From positions 448,001 through 512,000 of the forward strand of contig CAVYSE010000011.1 in assembly GCA_963771075.1 (NCBI GenBank): a stretch of DNA of 64,000 bases. The letters run 5' to 3'. The DNA is from a candidate division FCPU426 bacterium. Its GTDB lineage: Bacteria; Oederibacteriota; Muellerivitia; Muellerivitales; Muellerivitaceae. Shown piece after piece: positions 1 through 64,000 of the stretch. Position 1 is the stretch's first letter; each line of letters opens with the position of its first letter. Position numbers and translations under genes: made by a program. A model generated the notes under the pieces. That model made no database searches. It saw only the letters and a program-made list of their open reading frames with translations, and was not told the DNA's origin.

Positions 1-1
1 T

Positions 2-268
2 TTGGTCGATACCGGGAAAACCCTCTTGGCGGTGCGGAAAAACCTGCTGCAAATGGGGGCGCGGGAAGTGAAAACGGCCGTAGCCTTGAACAAGAACGCG
101 GCTAACCGGGGGACGGCCGATCTTGCGGCGCTCGACCTCGGCCTTACCCCCGAGCACCTGCGCTTGAAGGGCCTGAAAGACCTTTGGGTTTACGGATACG
201 GCATGGATTGGAACGGTCTTCACCGGGAAGACCCGGCCATTGGGGCGTTGGAAATTAAGAAACTATAA
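2..268 (+). CDS. hpt: Hypoxanthine phosphoribosyltransferase, C-terminal part (5' truncated by window)
   Basis: PRPP-binding VDTGKTL and C-terminal VYGYGMD...R..P.I motif typical of HPRT. Confidence 0.8.
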   Translation: MVDTGKTLLAVRKNLLQMGAREVKTAVALNKNAANRGTADLAALDLGLTPEHLRLKGLKDLWVYGYGMDWNGLHREDPAIGALEIKKL

Positions 269-308
269 CTAAACCTAATTTCACCACAGGCCGCCTTTGG
301 CGGCCACA

Positions 309-379
309 TGCCGACCTTCTATAAACCCATTAAGGAGGTCGGTATAGTCCAGCTATCTTTGGCCCTAAGGGCCAAAGGG
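309..379 (+). mobile_element. 71-bp two-hairpin cassette, divergent copy 1
   Basis: Flanked by ACA on both sides; stems atgccgacc/ggtcggtat and ctttggccc/gggccaaag; same layout as 391-462 and 63917-63988. Confidence 0.65.
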
Positions 380-390
380 ACAGAGGCACA

Positions 391-462
391 TGCCGACCAT
401 CCATGAGACATTAAATGGGGTCGGTATTGTCCCGATTTCTTTCGCCTTTTGGGCGAAAGGGG
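391..462 (+). mobile_element. 72-bp two-hairpin cassette, copy 2
   Basis: Flanked by ACA; 3 mismatches to the copy at 63917-63988. Confidence 0.75.
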
Positions 463-600
463 ACAGAAAAAAGCCTTTCTAAACTCAAGGAATCTTAAAC
501 CAATTGTCCGGGTTTACTCTGTGTCTCCGTGTCTCTGTGGTAAATATCGGGTTTTGTTAGAGATTCTAAGTAGGGTTTGAAAAGAGGGAGGGGTTCCCGG

Positions 601-984
601 TTAATCCTCAATGTATTTCTCGTCGAAGTCATAGCCGATGGTTTTGGGGTCAAGGCCGTGGCTCTTTGCGTATTTTTCCTTGGCGGCGGTATGCTCGAAG
701 GACCGCTTGAGCCGCTCGGATTCGACCTTTTGGAAGTCCTCCGGTTTTAACTGGCCCATCTCCCGGATGCCGTCGGCCGTGAGGTAGGCCAGCCCCGCCG
801 GAAAGGTGAATTCGACCAGCCGGTTGATCTTCATGATTCGCAAGGTTTCCTGGAGGATTCCTTTTTTCAGCCAGCATGATTTGCCCAGGCTTTCCAGGGA
901 CAAGCAATAGGGTTTGATTTTGATGTTTTCGTTCGGAAGTTTTTTGAAGTTGTACAAAATGGTTTTTTTGACGAGTTCGTCCAT
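601..984 (-). CDS. Hypothetical protein (alternative start 1020)
   Basis: ORF downstream of pilD, AAGGA upstream of ATG 984; no recognised motif. Confidence 0.55.
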   Translation of the reverse strand: MDELVKKTILYNFKKLPNENIKIKPYCLSLESLGKSCWLKKGILQETLRIMKINRLVEFTFPAGLAYLTADGIREMGQLKPEDFQKVESERLKRSFEHTAAKEKYAKSHGLDPKTIGYDFDEKYIED

Positions 985-1062
985 TTTGCCGTCTTCCTTC
1001 TGCCCGTAATCAACAGCCATCGATTTGAAACTCCCGGGGGTTACGCGGAAATCTTTGAGGTC

Positions 1063-1878
1063 CTAACGGAACGATAACCAAAAACTTAAGCCCGTATTGG
1101 GCCAAAGGGCCGTCAAAACGCATCCCATGCAGAGGAAGGGGCCGTAGGGCAGGGGCGTCTTGGATTTCAGCCTTCCGGCCAGGATCAACCCGCCGCCCCA
1201 AAGCCCGCTAATCAAGGAGCCCAGGAAAAGGCCGTCCAGGACCCCCTGCCATCCCAGCACCATACCCAGGGCGCCCAAAAGCTTGATATCCCCGCCGCCC
1301 AGGGCGTCCTTGCCCAAGATCCAGGTGCCCAGCCAGCCGAAAATAAAAAGGATCCCGGCGCCGGTGAAAAAGCCCGTCAGCATATCCACCAGACGGGCAT
1401 CCCAACGGCTTCCCAGCCATGGATTCCAGGGGGCGTAAAGGGTGGCCGCCGCCATCATCGGAAAGACGATGGCGTTGGGCAGGAGCATGGTCCGCGCGTC
1501 AATGGAGGAGAGAAGCACGCAAAATCCCACCAGGACCAGGAAACCGGCCAGCCTTACCGGCTCGGTTTGGAATTGATGGGCGGAAAGGGCGAATAAGAGG
1601 CCGGTCACGATTTCCACCAGGGGATACTGCAGGGAGATCGGGTTGCGACAGGACCGGCACCGGCCCCGTAAAAAAAGGAAACTGAGGATAGGGATATTCT
1701 CATGCCAGGAAAGGCCATGGCCGCATTGGGGGCAGCGGGAAGGGGGGCGGACGATGGAAAGGCCCTCCGGGATCCGAAAGGAGCAGACGTTCAGGAAACT
1801 GCCCACGCAGGCGCCGATCCCGAAATAAAAGAATAGGCCCAGGGACTGATAGAAAAGGATCCAAGCGTTGGGGTCCAC
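1063..1878 (-). CDS. pilD: Prepilin peptidase / N-methyltransferase (peptidase A24)
   Basis: GSFLNV, two CxxC pairs (RCPQC, CRSC), GGGDIKL aspartyl motif, PYGPFL, multiple TMs. Confidence 0.95.
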   Translation of the reverse strand: MDPNAWILFYQSLGLFFYFGIGACVGSFLNVCSFRIPEGLSIVRPPSRCPQCGHGLSWHENIPILSFLFLRGRCRSCRNPISLQYPLVEIVTGLLFALSAHQFQTEPVRLAGFLVLVGFCVLLSSIDARTMLLPNAIVFPMMAAATLYAPWNPWLGSRWDARLVDMLTGFFTGAGILFIFGWLGTWILGKDALGGGDIKLLGALGMVLGWQGVLDGLFLGSLISGLWGGGLILAGRLKSKTPLPYGPFLCMGCVLTALWPNTGLSFWLSFR

Positions 1879-1963
1879 AAGCCCTCCGGCGAAATTTCCG
1901 TCCGCGACAAAAGAATGTTAGCACATTCCCACCCGGCGGCGGTGCGGCGGAAGGGGTCTTCTC

Positions 1964-4159
1964 CTATTCGCTTAAAGCGCCGAAAGCTCCGTTGGGAACG
2001 ATCTCGGCTTTTTCCTCCCCCGGTTTTTGCCAGTAAAGGTTCAGCCCCCAGGTGCTCCGTCCCCCCGGGTTTTGGTAGGTGACTTGGATGGGGTGTTTCC
2101 CCCTGTTCAAGAATACCGTCGCGCGGCTCCCGCCGACCGGAATCCGTTCTTTCCCATCCAAATCGAGGGAAGCGTCGGACCAGGTGGTAAGGAATAGGCC
2201 ATAGGACCCGGTGAGGGGTATTTCCAAAGTCCCTTTCCAAAGGATAAAGGGAGCCTTTAGGGGAAGGGAGCCTTCATTGGTGAAATTCAACATGGGGTCG
2301 CGGTGCACCAGGGCGGGAGGGTCCAGGGTGCCGGGGTTCATATAGTAATAACCCGTCAAACCCCGGGGCACCAGCTGGTCGGCGGGTATGCCTTGCTTCT
2401 TCACCAGTTCCCCTTTGGGCACGAGATAGAGCCGCATGGATAGCTCGCCGGCCGGGTCGTACTGGGTTTCAATCCTGCCGCCTGGATAAAGGTTTTGAAT
2501 TAAGTTCAATAGGCCGTCCCGGGTCGACTCGAGAAAATAAGCCTTTCCCAATCCATTGGGGTTGGCGGGGCAGGCCAGGTCTTCCGGTACCCGCAAAAGG
2601 TGGACATGGGTCCGGTGGAAGTAACTTAAGAACCGCAGGCTGTAGGTTTGCTCGTAATAGGGGGAGAAATAAAGGTCGTAAGCGCCGCCATATTGGGCGC
2701 ATTTTTGGCCCACGAAAGTTTCCTCCGCGTCGTACTGCTCAAAGGCGTCCGCGCTGGCCGCTTGGGCGCCGAAATAGAGGTCGAAATTTTGATAGGCGAT
2801 GAAGGCGAGAGTGGCCAGCCCCGGAAGGAAAAAGAGGGATCGAAGAAGGAGCGGACGAACGCCGGCCGCCTTTTCCCAAAGGACGTTCAGGGGCAGGGAG
2901 GCCAGGAGCGCGACCAGGGGGGTCAGGGCCAGCAGTCGATTGGCGTGGGCGGCGTTGACGGAAAACACACCGGGAAGGCTCATGACGAGAAACCCCGTCA
3001 GTGCGAAAAAGGAAACCTTTTTCCAGGGTGTGAGGAAGGATAGAAGGAATCCGAAGAAGAAAAGAACGCCTGTGCCGTCATCCAGCATGCGGTGGAGGGG
3101 CAGGTTATGCCGGGAAAGGGGGTCGCCCTGATAGTGGAACATGAGCGCGGTCTTCTTGAGGTTGTCCCAGAGGGGTGAGAGATTGTCCGCCTCCTCGATC
3201 TTGGAAAGAATGGAAATGGAATCCTCCCGGCCGCCCATGCCCGAAAGGGCCAGGTTGTGCCGGAGAAAGGGCACGCAAAGCAGCAGGGCGAGCAGGCCGA
3301 ACCCCAGCAATTGTTTCCAACGGGCGAGGAGGACCGGGCGGTACCGGACCAGCGTGAAAAGCCCCAAAAGCAGGAGCCAAAGGGGAAAGGCCTTGTAGGC
3401 CTGATAGGTATAGAAGCCCAGCCCGAAGAAACAGGCCGAAAGGGCAAAGGCCCATCTTTTTCCCGTCCGCAGGCCCAGCAGGAGAAAGGCCAGGGTTCCG
3501 AAGATGTAGAAGGGAACTTGGATCGTGGGAAATCCATTGCGGCTGAATATCAGGTTCCAGCGCATGACCGCCAGGAGGAAAAGACTCAGGAGGGCCGCGC
3601 GGGCCCCGGCCAATTCGCGGATCGTCCAGTAAACCAGGGGCAGGGTGGCCAGGGACAATAGGGCGAAAAAGAGGAAGAGGGTGAATCGGCCGGCGGGAAC
3701 GAAGCAGAACCATCCGGCCAGTTGGTACAAAAGATAGGCGGGGTTCTGGAAAACATCGAATTCCCAGGTTGGCCGGAAGCCTTCATAAAGGATGCGCAGA
3801 GCCGACCAGCCCTCATACCCCTGGTCCACAAAGATGCCGGGAGGGAGGGAATCCAGCCGGTAGATGCGGTAAAAGCCCGCCAGGAGCATGAGACAGGCGA
3901 AAAGAAACCGCTCGACGTTCACCGAAAGGGGAGGCGGAGCCGCGGGTGGCGTGGAAAGGGCGTAGCGGCTAAAAAGAAAAGCCGCGGTGAAATAGAGAAG
4001 CCACCATCCGACGCCGGGCAGGTCCGTCGCTTGGGCGATCGTTCCCTGTGCCAGGGCAGCCAATACAAAGGCCGTGAGGGGGAGGAGAAAACCGAGGTTG
4101 GAACGTAAGCTTGGAATCAAAAAAGCCTTCCAGGATCCACTTAGGATATAAGACGACAA
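1964..4159 (-). CDS. GT-C (ArnT/PMT_2-like) membrane glycosyltransferase with C-terminal PA14 domain
   Basis: LDSLPPGIFVD motif, many TMs; C-terminal GLTGYYY..RDP.LNF..WKGTLEIP..GSY typical of PA14; start codon uncertain. Confidence 0.8.
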   Translation of the reverse strand: MSSYILSGSWKAFLIPSLRSNLGFLLPLTAFVLAALAQGTIAQATDLPGVGWWLLYFTAAFLFSRYALSTPPAAPPPLSVNVERFLFACLMLLAGFYRIYRLDSLPPGIFVDQGYEGWSALRILYEGFRPTWEFDVFQNPAYLLYQLAGWFCFVPAGRFTLFLFFALLSLATLPLVYWTIRELAGARAALLSLFLLAVMRWNLIFSRNGFPTIQVPFYIFGTLAFLLLGLRTGKRWAFALSACFFGLGFYTYQAYKAFPLWLLLLGLFTLVRYRPVLLARWKQLLGFGLLALLLCVPFLRHNLALSGMGGREDSISILSKIEEADNLSPLWDNLKKTALMFHYQGDPLSRHNLPLHRMLDDGTGVLFFFGFLLSFLTPWKKVSFFALTGFLVMSLPGVFSVNAAHANRLLALTPLVALLASLPLNVLWEKAAGVRPLLLRSLFFLPGLATLAFIAYQNFDLYFGAQAASADAFEQYDAEETFVGQKCAQYGGAYDLYFSPYYEQTYSLRFLSYFHRTHVHLLRVPEDLACPANPNGLGKAYFLESTRDGLLNLIQNLYPGGRIETQYDPAGELSMRLYLVPKGELVKKQGIPADQLVPRGLTGYYYMNPGTLDPPALVHRDPMLNFTNEGSLPLKAPFILWKGTLEIPLTGSYGLFLTTWSDASLDLDGKERIPVGGSRATVFLNRGKHPIQVTYQNPGGRSTWGLNLYWQKPGEEKAEIVPNGAFGALSE

Positions 4160-4203
4160 CCCAAGTTAGAATTTAGCCACAGATTCGTGGGATTCATAGG
4201 ATA

Positions 4204-4333
4204 TAACCTCTGAAAAAGTCGGCTTTGCGGCCTTTTTCAGGAAGGCTAACAAGGTAACCCCACGATTTCCTGCGGAAATCTTTGGGATCGAGACCTCTGT
4301 TTGTCGCTCTTTTAGATTTTTTCAGATGTCTCA
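4204..4333. mobile_element. 130-bp MITE-like element, copy 1
   Basis: Colinear, highly similar copy at 39254-39383; terminal inverted repeat tctgaaaaa...tttttcaga; no ORF. Confidence 0.7.
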
Positions 4334-4391
4334 GGATAAAACTCCCGGATAGGCGTCCCAGCCGAAGGCTGGGCAAGCGCAGCTTAAAAAC

Positions 4392-4428
4392 AAAAAAGGG
4401 GCCGATGATTAGATCATGGGCCCCTTTT
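4392..4428 (-). terminator. Rho-independent terminator of the GT2 gene
   Basis: aggggcc...ggcccc stem preceded by A-tract on + (U-tract on -). Confidence 0.65.
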
Positions 4429-4441
4429 CCGCAAGCGAAGG

Positions 4442-5449
4442 TTATTTCAGGCTGGCGAGGCCCTTTTCGGCGGCGAGTTTGTTGGCCAAGGCCGCGTTGC
4501 GCTTGACCGCCTGCTCCAAGCACATCTTAGCCAGGCCCAGTTCGTTCTCGCGGAACATGGTCACGGCTTCCTTGACGTAGAACTTGGCGCGGATATCGTT
4601 GGCCTGGGTTTCGTTGATGGCCCCGCGTTTCGTGGCCAGCTCGATGGCCTTTTCCACGCCCGCGGCGTCGACACGGCACTTGGTCTCGTAGAATTTCGAC
4701 TTGCCACCCTCCCGGCTGCGGGAGGCCGACCCCTGCGTGTTCTGGGGGATGCGGTAGTTGGTGGGTGTGAGGGGAGTGAACACGAATTCCGCCCCGCTGG
4801 CCGAGTAGCAAAGCCAGGCGTAGTAATCCTCGCTGGCCTTCTCCCCGGGGAAGGGGATGTCCCGGGCGATACCGGTCAGGACCGAGGTGGTGGAGGTGAG
4901 GTTGGTGTAGCCGGCCTCGGAGCAGATGCTGATCCAGGCGTCCTTGCCCTGGGGCGGGTTGCTGTGGGATTCCAAAATCTCCACGATCGACTGGGAGCAC
5001 TTGTGGTAGGGCGTGGGCTTCCCGTTCTCGTTGATCACGTTGAAGGTGCTGTAAACCACCCCGGCGTTGGGATTCTTCTTGAAGATGTCGCGGACCACTT
5101 CCACCCGCCAGGCGTGGGTCAGGTCGTCGGCGTCGATAAAGACGATGAAGGGGTATTTTTGCTCGTAAGCGTACTGGATGGCCACGTTGCGGGCGTGGCC
5201 CGGGCCGTCCGAGTGGTCCATGAAAATGGCCTTGAGCTTGCCCTTGAAATCTTTTTCCAGCTTCCTCAAATAGTCCTTCGCCTCGGCCGAGGGGGAGTTC
5301 CCGTCGGCGATAAGGACGACCCAGTTGGGATCGGTTTGAAGGAGGATGCGCTCCAAGGTTTCATCAAGCCACTTGCGTTCCATTTCGGAACCTTGGCTCC
5401 AATGGGGAATCACAAACGCGGCGGGACCATCCAGATTGAATTTTTCCAT
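4442..5449 (-). CDS. Glycosyltransferase family 2 (GT-A)
   Basis: AFVIP, IADGNS, GPGHARN, FIDADD DxD motif, SEDY; start chosen at ATG 5449 after AAGGA. Confidence 0.85.
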   Translation of the reverse strand: MEKFNLDGPAAFVIPHWSQGSEMERKWLDETLERILLQTDPNWVVLIADGNSPSAEAKDYLRKLEKDFKGKLKAIFMDHSDGPGHARNVAIQYAYEQKYPFIVFIDADDLTHAWRVEVVRDIFKKNPNAGVVYSTFNVINENGKPTPYHKCSQSIVEILESHSNPPQGKDAWISICSEAGYTNLTSTTSVLTGIARDIPFPGEKASEDYYAWLCYSASGAEFVFTPLTPTNYRIPQNTQGSASRSREGGKSKFYETKCRVDAAGVEKAIELATKRGAINETQANDIRAKFYVKEAVTMFRENELGLAKMCLEQAVKRNAALANKLAAEKGLASLK

Positions 5450-5671
5450 TTCCTTGGCCTTTATTGCGGATTGAGGTGACGACAACAGGGCGCATTATAT
5501 CGAAAAGTCGTTTTAACGTTGGAAAAACGATAAAAACCACCCAAAGGGGGAGAGGCTCGGAGAAACACGATTAAGAACCAATAGAACCCTGAAAATAAAC
5601 AAGAATTAATAAACCTTGTCCCCGTGATTAAAAAGGTGTTGTTGCCGGCTCTTAATGGATTCTATGGGCAC

Positions 5672-5703
5672 AAAAAAAGCCGCCCCGTTTTGAGGGGGCG
5701 GCT
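5672..5703 (-). terminator. Rho-independent terminator after the YncE-type gene
   Basis: gccgcccc/ggggcggc stem with A7 on + strand. Confidence 0.8.
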
Positions 5704-5717
5704 CGTTCAGTCCATCT

Positions 5718-6761
5718 TTACTTTCCTACCACCAGCAGGTGAAAGGTTCCCGGAACTGGTTTCCGGTGTGGCTTGGGGTCGTCTTTTGTGGGGGTCGGCG
5801 GAGGTTGCATTTGGGCGGTCATCAAAACGATATGGCCGGTTTTGGAATCCAGCGCCAGGGTCCGGGCGCCCAATTCCGTTGGAAATTGCTCGACCAGCGT
5901 ATACTTATTGGGCGAGTCCTCATGGATGACCGTCAGGGTGGCATCGCCATTGGAGCTGAACACGTTGCCCGTGGCGGGATCAAAGGCGGTCCCATCTACC
6001 CGCTCGCCGATGGGCAGGGTCTGGATCACTTTCCCGTTCTTCGCGTTCATCACCACCAGGTTCTTGTTGTGACAGCCGGAAAAGAGACGATTGTTCTTTA
6101 CGTCCATGGAAAGGCCGGAGGGAGACTCACCGGGAGCCAGGGGCCATGTCTTGAGAATCTTCATGGTTTTGGCGTCGATCTTAAGGACCACGCTTTGGGT
6201 CTCCAGGTTATCGAAAATGAACCCTTTGCCGTTGGAGACGGCTACCTCGGGCCCCCCGTCCAGGGCCACGGTGGTTACCGCTTTGTCGGTGGCGGGATCA
6301 ATCACGGTGCAATTGTGGCTGTCGCCGTTAAAGGTCAGGATATGTTTTGTGGCGGGGTCATAAATAATGACGTCCGCGTCTTTAGAGTCGGGGATCTCGG
6401 CGAGGCGCTTGAAAGTCTTCAAGTCAAAAACTACCACGCTGCCGGGAACGCCGCTGGTGGCGTAGCCCTTGCCCAGGTCGGGCAAGAATACCACTCCGTG
6501 GGGATGGGGCACGTTCTCGACGGTTCCCAGCAGGGTCAAGGCGTCCGCGTCGACCACCTGCACGCTGTTGTCATGGGTGAGGTAGATCCGCCGATTGTCG
6601 CTGTCGACGGTCAGGAAATCCCATCCGCCGTCGCCTGGAAGCGAAATTTTTTGGATAATTTTGTACCCGCTCTTCCCGGTTTCCTGCGCACGGGCACCAC
6701 TCGCCCCTAACGCTAGGCCCACCACCAGCCCCAACATGCCTATAACCTTGAACTGATTCAT
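5718..6761 (-). CDS. Secreted YVTN/YncE-family beta-propeller protein
   Basis: Signal peptide; GDGGWDFLTVD, PHGV, repeated propeller blades, GARTLALD. Confidence 0.85.
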   Translation of the reverse strand: MNQFKVIGMLGLVVGLALGASGARAQETGKSGYKIIQKISLPGDGGWDFLTVDSDNRRIYLTHDNSVQVVDADALTLLGTVENVPHPHGVVFLPDLGKGYATSGVPGSVVVFDLKTFKRLAEIPDSKDADVIIYDPATKHILTFNGDSHNCTVIDPATDKAVTTVALDGGPEVAVSNGKGFIFDNLETQSVVLKIDAKTMKILKTWPLAPGESPSGLSMDVKNNRLFSGCHNKNLVVMNAKNGKVIQTLPIGERVDGTAFDPATGNVFSSNGDATLTVIHEDSPNKYTLVEQFPTELGARTLALDSKTGHIVLMTAQMQPPPTPTKDDPKPHRKPVPGTFHLLVVGK

Positions 6762-6926
6762 TACGGCCCTCCGTGTTTAATTAATCGATCAACGTTAAGC
6801 TGACTTCAATTTTCTTTTCCTAACCAAGACAACTATTAGACGGTTCGAATCAAATTTCGGATTTCCCCTAGGTCGAAAAAATTTGTTCCTGGCGGCGACA
6901 TTATCTGCACTTATTCAACCCTGGGA

Positions 6927-6944
6927 GTGACGGCAAAGTTACAA
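6927..6944 (-). promoter_or_regulatory. OmpR-family tandem box upstream of the YncE-type gene
   Basis: Minus strand TTGTAAC-TTTG-CCGTCAC, 11-bp period. Confidence 0.45.
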
Positions 6945-7178
6945 TTCATTTTCAACATCGTGGAGTAAATGATAATGGAATCTTTTTCCCTTCCGACAAA
7001 TTTGTGTTATGGGCGGTACTTCCTACTGATTGATCCTCCCTTTAGGCTTGTTATGAGACCATGTCATGTATGAACAAGGAAAAGGGGTAACAACGAATAA
7101 TCCTGAGTTATTCGTGAATCGATAATGTTGATTCCCTTGAAATTACGAAGCATTTTAATTTTTGTAACTGTCATGACA

Positions 7179-7216
7179 ATGACGGGCAGATGACGATTTT
7201 GTCAGCTTATCGTAAC
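7179..7216 (+). promoter_or_regulatory. CusR/CopR-like (or Pho-like) operator upstream of the TBDR
   Basis: ATGAC-N6-ATGAC-N6-GTCAG-N6-GTAAC; core ATGACGATTTTGTCAG resembles the CusR box. Confidence 0.6.
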
Positions 7217-7363
7217 GCCCAATTTATGTCATCGAAACACTCGGAGTAATGAAAGGCATTAAATTCTCCCGCGACTCAAGGCGTCTTTAAAAAATTCGCC
7301 GGATGTCCATTTTTGGAATCCCTGAAAGTGATTCCAACCATTAGTACGAGAAAGGGAGTTTTT

Positions 7364-10081
7364 ATGCGGATCAATCAGCTGGGTTTCAATCGGTTGGCGC
7401 CGGTGCTTTTTTCTTTTATGTTCTTGATGTCCTTCTCCACCCTCAAAGCCCAAACGGCCGCGACCACGCCGGTGGACAGCCAAGGCAATACGCTTTCGGC
7501 TTCCGTGTCGGGGGTCTCGGAACTCCCCGAGGTCACGGTGAAGGCCAAGGGCATCGACCAGGCCCAGTCCTTCGATGAGATGCACGACTCCCTGAACAAG
7601 GTCAACATCCTTTCCCAGGACCAGATCAACCAAACGCCGGCCAAGACCGTCGCCCAGGCGGCCCAGCAATTGCCGGGCGTCGGGGTTCAGCATGACACCA
7701 GCGAACCCCGGTACATCACGATCCGCGGTACGGACCCGACCCTGGACATCGTCACCTTCAACGACACGATCATTCCTTCCTATGACAACTCCACGAGGTC
7801 GGTGGACCTGGACGACATCCCGGTCGGGTTGGTGGGCGAGGAAGAAGTTTTCAAGACCATCCTGCCGGATATGGACGGCCAGGGAGTGGGCGGGCAGATG
7901 AACCTGGTCCCCAAATCGGCCTTCGATTACCCCGATAGTTTCCATGAAATCAAGGCCGAAGCGGGCATTGTGCCGCAAAAGAATGAACCTACCGCCAACG
8001 GCAATTTGACCTGGGGTGAAACCTTTGACCTGGGGGGGCCCTCCAAACTGGGCTTCCTGGTCGCGGCCAATTACCAGTACGAAAGGTTCGGGATCGAAGA
8101 CCTGGAAGAGACCTACACCCCGGCTGGTCAAGGGCAATTGGGTTCCAATTCCATCAATGAATACGACTTTCAAGATTATTTTTATGAGCGCGACCGTGGC
8201 GGGATCGGCGCGAATATCGACCTCAGGGCCGATCGGGACAACAAGTATTACACGAATTTCATGTACAGTGGCTATGACGAATACCGCAGGCCCAAATATA
8301 CCACCGCTTACCAGAACATCGACGCGATCCCCGGGCAGGCCGTCCAGAATGCCGATGGAAGCTATACGGTCGACGTCGGGGCCGCCGGGACGGACGTTGA
8401 AGATAAGGTAAGTTATGAATTGACCCAGTATCGCACGCTGGCCTTGGGGTTAGGCGGCGAAAACAACATTAATGGCTTCGATCTGGATTACAAGGCCAGC
8501 TATGCCTACGCGGACACCAACGAACCCTGGCACCCTGATTATTCCTTCAAGGACAAGAACTCTCATCTCGGTGGAACGATCACTTATAACAACACACAGA
8601 ACAACGGCAATAGCCCGACCTTCGATAACAGCCAATTGACCGGGGAGCTAGATCCGGCCAATTTCGCATTGAAAGGTTTCTCGAATGAAACGCAAGTTTA
8701 CAACGTGAATCAATATGGCTTGAAGGCCGACGGCAAGACCGATATGGACCTGGGGGGTGGGGATAAGGGCACCCTCAAATTTGGCGCGGATGCGAACATG
8801 AGCTATGCGGTTTACAGCGACGTGAATTATTCGCCGACCTTTTTGAACAGTGCGACCATGGCCGATTTTAGTCCTACGAGCCTACCTAACTTTTATCCCG
8901 GCAATATCTATAACATGGGCCCGGTTCCAGGGATCAACTCATTGTTGAACGGGCTCAACATCAACGGAAGCACGGCCTTTGCGGGTCCCATGACCGAAAC
9001 CGATCCCGTGGCGGACCAGGGGAATGACTGGGATTCTTACGAAAACGTTTATGCGGGTTACGGCATGTACACCCTCAAAACAGGTAATCTGTCAGTGATG
9101 GGTGGCGCCCGTATCGAGGCCACCCACATCAAATACGACTGGTACCGGGCCTATGTGGATGAATACGCCGCAAAACCTCAGACCGAATACGGCGCAGCCC
9201 TTCCTGAAACGGGGACCATCGATTACACCAATATCCTGCCGAGCCTCGGATTCAAGTATGCCTTCGATCCCACGATGAATGCCCGGCTTAATTATTCGGA
9301 GACCTTGGCCCGTCCGACCTACAACCAGTACATCCCCTCGCCCACCCTGGGTCAGAATGAGAACGGCGGTTTTTCCTCGGCGGACCCGGTCGTCACCAAT
9401 ACCTACGGCAACCCGAACCTGAAACCGATGGTCTCGGATAATATCGACCTTTCTTTGGAACTTTACCCCGAGAAGGGCGTCATCCTGGCCGTTGACGGCT
9501 TCATTAAGGATATCACCAACTATTTCGCGACTGATTATAACGAGTCCATTTCCTCAGGTGGGGTGACCCAGGTCATTACCTATTCAAATATTCCAAATTC
9601 GTATATCTATGGTGTGGAATTTCAGTACCAACAGCAATATTCCATGCTGCCCGATTTCTTGAGCGGGTTGGGTTACCGGGGTTCCATTTCCTTTATTGGA
9701 TCCCAGGGTGAGACCTCGCCAGGGGTCAATACCGAGCTGCCTAGCCAGTCCGATCTCATCTTTAACACGGGAATCTTTTACAAAAAGTACGGATTTACGA
9801 TCGATGTCGGCGGTTCCTTCACCGGGAAACAGCTTTCCCTGGTCGGGGACGCGGCTCTTCCAGGTTCCTTGGGCGGACCGGTACCGAACGTTTACTACGA
9901 CGACTACTTCCAGATCGACGCGAAGATCCAGTACGCCTTTACCAAGGACTTCACGTTGTATGCCGAAGGGGACAACCTGAATAACGAGCCGCTCCGTTAT
10001 TTCCAAGGGACTTCCAATCTGCCGATCCAGAACGAATATTATGGACCGACCTTTGATGGCGGTATCGACGTCACCTTTTAA
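7364..10081 (+). CDS. TonB-dependent outer-membrane receptor
   Basis: AAGGGAG RBS, signal peptide, TonB box EVTVKA, plug (LPGV..RYITIRG), GNPNLKP, C-terminal F. Confidence 0.95.
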   Translation: MRINQLGFNRLAPVLFSFMFLMSFSTLKAQTAATTPVDSQGNTLSASVSGVSELPEVTVKAKGIDQAQSFDEMHDSLNKVNILSQDQINQTPAKTVAQAAQQLPGVGVQHDTSEPRYITIRGTDPTLDIVTFNDTIIPSYDNSTRSVDLDDIPVGLVGEEEVFKTILPDMDGQGVGGQMNLVPKSAFDYPDSFHEIKAEAGIVPQKNEPTANGNLTWGETFDLGGPSKLGFLVAANYQYERFGIEDLEETYTPAGQGQLGSNSINEYDFQDYFYERDRGGIGANIDLRADRDNKYYTNFMYSGYDEYRRPKYTTAYQNIDAIPGQAVQNADGSYTVDVGAAGTDVEDKVSYELTQYRTLALGLGGENNINGFDLDYKASYAYADTNEPWHPDYSFKDKNSHLGGTITYNNTQNNGNSPTFDNSQLTGELDPANFALKGFSNETQVYNVNQYGLKADGKTDMDLGGGDKGTLKFGADANMSYAVYSDVNYSPTFLNSATMADFSPTSLPNFYPGNIYNMGPVPGINSLLNGLNINGSTAFAGPMTETDPVADQGNDWDSYENVYAGYGMYTLKTGNLSVMGGARIEATHIKYDWYRAYVDEYAAKPQTEYGAALPETGTIDYTNILPSLGFKYAFDPTMNARLNYSETLARPTYNQYIPSPTLGQNENGGFSSADPVVTNTYGNPNLKPMVSDNIDLSLELYPEKGVILAVDGFIKDITNYFATDYNESISSGGVTQVITYSNIPNSYIYGVEFQYQQQYSMLPDFLSGLGYRGSISFIGSQGETSPGVNTELPSQSDLIFNTGIFYKKYGFTIDVGGSFTGKQLSLVGDAALPGSLGGPVPNVYYDDYFQIDAKIQYAFTKDFTLYAEGDNLNNEPLRYFQGTSNLPIQNEYYGPTFDGGIDVTF

Positions 10082-10149
10082 GGGAAGCTGTAGCAAGATT
10101 TAAAGAGGATTCGCTCAAACTCCTCTGTCCAGCCCGGCGTGAGTTTTTA

Positions 10150-10208
10150 GGAACCCAACACGGTTTCGGAGTCAGGGACCGAAACCGTGTGCCGGGTTCG
10201 GGCTTTAT
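10150..10208 (+). terminator. Long hairpin after the TBDR (terminator or RNA-stability element)
   Basis: acacggtttcgg/ccgaaaccgtgt stem within gaaccc/gggttc; weak U-tract. Confidence 0.45.
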
Positions 10209-10252
10209 AAGCGTGGAAAATCAGTAAAGAGGATGGTGTTTCAGTTTGCGAA

Positions 10253-10279
10253 GCGACGAAAGTGTAATCTTTGCGCCAT
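10253..10279 (+). promoter_or_regulatory. Second CusR-like operator upstream of exbB
   Basis: GCGAC-N6-GTAAT-N6-GCCAT, same geometry as 7190-7216. Confidence 0.45.
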
Positions 10280-10414
10280 CTCGGGGATTTTACATACCTG
10301 TCATCCATGCCCGGCGAGCAACCGGGTATTCTTTTATCAGGCACCCGGGTAAAGACGTGACCTTGATTCTGCCTTTTCGAATCACTCAAACCAAAAACTA
10401 TAGGGGAGTTTTCA

Positions 10415-11041
10415 ATGAACTTGATCTTCATGCACATGGCCTTGCTGGGCGACACCTGGGTGATCGGCCTTCTGATCGTAGCCAGCGTGGTCTCCATCGG
10501 GGTCATGTTTGAGCGCTGGCTGGTTTACCGGAAGAACCGGGGCGATGTGGCCACCTTGATGGATAGCCTGGCGGAAAGCCTGGAACAACACGACATCCCA
10601 GGGGCCTTGGCCCTGGCGGAAAACAGCAAGCGGGTGGAAGCCCGGGTGGCCCTGGCGGGCTTGAAGAGCTTTTCCAAGGGCGCGGCGGCGGCGGAAGAGG
10701 TCATGGCTTCCCACTGGCTGAGGGAAAAACTGGAACATGAGAAGTACCTGATCATCCTGGGCACCCTGGGCAACAACGCACCCTTCGTCGGCCTCTTCGG
10801 GACGGTGCTGGGAGTGATCAAGGCCTTCAACGACCTGGGGCTAACGGGCCAAAGCGGGGTCTCGGTGGTCATGGCGGGCATTTCAAGCGCCTTGATCGCC
10901 ACGGCCTTCGGAATCCTGGTGGCCATCCCGGCGGTCGTAGCCAATAACTTCTTTTTGACCCGGCTGGGCGAGATCCAAACCAATACCGACAGCCTGTCGC
11001 GCATCCTGTTGGCCTATCTCAAGCAAGAGAAGGTGAACTAA
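10415..11041 (+). CDS. exbB: MotA/TolQ/ExbB proton channel
   Basis: LGTLGNNAPFVGLFGTVLG..GISSALIATAFGILVAIPA; next to a TBDR. Confidence 0.92.
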   Translation: MNLIFMHMALLGDTWVIGLLIVASVVSIGVMFERWLVYRKNRGDVATLMDSLAESLEQHDIPGALALAENSKRVEARVALAGLKSFSKGAAAAEEVMASHWLREKLEHEKYLIILGTLGNNAPFVGLFGTVLGVIKAFNDLGLTGQSGVSVVMAGISSALIATAFGILVAIPAVVANNFFLTRLGEIQTNTDSLSRILLAYLKQEKVN

Positions 11042-11442
11042 TGCTGCCGGGCGGAAGCGACCGGGGCCTGGTCACCGGCATCAATGTCACCCCCCTGGTG
11101 GATATCACCCTGGTGCTCTTGATCATTTTCATGGTGACGGCAACCTTCATCAGCGAACAGGCCCTGCAGGTTCAACTGCCCAAGGTGGTTAAGGAAGAAA
11201 AGGCCCCCCAACCCGCCCTGGTGGTGACCCTGGGTTCCAAGGGCGAACTTAAATTCAACCAGAAAAACATCGACCTGGGCGGTTTGACCCAACAGATGAC
11301 GGTTGAGACCAGCATCAGCCCAGAGGTGAAGGTGATCCTTAAGGCGGACAAGAGCATCCCCTACGAGCAATTGGCGCAGGTTTTGGACGCGATCAAGCTA
11401 GGTGGGGTCCAGAAGGTGGCCCTGGCCATGGACCGTAAATAG
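11041..11442 (+). CDS. exbD: ExbD/TolR biopolymer transport protein
   Basis: INVTPLVDITLVLLIIFMVT, V.LKADK..Y. Confidence 0.93.
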   Translation: MLPGGSDRGLVTGINVTPLVDITLVLLIIFMVTATFISEQALQVQLPKVVKEEKAPQPALVVTLGSKGELKFNQKNIDLGGLTQQMTVETSISPEVKVILKADKSIPYEQLAQVLDAIKLGGVQKVALAMDRK

Positions 11443-12071
11443 TGAACCTCCCTTATTACGACGCCGAAACGAACCACCTACCCAACGGTTTTCCGGTGAA
11501 CCGCTTCTTCGACGGTTTTCGGATGGACCCTCTTTACGGCGGCATCCTGCTGTCCTTTTTCCTCCACGCGGCCTTCTTCGGGGTGGCCATGGGGCTGATC
11601 GCCTGGGGCGAATCCCACGCTGAGTACAAGACCAATATCGACCTCAGCGCCACCCCCCTCTTGACCCTTCAAACCAAGATGACTCCCCCGCCGCCCCCTG
11701 AGCCCTGGGTTCTGGCGAAAAAGGGCAAGGCGCCTCCCCCACCCCTGGTCAAGCCCACTCCCACCCCCGAGGCGGCGGCCCCTTATGTGGTCGCCAGCCG
11801 CCAGCCTTCCCTGGTGGGCGGATTCATCGACGAGAACGATTATCCCACCGAGATGAGGAAGCAAAAGAAGGAAGGCCGGGTGATCGTGGAGCTTCTCATC
11901 AATATCGAAGGAAAGGTGGACAAGGTGACCATCCTTCAGGGCGCCGACCCCGCCTTCAACCAGGTGGTCTTGGACCGTCTGAAGGACGCGAGGTTTCGAC
12001 CCGCCCTGGACAAGTTGGGCGAGCCCATGAACTGCAGGGTGAGGTTGCCAATCTCCTTCAAGCTGGATTGA
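11442..12071 (+). CDS. tonB: Energy transducer TonB
   Basis: TM with S..H, Pro-rich linker, YP..R....EGRV C-terminal domain; start uncertain. Confidence 0.9.
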   Translation: MNLPYYDAETNHLPNGFPVNRFFDGFRMDPLYGGILLSFFLHAAFFGVAMGLIAWGESHAEYKTNIDLSATPLLTLQTKMTPPPPPEPWVLAKKGKAPPPPLVKPTPTPEAAAPYVVASRQPSLVGGFIDENDYPTEMRKQKKEGRVIVELLINIEGKVDKVTILQGADPAFNQVVLDRLKDARFRPALDKLGEPMNCRVRLPISFKLD

Positions 12072-12169
12072 GGAAGACGGTGGGGCGAATGCCCCTTCTA
12101 GTATTTTCCACCTTTGAAAAAAGGGGGAAGTGGCCGCAACATGGGAATTGAAATAGAGGAAAATTCAAC

Positions 12170-13216
12170 ATGAATAACAAACACAAGTTGATCTTTTTCT
12201 TCTTTTTGATCCTCATGGTTTCCGGTCCTGGGTTCCTTTGGTCCAAGGATTCTATCTTCAAGAAAGACCTGGCGGCTTTCCATAAGAACCCACGGGATGG
12301 GGATTTACGGGAAAAGATCATCCAAGAAGTTCTTTCTATGAAGTCAGCCCCATCCCTGCCTAGCGCCGCGGTCAGCTTGAAGAGCCAGGCGAAAGAGGCT
12401 TCTGAAAAATCCCAATTCAAGGACGCGGCTCAATCCCTGGCCAAAGCGTCTGATTGGGCCCCTTGGGACCCCGCCATCTATTCCGATTTGGCCCAAGCCC
12501 AGGAGAAAGCGGAGTTCTATCCTGAGGCCCTTCAAAGCTTGAACCTCTACCTGCTGGCCGCGCCCAAGGCGGAGGACCGGCAACAGGTTCAGGACCGGAT
12601 CGGGAAATTGAGCGACGAGAATAAAAAGTGGATGGAAGACCAGATCGGGCACCTGGACGTGGATGCCGTGGGCAACTCCCTGGCCGCGCGGCTCGCGGAA
12701 ATGAGGATGGCCGCCAAGATCGAAGTGCCCTTTCTGGTAAAAGCCCTAAAAAACAACGACGGAGATACCCGGGCCAATGCCGCCCAGCTCCTGGGACAGA
12801 TCGGGCCGGACGCAGCCTCGGCCATACCCGCCTTGGCGGAGCGGTTGGATGATCCGGTCACCAATGTCAAAGAAAAAGCGTCGGACGCCCTTTCGAAATT
12901 GGGGCCCGGCGTCGTCCAAGTCTTGCCGGACTTGACGTATTTCTTGAAAAACGACGATGCCTTCATCCGGACCAGTGTCGCGTTTGCCTTGGGAAATATC
13001 GGGCCTGGGGCCGCCAAAGCCGTACCGGCCCTGGCCAAGGCCTTGAAGGACGGGGATTCCAGGGTCCGGGCAAACGCGGCCTATGCCTTAGCCAAGATCG
13101 GCCCGACCGCCAAGGAAGCCTTGCCGGCCCTGGAGGCGATGTCGAACGACAGCGACCCGACAGCCAAAAAAAACGCAGCCGTAGCCGTCAAGCAAATCAA
13201 CTCCATCGCCGAATAG
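12170..13216 (+). CDS. Exported TPR plus HEAT-repeat protein
   Basis: Signal peptide, TPR-like helices, repeated ALG.IGP.A..AVPAL..AL.D HEAT units. Confidence 0.85.
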   Translation: MNNKHKLIFFFFLILMVSGPGFLWSKDSIFKKDLAAFHKNPRDGDLREKIIQEVLSMKSAPSLPSAAVSLKSQAKEASEKSQFKDAAQSLAKASDWAPWDPAIYSDLAQAQEKAEFYPEALQSLNLYLLAAPKAEDRQQVQDRIGKLSDENKKWMEDQIGHLDVDAVGNSLAARLAEMRMAAKIEVPFLVKALKNNDGDTRANAAQLLGQIGPDAASAIPALAERLDDPVTNVKEKASDALSKLGPGVVQVLPDLTYFLKNDDAFIRTSVAFALGNIGPGAAKAVPALAKALKDGDSRVRANAAYALAKIGPTAKEALPALEAMSNDSDPTAKKNAAVAVKQINSIAE

Positions 13217-13306
13217 TCTTTGATGAAATTCATTTGATAGGATGGCTCCTCCCCTTTATATATGGGAGGGATTCTCTTGCCCTTCAAATCAGAAGAAAAG
13301 GTCGCA

Positions 13307-14068
13307 ATGAAAGAAAACACAAACGATAGCCTTTTAAGCAAGGTTCCCGAGGTGACCTTTCTTTTTTGGGTCATCAAAATCGCGGCCACCACCCTGGGCG
13401 AGACCGGCGGGGATATGGTTTCCATGTCCATGAACCTGGGCTACCTGGTGGGCACGGCCATTTTCGCGGTGATTTTCATAGGGGCCGTGATTATCCAGAT
13501 CAAGGCGAAACAGTTTCATCCCTATATTTATTGGTTCACCATCATCGCCACCACGACCGTCGGCACCACCCTGGCCGATTTCTGCGACCGGTCCCTGGGC
13601 ATCGGTTACGCGGGAGGCTCCTCTATCCTCTTTTGCCTGCTCATGGGGTCCCTCTTGGTCTGGCATAAGACCCTGGGCACGGTGGCGGTGGATTCGGTCT
13701 CCGAACCTAAATCGGAGATGTTCTACTGGGTCACCATCATGTTTTCCCAGACCCTAGGAACCGCCTTGGGTGACTGGACGGCCGATTCGGAGGGACTGGG
13801 CTACCTAGGTGGCGCTACCATCTTCATTATTCTTTTAGCCGTGGTGCTCGGGCTATACTTCTGGACCAAAGTATCCCGAACTCTTCTCTTCTGGGCCGGT
13901 TTTATCCTCACCCGGCCCTTGGGCGCGGTCCTGGGAGATTGCCTTGATAAACCGCTGGACCATGGGGGCTTGGCCCTGAGTCGGTACGCCGCCAGCGGCG
14001 CCCTGCTTTTATTCATCCTGGTTTGCTTAGTGTTTTTTCCACACCGGGCGGCCCGGAAAAGCCATTAA
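13307..14068 (+). CDS. COG4705/DUF347 family membrane protein
   Basis: SKVPEVT..FW.IKI.ATTLGETGGD; YW...GT...D repeats; FW..FILTRPLGA..GD. Confidence 0.88.
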   Translation: MKENTNDSLLSKVPEVTFLFWVIKIAATTLGETGGDMVSMSMNLGYLVGTAIFAVIFIGAVIIQIKAKQFHPYIYWFTIIATTTVGTTLADFCDRSLGIGYAGGSSILFCLLMGSLLVWHKTLGTVAVDSVSEPKSEMFYWVTIMFSQTLGTALGDWTADSEGLGYLGGATIFIILLAVVLGLYFWTKVSRTLLFWAGFILTRPLGAVLGDCLDKPLDHGGLALSRYAASGALLLFILVCLVFFPHRAARKSH

Positions 14069-14134
14069 TCACATTATTTAACCGCGAAGACGCGAAGGAC
14101 ACCTTGTCCATTTCTGTGATGGTTGAAGGAAAAT

Positions 14135-14809
14135 ATGAAAATCCTGGTCATAGAAGACGAAATCAAGACCGCCGCTTACCTCGCCAAGGGTTTGGGTGAG
14201 AATGGTTATTCGGTCCACCATTCCTCCAACGGGGAGGAAGGGTACCAGATGGCCGTGGATGGCGGTTACGACCTATTGATCCTGGACATCATGCTCCCGG
14301 GAAAGGATGGCTGGTCCATATTGACGGACCTGCGCAAATCAGGCCAAAAATTACCCATCCTTTGCCTCACTGCCAGGGACGCCCTGGGAGACCGGGTTCT
14401 GGGCCTGGAATCGGGCGCGGATGATTACCTGGTGAAACCCTTCGCCTTTGTGGAACTACTGGCCCGGGTGCGGACCCTCCTGCGGAGGGGACCGGTGCGG
14501 GCCTCGGAAAACCTCAAGATCGCCGATCTGGAAATCGACCCCATCCGCCACAAGACCCAGCGCTCCGGCCGACGGATCGACCTCACCCCCAAGGAATTCT
14601 CCCTCCTCCACCTTTTGGCGACCCATTCGGGCGAAGTCTTGACCCGCACCCTCCTGGCGGAGCAGGTGTGGGACATGAATTTCGACAGCGACACCAACGT
14701 GGTGGACGTGCATGTGCGCCGGCTCCGTTCCAAGATGGACGACCCCTTCAACCTCAAGCTGATCCATACCGTCCGGGGGGTGGGATATGTCCTCGAAAAC
14801 CGGGGATAA
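14135..14809 (+). CDS. Heavy-metal-type OmpR response regulator (CusR/CzcR-like)
   Basis: Receiver domain (EDE, LDIMLP, GADDYLVKPF) and VWDMNFDSDTNVVDV signature. Confidence 0.92.
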   Translation: MKILVIEDEIKTAAYLAKGLGENGYSVHHSSNGEEGYQMAVDGGYDLLILDIMLPGKDGWSILTDLRKSGQKLPILCLTARDALGDRVLGLESGADDYLVKPFAFVELLARVRTLLRRGPVRASENLKIADLEIDPIRHKTQRSGRRIDLTPKEFSLLHLLATHSGEVLTRTLLAEQVWDMNFDSDTNVVDVHVRRLRSKMDDPFNLKLIHTVRGVGYVLENRG

Positions 14810-16217
14810 AAAAGAAAGGCCGGGGTGGCTGGGCTCCCTAGCTGCCCTCATGACCTTCTGGTACGCCCTTTCCGCTTTTGTACTGCTCTTAACAGCCTCC
14901 GGTTTCCTCTATCACGCCCTTTCGGAAGGCCTGGAACATGAGGACGACCACCTGTTGTCCGAAAACCTTGAAAGTTTGACAGCTTATATGAAGAAAAACC
15001 CGAACGACGTGGGTGACCTCATGCAGTTCGTGGGGGAGACCCCCAAGTGGTACCGCACCGTTTCTTTTTGGACCCGAATCATGGATGGAAACCAAATACT
15101 GGCCGAGACTCCCGGTATGTCCCAGTCCCTCCCCCCCAATCTATTCCCGGGCGGTTCATCGAAAAACCCGAATTTGACGGTCCATACCGGTGAGGGAAAA
15201 CCCTTCCGGGTCCTGCTGACCCAAGCCGACTGGCCGGGATATATCCGGCCCCGCCTCCAGGTCCAGATGGCCATGGATATGAGCACCGATGAGGATATCC
15301 TCCGAAAATTCAGCAAAAAGCTCTGGAGGGTCCTGGGTTTTTCCCTCCTGGCCTGCGCCCTGGTGGGCTACTGGATCGCCCAAAGGGGTATCCGTCCGGT
15401 GAAGAAGATGGCGGAAACCGCCGCCCATATCCGTTCCAGCACCCTCTATGAGCGCCTTGAAAGGCGGGGCCTGCCCTCGGAGCTTTCGGACCTGGCCGCC
15501 ACCTTCAACGGGATGCTGGACCGGCTGGAAGATTCCTTCGACCGGCTTTCCCGCTTCAGTTCCGATATTGCGCACGAGTTACGAACTCCCCTGCAAAACC
15601 TGCGGGGCGAGGCGGAAGTGGTCTTGAGCAAGGCGCGCACGGGTGCCGAGTACCAGGATCACCTGGGTTCCGCCTTGGAGGAATATCAGCGGCTTTCCAG
15701 CCTCATTGACAGCCTGTTGTTTCTCGCCCGGGCCGAGAACCCCCAAACCCTGATCAAGCGGGAAGAACTGGATATGAGGAAGGAACTCATCATTCTCCAC
15801 GACTATTACGGCCCCTCGGCGGGGGAATCGAATATTGCCGTTACCGTGGAGGCCCCGGATAGCTTGAAGGCTAGGGTGGACCGGTCCTTGTTCCAGCGGG
15901 CGGTGGGGAACTTGGTGGAGAACGCGTTGGTTCACACCCCACCCGGCGGGTCGTTGCTTTTGAAGGCTACCGCCGGTGAGGGAAAGACCCTGGTGGAGGT
16001 GATCGACACGGGGAAGGGTATCCCCGCGGACCAGGTTTCGAAAGTCTTCGACCGGTTTTACCGGGTGGATCCCTCGCGCTCTCCGTCTTCCGGGGGGTCA
16101 GGACTGGGGCTTTCGATCGTTAAGAGCATCATGGACCTGCATGACGGGACCGTGGAAATACAAACCCAAGAGGGAAAGGGAACCCGGATCATCCTTTCTT
16201 TCCCGGACCTTGCCTGA
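14787..16217 (+). CDS. Heavy-metal-type sensor histidine kinase (CusS/CzcS-like)
   Basis: 2 TMs, HAMP, FSSDIAHELRTP H-box, N, G1, F and G2 boxes. Confidence 0.92.
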   Translation: MSSKTGDKKERPGWLGSLAALMTFWYALSAFVLLLTASGFLYHALSEGLEHEDDHLLSENLESLTAYMKKNPNDVGDLMQFVGETPKWYRTVSFWTRIMDGNQILAETPGMSQSLPPNLFPGGSSKNPNLTVHTGEGKPFRVLLTQADWPGYIRPRLQVQMAMDMSTDEDILRKFSKKLWRVLGFSLLACALVGYWIAQRGIRPVKKMAETAAHIRSSTLYERLERRGLPSELSDLAATFNGMLDRLEDSFDRLSRFSSDIAHELRTPLQNLRGEAEVVLSKARTGAEYQDHLGSALEEYQRLSSLIDSLLFLARAENPQTLIKREELDMRKELIILHDYYGPSAGESNIAVTVEAPDSLKARVDRSLFQRAVGNLVENALVHTPPGGSLLLKATAGEGKTLVEVIDTGKGIPADQVSKVFDRFYRVDPSRSPSSGGSGLGLSIVKSIMDLHDGTVEIQTQEGKGTRIILSFPDLA

Positions 16218-16278
16218 GAGCGGGTTCGGGAATGATAGCTGAAAGATCAGGATTTGAGAGGGATTACAGGAGAAAAAA

Positions 16279-18317
16279 ATGAAAAGCTTTAGAACCGCCA
16301 TAGGAACCGCCTGGAGGCTGGGAATTTTCTTGATCGGATGTTTCCTTTTGCCGGCTTATTCCGGGACTGCGGGAGAGTCCGCGAAACACCCGTTGATCGA
16401 AACGCTCCCCCCCGCGGGGGACGATCAAATCGCGCCTTTGTTAGTGTCGAAAGAAAAGGAACCCGCCTTAAGCCGTAAGCAATTGCTTTCCCTTCTTCGC
16501 CAAAACGTCAAATACGTCTTCGTGCTCTACCAGGAAAACCGCTCCTTCGATTCTTATTTCGGCACTTTTCCCGGGGTGGAGGGAATCTATTCCCGGCCCG
16601 CAAGCCTGACCCCGGGTTACTACCAATCGGTGGAGAACCCCGACGGGAAACTGGAAACCATCCAACCCTTCCTCATCGGACCGAAACAATTCGCCTCGGA
16701 CCTCGACGACACCAAGCACTCCCACCTGGCCCTGGTGCAGAAGATGGACCTGGTGGATCAGAAACCGAGGATGGACCGGTTCGCCCTGGCGGAAGAATTC
16801 AAGAATGGCACGGACACGCCTCCCGCCCTGGCCGACAAGCAATTCGGGGAATTGACCATGGCCCACGTGGACGGGGACACCATCCCCTTTCTCTGGCGCT
16901 GGGCCAATCGGTTCGTGATCTTCGACCATATCTTCCAGTTGATGGTGGGACCCTCGGGCCCGGGCAACCTCTCCATCATCGCCGCCCAAAGCGGGCAGAC
17001 CCAGGCCGCCCTCCACCCGAAGGAATTGGAGAAAGACTCCGGGAAGAAGGCCCCGGGGGAGCCGGTCCTCAACAGCAGCGACCCCTTCTGGGGCTCCCCC
17101 CAGGACACCTCCAACCCCAAGATGCCCGTGAACCCGAAGGAATTTTCCGGAAAGAACAAGGACAAGGAAACCTATCTGAACCAGACCTATGCCACCCTCC
17201 CCCTTTCGCTGGCCGGTTCCCAGGCCCAAAGCGAGACGGACGCCGACCCGCAAAAGGAAACCGACCTTGAGGACCTTCAGGAGGACGTGGCTTATTTGGA
17301 TCAGAAGGGCCAGGCGCCCATCCCCTGGGGCTGGTTCCAGGAGGGCTTCGGCCATCCCTTTACCGGGGACGACGACGCCACCGACGCCGAGGGACAGCAT
17401 TTATCCTATGTCACCCACCACAACGGACCCCAATATTTCGGCTACATCGTTCACAGCCCGGCCATGGCCGGCAGCCTCCAAGATCTGCAGGACTTTTTTT
17501 AATGCCGTCAAACAGGGCACCCTTCCCGACCAGGGCGGGGTCTTACTACGTGAAGGGGGGCGGCCATGAGAACCTCTTCGGTTTGAAGCCGGCCGATCCG
17601 GACGAGGCGGTCCGGAAAAGCTTCCTGGGGGACGACGACCATCCCGGGGGTTCGGACTCCCAGATCAGCGAGGCCATGCTGGCCCACGCCATCAACGCCA
17701 TCGCCCAAAGCAAGTATTGGAGCCAATGCGCCATCTTGATCACCTGGGACGACGAGGGCGGGTTCTACGACCACGTGCCTCCGCCCATGCATTCCTTCAC
17801 GCCGGACAAGGAACCCCTCACCGACGGGCCCCGGGTGCCGTTTTTGCTGGTATCGCCCTATGCCCGGACCCACGCGGTCGACCACGAGACGGGGGACCAC
17901 GGGTCGGTCGTCAAGTTCGTGGATGAGGCCTTCGGGTTGACCCCCCTGGCGAAACTGCCGGACGAGAGGAAGGGCCGCGAGATCGCCAAGAAAAAGTGGG
18001 GGCAGGACAACTGGGGTCCGGACGACGCGCTGACCCCGGACGTCACTGACCTGTTGTCCGGGTTTGACCCGGCCCGGTTGAAAGGCGATGCCCCGCCCCT
18101 GCCGCCTGACTACGCCATGATCCCCGAGGCCGTCGTGGCCAAGCTTCCGCAGGAGAGCGGGTACGGTTTGAAGGACATCGGAATTGTCCCCGTCGACCAA
18201 GCCCTGGGTTTGCCGAATCCTATCCCGGCTGATTTCAACCCGCGGCCCAAGACAGACCCCAGCCAACCGCCGTCAACGCCGGAGGCCCATACCGTTCTTC
18301 AAAAAATAAATCAATGA
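16279..18317 (+). pseudogene. Secreted phosphoesterase / phospholipase C (AcpA-like), broken by two +1 indels (real or sequencing error)
   Basis: VKYVFVLYQENRSFDSYFG, PSGPGNL, ITWDDEGGFYDHVPP, GPRVP; homology crosses three frames at 17494-17500 and ~17543-17545. Confidence 0.8.
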
Positions 18318-18321
18318 GAAA

Positions 18322-18365
18322 GGTATTGTCCTGACTTCCGTTGCCCTTTTGGGCAACGGGGGCAA
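18322..18365 (+). repeat. Solo copy of the cassette's second (bulged) hairpin
   Basis: ggtattgtcc-tgactt-ccgttgccc-tttt-gggcaacgg-gggcaa parallels 423-465. Confidence 0.55.
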
Positions 18366-18497
18366 GTCACTCCTCCAGGCAAATAAAGAATCCAGCATCG
18401 GACCCAGGGTTTAGTTGATTCAAGCAGCCATTTTTTGATAGCTTTTTATCCACCCTTGGTGGTCCACGATTCCTTTTCCAACCGTTGGAGGCTGTGC

Positions 18498-19235
18498 GTG
18501 AATTTCCGCTATTTGCTTTTGTTCGTCTGGCTTGCCCATCCTCTTTGGGCGGGCCCTCCCTTCGAGACCGATGATCCGGAGCCGACAGAGTTTGGCCATT
18601 GGGAGATCTACCTGGGCGTGACCGCCCAGCAAATCCAGGATGATTTCTCTGGCACCGCACCATTCCTGAATTTGAACTACGGGGGATTGCCAGACCTCCA
18701 ACTCAGCCTGACCACGCCTGTCGCCTTTAATTCCCCCGCCGGTTCCAGCCCCGCCTATGGCTATGGGGATACCCAGCTCAGCGTGAAATATCGTTTCCTC
18801 CATGAAACCGAGGGGATGCCCCAGGCCGCCCTGTTCCCCCAAGTTAACTTGCCCACAGGCGACGCCGGAAAGGGGTTGGGAGCCGGGCAATACCAGTTCT
18901 TGCTGCCCCTATGGTTCCAAAAAAGCTGGGGGCCCTGGTGCACCTTTGGGGGCGGGGGTTATTGGATCAATCCCGGGGTGGGGAACAAGAACTGGGTTTT
19001 CCTGGGATGGGCCCTTCAAAGGGACCTTTCGTCCTTCTTTACCCTAGGTGGGGAGGTCTTCTACCACGGCGCCAGTTTCGAGGGTCAAAGCGACAATCTG
19101 GGATTCAACCTGGGGGGAATTCTCAATTTTAACCCGGTGAACCACCTGGTCTTTTCGATAGGGCGTGACCTGGTGAACCCGGGAAACCTCCTGACCGGTT
19201 ATCTAGCCTGGCAATGGACCTTTCCCAAGGACTGA
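18498..19235 (+). CDS. Putative outer-membrane beta-barrel ('transporter', GPPFxTDDPEP family)
   Basis: GGAGG RBS, GTG start, signal peptide, GYGDT...KYRF, LPTGD...GLG, C-terminal F. Confidence 0.75.
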   Translation: MNFRYLLLFVWLAHPLWAGPPFETDDPEPTEFGHWEIYLGVTAQQIQDDFSGTAPFLNLNYGGLPDLQLSLTTPVAFNSPAGSSPAYGYGDTQLSVKYRFLHETEGMPQAALFPQVNLPTGDAGKGLGAGQYQFLLPLWFQKSWGPWCTFGGGGYWINPGVGNKNWVFLGWALQRDLSSFFTLGGEVFYHGASFEGQSDNLGFNLGGILNFNPVNHLVFSIGRDLVNPGNLLTGYLAWQWTFPKD

Positions 19236-19432
19236 CCTGCCGTTATTTCAGCCATTCGGCTTTACTGGATAGGGGTTTCAGTGAAACCGTCCTTTTTCTT
19301 CTTAGCCCATACCTTCCCAGGCTCCGGTGCCGGATATTTTTCTTGTCTCTTTCCTGAATTTGTAGATAGCGGCCCAGAATTACCTTGGGGCGGTTAAGCT
19401 TGGCCAATATGGCTAGTAAGGCGAACCGTTTT

Positions 19433-19642
19433 CTCCCCCCTCTGAAAGAGGGGGGAGGGGGAAGTTAGTTTTTATCCTGATTTTTTGGGGGAAAAATTCC
19501 CCTGAAGGCCAATTTCAAAAAGACTAATACCCCCCTGGCCCCCCTTTTTCACCCCCATTTCTCCTTTTGGAAATAATAAATGAAAATGGGGACGTCCCCA
19601 TGCCGCATATCCTCTTTTAAAAGAGGCATGGGGAAGGGGGGA
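19433..19642. repeat. CCCCCT..AGGGGG REP-like pair with two nested hairpins in the right arm
   Basis: Arms at 19433-19465 and 19526-19642; inserts ccccat...atgggga in tandem. Confidence 0.6.
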
Positions 19643-19795
19643 GTGTTATCTTCCATGGCGATAAGGATTATCTGCATATTCGTGAAAGAGACTATTTCTT
19701 TATTTCAGGCCTCTTTCCAGCCTCTTATAAAAAAACCTCCCGTCGGCTGAGTTGGTAGAATAGGCGTCAGGTTTATTCCATTCCTGGAGGCTCCC

Positions 19796-21148
19796 ATGGC
19801 CGCACCCCTGGTGGTGATCATCCTGGCGGCGGGCGAAGGCACCCGCATGATTTCCGATACTCCAAAGATTCTCCATGAGGTCGCGGGCTGGCCCATGATC
19901 GATTACGTCCTGGCGAACGCGCGGGCGGTGTCCTCGGACGCGGTTTACGCGGTGGTGGGGTCCCATTCCCAGGAAGTCACCAAGCACTTGGGAAAATCCG
20001 TGATTCCGATCCTGCAAAAGGAAAGGCTGGGCACGGGGCACGCGGTGATGTGCGCGGCTCCCAAATTGAAAAATTTTAAGGGGGATGTGCTGGTGTTGAG
20101 CGGGGACAATTGCATGGTGCGGGCCCAAACCCTGCTCGCCCTCCGCCAGTTTCACCGGTTGAAGGGCGGGGCCGCCACGCTCCTGACCGCTCGGGTGAAG
20201 GACCCTCACGGCTATGGACGGATCGTGCGGGGAGCCGAGGGGCAAGTGGAGCGAATCGTCGAGGAGAAAGACGCCAACGAGGACCAGCGGCGGATCAACG
20301 AAATCAACGCCGGGGTCTATTTTTTCCAGGCCCGCGAACTTTTGAGGGTCTTGAAGGAATTGAAACCCGACAACGCGAAGAAGGAATACTACCTCACGGA
20401 TACGATCCAGGCGATCCTTTCGGGAGGGGCCAAGGTCGAGGCCCTGATGGTGCCGGATCGCGCGGAGGTTTTGGGCATCAATGACCGCGCCCAGTTGTCC
20501 ATGGCCCACCGGATCCTCAACCTTCGCCGGGTGGAGGAACACCAGCGCCAGGGAGTGACCTTCCTGGGCCCGCAAACGGTCGAGCTGGGGCCGGATGTCA
20601 AGATCGGAAAGGATTCCGTCATCGAAGGGGACGTGACCCTGTCGGGAAGCACGGTCCTGGGCGAGGGCTGCCGGGTCGAGCGGGGAAGCGTCATCCATTC
20701 TTCCGTTCTTGGCAAGGGAGTGGTGGTCAAATCCTCCCGGATTATGGAAAGCAGGCTGGGCGACGGATGTGACGCGGGGCCTTTTGCCCATGTGCGGGGG
20801 GGAAGCGTTTTGGCCAAGGGCGTTCATGTGGGCACGAGCACCGAACTGAAGGGCGCCAAACTGGGCGAGGGCACCAAGGCGGGACATTTCTCCTATATCG
20901 GGGACGCGGTCCTGGGCAAGAATGTGAACGTGGGCGCGGGTTGCGTTTTCGCGAACTACGACGGCAGGAATAAGCACTCATGCAAGGTAGGGGACGGGGC
21001 ATTCCTGGGCAGTAACTCGACGCTGGTCGCTCCGGTGACCCTGGGCCCGGGCGCGGTCGTGGGGGCGGGGGCGGTGGTGACGAAAAACGTGCCGGCCAAG
21101 GCGGTGGTCGCCGGGGTTCCGGCGAGACCCATGACCCAGAAGAAATAA
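19796..21148 (+). CDS. glmU: Bifunctional UDP-GlcNAc pyrophosphorylase / GlcN-1-P acetyltransferase
   Basis: LAAGEGTRM, LGTGHAV, YGRIVR, EYYLTD, hexapeptide repeats, NYDG. Confidence 0.97.
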   Translation: MAAPLVVIILAAGEGTRMISDTPKILHEVAGWPMIDYVLANARAVSSDAVYAVVGSHSQEVTKHLGKSVIPILQKERLGTGHAVMCAAPKLKNFKGDVLVLSGDNCMVRAQTLLALRQFHRLKGGAATLLTARVKDPHGYGRIVRGAEGQVERIVEEKDANEDQRRINEINAGVYFFQARELLRVLKELKPDNAKKEYYLTDTIQAILSGGAKVEALMVPDRAEVLGINDRAQLSMAHRILNLRRVEEHQRQGVTFLGPQTVELGPDVKIGKDSVIEGDVTLSGSTVLGEGCRVERGSVIHSSVLGKGVVVKSSRIMESRLGDGCDAGPFAHVRGGSVLAKGVHVGTSTELKGAKLGEGTKAGHFSYIGDAVLGKNVNVGAGCVFANYDGRNKHSCKVGDGAFLGSNSTLVAPVTLGPGAVVGAGAVVTKNVPAKAVVAGVPARPMTQKK

Positions 21149-21337
21149 TTTCACCCGCCGCGAGGGCATCCATAGGTTCGGGCTTAAGCGCTGTTTTTTT
21201 GCTTCGCCTACCGCCCATTCCCCCAAAGGGCCCATGAATCGGCCTTTTTCCCTTTCTTTTTCACTTGGTTAATCGGCGCGTTTTTCTTAACATGACGCCT
21301 TCTCGGTTAACTCGATGTAAACCGTCAAGGAGATCGC

Positions 21338-22306
21338 ATGGCCAGGACATTGGGAACGAACGGCATCAAAATATTCACGGGGACGGCCAACCCCGAGCTG
21401 GCGAAAAACATCTCCGAGAACCTCAAGACCCCCCTGGGCGACATCCTGGTGAGCCGTTTTTCCGAGGGGGAGATCCGCATCAAGATCAACGAGGATGTCC
21501 GGGGCCGGGACGTGTTCATCCTCCAGCCCACCTGCCCGCCCGTCAATGACAACGTGGTGGAGCTGTTGATCATGCTGGACGCCTTCCGCCGGGCCAGCGC
21601 CCGGCGTATCACGGCGGTGCTGCCCTATTACGGCTACGCCCGGCAGGACCGCAAGGACCAGCCGCGAGTCCCCATCACCGCCAAGCTCATGGCCAATATC
21701 ATCACCGAGGCGGGAGCGGACCGGGTTCTGACCATGGACCTGCATGCCCAGCAGATCCAGGGGTTCTTCGACATCCCGGTGGACCATCTCTACGCTTTCC
21801 CGGTGATCGTCTCTTATATCCGGCAGAAGAAATTGAAGGACCTCACCATCGTTTCCCCCGACGTGGGCGGGATCAAAATGGCCCGGGCCTATGCCAAGGG
21901 CCTGGACGCCGAACTAGCCATTGTGGACAAGCGCCGCATGGGGCCAGATGAGGTAGAGGCCATGAACCTGATCGGGGACGTGCGGGGACGCACCGTCCTG
22001 ATTCCCGACGACATGATCGCCACCGCCGGATCCCTGGCGGAAGCCGTGAACGCCCTGATGAAATTCGGGGCCAAGGAGATCTACGCCTGCTGTACCCACG
22101 CGATCCTTTCGGGAAACGCCGTGGAAAAGATAGAAAATTCCGTCTTGAAAGAAGTGGTCATTACGGATACCATTCCCCTTCCTCCGGAGAAACGCATCGC
22201 CAAGATCAAGGTTCTTCCGGTGGCTCCCCTTTTGGGGGAGGCGATCCTGCGTATCCACAACGAAGAATCCATCAGTTCCTTGTTCGACGATCTGGGATCC
22301 AACTAA
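21338..22306 (+). CDS. prs: Ribose-phosphate pyrophosphokinase
   Basis: PYYGYARQDRK, DLHA.QIQGFFD, SPDVGG, DDMIATAG. Confidence 0.98.
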   Translation: MARTLGTNGIKIFTGTANPELAKNISENLKTPLGDILVSRFSEGEIRIKINEDVRGRDVFILQPTCPPVNDNVVELLIMLDAFRRASARRITAVLPYYGYARQDRKDQPRVPITAKLMANIITEAGADRVLTMDLHAQQIQGFFDIPVDHLYAFPVIVSYIRQKKLKDLTIVSPDVGGIKMARAYAKGLDAELAIVDKRRMGPDEVEAMNLIGDVRGRTVLIPDDMIATAGSLAEAVNALMKFGAKEIYACCTHAILSGNAVEKIENSVLKEVVITDTIPLPPEKRIAKIKVLPVAPLLGEAILRIHNEESISSLFDDLGSN

Positions 22307-22383
22307 ACCACACAATCAAAGAAACTTGCGATACGTAACCGCTGAGCACGCGCGGATACGCCCCAAGAAGGAGCCGAGTTGAA

Positions 22384-23109
22384 ATGAAACAGATACCGTT
22401 GGCCGCGAAAGTCCGTACCATCCGGGGGAGCAGCCGTTCGCGGCGGTTGCGCAACACCGGGTTCGTCCCCGCCGAGATCTACGGGCACAAAGAAACCAAC
22501 CAATCCGTCGAGGTGAACGAGAAGGAACTGACCAAGATCCTGCAGTCCACCCGCGGGGAGAACATCTTTTTCTCCATTAACGTGGATGGGGACAAGGGCG
22601 AGCCGGTTTTGGCCGTCATCAAGGAAATCCAATACCACAAGACCTCGAATTCGATCCTGCACGCCGACTTTCACAAGGTCAACATGGGCGAAAAGATCCG
22701 CATCAAGGTTCCCCTGCGCATCGTGAACGCGGAAATCTGCGCGGGCGTCAAGAACGCCGGGACACTGCAAGTCACCATGCGGACCCTGGAAGTCCAGTGC
22801 CTGCCCGCCCAGATCCCCGAACATATCGATGTGGACGTGGTCAACCTGGAGATCAACCAATCCCTGCACGTATCGGACCTGAAATTGCCCGAGGGCTTGA
22901 AGCCGATCCAAAGCCTGGGCAATGTGGTCGCCTCCGTGGCCGAACAGGTGGCAGAGGAAGTCAAACCCGTCGTCGCCGTTGCCGCCGATGGCACAGGCGC
23001 CGCGCCTGTCGCCGCCGCCGGCGAGCCGGAAGTCCTCACCGCCAAGAAGAAGGAAGAGGGCGAGGCCGAAGCCAAGCCTGGAGAAAAGAAAGCCGCCGAG
23101 AAAAAATAA
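22384..23109 (+). CDS. rplY: 50S ribosomal protein L25 (Ctc-type)
   Basis: RRLR..G.VPA.IYG, ILHADF, CLP..IPE.I.VDV; lies between prs and pth. Confidence 0.96.
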   Translation: MKQIPLAAKVRTIRGSSRSRRLRNTGFVPAEIYGHKETNQSVEVNEKELTKILQSTRGENIFFSINVDGDKGEPVLAVIKEIQYHKTSNSILHADFHKVNMGEKIRIKVPLRIVNAEICAGVKNAGTLQVTMRTLEVQCLPAQIPEHIDVDVVNLEINQSLHVSDLKLPEGLKPIQSLGNVVASVAEQVAEEVKPVVAVAADGTGAAPVAAAGEPEVLTAKKKEEGEAEAKPGEKKAAEKK

Positions 23110-23138
23110 GATTCTTTTGGAAGGTTGGGCCGTTCATG

Positions 23139-23179
23139 ACGAGGAAGGCGGGCGAAAGCCTCCTTCCTCGTTTTTGTTT
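23139..23179 (+). terminator. Rho-independent terminator after rplY
   Basis: acgaggaagg/ccttcctcgt stem plus T-tract. Confidence 0.8.
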
Positions 23180-23196
23180 AAGGGAAAAATCGGATT

Positions 23197-23291
23197 ACCA
23201 CCAAGGCACAAAGACGCCAAGAACTACAAAGTTGTTTATGTTTAAAAACCCAAAATCTTGGTTTTCCTTGGCGACTTGGTGTCTTGGTGGT
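23197..23291. repeat. 8-mer-periodic inverted repeat
   Basis: accaccaaggcacaaagacgccaag ... cttggcgacttggtgtcttggtggt. Confidence 0.8.
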
Positions 23292-23322
23292 GAAATAGTT
23301 GTTGTCGTTTGGGGGTAGCCTG

Positions 23323-23901
23323 ATGACAAAAGAAACCTGGATCGTGGCCGGGCTGGGCAACCCGGGAGAGAACTATCGATATACCCGCCATAACGTGGGT
23401 TTCCGCGTTGTGGAAGCCCTAGCCGTGAAGCATGACGCCCGCTTGAAAGAGAAGGGAAAGGCCATTCTGGGTTCCGTTTCCCTATTTGGTAAGGAAGTCG
23501 TCCTCTTTTTTCCCCAGACCTTCATGAATGAGTCGGGCCAGGCCCTGGGGCCTTACGTGCATTACCATCAAATTCCCTTCAACCGCGTGCTGGTCGTTTC
23601 CGACGATCTGGACCTGCCGGTAGGACAAACCCGGCTCAAGACATCGGGAGGTTCGGGCGGGCACCACGGCCTGGATTCGGTGATTTCCCACCTGGGTTCC
23701 AAGGATTTTTCGCGCCTTCGCATCGGGGTAGGCAAGCCCCCCTCGGCGGGACAGGGCCCGGACCACGTCCTTTCCGCCTTCAAGCCGGAAGAAAAACCAT
23801 TGATCGATGGGGCCATCGAAAGGGCGAGGGACGGGGTGGAATTGTTTTTGGAGAAGGGTCCGGACGCGGCCATGAGGGAAATGAATAAAGACGTCGTTTG
23901 A
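23323..23901 (+). CDS. pth: Peptidyl-tRNA hydrolase
   Basis: GLGNPG..Y..TRHNVGF, PQTFMNESG, DDLDL, GSGGH.G, RLRIGVG. Confidence 0.97.
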   Translation: MTKETWIVAGLGNPGENYRYTRHNVGFRVVEALAVKHDARLKEKGKAILGSVSLFGKEVVLFFPQTFMNESGQALGPYVHYHQIPFNRVLVVSDDLDLPVGQTRLKTSGGSGGHHGLDSVISHLGSKDFSRLRIGVGKPPSAGQGPDHVLSAFKPEEKPLIDGAIERARDGVELFLEKGPDAAMREMNKDVV

Positions 23902-23919
23902 TCAAAGTCCAAAAACTAT

Positions 23920-25452
23920 TTATTTCAATTTAAACACATAACATAGAGGTACACCTTCGCGTTCCACCACGTGAACAACCTTGGAGGGGTCCGCCAACAT
24001 ATCCTTGCCGTCTCTTGTGGTCGAAAGGTAATAGTCCGCCTCCTTCAGGCTGTCGGTCCACTTCATCTGGCCGTTGAGATAGGGATAGACCTGATAGGGA
24101 TTCGCGCTTGAGTTGATTTGGTATATCTTCCGGGGGTCGGCCAATCCGTTCTTTTTGATCCATTCCACCGCTTCCTTGGTGCTTGCCCCCCAATAGTCGT
24201 TATCGAATTTCCCGACCGAACCCTTAAGACCGCCTGTGAGTTCGTTGAAATAAACATACTCATAGGGATGAAGACGGAACATGCCGACAGCGACCCATCC
24301 CAGGTTCAGGATGACCAGGCCGAAAAGAGCCGTCTTGAGTAAGCGCGGCGCGGGTTCGCGGACCCAGGAGGCCGCGGAAAGGGCGGCTAGGGCCGCCAAA
24401 ATGGGAATCAGGAAAAGGAAATGTCTCAAACCATCGTATAAAACAGGGTGAAAGAGGATGACTAGGCCGGCGTTCACTCCCAAGGCGCAGGCCAGAAGCA
24501 CGGCCAACTCATTATGGATGAACCGCCCTACGAACCGAAGGGAAGCAAGCAAGAGCAGGAGGATTCCCAACGGCAGCGTGATCGTGAGCCAAACCGGCAG
24601 GTAGGAAAGGGGCAGTTGGCTGGCCAGGACCTGTCGGCCCTCAAATAGGACCGGGTTGTTCCAGAAGAAGTTCTTCGAGATCTGGAGAGCTTCCAGCAGG
24701 TGCACGACATAGTTGCCACCCAGGTAAGGCCAAGTTGCCATCATCATGAAGTTGGAAACGACGAAGACCGACGCCAGTAGAAGTCCGGATTCCTTGAGGT
24801 GCCGGGACCAATGCTTCCAGAGCTGTTTGCCTCGGTGATGGAAAAGATGGAGATCGTAAAGAATAAAGACGGGATAAAGCGAAAAACCCAGGGTGCGGGT
24901 GCATTGGGCCAGACCGAAGAGAAACCCAAGTACCAGGGCCTGGTTGTAGAGGGGCCGAGCTGGCCGAAGAGAGAGGTAATAGTGGATACCGGCCAGGGCC
25001 AGGAAGAAAGCGATGGCAAAGGGCACATCCTTCGGATTGCCGGGGATATCCCCCGTGAAGCGGGGAGTGAGGAATAAAAAAACCGGGCCCAGGACGGAGA
25101 CCCAGGGCTTGCCAATGGAAGTCAGGAGCATCTCGTACAGGGCGATGAAAAGGGGAACAGCCAGCAGGAGATTCAGGAGGTGGTACAGGTCCAGCCCGCC
25201 AGTGGGGTTTAGCCACCCCACGACCATGCCGTAGAGGTGGTCGTAGATCACCAGACCGTCGTCGGGAACGCTTTTGACCAACAGGCCGGGGACGTCGTCG
25301 TGGATCAGGTGATGGCCCAGGGCCAGGCCCCGTACGTAAACGCTGGATTCGTCATAGGTGGCCCCAAAATCCATGAAGGTCGCGAAGGCCCAGCAGAGGT
25401 AGAAAAAGATGAAGAGGAATAGCGGGAAGCGACGGTGGAAGAATTCGGTCAT
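23920..25452 (-). CDS. GT-C (PMT_2-like) membrane glycosyltransferase, paralog A
   Basis: DFGATYDE, PRF.G....NPKD.PFA, YDGLRHFLF, HPYEYVYFNEL.GG, DYWG. Confidence 0.8.
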   Translation of the reverse strand: MTEFFHRRFPLFLFIFFYLCWAFATFMDFGATYDESSVYVRGLALGHHLIHDDVPGLLVKSVPDDGLVIYDHLYGMVVGWLNPTGGLDLYHLLNLLLAVPLFIALYEMLLTSIGKPWVSVLGPVFLFLTPRFTGDIPGNPKDVPFAIAFFLALAGIHYYLSLRPARPLYNQALVLGFLFGLAQCTRTLGFSLYPVFILYDLHLFHHRGKQLWKHWSRHLKESGLLLASVFVVSNFMMMATWPYLGGNYVVHLLEALQISKNFFWNNPVLFEGRQVLASQLPLSYLPVWLTITLPLGILLLLLASLRFVGRFIHNELAVLLACALGVNAGLVILFHPVLYDGLRHFLFLIPILAALAALSAASWVREPAPRLLKTALFGLVILNLGWVAVGMFRLHPYEYVYFNELTGGLKGSVGKFDNDYWGASTKEAVEWIKKNGLADPRKIYQINSSANPYQVYPYLNGQMKWTDSLKEADYYLSTTRDGKDMLADPSKVVHVVEREGVPLCYVFKLK

Positions 25453-25494
25453 CTCGGATTTGCCCCCAAGTAATATGAACAAAAAAACAGTTGA

Positions 25495-25596
25495 ACCGCC
25501 AAGACACCAAGAAAAGCGAAGATTAAAGCTTCGAGCTTACAAACGTCAAAATCATTTGTTGTTCTTGGCGACTTGGCGTCTTGGCGTCTTGGCGGT
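25495..25596. repeat. 8-mer-periodic inverted repeat
   Basis: accgccaagacaccaag ... cttggcgacttggcgtcttggcgtcttggcggt. Confidence 0.8.
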
Positions 25597-25614
25597 GAAT
25601 GATCATGGTTTTGT

Positions 25615-27189
25615 TCACTTTAATCGATAATCATAGTTAAGGGTGACGCCTTCACGGGTCAGGCGGTAGAGATCCTTGAAGGGTAGGTTGATCTTTTCCC
25701 TGCCGTCCCGGCTGGTGGACAGGTAATAGTCCGCCAGGGTGATGTCATCGGTCCATTTCAGGTTGGGGGGGAAGTAGTAGAAGACCTGGTAAGGATTCCC
25801 GCTGGCATTGACCCAGTAGGTTTTCGCAGGGTCCCGGTCGGTTTCCTTGCGCACATGGGCGACTGCCTCCTTAAAGCTGGCTCCCCAGTAGTCGTTATCG
25901 AACTTTTCCACCGATCCGGGAAGCCCGCCTGCCAGTTCGTTGAAATAAACGTATTCATATGGGTGCAGACGGACGAGATGGACGACTACGACCGCCATAT
26001 TGAGGCATACCAGCCCGATGACGAGATAGTTGATCCTGGGTTTCGGCGGCTGGGACATCCAGTCGATGGCCGCCAGGGCGGCCAGAAGGACCATCAAGGG
26101 CAGAAAGAACAGGAAATGGCGGAGGCCGTCATAAAGAACAGGCTTCAAGGCCAGGTAGAGCCCGAAGTTGAGCAGAAGTGCGATAGCCCCCAGGACCCAG
26201 ACCTCGTTCTTCAGAAACCGGGTGGTCTTACGGAAGGAAAGGGCCAGTAAGAAAAGAATGAACAGGGGTGTGGTGATCCCGACCCAGACAGGCAAGTAGG
26301 TCCAGGGCAGGGCGGCGCTGTTGATCTCCTCACCCATGAAGAGGACGTTGTTCCTCCAGGTGAACCCCGATGCCATATGAAGAAGCCGCACCAGGTGGTT
26401 GAGGAAGTTGGAACCCAGGTAGGGCCAGGTCGCCATCATGAGGAAACAGGAGGTGATGAAGACCAGCATCAGCAGCTTGAGGTTTTCCCGTAGTCGGGTC
26501 AGCCAGGGCTCCCGGGTGGTTTTCCCTGAAAAGAAGAAAAAGTAGAACTCGAAGAGCAGGTAGACCCCGTAAAGGGTGAAGCCCAGCATGCGGCTGGCCT
26601 GGGTGAGGCCGAAAAGAACCCCTAACCCCAGGGCCTTGGCCAGGAGATGGGTTTGGGGACGGCGGTGGAGGAGGTAGATGCCGCCGAGAGCCAGAAAATA
26701 GAAGACCGCGAAGGGCATATCCTTGGGGTTGGCGGGGATATCCCCCATGAAACGGGGGCATAGGAATAGAAAAACCGGCCCCAGGAGGCTCAGCCAGGAT
26801 TGGTGGGTCTGGTGGAGGAGCAACTCATAAAGGACGATGAAGATCAGAAGGGCAAAGAGCATGTTTAGCCGATGGTCCGCTTCCACCGACTGGGAAGGGT
26901 TCAGCACGTTCAGGGCCACGCTATAAAGGTGGCCGTAGAATTCCTGGTCGTCATGGGGGTCGGGCATGACGAACCCCTGGAAGTCGTCATGGGTCAGATA
27001 ATGGCACATTCCCACTCCCCTCGCGTAAACCCCCGACTCGTCGAAGGTCATGCCGTAATCCGAGGAGGTGAGGAAGGCCCACAACAGATAGAAAATGACC
27101 CACAATAACAGTGGAAATCGCAGGCGTAGTGCGGGGGATAGGGAATTCAGGGTCTGCTCCCGGGCTTGGAATGGGTCAATTATAACCAT
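25615..27189 (-). CDS. GT-C (PMT_2-like) membrane glycosyltransferase, paralog B
   Basis: Same motif series as paralog A (DYGMTFDE, NPKDMPFA, YDGLRHFLF, DNDYWG). Confidence 0.8.
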   Translation of the reverse strand: MVIIDPFQAREQTLNSLSPALRLRFPLLLWVIFYLLWAFLTSSDYGMTFDESGVYARGVGMCHYLTHDDFQGFVMPDPHDDQEFYGHLYSVALNVLNPSQSVEADHRLNMLFALLIFIVLYELLLHQTHQSWLSLLGPVFLFLCPRFMGDIPANPKDMPFAVFYFLALGGIYLLHRRPQTHLLAKALGLGVLFGLTQASRMLGFTLYGVYLLFEFYFFFFSGKTTREPWLTRLRENLKLLMLVFITSCFLMMATWPYLGSNFLNHLVRLLHMASGFTWRNNVLFMGEEINSAALPWTYLPVWVGITTPLFILFLLALSFRKTTRFLKNEVWVLGAIALLLNFGLYLALKPVLYDGLRHFLFFLPLMVLLAALAAIDWMSQPPKPRINYLVIGLVCLNMAVVVVHLVRLHPYEYVYFNELAGGLPGSVEKFDNDYWGASFKEAVAHVRKETDRDPAKTYWVNASGNPYQVFYYFPPNLKWTDDITLADYYLSTSRDGREKINLPFKDLYRLTREGVTLNYDYRLK

Positions 27190-27202
27190 GATTCGGTGGA
27201 AA

Positions 27203-27234
27203 CAAAAAAAGGCCCCGGGGTTTCCGGGACCTTT
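27203..27234 (-). terminator. Terminator after the RND gene
   Basis: Imperfect aaaggccccgg/ccgggaccttt stem with A-tract on +. Confidence 0.6.
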
Positions 27235-27265
27235 GGAAAAGCGTATCGACCGCCCAGGGAGAAGC

Positions 27266-30200
27266 TTAGGGGATTACTGGATAATCGTCGGATGGTCCCC
27301 CTGCCCGATTCCCTTCGCGTGATGGGCTTTGCGGCGTTCCAAGCCCGACATGAGGCTGTAGGCGCAAGGCACCACCACCAGGGTCAGGAGGGTGGAGAAG
27401 ATGATTCCGCCGATGATGGCGATTGCCATGGGCTGGCGAAGTTCGGCGCCGGGACCGAAGGCCAGGGCCGCCGGGAAGCGCTCCCGCCACCGTGGCGGAG
27501 GAAGTCATCAATATGGGGCGCAGGCGCACCGGGCAGGCGTCCAGGAGGGCCTCATGTACTTCCATGCCAGCGTGGCGCCGCTGGTTGGTGAAGTCCACCA
27601 GCATGATGGAATTCTTTTTCACCAATCCCATGAGCAAAATGATTCCGATGAAGCTGTACATGCCCAGGGACTGGCCCATGAGCCAAAGGGAGAAGAAGGC
27701 CCCGGTCACCGAGAAGGGCAGGGCCAGCAGGATCACGATGGGATGGATGAAGCTGTTGAACTGGCTGGCCAGCACCATGTAGGCCACCAGGATTCCCAGG
27801 GTCATGACGAACAAAAGCTCTTTCGAGGAGTTGGCATTGGCCTGGGCGGAGCCGGTCAGCTGCACGTTGTAACCATCCGGCAAGATGCTTTTGCAGATGT
27901 CGACCGCTTCCTTAACCGCGTCTTGCTGGGATACGCCCACCCCGGTTCCGGCGGTTATATAAACGGCCCGTTGGCGGTTATCCCGGAAAATCTGTTGGTA
28001 GGCCGGTACCTGCTGGACGGTAGATACCGCTGAAATGGGTAATACCTCACCCCGGTTGTTGCGGACGTAGACCCTATTGATGGCGTCCGGACCCTGCCGC
28101 TGGTCCACGGGAACGCGGATGGCGATGAGGTTGTCATGGCCTCCCTCGTGGAAATAGGTGCCTTGGAACTGGTAACCGCCGATGGTGGCGCTGATGACAT
28201 TGCCCAGGTCGTCCATATTGACCCCTTCCTCCGCAGCCTTGACGCGGTCGGGTATGACGCGAAGCTCGGGCTGGCCGTCCAAAAAGTTGTCATTGACGTT
28301 GGCCAGCTTGGGGCTGGCGTGCATGGCCTTGCGGATCTTTCGGGTGCAATCCGCCAAGGTATCCCAGTCGGGGCCGGTCACCATCAGTTCCACGGCGTAG
28401 CCCTGGCCCGTGGACATTCCCCTTTGGGAAAGGTCCAGGGAGAAAACCTGCAGTTCGGGAGAAACTTTAGCCAGTTTTTTGTTGACCCAGGCCATGAACT
28501 CAAACTCGCTCATGGGGCCTGGATTGATTTTCCACCAAAGGGATTGAAGGAAACCCAAGGGGCCGACGGGAGCAAATTTATCCGTGATTTCCGCCTTGGG
28601 GCGGTCTTGGGGGTCTTTCATGGTAAGGAAGAAAATGCCCTGGTTGGGGGTGGTACCGCCGAAACCGCCGAGAGCGGAGTAGAGATGCTTCACTTCTCCC
28701 CTGGTTTTCAGAATTTCCTCGCATTGCTTCACGATCTGGTCGGTGTGGGTCAGGGAATAGGTGACGGGGAGCTTCATGTTGACGATGAAGGCGCTTTGGT
28801 CCGTGGAGGGGCTGAAATTCACCTTGATGAATTTCAGCATGAAAAAGGAACTGAAAAAAATGAGGAAGGAGGCCAGTACGACCGACCAACGGTGGTCCAG
28901 GGCCCACAATAGGGTTCGCTTATATCGATTGCGGAGTATTTCAAACTGGTTGTTGACGAAGGTGTTGAACCAGTTGTGCTCGTCCGCCGCGTGCACGAAC
29001 TCGGAACAGCGCATGGGGGTCAGGGTGATGGCTTCCAGGAGGGAAATCAGAACCGCGCCGGAGAGGGTCACGCCGAACTGGAAGAAGAACTTGCCGATAA
29101 TACCCTGCATGAAGGCGATGGGCAGGAAGATGGCCACGATGGCAATGGAGGTGGCCATGGCCGCGAAGGTGATCTCGCGCGCGCCCACCAGGGCCGCTTC
29201 CACCTGCTCTTCGCCCTTTTCCTGGTGGCGGACGATATTTTCCAGCACCATGATGGCGTCGTCCACCACCACGCCGATGGAAAGGGAAAGGGCCAAAAGC
29301 GTAAAGGTGTTCAGGTTGAAGCCGAAGAAGCTCATGACGATGAAGGTTCCAAAGAGCGATGTGGGGATGGCCAAAAAGACGTTGATGGTGGAGGAAAGGC
29401 TTCCCAAAAAGAGGAAGCAAACCCCGGCCGTGAGGAAGGTGGCCAACGCGATCGTCAACTCCAGCTCGTGGACGTTATCCTCGATAAACTTGGTGGTGTC
29501 GAAATTGAGGCTGATGTGAAAGCCCTTGGGCAGGTTTTTCTTGACCTCTTCCATGCGGGCCTTGGCGGCTCTCCCGACATCCACCGCGTTGAAACCGTCC
29601 TGCATGACGATCCCCAAGCCCACCGCCGGCACCCCGTCGAAACGCGAGAGCCGGACCACGGGGGTGACCACCCCGTCCTCGATCGTGGAAATATCCTTCA
29701 ATCGGGTGAGCGTGTAGTTGGGCGAGCCGCCACGGGCCAGGATGGGCAGGTTGGCGAAATCGGGAACCGTATAAGCCTCGCCCATGACCCGGATGTCGTA
29801 TTGGGTGTCGGGGGTCTCCAGGGAGCCGGCGGGGGTCTCGGCGTGCTGGTGTTGGATGGTATTGATGATGTCCGCGGCGGTCAATTGGCGTTCGTTTAAT
29901 TTGTTGTTGTCGACCCAGAGGTTGATCTCGCGGTCGAGAAAGCCGCCGAGAAAGACGTTGGCGACGCCGTTCAAGCTGGTGAACTTGTCCTGGATATGGT
30001 CGCGGCTGTAAAGCATCATGTCGCGCAGGGTCAGGGGCGGGTCGGCGGTGACGGCCAACCAGAGGATGGGGGAGGCGTTGGGGTTCTGCTTGCGGATGAC
30101 CGGCGGAAAGATGTTGGTGGGGAGCTGTTTCTGGGCCTGGAAGACAAGGGTCTGCACATCCTGCACGGCCGAGTCCACGTTGCGGTTCAGGTCGAGGAAG

Positions 30201-30478
30201 ACTGAGATGTTGGCGTTTCCCTGGGTACAGGTGGTCTGAACGTCCTGGACGCCCTGGGCGCCCAGCACGGCCTGTTCGACCGGGTCCGCCACGTCCGATT
30301 CCACGACCTCGGGAGAGGCGTTGGGGAGAGTGATGGACACGTTCACCACGGGGAAGTCCACATCCGGCAGGTTCGAGACCCCCATACGCATGAAGCAGAT
30401 GAAACCGAAGATGATGAAAGCCGCCATGAGCATCCAGGCGAACACCGGGTTTCGGATGGAAATATCGGACAGTGTCAT
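27266..30478 (-). CDS. RND (AcrB/HAE1-type) efflux permease, frameshifted near the C-terminus
   Basis: IGVVVDDAIMVLENI, GLVKKNSIMLVDF, RLRPILMT; canonical end (GAELRQPMAIAIIGG..STLLTL) lies in another frame after ~27472, with stop at 27274. Confidence 0.92.
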   Translation of the reverse strand: MTLSDISIRNPVFAWMLMAAFIIFGFICFMRMGVSNLPDVDFPVVNVSITLPNASPEVVESDVADPVEQAVLGAQGVQDVQTTCTQGNANISVFLDLNRNVDSAVQDVQTLVFQAQKQLPTNIFPPVIRKQNPNASPILWLAVTADPPLTLRDMMLYSRDHIQDKFTSLNGVANVFLGGFLDREINLWVDNNKLNERQLTAADIINTIQHQHAETPAGSLETPDTQYDIRVMGEAYTVPDFANLPILARGGSPNYTLTRLKDISTIEDGVVTPVVRLSRFDGVPAVGLGIVMQDGFNAVDVGRAAKARMEEVKKNLPKGFHISLNFDTTKFIEDNVHELELTIALATFLTAGVCFLFLGSLSSTINVFLAIPTSLFGTFIVMSFFGFNLNTFTLLALSLSIGVVVDDAIMVLENIVRHQEKGEEQVEAALVGAREITFAAMATSIAIVAIFLPIAFMQGIIGKFFFQFGVTLSGAVLISLLEAITLTPMRCSEFVHAADEHNWFNTFVNNQFEILRNRYKRTLLWALDHRWSVVLASFLIFFSSFFMLKFIKVNFSPSTDQSAFIVNMKLPVTYSLTHTDQIVKQCEEILKTRGEVKHLYSALGGFGGTTPNQGIFFLTMKDPQDRPKAEITDKFAPVGPLGFLQSLWWKINPGPMSEFEFMAWVNKKLAKVSPELQVFSLDLSQRGMSTGQGYAVELMVTGPDWDTLADCTRKIRKAMHASPKLANVNDNFLDGQPELRVIPDRVKAAEEGVNMDDLGNVISATIGGYQFQGTYFHEGGHDNLIAIRVPVDQRQGPDAINRVYVRNNRGEVLPISAVSTVQQVPAYQQIFRDNRQRAVYITAGTGVGVSQQDAVKEAVDICKSILPDGYNVQLTGSAQANANSSKELLFVMTLGILVAYMVLASQFNSFIHPIVILLALPFSVTGAFFSLWLMGQSLGMYSFIGIILLMGLVKKNSIMLVDFTNQRRHAGMEVHEALLDACPVRLRPILMTSSATVAGALPGGPGLRSRRRTSPAHGNRHHRRNHLLHPPDPGGGALRLQPHVGLGTPQSPSREGNRAGGPSDDYPVIP

Positions 30479-30486
30479 TGGTAACT

Positions 30487-30591
30487 CCAGTTCTGAGTTT
30501 TGGTTTCTAAATTTTCAGTTAGGCCTATTTTCCCCATTTGAATCGGCGGGAAAATTAATTATTCAAAACTTAACACTTAGAACTTAAAACT
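30487..30591. repeat. 7-mer-periodic inverted repeat between TolC and RND genes
   Basis: agttctgagttttggtttctaaatttt ... aaaacttaacacttagaacttaaaact. Confidence 0.6.
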
Positions 30592-31966
30592 AATTATTGC
30601 CTGTTTTCGGCAGTTTGCCCGTAGCCACATCCAGCCAGACCTGGTCGTAAAGCGTCTGGTACTTGGCCTTGATGAAGCTGATCTTGGCGTTTTCCAAGGA
30701 AGACAAGGTTTGAAGCAATTCCAAGTTGGTGGTGAGGTTCAGTTTCAAATCGTGCATGACATCCTGGTAATCCTGTTGATAGGCATGGACCGCTTTTTGA
30801 TAGGCCGCGGTCTCCCCGATCGATTCCACCAGGCTTTTGTTAGCCTCCCGGATATCGTCCTGGGCGCTTCGCCGGGCCAGGGATAATTGCATTTCCGCCT
30901 GCCTTTTCTTGGAGGCCGCTTGGTCCTCTTGGGCGACGATTTGTCCCCCCTCGAACAGGGGAAGGGAAGCCGTCAATCCCACCGTCCATTCGGGGGAAGG
31001 AACGCTTCCTTCCATGTCCAAATAGTAGGTGCCTTGGGCTTGCAGGGTGGGGAGGTGTTCGCCGTGGGCCTGGAGGAGGTAGGCGTCGGACACGGCCACG
31101 TTGGCCGCGGCGGATTTAACATCGGGCCTATCGTCCACCAGGGATTGGATACGATCCATCACATGGGAAGGCATATTGTATGTTTCATTCGATATGAGGA
31201 TTTGGTCCGGCTTAATATTGGCCAGGGTGGCCAGGGTTTCCCTGGCCTGGACCAATTGGTTTCGGTCGCTTTCCAAATCGGCATCCACCTGCATCAATTG
31301 GGCCTGGGTGTTGGAGACATCCGCGGTGCGGGACCGGCCCATTTTTTGCCATTTCTTTTCCAACGCCAGGGTCTTCTCATTCAGGTCTTTGGAGGTGGTC
31401 AAGGCCTGGTCCGACTCTTCCAGGGCCAAGACATTGTAGAAAGCGCTTGCTACATTGAGAAGCAACAAACGGGATTGGTTCAAGAGAGCGTATTTTTGGA
31501 CATCAATATTGGCACCCGCGCCCTTGACCGCGGCCACCTGGGTCAGGCCGCTAAAGATCGTCTCCGTCCCGGAAAGATAAAGGGAATCGGTGGGGGGGTT
31601 CGCGAGGGAAAAGACCGCTCCGGACCCTACATAACTTCCAGAGGTCCAGGCCGCGGTACCGTTCAGGCCAACCTGGGGTAACCAGGCCCCGATTGCCTGT
31701 GCGTTCTGCGATTTCGCCTGGAGGACATTCTCGGCCGAGGTGGCGAGGCTCTCGGTTCGTTTGGCCGCCAAGGCGTAAACATCCCATAGGTTCATTGTTT
31801 TCTTGACCGCCGCCATTTCCGCCGCGTCCGGGGCGAGGCCCGTGACTTGGGTAAGGGTTTTCTCCATCTTTCCATCGCCCACTTGTATGGGAACTTCGGC
31901 ACAACCCGTGAGGTAAAGTGCCAACCCCGTGAAAATGACCGAGAGATATGAGAGGTTCTTGGACAA
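30590..31966 (-). CDS. TolC-family outer-membrane efflux lipoprotein
   Basis: AAGGAG RBS, lipobox LTGC, two OEP repeats (V..AFY..L; RPDV; LP.L; LPLFEGG). Confidence 0.9.
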   Translation of the reverse strand: MSKNLSYLSVIFTGLALYLTGCAEVPIQVGDGKMEKTLTQVTGLAPDAAEMAAVKKTMNLWDVYALAAKRTESLATSAENVLQAKSQNAQAIGAWLPQVGLNGTAAWTSGSYVGSGAVFSLANPPTDSLYLSGTETIFSGLTQVAAVKGAGANIDVQKYALLNQSRLLLLNVASAFYNVLALEESDQALTTSKDLNEKTLALEKKWQKMGRSRTADVSNTQAQLMQVDADLESDRNQLVQARETLATLANIKPDQILISNETYNMPSHVMDRIQSLVDDRPDVKSAAANVAVSDAYLLQAHGEHLPTLQAQGTYYLDMEGSVPSPEWTVGLTASLPLFEGGQIVAQEDQAASKKRQAEMQLSLARRSAQDDIREANKSLVESIGETAAYQKAVHAYQQDYQDVMHDLKLNLTTNLELLQTLSSLENAKISFIKAKYQTLYDQVWLDVATGKLPKTGNN

Positions 31967-32060
31967 AGCATCGCTCCTTAGAAAAACTTGGGGTTGGCCG
32001 CTTATTATCCCAAAGTCGCATACCGAAACAAGTCAGGCCGCACAAAATAAACCACTTAAT

Positions 32061-32090
32061 AAAAAAGCCCAAGGCCTTTTGCCTTAGGCT
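32061..32090 (-). terminator. Internal terminator between the Spy-like gene and TolC
   Basis: Minus strand agcctaaggc-aaaag-gccttgggct-tttttt. Confidence 0.6.
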
Positions 32091-32560
32091 TGATTCCCCT
32101 CCGGGGGATTAGGGTTTCGAGTCCGGCGAAGGCGTGTTGTCATGGAGGAGCATGGACCCCAGGGAGGGGGGGGCACGGCCCCCGGTACGTTCCATCCCTT
32201 TGGATCGCTATGGCGGGATTCCCATTTGGCGATCATTTGGTTGAATTTTTGTTTTTGCTCATCGTTCAAGACGGCCCGGATCTTGTCATTGGAGGCGTCC
32301 CTCAAACTTTTAAGCTTGGTGTTGGTGTCGAGCCGGGCGGATTCCAGTTGGGATCGGAAATCATTGAAAATGCCGCGGATGGTTTCTGTTTGGGCGGGGG
32401 TCAGTTTCAAATTGACGGAAAGCCGGTTGAGGAAAGGGTTGAAGTCGCCTTGGCGGGCGTGCGCTTCGTGGAAGCAGTGATGGATGTAGATGCCGGTTCC
32501 AGCCGCCCCCAGGCATATCCCAATGAACAACGCGAAAGAGATTTTCATCCAATCTTTCAA
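32084..32560 (-). CDS. Membrane-anchored Spy/CpxP-like periplasmic helical protein
   Basis: N-terminal TM, LKLTPAQ and IRAVLNDEQ (LTxxQ-like) motifs, follows an anti-sigma gene. Confidence 0.7.
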   Translation of the reverse strand: MKDWMKISFALFIGICLGAAGTGIYIHHCFHEAHARQGDFNPFLNRLSVNLKLTPAQTETIRGIFNDFRSQLESARLDTNTKLKSLRDASNDKIRAVLNDEQKQKFNQMIAKWESRHSDPKGWNVPGAVPPPPWGPCSSMTTRLRRTRNPNPPEGNQA

Positions 32561-32564
32561 AACC

Positions 32565-33035
32565 TTACTCCTTGATCATACTGACGACCATGTCCTCGTG
32601 GTAGGCGGCGGGCATGGCGTTCCATTGGGAGGAAAGGGCCTCCGGGGTGGAAGAGGAATAATAATCCGTATCGGACGAGGGGAGGGAGGAAAGTTCGGGG
32701 GTGGAGGGCACGATGTAAAAGAAGACCCATGTGGCGGCCATGGCGGAACCCACCAGGGGAAAGATCCATCTCAAGTAATTTTCAAAGGTGAAAAAGCGGA
32801 TTGATTTTGGTTTGGAACGGACGCGTTCCATCACGGCCGCCACCATGCGGTCTTCCTGAACCTCGGAAAAGGACATTTTAGGGAAAAGGGTAGTGGAAAT
32901 TTTATTCCATTGGGCCAAGGCCAGACGGCATTCGGCGCAGGCCGCCAAATGAGCCTCAAGTTCATGTTTTTCGCGGGTGGGGAGAGGAGCGTCGGCAAGC
33001 GCGAATAGAGCTGTTTTTATTTCTTCGTGAGTCAT
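32565..33035 (-). CDS. Zinc-binding (ZAS, zf-HC2) transmembrane anti-sigma factor
   Basis: HLAACAEC (HxxxCxxC), single TM, ATGA overlap with the ECF sigma gene. Confidence 0.9.
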   Translation of the reverse strand: MTHEEIKTALFALADAPLPTREKHELEAHLAACAECRLALAQWNKISTTLFPKMSFSEVQEDRMVAAVMERVRSKPKSIRFFTFENYLRWIFPLVGSAMAATWVFFYIVPSTPELSSLPSSDTDYYSSSTPEALSSQWNAMPAAYHEDMVVSMIKE

Positions 33036-33622
33036 GACCTGTCTCCTTCCTTGGTTAGGACGCCCTCATTCTTCAAAAAGTGTTGTAAATTCTCCTGTAA
33101 CATCCTCCGGGCCCGGGAAAGCCTGCCCTTGACCGCGTCCACGGAGCATTCCAAGGTATCGGCGATTTCCTGGTATTCCAGGCCCTGGGCTTCCCGAAGG
33201 GTGAGGATGGCCCGGTAATCCTCTGGAAGGGTCGAAAGGATCTTGTTCGCCAAATCCATGCTTTCTAAGGCTGGGAGGGCGCTACCGGAGGTGGCATAGA
33301 GGGCCTCGATCCGGTCCCCCTCCGCTTCCACCAGGCCCTCGAGGGAAACGGTCCGGTGGCGGTTGCGTTTGCGCAGGATGTCAAGGCAATGGTTCGTGGT
33401 AATGCGGTAAAGCCAGGTCGAAAAGGAGGAGTTGCGTTTGAATTTACCAAGGTTGTGATAGGCCTTCGTGAAGATGTCCTGGGCGGCTTCCTCCGCCTCG
33501 GAACGGTTATGGAGCATGGAAAGGCAATAACCCAGCACCTTTTGGTGGTAAAGGCGCATAAGTTCCCCGTACCGTTCTACATCCCCCTTCAGGATTAGTT
33601 CTATTAATTCAAGGTCGTTGAT
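33032..33622 (-). CDS. ECF sigma-70 factor (probable ATC start; first ATG at 33559)
   Basis: AEEAAQDIF, SSFSTWLYRI..N.C.D, region 4 YQEIA..L....VKGRLSRAR; in-frame NDLELIELILKGD upstream of the first ATG. Confidence 0.92.
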   Translation of the reverse strand: MNDLELIELILKGDVERYGELMRLYHQKVLGYCLSMLHNRSEAEEAAQDIFTKAYHNLGKFKRNSSFSTWLYRITTNHCLDILRKRNRHRTVSLEGLVEAEGDRIEALYATSGSALPALESMDLANKILSTLPEDYRAILTLREAQGLEYQEIADTLECSVDAVKGRLSRARRMLQENLQHFLKNEGVLTKEGDRS

Positions 33623-33674
33623 AGGTGTCTCCCGAGGTTGGCCATATGCTTTTGACGTTTACAACAATATTGTG

Positions 33675-34724
33675 CTGAATTCAACCAGTAAGTGCAACAC
33701 CTAGGCGAAAGACTTGCTCCGGCGTTTTGAAGCCAAGACACTTGCGGGGACGACCATTGAGAATCCGTTCCACGCGCCTGACTTGAGCTGGGGTTATGTT
33801 AGCAAAATCGGTTTTCTTCGGATAGAAGCGTCGAATCAAACCGTTGGTGTTTTCCACGGTGCCTTTTTCCCAACTGTGGAATGGCAGGCAGAAGAAAGAC
33901 CTAGTGCCCAAAACGGCATTGACCTGGAGGTGTTCGACGTTCTCCGAGCCGTTGTCATAGGTGATGGTCCTGCGGAGTCCCTTGGAAAATTGACCGAGGC
34001 GACGATTGATAGCCATACGGGTATTTGACGCGGATTTCTGGGGCAGCCAAGCAAGTTTTACCAGTCGGCTCTTTCTTTCGACCATGACCAAGATAGAAGC
34101 TTTGCTCTGCCTGGAAATGATAGTGTCCATCTCCCAGTGGCCGTATTGGTCCCGTGCCTTGACGATGGCAGGGCGTTGGGTGATTGAAACGCGTTGTGGG
34201 ATATGGCTTTTGCGGTGATTGTGGGAATGCCATCGCCGAAGTCGTTTTCGATGGGAGCGAGCCAAGAAGGGAATGAGATGCCGAGCTTTGCTATAGATGA
34301 ACTGGTAGACGGCCTCGTGGGAAATGGAGATTTTGGATTTCTCCTGGTGAAGTTGACCGGCGATTTGTTCGGGTGAAAGACCTTGCCGAAGTTTACGCAA
34401 GACATACCGGCGCAGTTCGGGTTTCTTGAGCCGAAAGTGAGTTCGAGAGATCTGGTTGCGCAAGATGGCCCGATCGTGAGCCCTGGCAGGAAGATACCGG
34501 CCGGGACGTAAGGGAGGGGCGTTGCGCTTCAACTCTCGGGAAACGCTGGAAACATCACGGCCAAGGCGTTTGGCGATTTTTCGCAGGGAAAGGCCTTGAG
34601 CCTTCCAAATAGAGATTTTTTCACGTTCGGCTAACAATAGATGCCTGTAGGATTGTTTCATGAAACTTAGGATAACCCCCGGGTTCTGCCGGGCCTAAGT
34701 GTTGCACTTCGTTATTGAACTGGG
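33675..34724 (-). mobile_element. IS30-family insertion sequence, 1050 bp
   Basis: 32-bp imperfect IRs (gcctaRgtgttgcactt-N5-ttgaa) at 33675-33706 and 34693-34724; GTG duplicated at 33672-33674 and 34725-34727. Confidence 0.92.
33681..34661 (-). CDS. IS30-family DDE transposase
   Basis: HTH (IAKRLGR..S.VSREL.RN), GHWEMDT, TYDNGSE, SWEKGTVENTNGLIR, RPRKCLG. Confidence 0.97.
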   Translation of the reverse strand: MKQSYRHLLLAEREKISIWKAQGLSLRKIAKRLGRDVSSVSRELKRNAPPLRPGRYLPARAHDRAILRNQISRTHFRLKKPELRRYVLRKLRQGLSPEQIAGQLHQEKSKISISHEAVYQFIYSKARHLIPFLARSHRKRLRRWHSHNHRKSHIPQRVSITQRPAIVKARDQYGHWEMDTIISRQSKASILVMVERKSRLVKLAWLPQKSASNTRMAINRRLGQFSKGLRRTITYDNGSENVEHLQVNAVLGTRSFFCLPFHSWEKGTVENTNGLIRRFYPKKTDFANITPAQVRRVERILNGRPRKCLGFKTPEQVFRLGVALTG

Positions 34725-34852
34725 GTGTGTGTTACGTTCATAGACTCGTTCCGAAAAGCGATAAAGTCAAGAAACCCGCCGTCTTCCCATCCTATATAAT
34801 GGCCTTCTTCGAACCCTGAATCCGTCGATTGGGAAAAAACAGGGGGCAAAAA

Positions 34853-35032
34853 ATGGTTCGTTTCGGGGGACTGACCTCCCAAGAAAAGAAAGTATTGGGG
34901 TTTCTTATTTTTTTAACCCTTCTGGGGGCCGGGGTCCTGGCGGTCCGCGCCCTTTTCGGAGACGAACAGGCCTCAAGCCCTTCCCCAGCCGTGAATATCA
35001 TACCAACCCATGTTGAAAGGAACTCACCATGA
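34853..35032 (+). CDS. Small single-TM protein
   Basis: LTSQEKKVL plus TM; ATGA overlap with the GH2 gene; TATAAT at 34795-34800. Confidence 0.6.
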   Translation: MVRFGGLTSQEKKVLGFLIFLTLLGAGVLAVRALFGDEQASSPSPAVNIIPTHVERNSP

Positions 35033-37167
35033 CCTTGACCTATTCCCTCGACGGCCAATGGCAATTTACCAGGCTCTCCGAGTCCACCTTGGATGAAAGG
35101 TCCATTCCGGTCAAGGCCTTAAAACCCCGGAAAATAAAGGTCCCCTCCAATTGGTACCTGGAAGGGGAGGACTTCGCCGGGGAAGCCCTTTATGAAACCG
35201 CCTTCGAGGTGCACCATTTGGAGCCCGGACAGGCCGCTTTTTTGCGCTTCAATGGGTCGGATTATTTCACCAAGGTGGAGTTGAACGGGAAGCTTTTGGG
35301 GTACCACGAGGGTTATTTCCAAACCTTTGACCTAGTGGCGACCCAGGCTTTGGAAGTGGAAAACCATCTGAGGGTTTGGGTGGAATCGCCCAAGGAAAAC
35401 CGGAAGATTTGGCCCCACCACAAGATCCTGATCAAGGGCATCTTCAACCACCATGACGCCCGGCCGGGTAGCTGGGACGAGGAGAGGGGACAGGACCAAA
35501 ACACGGGGGGATTGTGGAACAGCGTGGAACTTCTGGTCGTGGACCGGGTCTTTTTGAAACAGGTCCGGGTGCACCCGGTGCTCCTGCCCAACGGCCAGGC
35601 GGTCGTGCAGTTCAAGCTCACCCTCCTGAACGTGGCCGAAGCGGACGACTATGACATCGAACTGAAAGTGACAGGGGAGGGTTTCCCGGGTTCCTTCGGG
35701 ATCAAGAAAAACCTGCATTTGGAAAGGGGCCAGACCGAAGCCCATTTGAGCTTGACCCTCAAGAATCCCCGACTCTGGTGGACCTGGGACCAGGGGGAAC
35801 CTTCCCTCTACCGGGCCCACCTGGGGGTGCGCCGTACCAAGACCGGAAAGATCGTCGAGGAACAAAGCGCGCGTTTCGGCGTGCGGGATATCCGTGTCAC
35901 TCCCCAGTGGGAGTTTTTCCTCAATGGCCGCAAGTTTTTCCCCCGTGGAACCAATATCATCCCCACCCAATGGCTTTCGGGCTACCGGGAAAAGGAGGTC
36001 CGGCGGGATATACGCCTCATGAAGGAAGCGAATTTGAACGCGGTTCGGGTGCACGCGCACGTCAACCGCCGTGAATTCTACGACGCTTGCGACGCGGCGG
36101 GGCTATTCGTCTGGCAGGATTTCGCCTTGCAATGGAGCTATGAACCCTCCGACGCCTTCACCCGTAACGCCAGCCGCCAGGTCAAGGACATGGTGCGCCA
36201 GCTTTACAACCACCCTTCCATTTTCGTCTGGTGCTGCCATAACGAGCCTTCCTTCAACCGCCATGAATTGGACCCGGTGCTGGAAAGGGCCGTGAAGGAG
36301 GAGGATTCCAGCCGTTTCGTGGACACCGCCAGCGACTTCCATTTCCATCCTTATCCGGGCTGGTATTGGGACGACTCGGCGGTGAGGGACGTGCCGGGCG
36401 TGTTGGGGCCTGACACCCGGTTTATCTCCGAGTTCGGGGCGCAGGGCCTGCCCTCGGTGGCGGCCCTGAAGAAAATGTTCAAGCCCAGCCAGCTTTGGCC
36501 GCCCGATTGGAAGGAATGGGCTTTCCGTGATTTCCAGTATTTCCAGACCTTCAACGTGGCTAAGATCGACCGGGGCAGAAACTTGGCCGAGTTCGTGGAG
36601 AATAGCCAGCGCCACCAAGCCTGGGTGGTGAAGGAATACATTCAGAGCCTCCGGCTGAGAAAATACAAACCCATGAGCGGCTATTTTCATTTCATGTTCG
36701 CGGATTGCTGGCCGGCCATTACCTGGAGCGTGATGGACTTTTACCGGAAACCCAAAAAAGCCTACGATGCGCTTCGGACCGCCTCCCAGCCCCTGCTTCC
36801 GATCTGGCGGCCCATCGTGACCCAATTCAATCCCGGCGATATGCTCAGTTGGGGAGCGTCCTTGCTGGAAGGGGTCATGCTCATCAACGATTACCCCTAC
36901 GGCTTCAAGGGGCTGAGGGTGGAAGTGAGGGTGGTGGGACCCAAGGAAAAGGTGATCTTCAAGGACTCGGGCATCTGCGACCTGGGGCCGGATGGCATCG
37001 AAAAACCCTTTGAAGCGAACGCCCGGCTGGCCCATATCCAGGGTTTCGCCATCCCGAAGGACGCGAAGCCGGGGGAATACCAGGTCCGCCTAGCCGTGTT
37101 CGACCGAAAGGGTATGAAGATCGCCCATAATGAGACGTCGGTTCAGGTGGTAAAGAAAAAGTATTAA
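35029..37167 (+). CDS. Glycoside hydrolase family 2 (beta-mannosidase-like), no signal peptide
   Basis: F.G.DY, GYF, GTNIIP, N.VRVH, VWQDF, NHPSI..WC.HNEP, ISEFG. Confidence 0.9.
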   Translation: MTLTYSLDGQWQFTRLSESTLDERSIPVKALKPRKIKVPSNWYLEGEDFAGEALYETAFEVHHLEPGQAAFLRFNGSDYFTKVELNGKLLGYHEGYFQTFDLVATQALEVENHLRVWVESPKENRKIWPHHKILIKGIFNHHDARPGSWDEERGQDQNTGGLWNSVELLVVDRVFLKQVRVHPVLLPNGQAVVQFKLTLLNVAEADDYDIELKVTGEGFPGSFGIKKNLHLERGQTEAHLSLTLKNPRLWWTWDQGEPSLYRAHLGVRRTKTGKIVEEQSARFGVRDIRVTPQWEFFLNGRKFFPRGTNIIPTQWLSGYREKEVRRDIRLMKEANLNAVRVHAHVNRREFYDACDAAGLFVWQDFALQWSYEPSDAFTRNASRQVKDMVRQLYNHPSIFVWCCHNEPSFNRHELDPVLERAVKEEDSSRFVDTASDFHFHPYPGWYWDDSAVRDVPGVLGPDTRFISEFGAQGLPSVAALKKMFKPSQLWPPDWKEWAFRDFQYFQTFNVAKIDRGRNLAEFVENSQRHQAWVVKEYIQSLRLRKYKPMSGYFHFMFADCWPAITWSVMDFYRKPKKAYDALRTASQPLLPIWRPIVTQFNPGDMLSWGASLLEGVMLINDYPYGFKGLRVEVRVVGPKEKVIFKDSGICDLGPDGIEKPFEANARLAHIQGFAIPKDAKPGEYQVRLAVFDRKGMKIAHNETSVQVVKKKY

Positions 37168-37182
37168 ACTAAAAAACCATTT

Positions 37183-37260
37183 GCCACGGAGACAGGGAGC
37201 CGCAGAGAAGAAAATTTTGGAAATGAAGTCTTGAACCCCTTGTTCCTGTGCCTCTGGGGT
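37183..37260. repeat. Degenerate 8-mer-periodic inverted repeat
   Basis: gccacggagacagggagccgcagag ... cttgttcctgtgcctctggggt. Confidence 0.6.
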
Positions 37261-37286
37261 GAGATTGTCCCTTGAAAGGAATAACC

Positions 37287-38624
37287 ATGAATCGAAAAAT
37301 CAACTCATGGCTTTTAATCATCGCGCTCCTCGCTGCCGTGGGGGCGGCCCAGGCGACCGGTGTGGAGGTGGTGAAGAACGTGCCGTCCACCTACATGTAT
37401 CCCACTGACGGCTTCCTGCCTTTCAACATCCACCGGGGAACCCAGACCATGCTCACTCTCATGATGCCCGGATGTTCCTTCAACAACCCCCAGGGCGTGG
37501 CCTGCGCGTTGCTCGATTCGGACCATGACCCGAAACAGCCCCAAAACGACGTGGTCATCACCTGCGTGGGGGTCAACTCGGGGGCGGGCGAGATCGTTTA
37601 CAACGTGGGCCTCAAGGAACTCCGGCGTTTCGGCACCCAGGGGTCGGGGGAAAAACAATTCTTGAACCCGACGGGTGTCGCCATCGATTCCAAGGGCGAC
37701 GTGGCCGTGGCGGACACGGGAAATGACCGCATCTGCTTGCTTCACCACGACGGCATGCGCCTGACCTGGGTGAAGGCCGTGGGCAAGAAAGGCCAGGCCC
37801 CGGGCCAGTTTTCCTCCCCTTCCGGCGTTGCCTATGACTCCCAGGGGCACCTTTATATCACCGACACGGGAAACAACCGCATCCAGATGATGAACCATAA
37901 GGGCCACTGTGTGGTTCTCCAAACCCCGGCCCTGGAAGGCCCGACGGGCATCGCCTGCATCGACGCGAAGGAAGCCTGGACCTTCTTTCAACAGGGGCCT
38001 TACGCCGACCGGTTAGCGGTGATCGACCAGGGGGGACAGAGGCTTCGCACCCTTACCCAGGAGGGAGGGCCCCTTTACCGCATCACCGCCGCCGATATGC
38101 CGGACGGTCCGGTTAGCCTATGGGGATGCGCCTTCGATTATTTCGGCAATGTCATCGCCACCGATACCTTGAAAGGCACCCTGCGTAAGTTTGACAAGGA
38201 CCTGCGCTATGTCGCCAGCTTCGGGACCGCCGGGGACGACGATTTCCAGTTCAACGAGCCCCGGGGCATCGCTTTCAACCACCAATTCGGCCAGATCTTG
38301 GTGGCTGAGAAGAACAGCGTCCAATACATGTGGAACGGCACGGACGTCCTCGAGTTGTCCGCGCAAAGGGACGGCGGAACGCTCAAATTTCCATTTAAAT
38401 TGACGGAACGGTCCTTGTTGACCGCGGAAATCCGGGACGAGAAGGGAAAGCCGGTGGCATCGCTGGCGAAGGGCCAGGACATGGAAATGGGGAAACAGGA
38501 ATTGGATTGGACACCCGAGCCGACGGTTCCCAAGGGAAGCTACACCCTTTTCCTGAGGCTGATGGCAACCTATTCCACCCGGGACCGGGTGGCGAAGGAA
38601 ATTGAATTGCCGGTGACTTACTAA
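37287..38624 (+). CDS. Secreted NHL-repeat propeller with C-terminal FlgD-like Ig domain
   Basis: Signal peptide; F..P.GVA.D..G...ADTGN.RI repeats; AEIRDEKG..V..L...G...LDW. Confidence 0.85.
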   Translation: MNRKINSWLLIIALLAAVGAAQATGVEVVKNVPSTYMYPTDGFLPFNIHRGTQTMLTLMMPGCSFNNPQGVACALLDSDHDPKQPQNDVVITCVGVNSGAGEIVYNVGLKELRRFGTQGSGEKQFLNPTGVAIDSKGDVAVADTGNDRICLLHHDGMRLTWVKAVGKKGQAPGQFSSPSGVAYDSQGHLYITDTGNNRIQMMNHKGHCVVLQTPALEGPTGIACIDAKEAWTFFQQGPYADRLAVIDQGGQRLRTLTQEGGPLYRITAADMPDGPVSLWGCAFDYFGNVIATDTLKGTLRKFDKDLRYVASFGTAGDDDFQFNEPRGIAFNHQFGQILVAEKNSVQYMWNGTDVLELSAQRDGGTLKFPFKLTERSLLTAEIRDEKGKPVASLAKGQDMEMGKQELDWTPEPTVPKGSYTLFLRLMATYSTRDRVAKEIELPVTY

Positions 38625-39127
38625 TGGATCGGAAAAACTTGACCCGAAAAACCTGGCTGTTCTTCTTCGGGGCGGCCTGGGTTTTGCTTTTCTCTTCTTG
38701 CGCCCAAAAGAGCGAGCATCCCGACGGGATCACCATCAATTACTACCACGGCCTGGAAGTCTCCGACCGGGTGGCGAACGACCTGATCAAGGACAACGCG
38801 AAGGACCTTTTTTCCATCCTCGACGAGGGTTTTTCCACGAGGTTGAAAACCGCAGATGAGTTGGAGCATGTCCTCCAGGATATGTTCGGCCAGTACGGAC
38901 GGCCCTTGAAGGTCACCTTGAAAGCCTGCGAGACGGGTTACCGGGCCGATGGCCTGGTGGAACGGCCCCGGCGCAGTTATTTTTACACCTGCGGCACCAC
39001 CAAATACCCGCTCGGCAAATATTTCGTCAAGGTGGAAGTGGTGCCCTCCCGCGATTACATGAAATTGGGTGTCACCGGTTTCGGGATCGTTGGTTTTTCC
39101 GGCAGTCCACCCGATTTCCTGAAGTAA
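38624..39127 (+). CDS. Hypothetical lipoprotein
   Basis: Signal peptide with FSSC lipobox; 1-nt stop/start overlap with the upstream gene. Confidence 0.65.
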   Translation: MDRKNLTRKTWLFFFGAAWVLLFSSCAQKSEHPDGITINYYHGLEVSDRVANDLIKDNAKDLFSILDEGFSTRLKTADELEHVLQDMFGQYGRPLKVTLKACETGYRADGLVERPRRSYFYTCGTTKYPLGKYFVKVEVVPSRDYMKLGVTGFGIVGFSGSPPDFLK

Positions 39128-39253
39128 GATAATCGTTCCAACAACGGCAGACCAACAGTCCCCGGAAAACCTTCGAGAAGCAAAGAACCCCTTCTTTATC
39201 TTCGAAGTGATTAACCCATTCCTTGAAGGTTTGAATGTACTGTAAATAAATTG

Positions 39254-39383
39254 TAATCTCTGAAAAAGTAGGCTTTGCCGCCTTTTTCAGGAAGATACTC
39301 AAGGTAACCCCGCGATTTCCTGCGGAAATCTTTGGGATCGAGACCTCTGATTGTCGCTCTTTTAGTGTTTTTCAGAGGTCTCA
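39254..39383. mobile_element. 130-bp MITE-like element, copy 2
   Basis: Colinear with 4204-4333; TIR ctctgaaaaa...tttttcagag. Confidence 0.7.
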
Positions 39384-39440
39384 AATTAAAGATTTTGTTT
39401 GGGGATTTTGTGCCTTGTTGATGGATTTAAGTTTAGCGGT

Positions 39441-40337
39441 TTAATTTTTCCATTCCTCGTAAGCCTGGTGGGCCGCCCCGTGAAAATGAGGATGCCGGGG
39501 CTTCCAACCCAAGCTGAGCGAGCGGGTTGATTTGACTTCTTGGTTCAGGACCAGGGCGTCCGCGAAGGGGCCCATGACCTTGCGGGCGTCGTCCAGGTGC
39601 CAGGATTGGGTGTCGCCGTTCATGCCGGCGGTTTGGCTGATGGTCTTGGCGATCACGGCATAGGGAAGGGGGCTTCCGTCCACCCCATGGAAAATCCCCG
39701 AGGCTTTCTTTTCGACTACGATCCGATACAGGTCGGCCAAGTCGTCCCGGTGGATAAGGGGCCAAATATTATTCCCCTCGCCCACGTAAGTGACCACACC
39801 CTTGGTGGCCGCGTCGTTCCAAAGGCTCGAAAGGATACCGGCTTTTCCCCCGTATACGATTCCAGGCCGGATCACGGCGCAGGCGAAATGTCCCTCGCCA
39901 CCCCTCAGGGCCAGTTGTTCCACTCCAGGCCGCCAGGCCACCATGGGAAAGGCTTTGTCCGTGGGGGCGGTTTCATCCACCGCAACCCCTCCGGTCTTTC
40001 CCAAAACCCAAACTCCCGAGGTGTAAACGAAGGATTGAATGATTCCCTGGGCGGCCATTTCCTTCAGCAAGGTTTCGACAAGGGCCTGGTCCAACCTGGC
40101 CATGTCCGGCCCCATTTCGGCGGCGGTATGGATGACGGCTTCGCACTGTGCCGCTTGCGGGGCCCAGGACTGGGGATCTTTCAGGTCCCCTGGGAGGCCC
40201 TTCGCGCCAAGGGACTGGAGTAGGGAAGCTTTTTCCGGATCGCGGTAAAGGCCGGTTACGGAGTGGCCCGCCCCGATCAGATTTTTTACAACCGCGGAAC
40301 CGATATAGCCTGTGGCGCCTGTGACGAATACTTTCAT
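39441..40337 (-). CDS. NAD-dependent epimerase/dehydratase (atypical SDR)
   Basis: MKVFVTGATGYIG, VIHTA, YTSG.WV.G, IRPG.VYG, IH.DDLA; GGAGG RBS. Confidence 0.9.
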   Translation of the reverse strand: MKVFVTGATGYIGSAVVKNLIGAGHSVTGLYRDPEKASLLQSLGAKGLPGDLKDPQSWAPQAAQCEAVIHTAAEMGPDMARLDQALVETLLKEMAAQGIIQSFVYTSGVWVLGKTGGVAVDETAPTDKAFPMVAWRPGVEQLALRGGEGHFACAVIRPGIVYGGKAGILSSLWNDAATKGVVTYVGEGNNIWPLIHRDDLADLYRIVVEKKASGIFHGVDGSPLPYAVIAKTISQTAGMNGDTQSWHLDDARKVMGPFADALVLNQEVKSTRSLSLGWKPRHPHFHGAAHQAYEEWKN

Positions 40338-40452
40338 GAAAACCTCCCCTTCATTATGATTGTGGCCGTATTGTGGGAACCCGGGGGGTTTAAAGCAAGG
40401 GCGCCTACCCGCGACCATTTATTGGGGAATTCCGCCTAAGGTTGAGGGACTT

Positions 40453-42801
40453 ATGGGACGATATCGTTTTTCCCTTTTGATTATCGCCGTTCTTCTGCTG
40501 GCTTGCCGGTTTTTCCAAGCCCAACGGGAGTGGAAAACATGGGAAAGTCTTTTTCCGGAGCCAGCCCCGGGGGTATGGAGGGCCTGGGTGGCCGAAGAAC
40601 CGGAAGTCCTCTTCAACCATCGGGAAGGACTCCACGACACCGGGCGACTGAATGGGGTTTATGAACCCTATGTCAAGGAAGTCCGGGTGGTTTGTGTCCT
40701 GGTCTCCCGCGACGGAGCCCCCGTTCCTCCCGTGAAAGCTCGTTGCACCCTGCGGCTAAACCCCGAAGACCCGGCTCCCGCCCTGATCTCCTATGGGGAA
40801 ACGGTGGAAATGACCGCGAGCCTCCTGAAGCCGCCGCCCGCGTTGAATCCCGGACAGTTCGATTATGCCCATTACCTGAAAACCAAGGGGGTGCCCTATG
40901 TGATGTATGTCCCTTCCCGCCGTTGGCACGGGATTGAAGGGGTGCCCCGTGCGGGCGGTTTTTTCATGGAGGTTTCCTGCCGGTTGAGACGCTGGGCCCA
41001 GGAAAGGATCTATCATCTCCTGCCTTTTCCCCAAAACGCATTGCTTGACGGCATCCTCCTGGGCGAAAGAGGAGCCTTGCCCGGTGACATGGTGGAAGCC
41101 TTCATGGAAACGGGTACGGTCCATATCCTGGCCGTGTCCGGAATGATCACGGCCTTCCTGGCCGGGATACTCTTCATGTTGTTCCGGGCCAGCCAATTCC
41201 CCAGAAAAGCAGCGGCTTGGGTGACATTGGCGGGGGTCCTTTTCTTTATCGCCTTGACCGGAGCCCATCCGCCGGTATGCCGGGCGGGTCTTTTCGCGAT
41301 CCTGGCCCTATTGGCCGTGCTTTTGGAAAGGCGAGTCCATGGGGGCGCCTTGCTTGCGGCTACCGCCTATGCCTTGACGGTGGCCAACCCTTTCGTCGTG
41401 GAAGACCTCTCCTTCCAAATTTCCTTTTTGGCAACGGCGGGGTTGATGGTGATGGGACGAAGATTCGAGGATAAACTGAAGTTCCTTTGGAAACCCGCGG
41501 CGGGTCTCCTGGCGGCCACGGCCGCGGCGCAAATTTCGGTCTGGGTCCTTTTGATCTACAGTTTCAATCAGTTGTCGCTCTATTCGCTCCTCGCCAATTT
41601 ACTGATCGTGCCCTTGGCGCTTTTTTCCGTGGCGGCGGGATTGGCCGCGCTCGCGGCCTCCTGCCTGTCCCCCTTCTTGGGGAGCCTTTTCGCCGCGGGG
41701 AGTGATGTGGTGTTACGGTTGTTGATCTTACTGGCCCAATGGATCAACCGCTGGCCGGGGGCGAATTTCATCGCGGCCTCCCCTCCGGCTATTTGGGTTT
41801 TGTTTTTCCACGCCCTTCTACTGATCACCTTTACCATCGCCTGGCCCAGGGTGAAACCGGAACTGCCCTCGGAGGAATGGCGCCTGCGCCAGGCCCCCAT
41901 CCGTTGGGGCCGAAAGGCGTTGCCCTGGGCCTGGATCCTTTTTGCCGGGATCACCTTCATGGCATGGTGCGTTGAAAAAATCGAGCCCAAAGGTTTCCGA
42001 ATCGTTTTTTTCTCGGTGGGTCACGCCGACGCGGCGATCCTGGAGACCCCCTCGGGAAAAACCCTCGCCTTGGACGGCGGGTGGTTCAACCAGGGTTTGC
42101 CGCGATATCAAACGACCGCGGCCTATTTAAGGCATCGGGGATTCCGCCGTTTGACGGGAATCCTCAACCTTTCGGCCACCGATGAGGACGCGGGAGGACT
42201 GGCGAATTTGATCGCGGCGCTGCCGGTCTCGGATGCCTACGGCTTACCCGGGGATTATCCGGAAAGTTGGGGATGCCAGGCTTTTTTGGATGCCCTGGAG
42301 GACCAGGGCCTTCCGTTTAAAAACCTGCGGAAGGGGGATTCGATCCCCGGATTGGACGGAGCGGTGTTGAAGGTTTTGTCCTCTCCGCCGCGAAAGACGG
42401 ATTTTAAAACGAAGGATACCAACCATTCCATGGCCCTGCTGGTGACACTACCTGGGTCGGATAGGCCGGTTCAAATATTATTCGCGGGCAATTGTGGGAA
42501 GGAACAAATCGGAGAAATCAAAAAAGATTTTACGGGCCTTCTGCGCTTGGATTGGCTGGTCACCCCTCGGCACGGAGCCCTCAGCGCGGGACAGGACGAA
42601 TGGGCGGAGACGCTTCGGCCTTCCCATGTCTTGGTGAGCGATTCCAAGAACCATCCGGAAGATGAAGTGTTCTACCGATCCGCCAACCCATCGTCAGTTA
42701 TATTAGGTTTGGCTTCGACAGGCTCGGTTGAGGTGGAGGTGGGACCGGGGAAGCAGAGGAGATTTAGAACCTTTCGAGAGGGTATTTGGAGGGCTTTTTA
42801 A
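40453..42801 (+). CDS. comEC: ComEC/Rec2 DNA-uptake channel
   Basis: NPGQFDY OB region, GILLG, GT.HILAVSG, P.VCRA, SFQISF, C-terminal MBL-like domain. Confidence 0.9.
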   Translation: MGRYRFSLLIIAVLLLACRFFQAQREWKTWESLFPEPAPGVWRAWVAEEPEVLFNHREGLHDTGRLNGVYEPYVKEVRVVCVLVSRDGAPVPPVKARCTLRLNPEDPAPALISYGETVEMTASLLKPPPALNPGQFDYAHYLKTKGVPYVMYVPSRRWHGIEGVPRAGGFFMEVSCRLRRWAQERIYHLLPFPQNALLDGILLGERGALPGDMVEAFMETGTVHILAVSGMITAFLAGILFMLFRASQFPRKAAAWVTLAGVLFFIALTGAHPPVCRAGLFAILALLAVLLERRVHGGALLAATAYALTVANPFVVEDLSFQISFLATAGLMVMGRRFEDKLKFLWKPAAGLLAATAAAQISVWVLLIYSFNQLSLYSLLANLLIVPLALFSVAAGLAALAASCLSPFLGSLFAAGSDVVLRLLILLAQWINRWPGANFIAASPPAIWVLFFHALLLITFTIAWPRVKPELPSEEWRLRQAPIRWGRKALPWAWILFAGITFMAWCVEKIEPKGFRIVFFSVGHADAAILETPSGKTLALDGGWFNQGLPRYQTTAAYLRHRGFRRLTGILNLSATDEDAGGLANLIAALPVSDAYGLPGDYPESWGCQAFLDALEDQGLPFKNLRKGDSIPGLDGAVLKVLSSPPRKTDFKTKDTNHSMALLVTLPGSDRPVQILFAGNCGKEQIGEIKKDFTGLLRLDWLVTPRHGALSAGQDEWAETLRPSHVLVSDSKNHPEDEVFYRSANPSSVILGLASTGSVEVEVGPGKQRRFRTFREGIWRAF

Positions 42802-42935
42802 GCGGTTTGGGTAGAAAAAGCCAAAAATAATGCGTTTTTCGTGAAACCTCCATTAAAACATGGTTCTTTTACCCCAATTCAGGATATTCGAGGTATCATA
42901 AAACGTAGAAATGAAGTGTTTTTTGTGGAGGTTTA

Positions 42936-43550
42936 ATGTTTACCTTGTTCCGGGGCGCAAGTCTTAAAATCGCCAAAAATCTCATCAAGGTTACGGGTGT
43001 TCAAGAAGGTTTTCACCTTTTCCTTAAAAAGAACCTTTCCACCATCAACCAGCAAGAATTGTATGTCCGCATGCTGGCGCTGAACGCCACCAATCTTCTT
43101 CAAACCATGAAGGAGGAATTCATCAGCAAAGAAATCGACTCCGAGGACGGCCAGGACATCGTGGACGACTATGTAGTCGAAAATCTCCGCCACCAGGAAT
43201 GGGTGCCGATCAAGGACGGCGCGGACCTGATGGAAAAATGCCAGAATGTCGAGGAGATCGCCCAAAAGTTCCGGATCCATTGGATGGGGGATCAGGAGCA
43301 AAATGGCCCGGAGCCCCGTTATTACTGTGTGATGGATATCCTGAGAAGGTTCGGGAACGAGAGAAACCACGACCTGCAGGATTCCCTTTACGAGTTCATC
43401 ACCTTACAACATAAACATTTCACCCACTATTTCCATACCCTCCTGGCGCCGATAGAGGCCGCCGAAAAGGAAGCGGCACCGGTACCCAAAGCTGTCGCCT
43501 CCAAGAATTTGGAAATAGCAGGCCTGCCTAAGATGGAACAATCCTTTTAA
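42936..43550 (+). CDS. Hypothetical protein
   Basis: GGAGG RBS, host-like codon use, no recognised motif. Confidence 0.65.
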   Translation: MFTLFRGASLKIAKNLIKVTGVQEGFHLFLKKNLSTINQQELYVRMLALNATNLLQTMKEEFISKEIDSEDGQDIVDDYVVENLRHQEWVPIKDGADLMEKCQNVEEIAQKFRIHWMGDQEQNGPEPRYYCVMDILRRFGNERNHDLQDSLYEFITLQHKHFTHYFHTLLAPIEAAEKEAAPVPKAVASKNLEIAGLPKMEQSF

Positions 43551-43685
43551 ATAGTTCGAATCTGTCGGTTGGCCGAGTTAATATCCTCCTAAAATCCAAC
43601 TTGAAACCTGAGATGATCAACCCACTTGAGCTAATCCCCTTTAGAATTAAGCCCGTCTTTTAATTAAACCAAAAAAGGAAGATCA

Positions 43686-45068
43686 ATGACCGAGGTCCCC
43701 CTGAACCTTCCCATGGACGATCATGAACTCCAATTGGTCGATGGGTTCCGGCAGAGCCGGAACACCTCGGTGTTGACCATCATGTTCACCGATATCCAGG
43801 GATTCACCAAACTCACCGAGGAGCGGGGGGACGCCTATTCCAACGAGGTGCGCCGCGCCCATGACTCGCTCCTGGTGCCTGTTATCGAGCGGGACGGCGC
43901 GGGGCGGGTGATCAAACACATCGGCGACGCGGTGATGGCGGTCTTCAGCGAGCCTTCCACGGCCGTGTCCCGCGCCCTGGAGATCCAGGAAGTCCTGCGC
44001 CGCTATAGCGCCCAGCATTCGGACCAGCCTCCGATCCTGGTGCGCATCGGCTTGCACATGGGCCAGGTGACGGTCGAGGACAAGGTCAGCATGGACGTAT
44101 TCGGACGCCACGTGAACCGGGCCTCGCGGGTAGAAGGCTTGGCCGATGGCGGCCACATTTACCTCACTTACACCGTGTTCGATTCGGCCAAGGGCTGGAT
44201 GGCCGGTAAAAGTTCCGAGGCGGCCTGGGTCTCCCATGGGCGATACCGGGTAAAGGGCATCGACGAGCCCCTGGAAATATTCGAAGCTTACCGTCCCGGC
44301 GGGGTGAAGCCCCGAAGGCCCGCGGGCGCCAGGCGGCAAACCCCATGGCCGCCCTTCTCACGCGTCGCCGCACTGGTGTTGGCGGGCGCCCTGGGGATGT
44401 TATTCCTTTTGGGCCTGAAGCCCACCGTGATCTTTGAGGACCTGGGCGTCCGAACGGATACCACCGACGTGATGTTAGACCATAAGACCCGGTTGCAACT
44501 GGAGGGAAACCCCGGCGACCACCTGCGGAAATGCCTCACGAAGATCAAAGCCGGCAACCACCTGATCTATTACGACGTCAGTTACGTCACACGCTATTAT
44601 TCACCCGTCACCGTGAGGAGGGGGAAGAACATCCTCCGCCCTCAATTCGAGTATTTCGGCCTGCCGGGGGTGGAGGGCAATACCAGCTTTGATAAGCACG
44701 GGAAGAACGAGCAGGTTTTCTCCAACGCGACCACCTACGCCACATACGATGACAGCCTGGCCCGTCATGAGCATCAAGCGAACCTCACTCTGGATATGAA
44801 ATCCGCCCAAGGGCCTATGTCACCTCCTGTAAAAGGGGTCAAGAAACACCACACCCTCTATTGGACCCTCGAGTGGAAGGTGGACCTGGACGGCAAAACG
44901 ATTTCTTCGGATAAGACCATCGTCGAACATGACCCGGAGGCTTCTGACTCCACCGAGGTTAAAAAACCCCTCTGGGAGGATTCCCGCCACCGTTATGTGC
45001 TGACCTACATCCTGAACGGCATCTCCGCCCAGGGCGAGATACAGGCCGAGTATGCCGAATATAAATGA
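43686..45068 (+). CDS. Class III adenylate cyclase with TM and C-terminal extracytoplasmic domain
   Basis: FTDIQGFT, KHIGDAVM, RIGLHMG, DVFG..VNRASR; one TM after the cyclase. Confidence 0.9.
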   Translation: MTEVPLNLPMDDHELQLVDGFRQSRNTSVLTIMFTDIQGFTKLTEERGDAYSNEVRRAHDSLLVPVIERDGAGRVIKHIGDAVMAVFSEPSTAVSRALEIQEVLRRYSAQHSDQPPILVRIGLHMGQVTVEDKVSMDVFGRHVNRASRVEGLADGGHIYLTYTVFDSAKGWMAGKSSEAAWVSHGRYRVKGIDEPLEIFEAYRPGGVKPRRPAGARRQTPWPPFSRVAALVLAGALGMLFLLGLKPTVIFEDLGVRTDTTDVMLDHKTRLQLEGNPGDHLRKCLTKIKAGNHLIYYDVSYVTRYYSPVTVRRGKNILRPQFEYFGLPGVEGNTSFDKHGKNEQVFSNATTYATYDDSLARHEHQANLTLDMKSAQGPMSPPVKGVKKHHTLYWTLEWKVDLDGKTISSDKTIVEHDPEASDSTEVKKPLWEDSRHRYVLTYILNGISAQGEIQAEYAEYK

Positions 45069-45186
45069 CCCCTTTCATCGCTGTAGTTGGATCTTTTTTC
45101 GGGACTCGCGCCGCAACCGACACACCTTTTAGGCGGGATGGGAAAGCACTTGGGTGGATGAGGAATGGGTCATTTATAGTCAAAAC

Positions 45187-46203
45187 TTATTTTGAATAGA
45201 GGTGGTACCTGATCCCGGACCATTTGGCGCGGGGGCCGGTGAGGCGTTTTTGAAGAGTGGACGGCAATTGATTTTTATCCGCGATGGTAAATCCCAGCGG
45301 CAAGTAATAACCAGGAGAAGGGGTGACCATCCACAAATATTCCTGAAGGAATTTTTGGCTTTTCTGGGCGAATTTTTTCCTTTTCTCCAAATTTTTCCAT
45401 TGGTCGCAGGCATATTCCACCAGGGAGTGGCTTAAACCCTTGCCCCGATAAACCGGGTCCACGGATATACCGGTGATTTCCAAGCAATCCTCCTGAGCGG
45501 TCACGGTCAGCCAGCCGCTGTTGAATTGTTGGACTTCCGCCACCCATGCCAGCGTTCTTTCCGGTGAGACCTCGTCCGCACGCGAATCCGAGAGCGATTT
45601 TTCAATCTCCGGCAGGTCGAAGGCCCGGGCCTCCCTCAGCACAAGAGAATTGTCCAAGGACCAAAGGGAAGAGGCGGTCAAATCGCCCCGGTACATCAAA
45701 CCCCCGTTTTGGGTCGCGCGTAACCGGATGGCTAGGTCCAAGACCTGTTCCCGGGTGGCCCATTTGCATTCCCGGACCTCGTGATGGTCGGTGAAGGCCA
45801 GTTCCGTGTCTTGGGTGGTGGCATAAAAGACGTAAGAATCCCAGGTGGCGACTTCGCCCTGAAACCCGATGTCGAGGGTGATATGGACCAAAAACCGTTT
45901 CAACTCACACTGAAGGCCCGTTTCCTCGATGGCTTCCCGCAAGGCCCCGGCGACAAAATCCTCCCCCGGTTTGATCCCGCCCGATGGCGAACGAAAGATG
46001 CCGGGAGGATAGCTGTGCTTGGCCATCATGCCGAAACGACCATCGGGTCCCTCGATGAGCATGGTCACGTCATGGGCGCGGTTTTGCTGAAGGCTCCGTT
46101 GAACCAGGTTCCAGCCCTGTTCATCGAACTCATAGGTCATCCAGGGATGATAGGGATACCCGAAACGGTCTCGAATGTTGGATAATTGGGGCCGGATGAA
46201 CAA
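45187..46203 (-). CDS. Nudix hydrolase-GNAT acetyltransferase fusion
   Basis: Nudix box GGIKPGEDFVAGALREAIEETGL; GNAT motif A SVDPVYRGKGLS..LV and YY..LGF. Confidence 0.8.
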   Translation of the reverse strand: MFIRPQLSNIRDRFGYPYHPWMTYEFDEQGWNLVQRSLQQNRAHDVTMLIEGPDGRFGMMAKHSYPPGIFRSPSGGIKPGEDFVAGALREAIEETGLQCELKRFLVHITLDIGFQGEVATWDSYVFYATTQDTELAFTDHHEVRECKWATREQVLDLAIRLRATQNGGLMYRGDLTASSLWSLDNSLVLREARAFDLPEIEKSLSDSRADEVSPERTLAWVAEVQQFNSGWLTVTAQEDCLEITGISVDPVYRGKGLSHSLVEYACDQWKNLEKRKKFAQKSQKFLQEYLWMVTPSPGYYLPLGFTIADKNQLPSTLQKRLTGPRAKWSGIRYHLYSK

Positions 46204-46312
46204 AATTCAGGACGCTCCCTTTATTAGGATACTTTCCCTAAATGAATCATAATGGATAAAAGGTTTATCCATTTTAGAGTTCGGGTGAACGCTGTCAAAC
46301 AGGAGTTTCCCC

Positions 46313-48538
46313 ATTTACAAGCGATTATGGTTTTTCCTTCTTTTGAGTTGCTTTTTGTCGGCCGATTTTCTTTCGGCTTCCCCCCGGGATTTGGCCTCCT
46401 GGGTGGACCCCTTTATCGGCACAAGCAAAGGTGGGAATACCTTTCCCGGAGCCCTCGTGCCGTGGGGGATGGTTTCGGTCAGCCCCCATAACGCCCTGCA
46501 AGCTCCCTCGGGCTACCTCCATGGTCAACCCCTGGTTTTCGGTTTTGGCCATACCCATTTAAGTGGAATGAACTGCCCCGACCTGGGCAGCCTTTTGCTG
46601 ATTCCGACCCTGGGCGAACTGAAGCCGGGAGCTTTGGCCAATGGGAGTGCTTATGAAGAGGAGCAGGCTTCCCCCGGCTATTACGCATTGAAACTCAAGG
46701 ACTCGGGAATTTCGGCGGAAATGACCGCGACCACCCACTGCGGCTTCAGCCTCTATGCCTTTCCCGCACGAAGCGGGGACGCGAACATCCTGATCGACGC
46801 GTCCCACCGTTTGACCCAGGACGGGCCCGGGGAAGCGGACCGGTTCCAGGGCCGGGTGAAAATCGTTTCGCCTTCCGAAGCGGAAGGCTTTTGCGAAAGC
46901 GGGGATTTTTGCAGTCCCTCCGCCGGCAACCAGCAAACCCTCTACTTCGTCATCCAGTTCAGCAAGCCCGCCCAATCCGCCGGAACCTGGAAAGGGAAGA
47001 TACGATCCCCTGACGACGAGGCCCAGGGCCAGGAGGTGGGAGCCTTTTTCCGTTTCAATACCGCCGAGATGGAACCGATCGGGGTCAAGGCCGGGGTTTC
47101 CTATGTGAGCGTGAAAAACGCCAGGGAGAACCTGAAAGCGGAACTTCCCGGGTGGGATTTTATGGGGGTACGATTATCCGCCCGGGCGGAATGGAACCGC
47201 CAACTTTCACGGGTTCAGGTCTCGGGTGGATCGGAAACCATGAAAAAAATATTTTACACAGCCCTCTACCATTGCTTGATCCACCCAAGTATTTTTTGCG
47301 ACGTCAACGGCGAATATCCCTCCTTCACGCGTCACGAGATACGTACGGTGAAGGGTGGAATCCGCTATTCGGTTTTCCCACTTTGGTACAGCTATCGATT
47401 GCTTCATCCTCTCCTGACTTTGTTTTATCCCGAGCGGGAACAGGATATGGTGAAGAGCCTGACGGAAATGGCTCAAGAAAGTGATTGGCTTCCCCGTTGG
47501 GAGCTGGCGGGCAATGAAACAGGGGTTATGGTGGGGAGCCCGGCCGTGCCTTTTTTGACCGACGCTTACTTGAAGGGAATCCGGGGATTCGATCCGGAAG
47601 AAGCTTTTTCCGCGATGGTAAAAAGCCTCAAACCGGAAGGGAACAAACTTTACGGAGGTTTGAATTCCCTTTTGCGTTTCGGGTTTATTCCCAAGGACGA
47701 TGCCAGCGGGGATTGGGTTTGGGGATCCGTTTCCATGACCCTGGAATATTCCTACGATTATTGGTGTTTGGCCCAGATGGCCCGCGCCCTGGGGCATACC
47801 CAAGCGCATGACGAATATATCCACCTTTCGGGGCTTTACCGGAATCTCTACGACCCTGATACGGGTTTTTTGAGACCCAAGATGGGGGACGGCGGTTATC
47901 TCTCCCCCTTTGACGCGGCGGCAACCTGTTGCGACCACAATTGGGAAGGGAGCGGGGGCCCGGGATATGTGGAAGGCAGCGCGTGGCAGTATCTTTTTCA
48001 CGTTCCCCAGGATTTGGACGGCCTCAAACTTCTGATGGGTGGCGACGAGGCCTTTTCAAGCAAGCTTCAGGAAATGTTTGTAAAGGGTTATTACGACCCG
48101 GGAAAAGCGGCAGATTGGACCTATCCATACCTCTTTGACGCATTGCCGGGAGAGGCCTGGCGGACCCAAGGGTTGGTCCGGTCCCTCATGGATAAGCATT
48201 TCACCGGTGGTCCTGAAGGGTTGCCCGGCAATGACGAGGGCGGCAGTTTATCGGCCTGGTTGGTTTTTTCTTCCCTGGGTTTTTTCCCCTATTGCCCGGG
48301 AAGCGGAACCTACTTATTGGGGAGCCCGGTATTTCGGGAAGCGAAAATCCTGCTCAATAAAACCTATTATTCCGGGGGAAATCTTCTGATAAAAACCGTC
48401 AACAATTCCGACAAGAACGTTTATGTCCAATCCCAGTTGGTGGACGGCGTTTCCAACCACGAGCATTTCATCAAACACAGCGATCTGGTTTACGGGAAAT
48501 CCATCGTTTTTACCCTGGGACTCCATCCCGCGCCTTAA
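46313..48538 (+). CDS. Glycoside hydrolase family 92 (alpha-mannosidase-like), secreted; probable ATT start (ORF-track start 46343)
   Basis: VDPFIGT..GNTFPGA..P.GMV, GF.HTHLSG, E.ASPGYY, FYTALYH, S.TLEY.YD, EG..WQY, SAW.VFS.LG. Confidence 0.9.
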   Translation: MYKRLWFFLLLSCFLSADFLSASPRDLASWVDPFIGTSKGGNTFPGALVPWGMVSVSPHNALQAPSGYLHGQPLVFGFGHTHLSGMNCPDLGSLLLIPTLGELKPGALANGSAYEEEQASPGYYALKLKDSGISAEMTATTHCGFSLYAFPARSGDANILIDASHRLTQDGPGEADRFQGRVKIVSPSEAEGFCESGDFCSPSAGNQQTLYFVIQFSKPAQSAGTWKGKIRSPDDEAQGQEVGAFFRFNTAEMEPIGVKAGVSYVSVKNARENLKAELPGWDFMGVRLSARAEWNRQLSRVQVSGGSETMKKIFYTALYHCLIHPSIFCDVNGEYPSFTRHEIRTVKGGIRYSVFPLWYSYRLLHPLLTLFYPEREQDMVKSLTEMAQESDWLPRWELAGNETGVMVGSPAVPFLTDAYLKGIRGFDPEEAFSAMVKSLKPEGNKLYGGLNSLLRFGFIPKDDASGDWVWGSVSMTLEYSYDYWCLAQMARALGHTQAHDEYIHLSGLYRNLYDPDTGFLRPKMGDGGYLSPFDAAATCCDHNWEGSGGPGYVEGSAWQYLFHVPQDLDGLKLLMGGDEAFSSKLQEMFVKGYYDPGKAADWTYPYLFDALPGEAWRTQGLVRSLMDKHFTGGPEGLPGNDEGGSLSAWLVFSSLGFFPYCPGSGTYLLGSPVFREAKILLNKTYYSGGNLLIKTVNNSDKNVYVQSQLVDGVSNHEHFIKHSDLVYGKSIVFTLGLHPAP

Positions 48539-48560
48539 AACCCTAAACACAAACAAAAGA

Positions 48561-48661
48561 CAACACAATGACACGAAAACTCTAAGTGCGAAAAAAGATT
48601 GGTAATTCGAATTAAGCCTCAATAAGGTCGGTTCTTCCTTGTGACTTTGTGTCTTCGTGTG
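48561..48661. repeat. 8-mer-periodic inverted repeat
   Basis: caacacaatgacacgaaaactctaag ... cttgtgactttgtgtcttcgtgtg. Confidence 0.7.
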
Positions 48662-48697
48662 GGAGGTAGGTTTAAGTTTGATGACCATAAACAAACC

Positions 48698-48726
48698 TTG
48701 TGGTTTTCGCGCGACAGTGCTATAAA
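48698..48726 (+). promoter_or_regulatory. Sigma-70 promoter of the rpsB operon
   Basis: TTGTGG-17bp-TATAAA with TG extension. Confidence 0.55.
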
Positions 48727-48906
48727 TTGACGGCTTTTGGGGGGCCTTAAAACCCCACCAAATCAGGCGAATGGAAGCCCTGTTTCCTGCCTATTTCTCA
48801 CGCTTTTCTTACCGCTTTCAAGTGTTCCCCCTGGGAATGGAGAAAGCCTCTCTAGTAGAAAAATAGAGGGATGATAAAGCGGCGGAACAACTAAAGGAGT
48901 CGCACC

Positions 48907-49872
48907 ATGATGTCCGTTTCGATGAAGCAGCTATTGGAAGCCGGTGTCCATTTCGGCCACCAGACCCGCCGTTGGAATCCCAAGATGGCCGCCTTTATTT
49001 TCGGCGAGCGGAATGGGATCCACATTATCGACCTCCAGAAAACCGTCAAGAAGCTCAAGGAAGCCTACCAATTCACCAAGGACCTGGCCGCCGCCGGAGA
49101 ATCCATCGTTTTCGTGGGCACGAAGAAGCAGGCCCAGGACGCCATCAAGGAAGAAGCGGAACGTTGCGGGATGCCCTATGTCAACTACCGGTGGCTGGGC
49201 GGGATGCTCACTAATTTCACTACCATCAAGAAATCCATCGGATACCTGAAAGAACTGGAAAGCATCTCGGAGACCGAGATGGCGGACCGTTCTAAGAAGG
49301 AACAAGCCGGGTTAAACAAGGACAAGATGAAGCTGGAGCGCTCCCTGGGCGGCATCAAGAACGTCAACAAACTGCCCGGCGCCATCTTCGTGATCGACAC
49401 CAAAAAAGAGCACATCGCCGTGCAGGAAGCCCGTAAGCTCGGGATTCCCGTGATCGCGGTGGTGGATACGAACTGCGACCCGAGCGAGGTGGACGTAGTC
49501 ATCCCGGGCAACGATGACGCCATCCGCGCGGTGAAATTGATGACCTCCGTGATGGCCAGCGCCATTTTGGAAGGCCGGGCGAAGGAACTGGAAGGCCGGG
49601 AAGTCACGGCCGACGGCTCCGTGGCCGGCGGCGAAGTGGGAGAGGAAATGCTGGCGGCGGCGGAAGCTACCGAGGTTGCGGCGGAAACAGCCGAGATAAC
49701 GGGCGAGGAGTTGGCCGAGGAAAAACCGGCGCCCGATGCGGCTGAACTCCTGGTGGGCAGTGTGGAGCATTTGGCCGGTGACGCGGTGACCGTCTCCACC
49801 CTGGCCGACGAATTGGCCAATGAAAAGGTCGAGAGGATCCGCACCAAGCGCGTGCGGGACGACAAACCCTGA
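48907..49872 (+). CDS. rpsB: 30S ribosomal protein S2 with acidic C-terminal extension
   Basis: [38 protein letters not shown]. Confidence 0.99.
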
Positions 49873-49987
49873 ACGGCAGTTGACAGTTCGCGGCTGATAG
49901 TCGGCTGCGAAAAAGTATAACCCAAACCAACCGCCGGCAAGAAATGAATCAACCAAGCCTTTGGGGATGAAAGCAGAGGGAAATTAA

Positions 49988-50578
49988 ATGGAGATCAGCG
50001 CAACCGTAGTGAAGGACCTCCGGGAAAAAACTGGAGCCGGGATGATGGACTGCAAAAAGGCCCTGACCGAGACCCAGGGAGATTTTGAGAAGGCCGTGGT
50101 TTGGCTCCGGGAAAAGGGAATGTCCCAAGTCGCCAAGCGCGCCGGCCGGAGCGCCAACCAGGGAGCCATCGCCAGTTATGTGCACGGAGGCAAGGTAGGG
50201 GTCCTGGTTGAGGTGAATTGCGAGACCGACTTCGTGGCTAAGACCGAGGATTTCCAGGCACTGGGTAAAGAACTGGCCATGCAGGTGGCCGCCTCCTCCC
50301 CCAAGTATGTGGTGAAAGAAGAGGTTCCTGCCGCCGAACTGGAGCAGGAAAAAACGATCTACCTGGCGGAAGCCAAGCAGTCCGGCAAGCCCGAGGCCGT
50401 GCAGCAGAAGATCGCGGAGGGAAAGATCGAGAGCTATTACAAGCTCGTGTGCTTGATGGAACAGCCCTATATCCGCGAACCGAAAAAAAGCGTGAAACAA
50501 TATGTCACGGAAGTAGCCGCCAAACTGGGCGAGAACGTGGTGGTCAAACGCTTCTCCCGCCTGCAATTGGGCGAATAA
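49988..50578 (+). CDS. tsf: Elongation factor Ts (short form)
   Basis: [26 protein letters not shown]. Confidence 0.98.
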
Positions 50579-50603
50579 AGCTTCCTTAAGGAGGAAGGGG
50601 TCC

Positions 50604-51350
50604 ATGGCTTCCAGAAACTCCCGGCCGAAAAAAGCGAAACCCGCCTATCGCAGGGTGTTGCTGAAGGTTTCGGGGGAGGCCCTGGCGGGGACCAACCGGG
50701 AGCACCGGATCGATGAAAAGATCGTAGGCTCCATCGCACGCGAGATCTGCGAGGTCTGGAAGAACGGCGTCGAGATGGCCCTGGTCATCGGCGGCGGGAA
50801 CATCTACCGCGGCGCGGACGGCGAACGCATGGGCATGGACCGGGTCTCGAGCGATTACATGGGCATGCTGGGAACCCTCATCAACGCCCTGGCCCTCCAG
50901 AACTCCCTGGAGAAACTGGGGGCGAACACCCGGGTTCAAAGCGCCATCGAGATGTCCAAGGTGGCGGAGCCCTATATCCGCCGCCGAGCCCTGCGCCACC
51001 TTGAAAAGGGGCGGATCGTAATCTTCGCGGCCGGGACCGGCAACCCCTATTTCACCACCGACACCGCCGCGGCCCTGCGGGCCATCGAGATCGGCGCGGA
51101 CTGCATCCTGAAAGCCACCAACGTGGACGGCATTTACAACGCGGACCCGAAAAAGGACCCCCAAGCGGTCCGGTTCAAGAGCCTGACCTATATCGAGGCC
51201 ATCAACCGCCGGTTGAAGGTAATGGATACGACCGCTTTGAGCCTTTGCATGGATAACAAACTTCCCATCGTGGTGTTTGACATGCACCGGCCGGGCAACA
51301 TTAAAAGGGTTATCTACGGGGAACCCATTGGGACGACGGTCAAGCATTAG
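50604..51350 (+). CDS. pyrH: Uridylate kinase
   Basis: [26 protein letters not shown]. Confidence 0.99.
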
Positions 51351-51425
51351 GTCCTTTCTCGTCGATCGATGGTTTCAACCGGTTGTTTTTAGCAAATTGA
51401 TTGTCGCCTGGGAAGGAGTGAACCC

Positions 51426-51986
51426 TTGGACGCGAACCAAATCCTCAACGAAACCGATTCGAAGATGAAAAAAGCCATTGAGTCCACTAAAAGGGAATTT
51501 TCCTCAGTGCGAACCGGCCGTGCTTCCACCAGCCTGGTCGAGAATATCAAGGTGGAGTACTACGGCAGTTATGTTCCGCTCAACCAAGTGGCGGGGATCT
51601 CGATTCCCGACTCCCGTACCATCGAGATGAAGCCATGGGATATCCAGGCGTTGCCCGAGATCGAGAAAGCCATCCAGAAAAGCGATTTGGGACTCAACCC
51701 CAACAACGACGGCAAGGTGATCCGGATCAACATTCCCCCCCTGACCGAGGAGCGCCGGAAGGAATTCGTCAAGGTGGTTCACAAGCACGCCGAGGACGGC
51801 CGGGTGGCGATCCGTTCCATCCGCCAGGAGGCCAACAAACACCTGGACCAGCTTAAAAAAGACAAGACCCACTCGGATGACGAGATCAAGAAGTTCCAGG
51901 ATCGGGTTCAAAAAATGACGGACGCCCATACGCAGGAAATCAACACGCTGAGAGAGCACAAGGAAAAAGAGATCCTCGAGTTTTAA
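51426..51986 (+). CDS. frr: Ribosome recycling factor
   Basis: RTGRA, SDLGLNP.NDG, PPLTEERR; AAGGAG RBS, TTG start. Confidence 0.98.
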   Translation: MDANQILNETDSKMKKAIESTKREFSSVRTGRASTSLVENIKVEYYGSYVPLNQVAGISIPDSRTIEMKPWDIQALPEIEKAIQKSDLGLNPNNDGKVIRINIPPLTEERRKEFVKVVHKHAEDGRVAIRSIRQEANKHLDQLKKDKTHSDDEIKKFQDRVQKMTDAHTQEINTLREHKEKEILEF

Positions 51987-52004
51987 ACCAGCCCTGGAGG
52001 GCTG

Positions 52005-52817
52005 GTGGTAATTTCCGCAAACCCATCGGAGCCAACCGACCCTTTTATGACCGTCGCCCTTCTCAAACGCTACCGCCTGAAGCCCCACTTGCCCCGTCAT
52101 GTGGCCATCATCATGGATGGAAACGGCCGTTGGGCCAAGAAACGCCACCTACCCCGCATCGCGGGTCACCGGGCCGGGGCCCTCTCCATCCGGGAAATTG
52201 TACGCCTATCCGGTGAGCTGGGGATCGAGGTTTTGACCCTTTACGCTTTTTCCACCGAGAATTGGAAGCGCCCTCCCCGCGAGGTGGGGCTTCTGATGCA
52301 GTTATTGAAACAATACCTGCGGAACGAAGTGGCCGAATTGAAAGCCAACAACGTCCGGTTGACGACCATCGGGAACCGCGAAGACTTGCCCCGAGAGATC
52401 CAAACCGAGTTGGACCGGGCCATGGAAGCTACCTCCCGGGGAACCGGGTTGAACCTGGTCCTGGCCCTTTCCTACAGCGGACGAGCCGACTTGACGAAAG
52501 CGGTAAAAAACATCTGCTTCCAAGTGAAAAAAGGAAAGCTTTCCCCCGGCGGCCTCAAGGAATTCCACATCACCCAGGCCCTTTCGACGGCTCCTCTTCC
52601 CGAGGTGGACCTCCTGATCCGCACGAGCGGCGAGATGCGGATCTCGAATTTCCTTTTGTGGGAAATCGCCTATTCGGAGTTGCATATCACGAAGACCCTC
52701 TGGCCTGATTTTCGCAAACGGCATTTTTTGGCGGCCTTGAGGGATTTTCAGGGCCGGAAACGCCGTTTTGGCGGGGTCCAAAGCGTCATTGGAAGCGTGA
52801 CTTCATGGGCTCGTTGA
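52005..52817 (+). CDS. uppS: Undecaprenyl diphosphate synthase
   Basis: HVAIIMDGNGRWA, YAFSTENWKRP, IRTSGE.RISNFLLW. Confidence 0.98.
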   Translation: MVISANPSEPTDPFMTVALLKRYRLKPHLPRHVAIIMDGNGRWAKKRHLPRIAGHRAGALSIREIVRLSGELGIEVLTLYAFSTENWKRPPREVGLLMQLLKQYLRNEVAELKANNVRLTTIGNREDLPREIQTELDRAMEATSRGTGLNLVLALSYSGRADLTKAVKNICFQVKKGKLSPGGLKEFHITQALSTAPLPEVDLLIRTSGEMRISNFLLWEIAYSELHITKTLWPDFRKRHFLAALRDFQGRKRRFGGVQSVIGSVTSWAR

Positions 52818-53635
52818 CCAAGCGCGTGCTGGTCGCTTTGGTCTCCATTCCTCTTTTGCTATTCCTGACCTTTTGGGGCCAAACCCTCCCCTTCCGTCTA
52901 CTCGTGTTGGGGGTAATCCTGCTGGGCCTCTGGGAATTTCTGACCCTTTGCGAACGTCACGGCTTGGCCCCGCTCAAGGCCGAGGGAATGATAGCCCTGT
53001 CAGTGATGCTCTCGCCCTGGGTGATGAGGCCCTGGGTTTCCTGGGATGGTCGGGGAGCTTTCCTGGTCGCCTTGATGATCCTGTGTTTCTCATTCATGGG
53101 ATCGAAACGCCCGATGGCGGAGATGGTGGTCTCGGTGAGCGTCACCTTTTTCGGGGCGGCCTATTTCGGCGTATTGACCGGATATGTTTTCCGCTTGAGG
53201 GAACTGAACGAAGGCGCTTCGCAATTGTTGATCCTGTTCGTGGCTACTTGGGCCTACGACACGGGCGGTTTTTTCGCGGGATCCCTGATGGGAAAACATC
53301 CGCTGGCGCCCCTCTCTTCGCCCAAGAAAAGCTGGGAGGGCGCGGTCGGCGGCACGCTTCTGTCGGCTTTGGGGTTGGGCCTGCTCCGGCAGTGCCTCCC
53401 TTATTACGCAAACCATTACTCCTGGACCGACGTATCGGTCTTGGCCCTGCTCCTGTCCTTCTTCGGACAGTTGGGGGATCTGGTGGAATCGATGATCAAG
53501 CGTAGCCTTACCGCCAAGGATTCGGGGTCCTTTTTCCCCGGCCACGGGGGAGTGTTCGACCGGGTGGACAGCCTGCTGTTCAACGCGCCCGTTTTATTTT
53601 ATTACCTATTGAACGTGAAGCACATCATCGAATAA
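52805..53635 (+). CDS. cdsA: Phosphatidate cytidylyltransferase
   Basis: SPKKSWEG, GDLVES.IKR...KDSG...PGHGG..DR.DS. Confidence 0.97.
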   Translation: MGSLTKRVLVALVSIPLLLFLTFWGQTLPFRLLVLGVILLGLWEFLTLCERHGLAPLKAEGMIALSVMLSPWVMRPWVSWDGRGAFLVALMILCFSFMGSKRPMAEMVVSVSVTFFGAAYFGVLTGYVFRLRELNEGASQLLILFVATWAYDTGGFFAGSLMGKHPLAPLSSPKKSWEGAVGGTLLSALGLGLLRQCLPYYANHYSWTDVSVLALLLSFFGQLGDLVESMIKRSLTAKDSGSFFPGHGGVFDRVDSLLFNAPVLFYYLLNVKHIIE

Positions 53636-53681
53636 TGCGCGGGTTTTTCCCGGAAGGCCCGCCAAAAAGAAGGAAAAACAA

Positions 53682-54884
53682 ATGCCATTGGAAGATTTGA
53701 TCAAAAAAACCTATTCCACTTTTGTCCACCAGTACGGGGACGGGGGGAGAAAAGTCACGATGGTGGCGGCTCCCACCCGTATCGCGCTTTTGGGCGGTGA
53801 GTACACCGAGGCCGTGGACGGATATTCCCTCGTGGCCGCGGGTAACCGTTTCATGGTGGTGGCGGCCCAGCGCCGGACCGATAAAACGGCGGTTTTCCAT
53901 TCGTTGAAATATGACGAGAAAATCAAGACGAACCTCGCCACGATCAAATTCGATCGCGCGGACGGCTGGGCCAACTACCCCAAGGGCGTGGTTTATCTCT
54001 ATGAGCGGACCGGCCGCAAGGTGGATGGCATCCAAATGGTGCTCCATTCGGACATGGCCGAGGATGCGAACCAGGGTATTTCCTCCGCCATCGAGGTGGC
54101 GACGGGGGTGGCTTGCAATGCCCTGGGGAATAACCCGCTCGATGACGCCACCCTGGTCAAGCTGTGTCAGCGGGTGGAAACCCAGTTCATGGGCCTACGC
54201 GGGGATTATTCCACACCCTACGCGATCAAGTTCGCGAAGAAGGACCAGGTGGTCCTATTTGATTCGCGCACCTTCAAGCCCGAATACGCCCCCTTTGACG
54301 GCTTCCGCTTCAAACTGGTGGTCATCGACAGCGGGGTGCGTAAAAAGGAGAGGGATGAGGAATTCAAAAAGCGCATCGACCTGTTCAACCAACTCCTGTT
54401 GGAAATCCGAAAGCACGTGCCCAAGATCATCTCCCTGAGGGACGTTCCGGCCGACTTATATGAAGATGCCCGCAAAAAGATCGATATCCTCCTTCGTAAA
54501 AGACTGGACCATGTGATCTACGAGAACCAGAGGGTTCGAAAGGGGAAGGACCTTTTGGCCAAGGGGGATTATGCCGGTTTTGGCCAACTCATGAGCGAAT
54601 CCCACGATTCCCTGGCGGAAAAGATGAAAGCGACCTGCCAGGAGGTGGATATACTCACTGCCGTGATTAGGAGCCAGGCAGGCTGCTTGGGCTCCCGGAT
54701 GGCTGGAATAGGTTGGGGGGGCACGGTGGTTTGTCTCGTTAGGGCGGCGGAAGCGGAAACCTTCGTGGAACGTGTGAAAGCCGAGTATAAAAAACAAGTC
54801 AATATTTACCCGCAAGCCTTCATCGAAGAACCCCAAGAGGGAGCACGGGAGGTAGCGTCCCCCACCGCCCCCGCAACCCCTTGA
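53682..54884 (+). CDS. Galactokinase-like GHMP-fold protein with degenerate catalytic motifs
   Basis: AP.R..L, WANY.KG, HV..EN.RV, FG.LM.ESH.SL, GSRMAG.GWGG; GLSSS and MDQ motifs missing. Confidence 0.8.
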   Translation: MPLEDLIKKTYSTFVHQYGDGGRKVTMVAAPTRIALLGGEYTEAVDGYSLVAAGNRFMVVAAQRRTDKTAVFHSLKYDEKIKTNLATIKFDRADGWANYPKGVVYLYERTGRKVDGIQMVLHSDMAEDANQGISSAIEVATGVACNALGNNPLDDATLVKLCQRVETQFMGLRGDYSTPYAIKFAKKDQVVLFDSRTFKPEYAPFDGFRFKLVVIDSGVRKKERDEEFKKRIDLFNQLLLEIRKHVPKIISLRDVPADLYEDARKKIDILLRKRLDHVIYENQRVRKGKDLLAKGDYAGFGQLMSESHDSLAEKMKATCQEVDILTAVIRSQAGCLGSRMAGIGWGGTVVCLVRAAEAETFVERVKAEYKKQVNIYPQAFIEEPQEGAREVASPTAPATP

Positions 54885-55035
54885 AGGGAAAAACGGGGCC
54901 ATGAAAGCCCTTTGTCCTGTATTTGCCCGTCGGAAATCATTTTTCTAGACGGGTTTTCAAATCACTTTATAATGAAACCCGCTATTCTTTGTTAAACGTT
55001 TTTGACGATACCCTTGTTCATCTTTGGAGGCGGCA

Positions 55036-56487
55036 ATGCTCGGTTTAAGGAAAGGCTCCTGGCGGTATCTGGCTTTGGCGGTGATCTTGGGGACCCCCCT
55101 CAGCTTGAGAGCCCAGGCTTCTTCCGCGGGACAATATTTCGCCGCTGCGAATCAGCTTTATACTTCAAAGAATTACAACCAAGCGATCCAATATTACACG
55201 GCGGTGGTGAAATCCAACCCCAATTACGCCCCGGCTTTTCAGGGCATTGGAAATTGCTATTACGCCCTGGGGAATAAACCCTACGCCCTGGCCTATTACA
55301 AAAAAGCCTACCAACTCAGCCCTAGCGCCCAATTGGGCCAGTTTATTCAAACGCTTCAAGGCCAAACCGCGGGCGCCGGAATGGGGTTACAGGCCGCGGC
55401 CCAGCCCCAAACCAATTCTTATTTAGCGACGGGAATGAAGTATTTCCAAGCGAAGCAATACGCGGCGGCCATCCCCTATTTTAAACAGGCCACCCGCCAG
55501 ATCCCCAATGACTACCGTCCCTTCTACTATTTGGGTTATTGCTATTACATGGCAAACCAGCAAAAATACGGGGCCCTTTACATCGGCGTCGCCGCCATGA
55601 AACAACCCAACGCCTCGATTTCGGCGACCGAAACCCGTATCAAGGGCAACCTTTCGGATGATGACGCCCAATGGGTGGACGACCAATTGTCCAAATATGC
55701 CTCCACGACCGGCCTGAAATTGCCTCCGGTCAAAACCAAGCCGGTGTTCGGTTTCGACATGGGCCTGGGGATGGATTACCTGCTTTCAGACCCGACCCAA
55801 ATCGAAGGGGATGTAACGGCCAAGGGAACGGTCGCCCTGACAGGCGTGACGCCCAGCTTGCTGGCAATGCCCTCGTTTAATTTCTTTGTGCAACTGAGCC
55901 CGAGTTTCGAGATCGATTTGGGTGGGACTTATCTTCCCATCGGATCCCTCACCTATACTTGGAAGGAGTATGATTCCACGGATCAATACACCTCGGTTTA
56001 CGAAACGGATGGCAATTACTACAAGTTGAACTACACCACTTCCATCTTCACCGGAAGCCTCGGCATGAAAGTCCTCTTTGGGGACTCCACGATGAAGGGT
56101 TACTTCGGGGCGGGCGCGGACATTTCGCCAATCAGCATGACCTTCCAAAAAACCATCAATAATGAAACGACGGGTATCGTTGTGGGTGGGGAAGATCCCG
56201 CCAGTAGCGATGTCTCGGGGGATTACTCAACTGTGGCTTTTGGCGGGCACGCCGTTCTGGGAGCGGATTTTATCCTTGGCAAGGGCATTGGCTTAGGCCC
56301 CTACATCGGTTTCAAGTACTTGGACGCCACCAACTTCAAAAACAAGGCCGGAAACCTGGTCGTCAACACCTTTAACGGGGACGTGGGGAACAGCGGCCAG
56401 GGCCTGTGGAGCACCTATCCCACCACGAACCTGGATCTGGATTTCAGCGGCATTTACGGAGGCCTGAACGTCGCTTTCTCGTTCTAA
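55036..56487 (+). CDS. TPR-repeat protein with C-terminal outer-membrane beta-barrel
   Basis: GGAGG RBS, signal peptide, two TPR clusters, amphipathic strands ending YGGLNVAFSF. Confidence 0.75.
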   Translation: MLGLRKGSWRYLALAVILGTPLSLRAQASSAGQYFAAANQLYTSKNYNQAIQYYTAVVKSNPNYAPAFQGIGNCYYALGNKPYALAYYKKAYQLSPSAQLGQFIQTLQGQTAGAGMGLQAAAQPQTNSYLATGMKYFQAKQYAAAIPYFKQATRQIPNDYRPFYYLGYCYYMANQQKYGALYIGVAAMKQPNASISATETRIKGNLSDDDAQWVDDQLSKYASTTGLKLPPVKTKPVFGFDMGLGMDYLLSDPTQIEGDVTAKGTVALTGVTPSLLAMPSFNFFVQLSPSFEIDLGGTYLPIGSLTYTWKEYDSTDQYTSVYETDGNYYKLNYTTSIFTGSLGMKVLFGDSTMKGYFGAGADISPISMTFQKTINNETTGIVVGGEDPASSDVSGDYSTVAFGGHAVLGADFILGKGIGLGPYIGFKYLDATNFKNKAGNLVVNTFNGDVGNSGQGLWSTYPTTNLDLDFSGIYGGLNVAFSF

Positions 56488-56513
56488 GCAACCGATCCCT
56501 TCTTGTATCCATC

Positions 56514-56542
56514 ACGGGGGCCACTGGCCCCCGTTTTTTTTT
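56514..56542 (+). terminator. Rho-independent terminator
   Basis: acgggggcc/ggcccccgt stem plus long T-tract. Confidence 0.85.
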
Positions 56543-56554
56543 GAGGATAAACCC

Positions 56555-57658
56555 TTGAGCTATCGAACCAGCCTTCGAATGTCCCTTTTCCTCTTGGCGG
56601 TAAACCTCGGGACGGTTTCCGCTTGGGCCGGGGACATCCTTTCCAAAAATGATTTCACCTTTTACGGGGATAACACCGAATTTTTCGAACCCTACCGCAC
56701 GAGGGAAACCCTTTTGGGCCAACAGGCCCAACACCGGTTGGAGATCGACCTGGGATCCGATGCCGTCATTTCGGGAGGCTTGTTTTGGGACTTTCGCTCC
56801 ACCAGCGTGCAAGACATCGACGTGACCGTCAAACCCCTCTTGTCCTTCGAGTACCGCCAGGGAGGGACCCGGTTGATCCTCGGGACCTTGGACGTCGAGA
56901 ACCGGCACGGGTTCTTGGAGCCCATGGAAGTCACCTTTCTCGACTTCACGCGTCCCATTGAGTATGGATTCCAATGGATCGAAAAAGACCCGGACTTTCA
57001 CGCGGACCTATTCCTCAATTGGCAGCAGTTGAACGATCCCTCCGAGCCGGAGTCCTTCGATTATGGTGGTATCGTCAACCGCGCCCTGGTGGATGGGCTC
57101 AGCCTGGAATTGCAGTACCACGGATACCATCAAGGCGGGAAGATTTACTTCATCGACGTCTATAACAACTGGGTGCCCGGGTTAGGGCTGCGCTGGGACC
57201 TGCCCCAGGTGCTGGGCGAGACCCGACTGGCCGCCTTTGAGCTGGTTTCCAGCCAATTGGCGGGCGGGGACCTTTCCCAGATGCAATGGGGCCAGGGAAC
57301 CTACCTGAGCGCCAGCGTAACGCCCCTCCCCAACTTCGACCTGTTCGGGATCGGCTGGGTGGGTGACCATTTTTATTCCCAGGAGGGCGACGCCAATTAC
57401 ATGTCCTATAGCGATCCCTATTCCTTCACGGTGGACCAGCCCCATGCTTTCGTTCAATCGAACCGGACCTATTTCGAGGCGGGGATCCGAAAGATGTTTC
57501 CCATAGAAGGCGGATCCCTCTTCACCACCGAACTGCGGTCCCATTTTATCGATGGCGATTTCTTCTTTTCGTTCCGGCTTTGGGTGACCGCTCCGCTGGA
57601 TATCTTTTTAGGGGATGTGAGTTTCAAGTCCCGGCCCGGCCCCGAGGCGTCCCAGTGA
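56555..57658 (+). CDS. Hypothetical putative outer-membrane beta-barrel, paralog A
   Basis: Signal peptide, aromatic-rich amphipathic strands; shares FTFYGDNTEFFEP, HG..EPMEVT, RPIEYG, FLNWQ, EGD.NY with the next gene. Confidence 0.7.
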   Translation: MSYRTSLRMSLFLLAVNLGTVSAWAGDILSKNDFTFYGDNTEFFEPYRTRETLLGQQAQHRLEIDLGSDAVISGGLFWDFRSTSVQDIDVTVKPLLSFEYRQGGTRLILGTLDVENRHGFLEPMEVTFLDFTRPIEYGFQWIEKDPDFHADLFLNWQQLNDPSEPESFDYGGIVNRALVDGLSLELQYHGYHQGGKIYFIDVYNNWVPGLGLRWDLPQVLGETRLAAFELVSSQLAGGDLSQMQWGQGTYLSASVTPLPNFDLFGIGWVGDHFYSQEGDANYMSYSDPYSFTVDQPHAFVQSNRTYFEAGIRKMFPIEGGSLFTTELRSHFIDGDFFFSFRLWVTAPLDIFLGDVSFKSRPGPEASQ

Positions 57659-58767
57659 GGGCTCGAAAGCTTAACCTGCTCCTGATCTTCTTCATTTGGA
57701 CCGGAGGCGCCTTCGCCGCATCCGTGGATTGGATGGGCGGGGCCGCTCCGGCTCCGGTGGACATGGGGAACGAACCCCTTTGGTCCAACCGATTCACCTT
57801 TTATGGCGATAACACGGAGTTCTTCGAGCCCTTTCGGGTACGGGCGACGATCCTGGGGCAGCAGTTCAAGAGTTACCTGGACTCAGCCGCCTTGGAAAAG
57901 GTGGACCTCTGGACCGGGCTGTTCTTGGACCATGAAAGCGCCGCAGACCAGCCGGTCAGCCTGAATCCCATCCTGTCTTTCGTGTACCACGAAGGGGGGA
58001 CCCAGTTCCTCTTGGGCACCCTCCAGACCGTCTACCGACACGGGTTGATCGAGCCCATGGAAGTGACCACCCTGGAATTGACGCGGCCCATCGAGTATGG
58101 CCTGGAATACATCCAGTGGGAGGGCTGGGCCCAGGCCGACGCCTTTCTCAATTGGCAGGATGTCCTGACCGAGAGCCAAAGGGAAATTTTCGATTACGGG
58201 GGATCGGGCAAGCTGATCCTCCAGGACGGCCTGGAGATCCTGGGCCAATGCCACGGGTACCACGTGGGCGGAGCCCAATACGGCGGCGTTGTCCGCAACA
58301 ACCTGGCCTACGGCCTGGGGTTAGGGCTTCAAACGGCCCTGCCCTATTTGAACGAAAGCCGGTTGGAGATATACGGGTTGGGAAGCAAGGACACCAACCG
58401 TCCGGACTATTCCGGCCCCGCCATGGGCGAGGGACTTTACCTCAAGGGAATCGTGACGCCTTTCGAGGGCTGGCAGTTATTCGGGATCGTCTGGATGGGT
58501 TGGGACTACATGTCGGAGGAGGGGGATTCCAACTACAATTCCCTCGGAGCGGACGGTGTTTATTATCAAACCAACCGCACTTATGAAGAGGCGGGGTTGA
58601 GGCGGCTGGTTCCCCTGGGCCAAGACGCTTTTTTTGATTTAGAATTGCGCTCCCATTGGATCGAGGACTCATGGGCCAATTCCTTCCGGCTATTTGCCCA
58701 GATACCCTTCGATGTTGAACTCGATGTTAAAAACAAGGCTCAAGACAGGGCCCCGCTTAAACCCTAA
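57655..58767 (+). CDS. Hypothetical putative outer-membrane beta-barrel, paralog B
   Basis: GTGA overlap with paralog A, signal peptide, same motif series. Confidence 0.7.
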   Translation: MRARKLNLLLIFFIWTGGAFAASVDWMGGAAPAPVDMGNEPLWSNRFTFYGDNTEFFEPFRVRATILGQQFKSYLDSAALEKVDLWTGLFLDHESAADQPVSLNPILSFVYHEGGTQFLLGTLQTVYRHGLIEPMEVTTLELTRPIEYGLEYIQWEGWAQADAFLNWQDVLTESQREIFDYGGSGKLILQDGLEILGQCHGYHVGGAQYGGVVRNNLAYGLGLGLQTALPYLNESRLEIYGLGSKDTNRPDYSGPAMGEGLYLKGIVTPFEGWQLFGIVWMGWDYMSEEGDSNYNSLGADGVYYQTNRTYEEAGLRRLVPLGQDAFFDLELRSHWIEDSWANSFRLFAQIPFDVELDVKNKAQDRAPLKP

Positions 58768-58797
58768 GATCAATCCAATCATTCGGGAGTTGAGGGT

Positions 58798-59562
58798 GTG
58801 GTCTTGAATAAAAACCTCATGCATAAGATTTGCTGGATATGCCTGGGGCTCCTATCCTTAGGTTTTCAATCCCAGGCTGAACCCTCGAACGTTTCCCCTT
58901 TCGAATATGGACTTCATTGTGTAACCGCCGGACCGGCCGATCTCCCCCCGGGCTCCCCGGTGGTCGTGATCTTGCACGGTACCGCCGCCACGGGAGACAG
59001 CATGTTGTACCTATGCGACCGGCTCCAACTTCCCCCCTGCCGGTTTATCCTGCCGGACGGGCCCTTGCGGGCAAAGGGCGCCTTTGCCTGGTATGACCGA
59101 TTCACCCATGACCGAAAAGGCATTGAAACCAGCCGGGACCTTCTTTTTAAACTGATGGACCAATACACCCGTGAGCCGTCAAACCCACAAACGGTTGGAA
59201 ACTCCACGAAGCCCAGGCCGGTGATCCTGATTGGTTTCTCCCAGGGCGCTGTCATGGCCCTGGAAACGGGTTTGAACTATAAGGGAAATGTCATGGGTAT
59301 CGTTTCTTTGAGCGGTTACATTGGGGATCCGGAAAAGACCCTGGCCCATCCCTTGGCGGATCATAAAACCCCCATTTTTCTCATGCAGGGAACCGAGGAC
59401 CCCGTGGTACAGGAAGAAATGGGCCAATCCACCGTGGTGGCGCTGAGGAAATCGGGTTACCATCCCTTTTTGAAAAAAGTCCCGATGGGACATAAGATTT
59501 CCGACCTGGAAATCGAGGAAGTTTCCAAGTTTTTGCGGGAAGTTTTTCTCTTATACCATTGA
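58798..59562 (+). CDS. Exported phospholipase/carboxylesterase (alpha/beta hydrolase)
   Basis: LHG, GFSQG nucleophile, GTEDPV, MGH. Confidence 0.88.
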   Translation: MVLNKNLMHKICWICLGLLSLGFQSQAEPSNVSPFEYGLHCVTAGPADLPPGSPVVVILHGTAATGDSMLYLCDRLQLPPCRFILPDGPLRAKGAFAWYDRFTHDRKGIETSRDLLFKLMDQYTREPSNPQTVGNSTKPRPVILIGFSQGAVMALETGLNYKGNVMGIVSLSGYIGDPEKTLAHPLADHKTPIFLMQGTEDPVVQEEMGQSTVVALRKSGYHPFLKKVPMGHKISDLEIEEVSKFLREVFLLYH

Positions 59563-59618
59563 TATTGGATCAAAATTAAATTCGAACGTTGCTTAAACCT
59601 ATAACGAAAGGTGAACCG

Positions 59619-60317
59619 ATGAGAAAGCGATCTATCCTCCTATTCCTTTCAATTATTTGGGTCATGGCTGGTTTATCTCCAATGGTTTTACGGGGAGCTT
59701 CGGTTGATTCATCCCTGGCTGACGTTACCCTTTTCCTCCCCCCTCCGCCGGCCCAAGATTCGTCTCAAACCAAGGCTGAAATCGAGGAGATCCTCCAGTA
59801 TCAAAATACCCGGACCCCGGAAATGGTCGCCGCCGCCCAAGCTGACGCGCAAGAGACCGTCTTCCGTTTCGCGGATATACTGGGGCCGGGGGTTAACTCG
59901 GACAAGCTACCCTTAACCGCTTCTTTCTTTTCCCGCGTCCAGGGGCAGGTGGGGGCCTATATTGATTCCGCCAAGGGCTATTTCCATAGGCCCCGGCCCT
60001 ACGATTTCGACAAGCGGGTAAAACCCTGTGTTGGCAAGCCCTGGAATGACTCCTACCCCAGCGGCCATGCCACGGGAGGAACGGTCGAGGCCGTGATCCT
60101 GGCCCATATGGTTCCCGAGAAAAAAGAGATTCTCTTAGCCCGAGGCAAGGTGATCGGGGAAAACCGGATTGTGGGAGGGGTCCATTACCGAAGCGACGTG
60201 GTGGCGGGAGAGATAGCCGGGAGCCTCTTGGCGGTCAAAATATTACAGAATCCCGATTTTCAGAAAGACTATGAAAAATCCCGATTGGAAATCAGAAGTT
60301 TCCTGGGTCTGAAGTGA
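59619..60317 (+). CDS. Class A nonspecific acid phosphatase (PAP2, PhoN/PhoC-like)
   Basis: Signal peptide, LPPPP, K.YF.RPRP, SYPSGH, R.VGGVHYRSDV. Confidence 0.92.
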   Translation: MRKRSILLFLSIIWVMAGLSPMVLRGASVDSSLADVTLFLPPPPAQDSSQTKAEIEEILQYQNTRTPEMVAAAQADAQETVFRFADILGPGVNSDKLPLTASFFSRVQGQVGAYIDSAKGYFHRPRPYDFDKRVKPCVGKPWNDSYPSGHATGGTVEAVILAHMVPEKKEILLARGKVIGENRIVGGVHYRSDVVAGEIAGSLLAVKILQNPDFQKDYEKSRLEIRSFLGLK

Positions 60318-60396
60318 AGGTTTGCGTTAAATAGAAAAGTGGTATGGGGGCTCCCGTTTTCAATAACCCTCAAAACTGTTAAACTTCCGGCAATTC

Positions 60397-61722
60397 ATGG
60401 AAAAACAATCCTCTAAAATCGCTTTCACCACCTTAGGTTGCCGGGTGAACCAATACGACACCCAGGCTCTGAAAGAACGGTTGGAAGAAGCGTCATTTCA
60501 ATCGGTCCCCTTTCACGAAAGGGCGGATATCTACGTCATCAACACCTGCACGGTTACGGCCGCGGCGGACGCGGAGGGGCGCCTTTTGGTGCGCCGGGCC
60601 AAGGCGCAGAATCCCGATTCCTTCGTGGTGGTGACGGGTTGCCTGGCGACGGACCGGCCAAAGGAAACAGCCGATTTGCCGGGAGTCGACCTGGTGGTAT
60701 CCAATACCGAAAAATCATCCATGCTTAGCAAGATACTCGAAGCAAAGCTGCAATTCGGTCATCCAGAACACATTTCAATGGGGTCGAATGACCCGGAATC
60801 GAACGATCCTTGGGGCGGGGGAATCACTCGTTTTGACGGCCATCAGCGCGCCACGGTCAAGGTGCAAGACGGCTGCAACTTCGGATGTTCTTTTTGTTTG
60901 ATCCCGCGGGTGCGGGGCGAAATGATCTCAAGGCCCCCGGCGGATATCCTCGCCGAAGGCCGAAGGTTCGCCCAAAGGGGGGTGAAGGAACTGGTCTTGG
61001 CCGGGATACAACTTTCCTCCTATGGGCGGGACTGGGGGATGAAAGCTTCGGAGCCCCGTCTCGCGCCGGTCATCGGGCAATTGTTGAAAATTCCAGGAAT
61101 CCGAAGGGTTCGGCTTTCCTCCTACGCAGTGGCCGATTTCGAGGATGCCCTCCTGCCCCTTTGGAAAGAGGAACAGGGTTTGTGCCCCCACCTGCATCTC
61201 CCCCTCCAAAGCGGGGATGAGGAAGTGCTCAAGGCCATGCGCCGGCCCTATACCTTGGGAAAATACCGGCAGACCTTGGAAAAGGTCCGGCTGGCGGCTC
61301 CCCGTTTGGGCTTGACCGGGGATATATTGGCGGGTTTTCCCGGCGAGTCGGACATGGCTTTTCAAAAGACCCTTCAGGCGATTGGGGAAATGAATTTTAT
61401 CGATTTTCATCCTTTCCCTTATTCCGATCGGCCGGATACTCCCGGGGAGGCGCTATTCCCCAAGGTGGATCCCAAAATACTTCACGATCGAATGGAACAA
61501 CTCAAACGGTTGAAAAACAAATGCCTTGAAAGGTCCGCTGAATCGGCGAAGGGAAGCGAGGTCCGGGTGATCGCCGAACGTTACGGGGAAAAAAGTTACT
61601 CGGGTTTGACCGACCAGGGCCTCCGGGTGGTATTCCCGAAGACCGGGGAAAAATTGGGAATGGAAGTGGATTTGCGCGTGACGGGTTTTGGGGAAGGGGC
61701 GGCTCTTGGCGAGGAAATCTGA
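60397..61722 (+). CDS. mtaB: tRNA ms2t6A37 methylthiotransferase
   Basis: TLGCRVNQYD, NTCTV, VKVQDGCNFGCSFC.IP..RG, CPHLHLPLQSG; upstream of HIT-rpsU. Confidence 0.9.
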   Translation: MEKQSSKIAFTTLGCRVNQYDTQALKERLEEASFQSVPFHERADIYVINTCTVTAAADAEGRLLVRRAKAQNPDSFVVVTGCLATDRPKETADLPGVDLVVSNTEKSSMLSKILEAKLQFGHPEHISMGSNDPESNDPWGGGITRFDGHQRATVKVQDGCNFGCSFCLIPRVRGEMISRPPADILAEGRRFAQRGVKELVLAGIQLSSYGRDWGMKASEPRLAPVIGQLLKIPGIRRVRLSSYAVADFEDALLPLWKEEQGLCPHLHLPLQSGDEEVLKAMRRPYTLGKYRQTLEKVRLAAPRLGLTGDILAGFPGESDMAFQKTLQAIGEMNFIDFHPFPYSDRPDTPGEALFPKVDPKILHDRMEQLKRLKNKCLERSAESAKGSEVRVIAERYGEKSYSGLTDQGLRVVFPKTGEKLGMEVDLRVTGFGEGAALGEEI

Positions 61723-62338
61723 CCCGGTCAGCCTTTTCGACCGGCTCTACCAATGGTATTTCTACCGCAAAAGGGCTTTTGAACACGACCTGCCGGAGAG
61801 GCGCGTGGGCTGGCGTTCCCGCCGCAACCAGGAACTGCGGTTTGGGTCCCTGACGCGCATTGGGGACCTCCAAGGCCAAAGGATCATGGACCTGGGTTGC
61901 GGGTTGGGCTGCCTTTACGGGTTTCTCAAAAACCAGGGATGGGAAGGTGAATACACAGGCTATGACCTGTTGGGTTTGATGGTGAATGGAGCCCGGAAAA
62001 GATTTCCCGGGGTTTGTTTTGAGAAAAGGGACATTCTCGCCGATCCACCCGATCGTACTTGGGATTACATCCTGATCAATGGCGTTTTCAACCATAGGGT
62101 CCGGGACAACTGGGCCTGGATCGAGGAGATGATCGCCCTGTCGATGAGGAAGGCCGAGAAGGGCGTGGCTTTCAACATCCTCGTGACGGGGCAAGGCTGG
62201 GGAGACGAGGACCTTTTCTACGCGGACCCGAACGAATTAGAACGAAGGGCTTCCCTTTGGACGGGCGGGCAATACCGTATCGTTCGGGATTATCTCGATG
62301 AGGATATGGCGGTTCACCTTTTTCACCCTGATCCCTGA
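61688..62338 (+). CDS. Class I SAM-dependent methyltransferase
   Basis: VGW....Q..RF, IMDLGCGLG, Y.GYD; start uncertain. Confidence 0.85.
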   Translation: MGKGRLLARKSDPVSLFDRLYQWYFYRKRAFEHDLPERRVGWRSRRNQELRFGSLTRIGDLQGQRIMDLGCGLGCLYGFLKNQGWEGEYTGYDLLGLMVNGARKRFPGVCFEKRDILADPPDRTWDYILINGVFNHRVRDNWAWIEEMIALSMRKAEKGVAFNILVTGQGWGDEDLFYADPNELERRASLWTGGQYRIVRDYLDEDMAVHLFHPDP

Positions 62339-62419
62339 AATCAAAAAAGATGGCAATGGCCCCGGAAAATCAATAAACTCCTTGATAGGTTAAGTTGAAC
62401 ACCCCCGCGAGGAGGCGCC

Positions 62420-62761
62420 ATGTCGAGCCTTTGCACCTTTTGCAAAATTATCGCCCGGGAAATTCCCGCCACCATCCTTTACGAAGATGACAAGGTCATA
62501 GCCTTTAACGACATCCGTCCCGCGGCGCCCGCGCATATTCTGCTGATCCCCAAGGTCCATTACGACACGATGGCGGATGTTCCGGCGGGGGACCCCATCC
62601 TTTCCACCCTGGCCCAAGCCGCGGGAAAATTGGCTGAAAAAATGTCTTTGCGCGAGGGCTACCGCCTGGTGGTGAATGTAGGGGACAACGGGGGACAAAC
62701 CGTTTATCACCTGCATCTGCACCTCTTGGGCGGCCGTTTCATGACATGGCCACCAGGCTGA
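62420..62761 (+). CDS. hinT: Histidine triad nucleotide-binding protein (HinT-like)
   Basis: C.FCKI, GQTVYHLHLHLLGGR, WPPG. Confidence 0.93.
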   Translation: MSSLCTFCKIIAREIPATILYEDDKVIAFNDIRPAAPAHILLIPKVHYDTMADVPAGDPILSTLAQAAGKLAEKMSLREGYRLVVNVGDNGGQTVYHLHLHLLGGRFMTWPPG

Positions 62762-62808
62762 TAAAACCGAACGAAACGGCGAACCCACGGCCAAAACGAA
62801 CCCAAAGA

Positions 62809-62991
62809 CAACACGAAGTCACAAAGACACGAAGAAAGACCCGAAATTTTATTACGGCCTAGGCAAAGGCAAACCAACTTCCAACACGAAGACACAAAGC
62901 AACAAAGAACAACCCTAGCCAAAGATTTGGCTTAATCATTTAATATCGCCTTAATTTGTCTGCCTTTGTGGCTTAGAGTCTTCGTGTTGTC
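62809..62991. repeat. 8-mer-periodic inverted repeat with an extra internal arm
   Basis: caacacgaagtcacaaagacacgaag; caacacgaagacacaaag; ctttgtggcttagagtcttcgtgttg. Confidence 0.75.
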
Positions 62992-63026
62992 CTTTGGTTT
63001 TGAGGGTTTTGCGGGTTTGTCTTTCC

Positions 63027-63055
63027 TTGACGCGTCCCCCCCTCCGCTATAAACT
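63027..63055 (+). promoter_or_regulatory. Sigma-70 promoter of rpsU
   Basis: TTGACG-17bp-TAAACT. Confidence 0.65.
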
Positions 63056-63120
63056 CCTTGCTCCCGTGAGGCCCCTTGGTCCTCCGGGCCATTCCACCCA
63101 TAGAGGGGAGCGTGACCCAA

Positions 63121-63321
63121 GTGGTCGAAGTCAGACTGGAAGAAAACGAACCCATCGAGAACGCCCTTAAGCGTTTCAAGAAGGTTGTTCAAAACTCGGG
63201 GCTAATCTCGGAAATGAAGAAGCGCGAGTTCTACGAGAAGCCCAGCGAGCGCCGCAAAAAGCGCGAGGCCGCCGCCCGTAAAAAGGCCCGGCGCCGCGCC
63301 ATGAAGTTCCGTAACGATTAA
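63121..63321 (+). CDS. rpsU: 30S ribosomal protein S21 (GTG start at 63121 or 63112)
   Basis: [27 protein letters not shown]. Confidence 0.96.
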
Positions 63322-63329
63322 ACGCCTTG

Positions 63330-63363
63330 GAACCCCCGGCCCTAAACCGGGGGTTCTTCTTTA
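63330..63363 (+). terminator. Terminator-like hairpin after rpsU
   Basis: gaacccccgg/ccgggggttc plus ttcttt. Confidence 0.7.
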
Positions 63364-63406
63364 TCTCTCCGCAATTTGACCCTTTCCCTGGATTTGGAGG
63401 AACCCA

Positions 63407-63856
63407 ATGGCATCTCCCCTTTTCGAAAAGATCAACTCCGACATCGTCACGGCCATGAAAAGCAAAAACGAGGCCGCCCTTTCGGCCCTGCGCATGCTCA
63501 AATCCGCGATCAAATACAAGGAAGTGGACCTGAAGCGGGAGCTGACCGACGAGGACGTGATCGAGGTTCTCGGCAAACAAGCCAAACAGAGGAAAGAATC
63601 CATTGAGGGTTTCGAGAAGGGCGGCCGGGCCGAGTCCGCCGCCTCCGAGAAGGCCGAGTTGGCGCTCATTGAGGCCTATCTTCCCGCGGCCATGACGGAA
63701 GCGGAAATCGCCCAACTGATCGAAGAAGCCCTGAAGGCGACCGGCGCCGCCACCGCGAAAGATATGGGAAAAGTCATGGGCTATCTGACGCCCAAATTAA
63801 AGGGCAAAGCCGATATGGGGAAAGTTTCCGGCCTCGTGAAGGGAAAACTTGGCTGA
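63407..63856 (+). CDS. yqeY: GatB/YqeY domain protein
   Basis: AMK, LR..K.AI, KQRKESI..F, YLP, DMGKVMG; follows rpsU. Confidence 0.93.
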   Translation: MASPLFEKINSDIVTAMKSKNEAALSALRMLKSAIKYKEVDLKRELTDEDVIEVLGKQAKQRKESIEGFEKGGRAESAASEKAELALIEAYLPAAMTEAEIAQLIEEALKATGAATAKDMGKVMGYLTPKLKGKADMGKVSGLVKGKLG

Positions 63857-63865
63857 GTTTTAATT

Positions 63866-64000
63866 CTAAGAATCTCTAACAAAACCCAATATTTACCACA
63901 GAGACACGGAGACACATGCCGACCATCCATGAGACATTTAATGGAGTCGGCATTGTCCCGATTTCTTTCGCCTTTTGGGCGAAAGGGGACAGAGTAAACC
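63866..64000. repeat. Inverted near-identical copy of 511-570, interrupted by the 72-bp cassette; runs off the window
   Basis: Reverse complement of 511-570 matches 63866-63916 plus 63992-64000 with 2 mismatches. Confidence 0.85.
63917..63988 (+). mobile_element. 72-bp two-hairpin cassette, copy 3
   Basis: ACA on both sides; absent from the homologous site at 520-522. Confidence 0.8.

Follow-up and report, generated by a model that had tools for sequence, protein, structure and literature searches.

A DNA unit of two hairpins and some 76 nucleotides, devoid of genes, whose central bases predict the two-base core at both of its ends

We analyzed a 64,000-nucleotide stretch of a candidate division FCPU426 genome (the window), in which four copies of a very small structured unit lie, three of them within copies of a larger repeat that acts as host. 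The features concerned are listed here.

259..566, plus strand: host MITE copy, 160 bp when empty, with imperfect terminal inverted repeats and TAA at 256-258 and 567-569
288..307, plus strand: 20-nt mini hairpin, at a C/A step in a ACCACAGAG repeat arm; a separate, smaller insert
308..381, plus strand: element copy 1, 74 nt from first A to last C; subtype T1; host site 1
C307/A308 and C381/A382, plus strand: left and right junctions of copy 1
345..347, plus strand: hinge (guide) triplet T-A-G of copy 1, whose T pairs with the first A and whose G pairs with the last C
390..464, plus strand: element copy 2, 75 nt; subtype T2; host site 2
427..429, plus strand: hinge (guide) triplet T-T-G of copy 2
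519..520, minus strand: empty host site 3, a C/A step on the minus strand; a full unit lies there in 10 of 29 MITE copies
18289..18363, plus strand: element copy 4, intergenic; left flank CC/A, not AC/A
63871..64000 and running past the window end, minus strand: second host MITE copy, with a unit at site 3 and none at sites 1 and 2
63916..63990, plus strand: element copy 3, 75 nt; subtype T2; fills host site 3; guide triplet T-T-G at 63953-63955

A first-pass annotation of the letters alone had described three units (309-379, 391-462 and 63917-63988) with ACA at both sides and without any ORF, and our analysis confirmed both points. Copy 4 had been overlooked. The repeated insertions proposed at 286-465 are indeed there, as two separate insertions at neighbouring sites (copies 1 and 2) and not as a head-to-tail array. 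Contigs from two other sequencing runs span the joint between copies 1 and 2, and copy 4 is likewise spanned by contigs of other runs, so the window copies are not assembly errors. Other repeats of the window are a 137-nt two-copy repeat (4204-4340 and 39254-39390) and inverted doublets of the CGCCAAG/CACGAAG type (23197-23291 and 62789-63000).

An iterative profile search of the 4.39 Mb genome returned 93 matches to the two-hairpin unit, which correspond to 91 distinct loci, and the same search of the reversed genome returned none; the family is therefore not a product of chance. The parse of the ends of these genomic copies omitted 7 reverse or broken parses and 11 unparsable candidates. With a covariance model, the unit was found in 22 of the 24 genomes of the taxonomic family, at 1 to at least 116 matches per genome (some counted on both strands), and in none of 16 other relatives outside it. 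One match in a genome of another phylum (G044) lies in a segment (L277:8000-14500) that holds three units and whose genes and composition are unlike its surroundings; this is probably a chimeric contig of an unrelated genome, and 120 other genomes of that phylum gave no match. One of 20 matches from a genome collection and one metagenome match were discarded as chance pattern matches. No match to the unit was found in plasmids or phages, nor in viral contigs searched with two patterns. The runs that contain the window are soil and bog metagenomes, and none of them is listed as an RNA run. Rfam gave only sub-threshold matches. A literature search, conducted mostly outside subscription journals, found no published description of the two-hairpin unit, and supplements may list similar repeats. 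This is an undescribed family of very small mobile units.

The host of copies 1 to 3 is a 160-bp MITE with TWA flanks, presumably IS5-like, which has 29 left ends in the genome and carries a ACCACAGAG inverted doublet. Eight of the 29 MITE copies are empty at all three sites, six are filled at site 3 only, four at sites 1 and 3, and one each at sites 1 and 2 (the window copy), at site 2 only and at site 1 only, the remaining 8 being truncated or unclear. All four filled and empty combinations of sites 1 and 3 thus occur. When the units are deleted in silico, the 159-160 nt empty form returns, and gain or loss leaves a single CA, which supports the proposed precise insertion. Both forms of one site are visible in the window: the reverse strand of 511-570 shows, without a unit, the site that carries one at the window end. 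The idea that insertion is restricted to ACCACAGAG repeats did not survive: units also occur in several other repeat families. Many copies are passengers multiplied by the host MITE, and several independent insertions, losses or conversions are still required. Against mobility, the four combinations of sites 1 and 3 could also arise by gene conversion among MITE copies.

Head-to-tail arrays do exist elsewhere: a relative (G014) carries 8 units with a period of 76, several dimers were found, and each joint holds a single pyrimidine-purine (YR) step. The 20-nt mini hairpin is nearly fixed in the host MITE family, and exact patterns found 22 filled and 3 unfilled ACCACAGAG arms in the genome; it may share its chemistry with the larger unit. 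Two units (G000:C25:2956 and G000:C25:47846) have a left flank from one arm of a host repeat and a right flank from the other, and are apparently chimeras from recombination between two neighbouring units. Neither excised circles nor allele-level presence and absence were seen in the assembled contigs, the material covered by this search. Other runs contain contigs that skip from 308 to 463/468; the most likely origin of these is paralogous MITEs without a unit, rather than alleles. Copy 4 showed no polymorphism in the contigs of other runs, and no orthologous empty site was found for it in the 5 relatives tried, where synteny is broken.

We then defined the ends of the unit by its base pairing, from a purine to a pyrimidine, which gives a length of 69-90 nt (median 78) over 188 parsed copies. 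Hairpin 1 opens with RTGCCGAC and closes on its own complement. After one unpaired base comes hairpin 2. It starts with GTACCGAT in the commonest form, whereas the window form has GTCCC, and its stem extends to the last base of the unit. Because the two hairpins are joined by this single unpaired base, the centre of the unit pairs with both of its own ends; in copy 1 the middle base of the T-A-G triplet is unpaired. The bases before the inner stem of hairpin 2 read A-T-N-G, the hinge base N being A in 111 copies, T in 34, C in 31 and G in 12. An A.C mismatch is conserved in 143 of the 188 copies and a one-base bulge is conserved too. In the commonest form the two hairpins are alike, and the unit resembles a head-to-tail dimer of a 38-nt hairpin.

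The three units first described fold into two hairpins on both strands with z scores of -4.8 to -7.7, and none of 200 shuffles was as stable. The compensatory change reported between copies 1 and 2 (G-C to C-G) is present. The three differences between copies 2 and 3, two of them read earlier as conversions of G.T wobbles on one strand, include one clear change from G.T to G-C and one that depends on the pairing register. They give no strand specificity, since copy 3 folds equally well on both strands (-24.3 and -24.1 kcal/mol). The broader claim of a strand-specific element is likewise unsupported, the commonest form being pseudo-symmetric and folding equally on either strand. The wobbles do not assign a strand either, G.T at hairpin 1 being mirrored by A.C at hairpin 2, and a count of G.T in 188 of 188 copies at hairpin 1 was discounted as a parser artefact.

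The unit had been described as bounded by ACA. This needs revision: the boundary is a shared 2-nt YR core, usually CA, and copy 4 has CCA on its left. A stands at position -2 in 18 of 56 CA-type contexts. Among 94 metagenome copies with both flanks, collected with a pattern that fixed the first A of the unit and not its flanks, the left base is C and the right base A in 91, and the base at -2 is C in 41, G in 24, A in 17 and T in 12. As the base at -2 varies, ACA is a feature of one host repeat. To read the core we searched 31 family genomes by the hinge alone, took 56 regions with a hairpin-like match and then read their junctions. A junction-blind parse of the collected DNA, with the orientation settled and 188 of 329 rows kept, yielded 188 copies in 74 contexts. 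Both ends have CA in 48 of 56 contexts with a T-N-G centre, CG in 8 of 10 with a C-N-G centre, and TA in 5 of 7 with a T-N-A centre; one further context has another hinge type. The hinge also predicts the outer, target-side bases (Fisher test over 74 contexts, with p 3e-7 for the left pyrimidine and 3e-11 for the right purine), the p values being overstated, since contexts share descent and variants were enriched on purpose, and serving as guides and not as exact probabilities. No target consensus beyond the two bases was found across the parsed contexts.

The CG variant is present in several contexts that are unrelated, and so is the TA variant, which suggests that the guide is inherited and that the target follows. 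Since three central letters predict a two-letter site, the unit likely carries its own targeting guide. We consider it very probable that the unit is mobile and that its core is set by this guide. The sequence fits a cut before the YR, between Y and R, or after it, with either strand active.

Covariation in the fold gave a strong signal of the hairpin type in two alignments. In the model-fitted alignment (A6) both partners have changed in 15 of 22 pairs. An alignment made with MAFFT alone, without the model (A3), shows such changes in 11 of 17 pairs; none of 500 shuffles scored as high and the slid controls were far lower. The arms covary as 1:2 and 3:4, a signal partly favoured by the design of the parser, and hardly at all as 4:1 and 2:3 (MI 0.02-0.05, at position 6), the latter weak signal not being built in. 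As far as sequence comparison goes, this pattern points to a folded single strand and not to double-stranded binding sites. When folded as circles, window copies 1, 2 and 4 are predicted to form a dumbbell in which the whole junction is paired except for the hinge base.

These data bear on one alternative, in which an enzyme that requires or duplicates a core of 2 bp (a serine recombinase, an IS110 recombinase or a DDE transposase) would integrate a circle of double-stranded DNA. The absence of terminal inverted repeats noted at first holds for the window copies but not throughout the family, where 45 of 83 arm sets have TIR-like outer arms. With these arms and its TG...CA ends, the commonest form would give a circle junction that is an inverted repeat around a central dinucleotide. 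According to the source cited, the cores of IS110 elements measure 2 nt and their targets include REPs (PMC12288879); two IS110 families reside in the genome. However, a double-stranded circle explains neither the hairpin-type covariation nor the match of hinge and core, and the window-type copies lack TIRs yet were recently amplified. The lack of a target consensus beyond two bases also speaks against it, as do the unrelated ends and targets of the resident IS110 elements and the single serine recombinase domain match of this genome (G000). We regard this alternative as improbable.

The reading that we favour, with a probability of roughly one half, is that of a non-autonomous unit recognized by its structure, which an HUH enzyme of the RAYT/TnpA-like kind would mobilize in trans in the form of a dumbbell circle of single-stranded DNA. 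In single-stranded DNA, the two hairpins would bring the 3' C beside the 5' A, opposite the one-base bulge. An HUH enzyme encoded elsewhere would cut between Y and R and release the circle, which would then enter another Y/R step to which these two guide bases can also pair. Repeats rich in hairpins would be the preferred targets, and the filled sites would be multiplied by mobile hosts, of which the 160-bp MITE is an example.

This proposal draws on the TnpA-REP of Marinomonas, which is described in the cited parts of one study as cleaving at CA, with a model in which T2 and G4 of a GTAG guide select the CA (PMC8266576). The same passages report that the third base is tolerated and that guide changes retarget the enzyme, and they also give its C/T position (PMC8266576). 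By analogy, the T-x-G guide of the unit, whose middle base is free, would predict the junction in the manner of the T2/G4 model outlined there (PMC8266576). The HUH rule is the best mechanistic match, and it would account together for the folding of single-stranded DNA, for the two-base specificity to either side of the cut and for tandems with a single core. That the enzyme itself is of the HUH type seems to us an even call.

Some results count against an HUH enzyme. None is linked in cis: no recurring recombinase or transposase was found beside the units among flanking ORFs in this genome and at 170 loci of relatives and metagenomes. This genome holds 20 Y1 matches, 3 of them IS200 and the rest of the TIRYT type, both types having their own unrelated ends, and no short RAYT. 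The resident 3-copy IS200 was rejected as a source of the unit for this reason, its ends being unrelated. Nor does Y1 track the unit, since G006 and G009 have 17 and 9 unit matches and no Y1 match, G010 has 3 Y1 matches and no unit, and Y1 is also common outside the family. The first-pass annotation had offered either an HUH/RAYT-type or an IS110-type enzyme as mobilizer; the former is still the best guess, but no link to IS110 was found, the ends and targets of the resident elements being unrelated.

We also searched for an autonomous relative. In this genome no long version of the unit with an ORF was found, no convincing pair of orphan half-elements flanking a gene emerged from 97 centre-motif and 9 left-motif orphans, and a DNA repeat census found no multicopy element with the unit's ends among genome repeats of at least 350 bp. 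A search for IS91-type Y2 enzymes gave no matches, its controls being blank too. Other matches in the genome are 10 to IS110, 11 to reverse transcriptases, 8 to tyrosine recombinases and 1 to a serine recombinase.

Several of the resident elements deserve description in their own right. The TIRYT-type Y1 genes (313-317 aa) sit in near-identical multicopy units with short GGGG(T/C)CAG inverted repeats, which look recently transposed, and several of these units have small duplications just beyond the right end. IS110 family 1 (8 copies) inserts into the TIRYT-type terminal repeats, and IS110 family 2 (2 copies) into a palindromic repeat also used by a group II intron. That intron is present in 10-11 near-identical copies, at one position just after the palindromic repeat.

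The lack of a linked gene, together with the presence of the unit across the whole family, could also mean that no dedicated enzyme exists, and that host nucleases, ligase and template switching at hairpins make the dumbbell and splice it, its spread being due to gene conversion and mobile hosts. Many copies do have long flanks in common with their host repeat, and rebuilt empty sites were paired in 39% of 51 cases, compared to 18% of 150 random intergenic CA (18 of 78 copies with uncertain ends were left out). What makes this reading improbable is that at least 74 different contexts have exact YR junctions, and that the conserved arm sequence, A.C mismatch and one-base bulge suggest a specific protein.

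Copying through RNA and reverse transcription, with a group II intron maturase or similar enzyme acting in trans, is slightly harder still to credit. The 11 reverse transcriptase matches of this genome belong to one multicopy intron, and the start RTGCC and usual end AY of the unit superficially resemble group II intron termini. The unit, however, has no intron domains and no Rfam match, the intron's own target is one specific repeat, and pairing of the unit with its target site stops at two bases.

The main rival is a tyrosine recombinase, either the single Xer-like enzyme or the trio of a RIT element, that binds the stems of the dumbbell and performs one strand exchange, resolved by replication. 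Integron attC sites and CTX phage provide precedents for folded-strand exchange by a tyrosine recombinase with resolution by replication. The centre of the unit would then act like the internal complementary region of DIRS elements. In DIRS elements, as the source cited describes them, the ends pair in the same topology and have a short core in common (PMC7192593). One Xer-like gene is conserved in 23 of 24 family genomes, with a 10-6-10 dif-like palindrome right before its start. In a post hoc comparison with the element-arm profile, the dif-like arm and the RIT arm of G000 fall in the top 0.03% of genome 9-mers. The four genomes richest in unit matches carry the G000-type dif-like arm, and close RitC homologs are present in G000, G014, G021 and G024.

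Other observations weaken this rival. Dif-like arms are unrelated in G023, G021, G005 and G017, which have 21-35 unit matches each, and units from genomes with a changed dif arm keep the usual arm motif. G025, G010 and G019 have an Xer ortholog and no unit. For RIT, close homologs occur in only 3 of 24 family genomes, and no close RIT was found in G018, G001 and G008 (53-106 unit matches; incomplete assemblies). The circle junction lacks a 6-8 bp spacer between arms and the insertions are dispersed, not at dif. Strand swapping, as these enzymes perform it, would not account for the dependence of the target base at -1 on the guide. We consider a tyrosine recombinase unlikely as the mover, a lead that is real but weaker than that to an HUH enzyme.

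The Xer-like gene (G000:C6:114167-115235) appears to be used instead of a XerC/XerD pair. The outer arm bases of its dif-like site differ even within a genus, both arms together, and identical sites occur across genera, which suggests cassette exchange. In the RIT element (G000:C5:131665-135175) each end has three arms and a hairpin, and the element adjoins a short perfect palindrome of the same arm. This palindrome is probably the target, because it lies at the opposite RIT end in G014, G021 and G024.

Compared to known systems, the unit works like REP/RAYT, PATE, SMR-A and SDR elements and departs from each family compared in a defining feature. Known HUH systems have a hairpin that is subterminal or has a GTAG foot, in contrast to the unit, whose stems run up to the cut. 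REPs and REPINs with their RAYT share with the unit a non-autonomous, intergenic, hairpin-based organization and a CA junction, according to the cited sections (PMC8266576; PMC6006769; PMC3116915). The choice of a dinucleotide by guide pairing, which characterizes REP/RAYT, probably has its counterpart in the genomic covariation of the unit. Unlike in REPs, the GT[AG]G foot is absent (none at the 5' end), the guide has a central position, from which it pairs with either end of the unit, and the hairpins stand in tandem and not as an inverted doublet. In addition, no REPtron was found, no Y1 family was found among the neighbours, and natural CG and TA variants exist.

PATEs of Haloquadratum resemble the unit in being free of transposase and in having palindromes near both ends that can be mutual direct repeats, and SMR-A of the same organism (about 110 bp) inserts into the palindromes of other elements by a mechanism that the cited passages leave undescribed (PMC3119063). 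The unit differs from both, as they appear there, by stems that reach the very ends and by a shared 2-nt core compared to a target of 4-6 nt (PMC3119063). IS110-family MITEs such as MITEPpu9 have, in the cited account, a 2-nt core, REP insertion and mobilization in trans, as proposed here (PMC12288879). The ends of the unit, however, do not match the resident IS110, no long target consensus exists and the guide is DNA in cis. In contrast to IS200/IS605 derivatives, the unit has YR at both flanks and no match to the resident IS200 ends, and in contrast to a classical DDE MITE, its internal hinge covaries with the flanking dinucleotide.

The SDR1-8 repeats of Nostoc (Elhai et al. 2008) are reportedly tiny structured units of 21-27 nt that insert precisely into repeats and into themselves. 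Compared to them, the present unit is about three times longer (69-90 nt), has another sequence and belongs to another phylum. SDRs are not known to show covariation between guide and junction. SDR5 is stated to insert at a fixed position of HIP1 in the passage cited (PMC4390886).

DIRS elements offer another parallel, one confined to topology. In the cited description both of their ends are brought together as a circle junction by an internal region that is complementary to the 5' end and, after it, to the 3' end, and a short core lies at both flanks, an arrangement that the unit shares (PMC7192593). In the same description DIRS elements are eukaryotic, measure about 4.8 kb, encode a reverse transcriptase and a recombinase, and have an internal region of 88 bp that is fully complementary, unlike the unit (PMC7192593). 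A bolder reading, which we hold only tentatively and think rather doubtful, is that the unit represents a class of its own among minimal mobile DNAs, namely a self-splinting dumbbell of 76 nt that programs its two-base target through its internal bases. Its mover would then be a housekeeping or undescribed enzyme (e.g. the single Xer-like recombinase) and not a known transposase, and the unit would correspond, in bacteria and without genes, to the circle junction of DIRS elements.

The family described here bears on how small repeats, REPs, SDRs and SMRs alike, move and become nested in other repeats. It is a sharply testable case, with exact ends, a predicted intermediate and three natural guide variants with matching targets, and it offers a short list of candidate enzymes within one genome. 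If the proposed reading is true, target choice would be directed by a guide, a DNA splint in cis, within a unit of 76 nt, and this would suggest either that Y1 enzymes have a further role or that insertion proceeds by a new chemistry.
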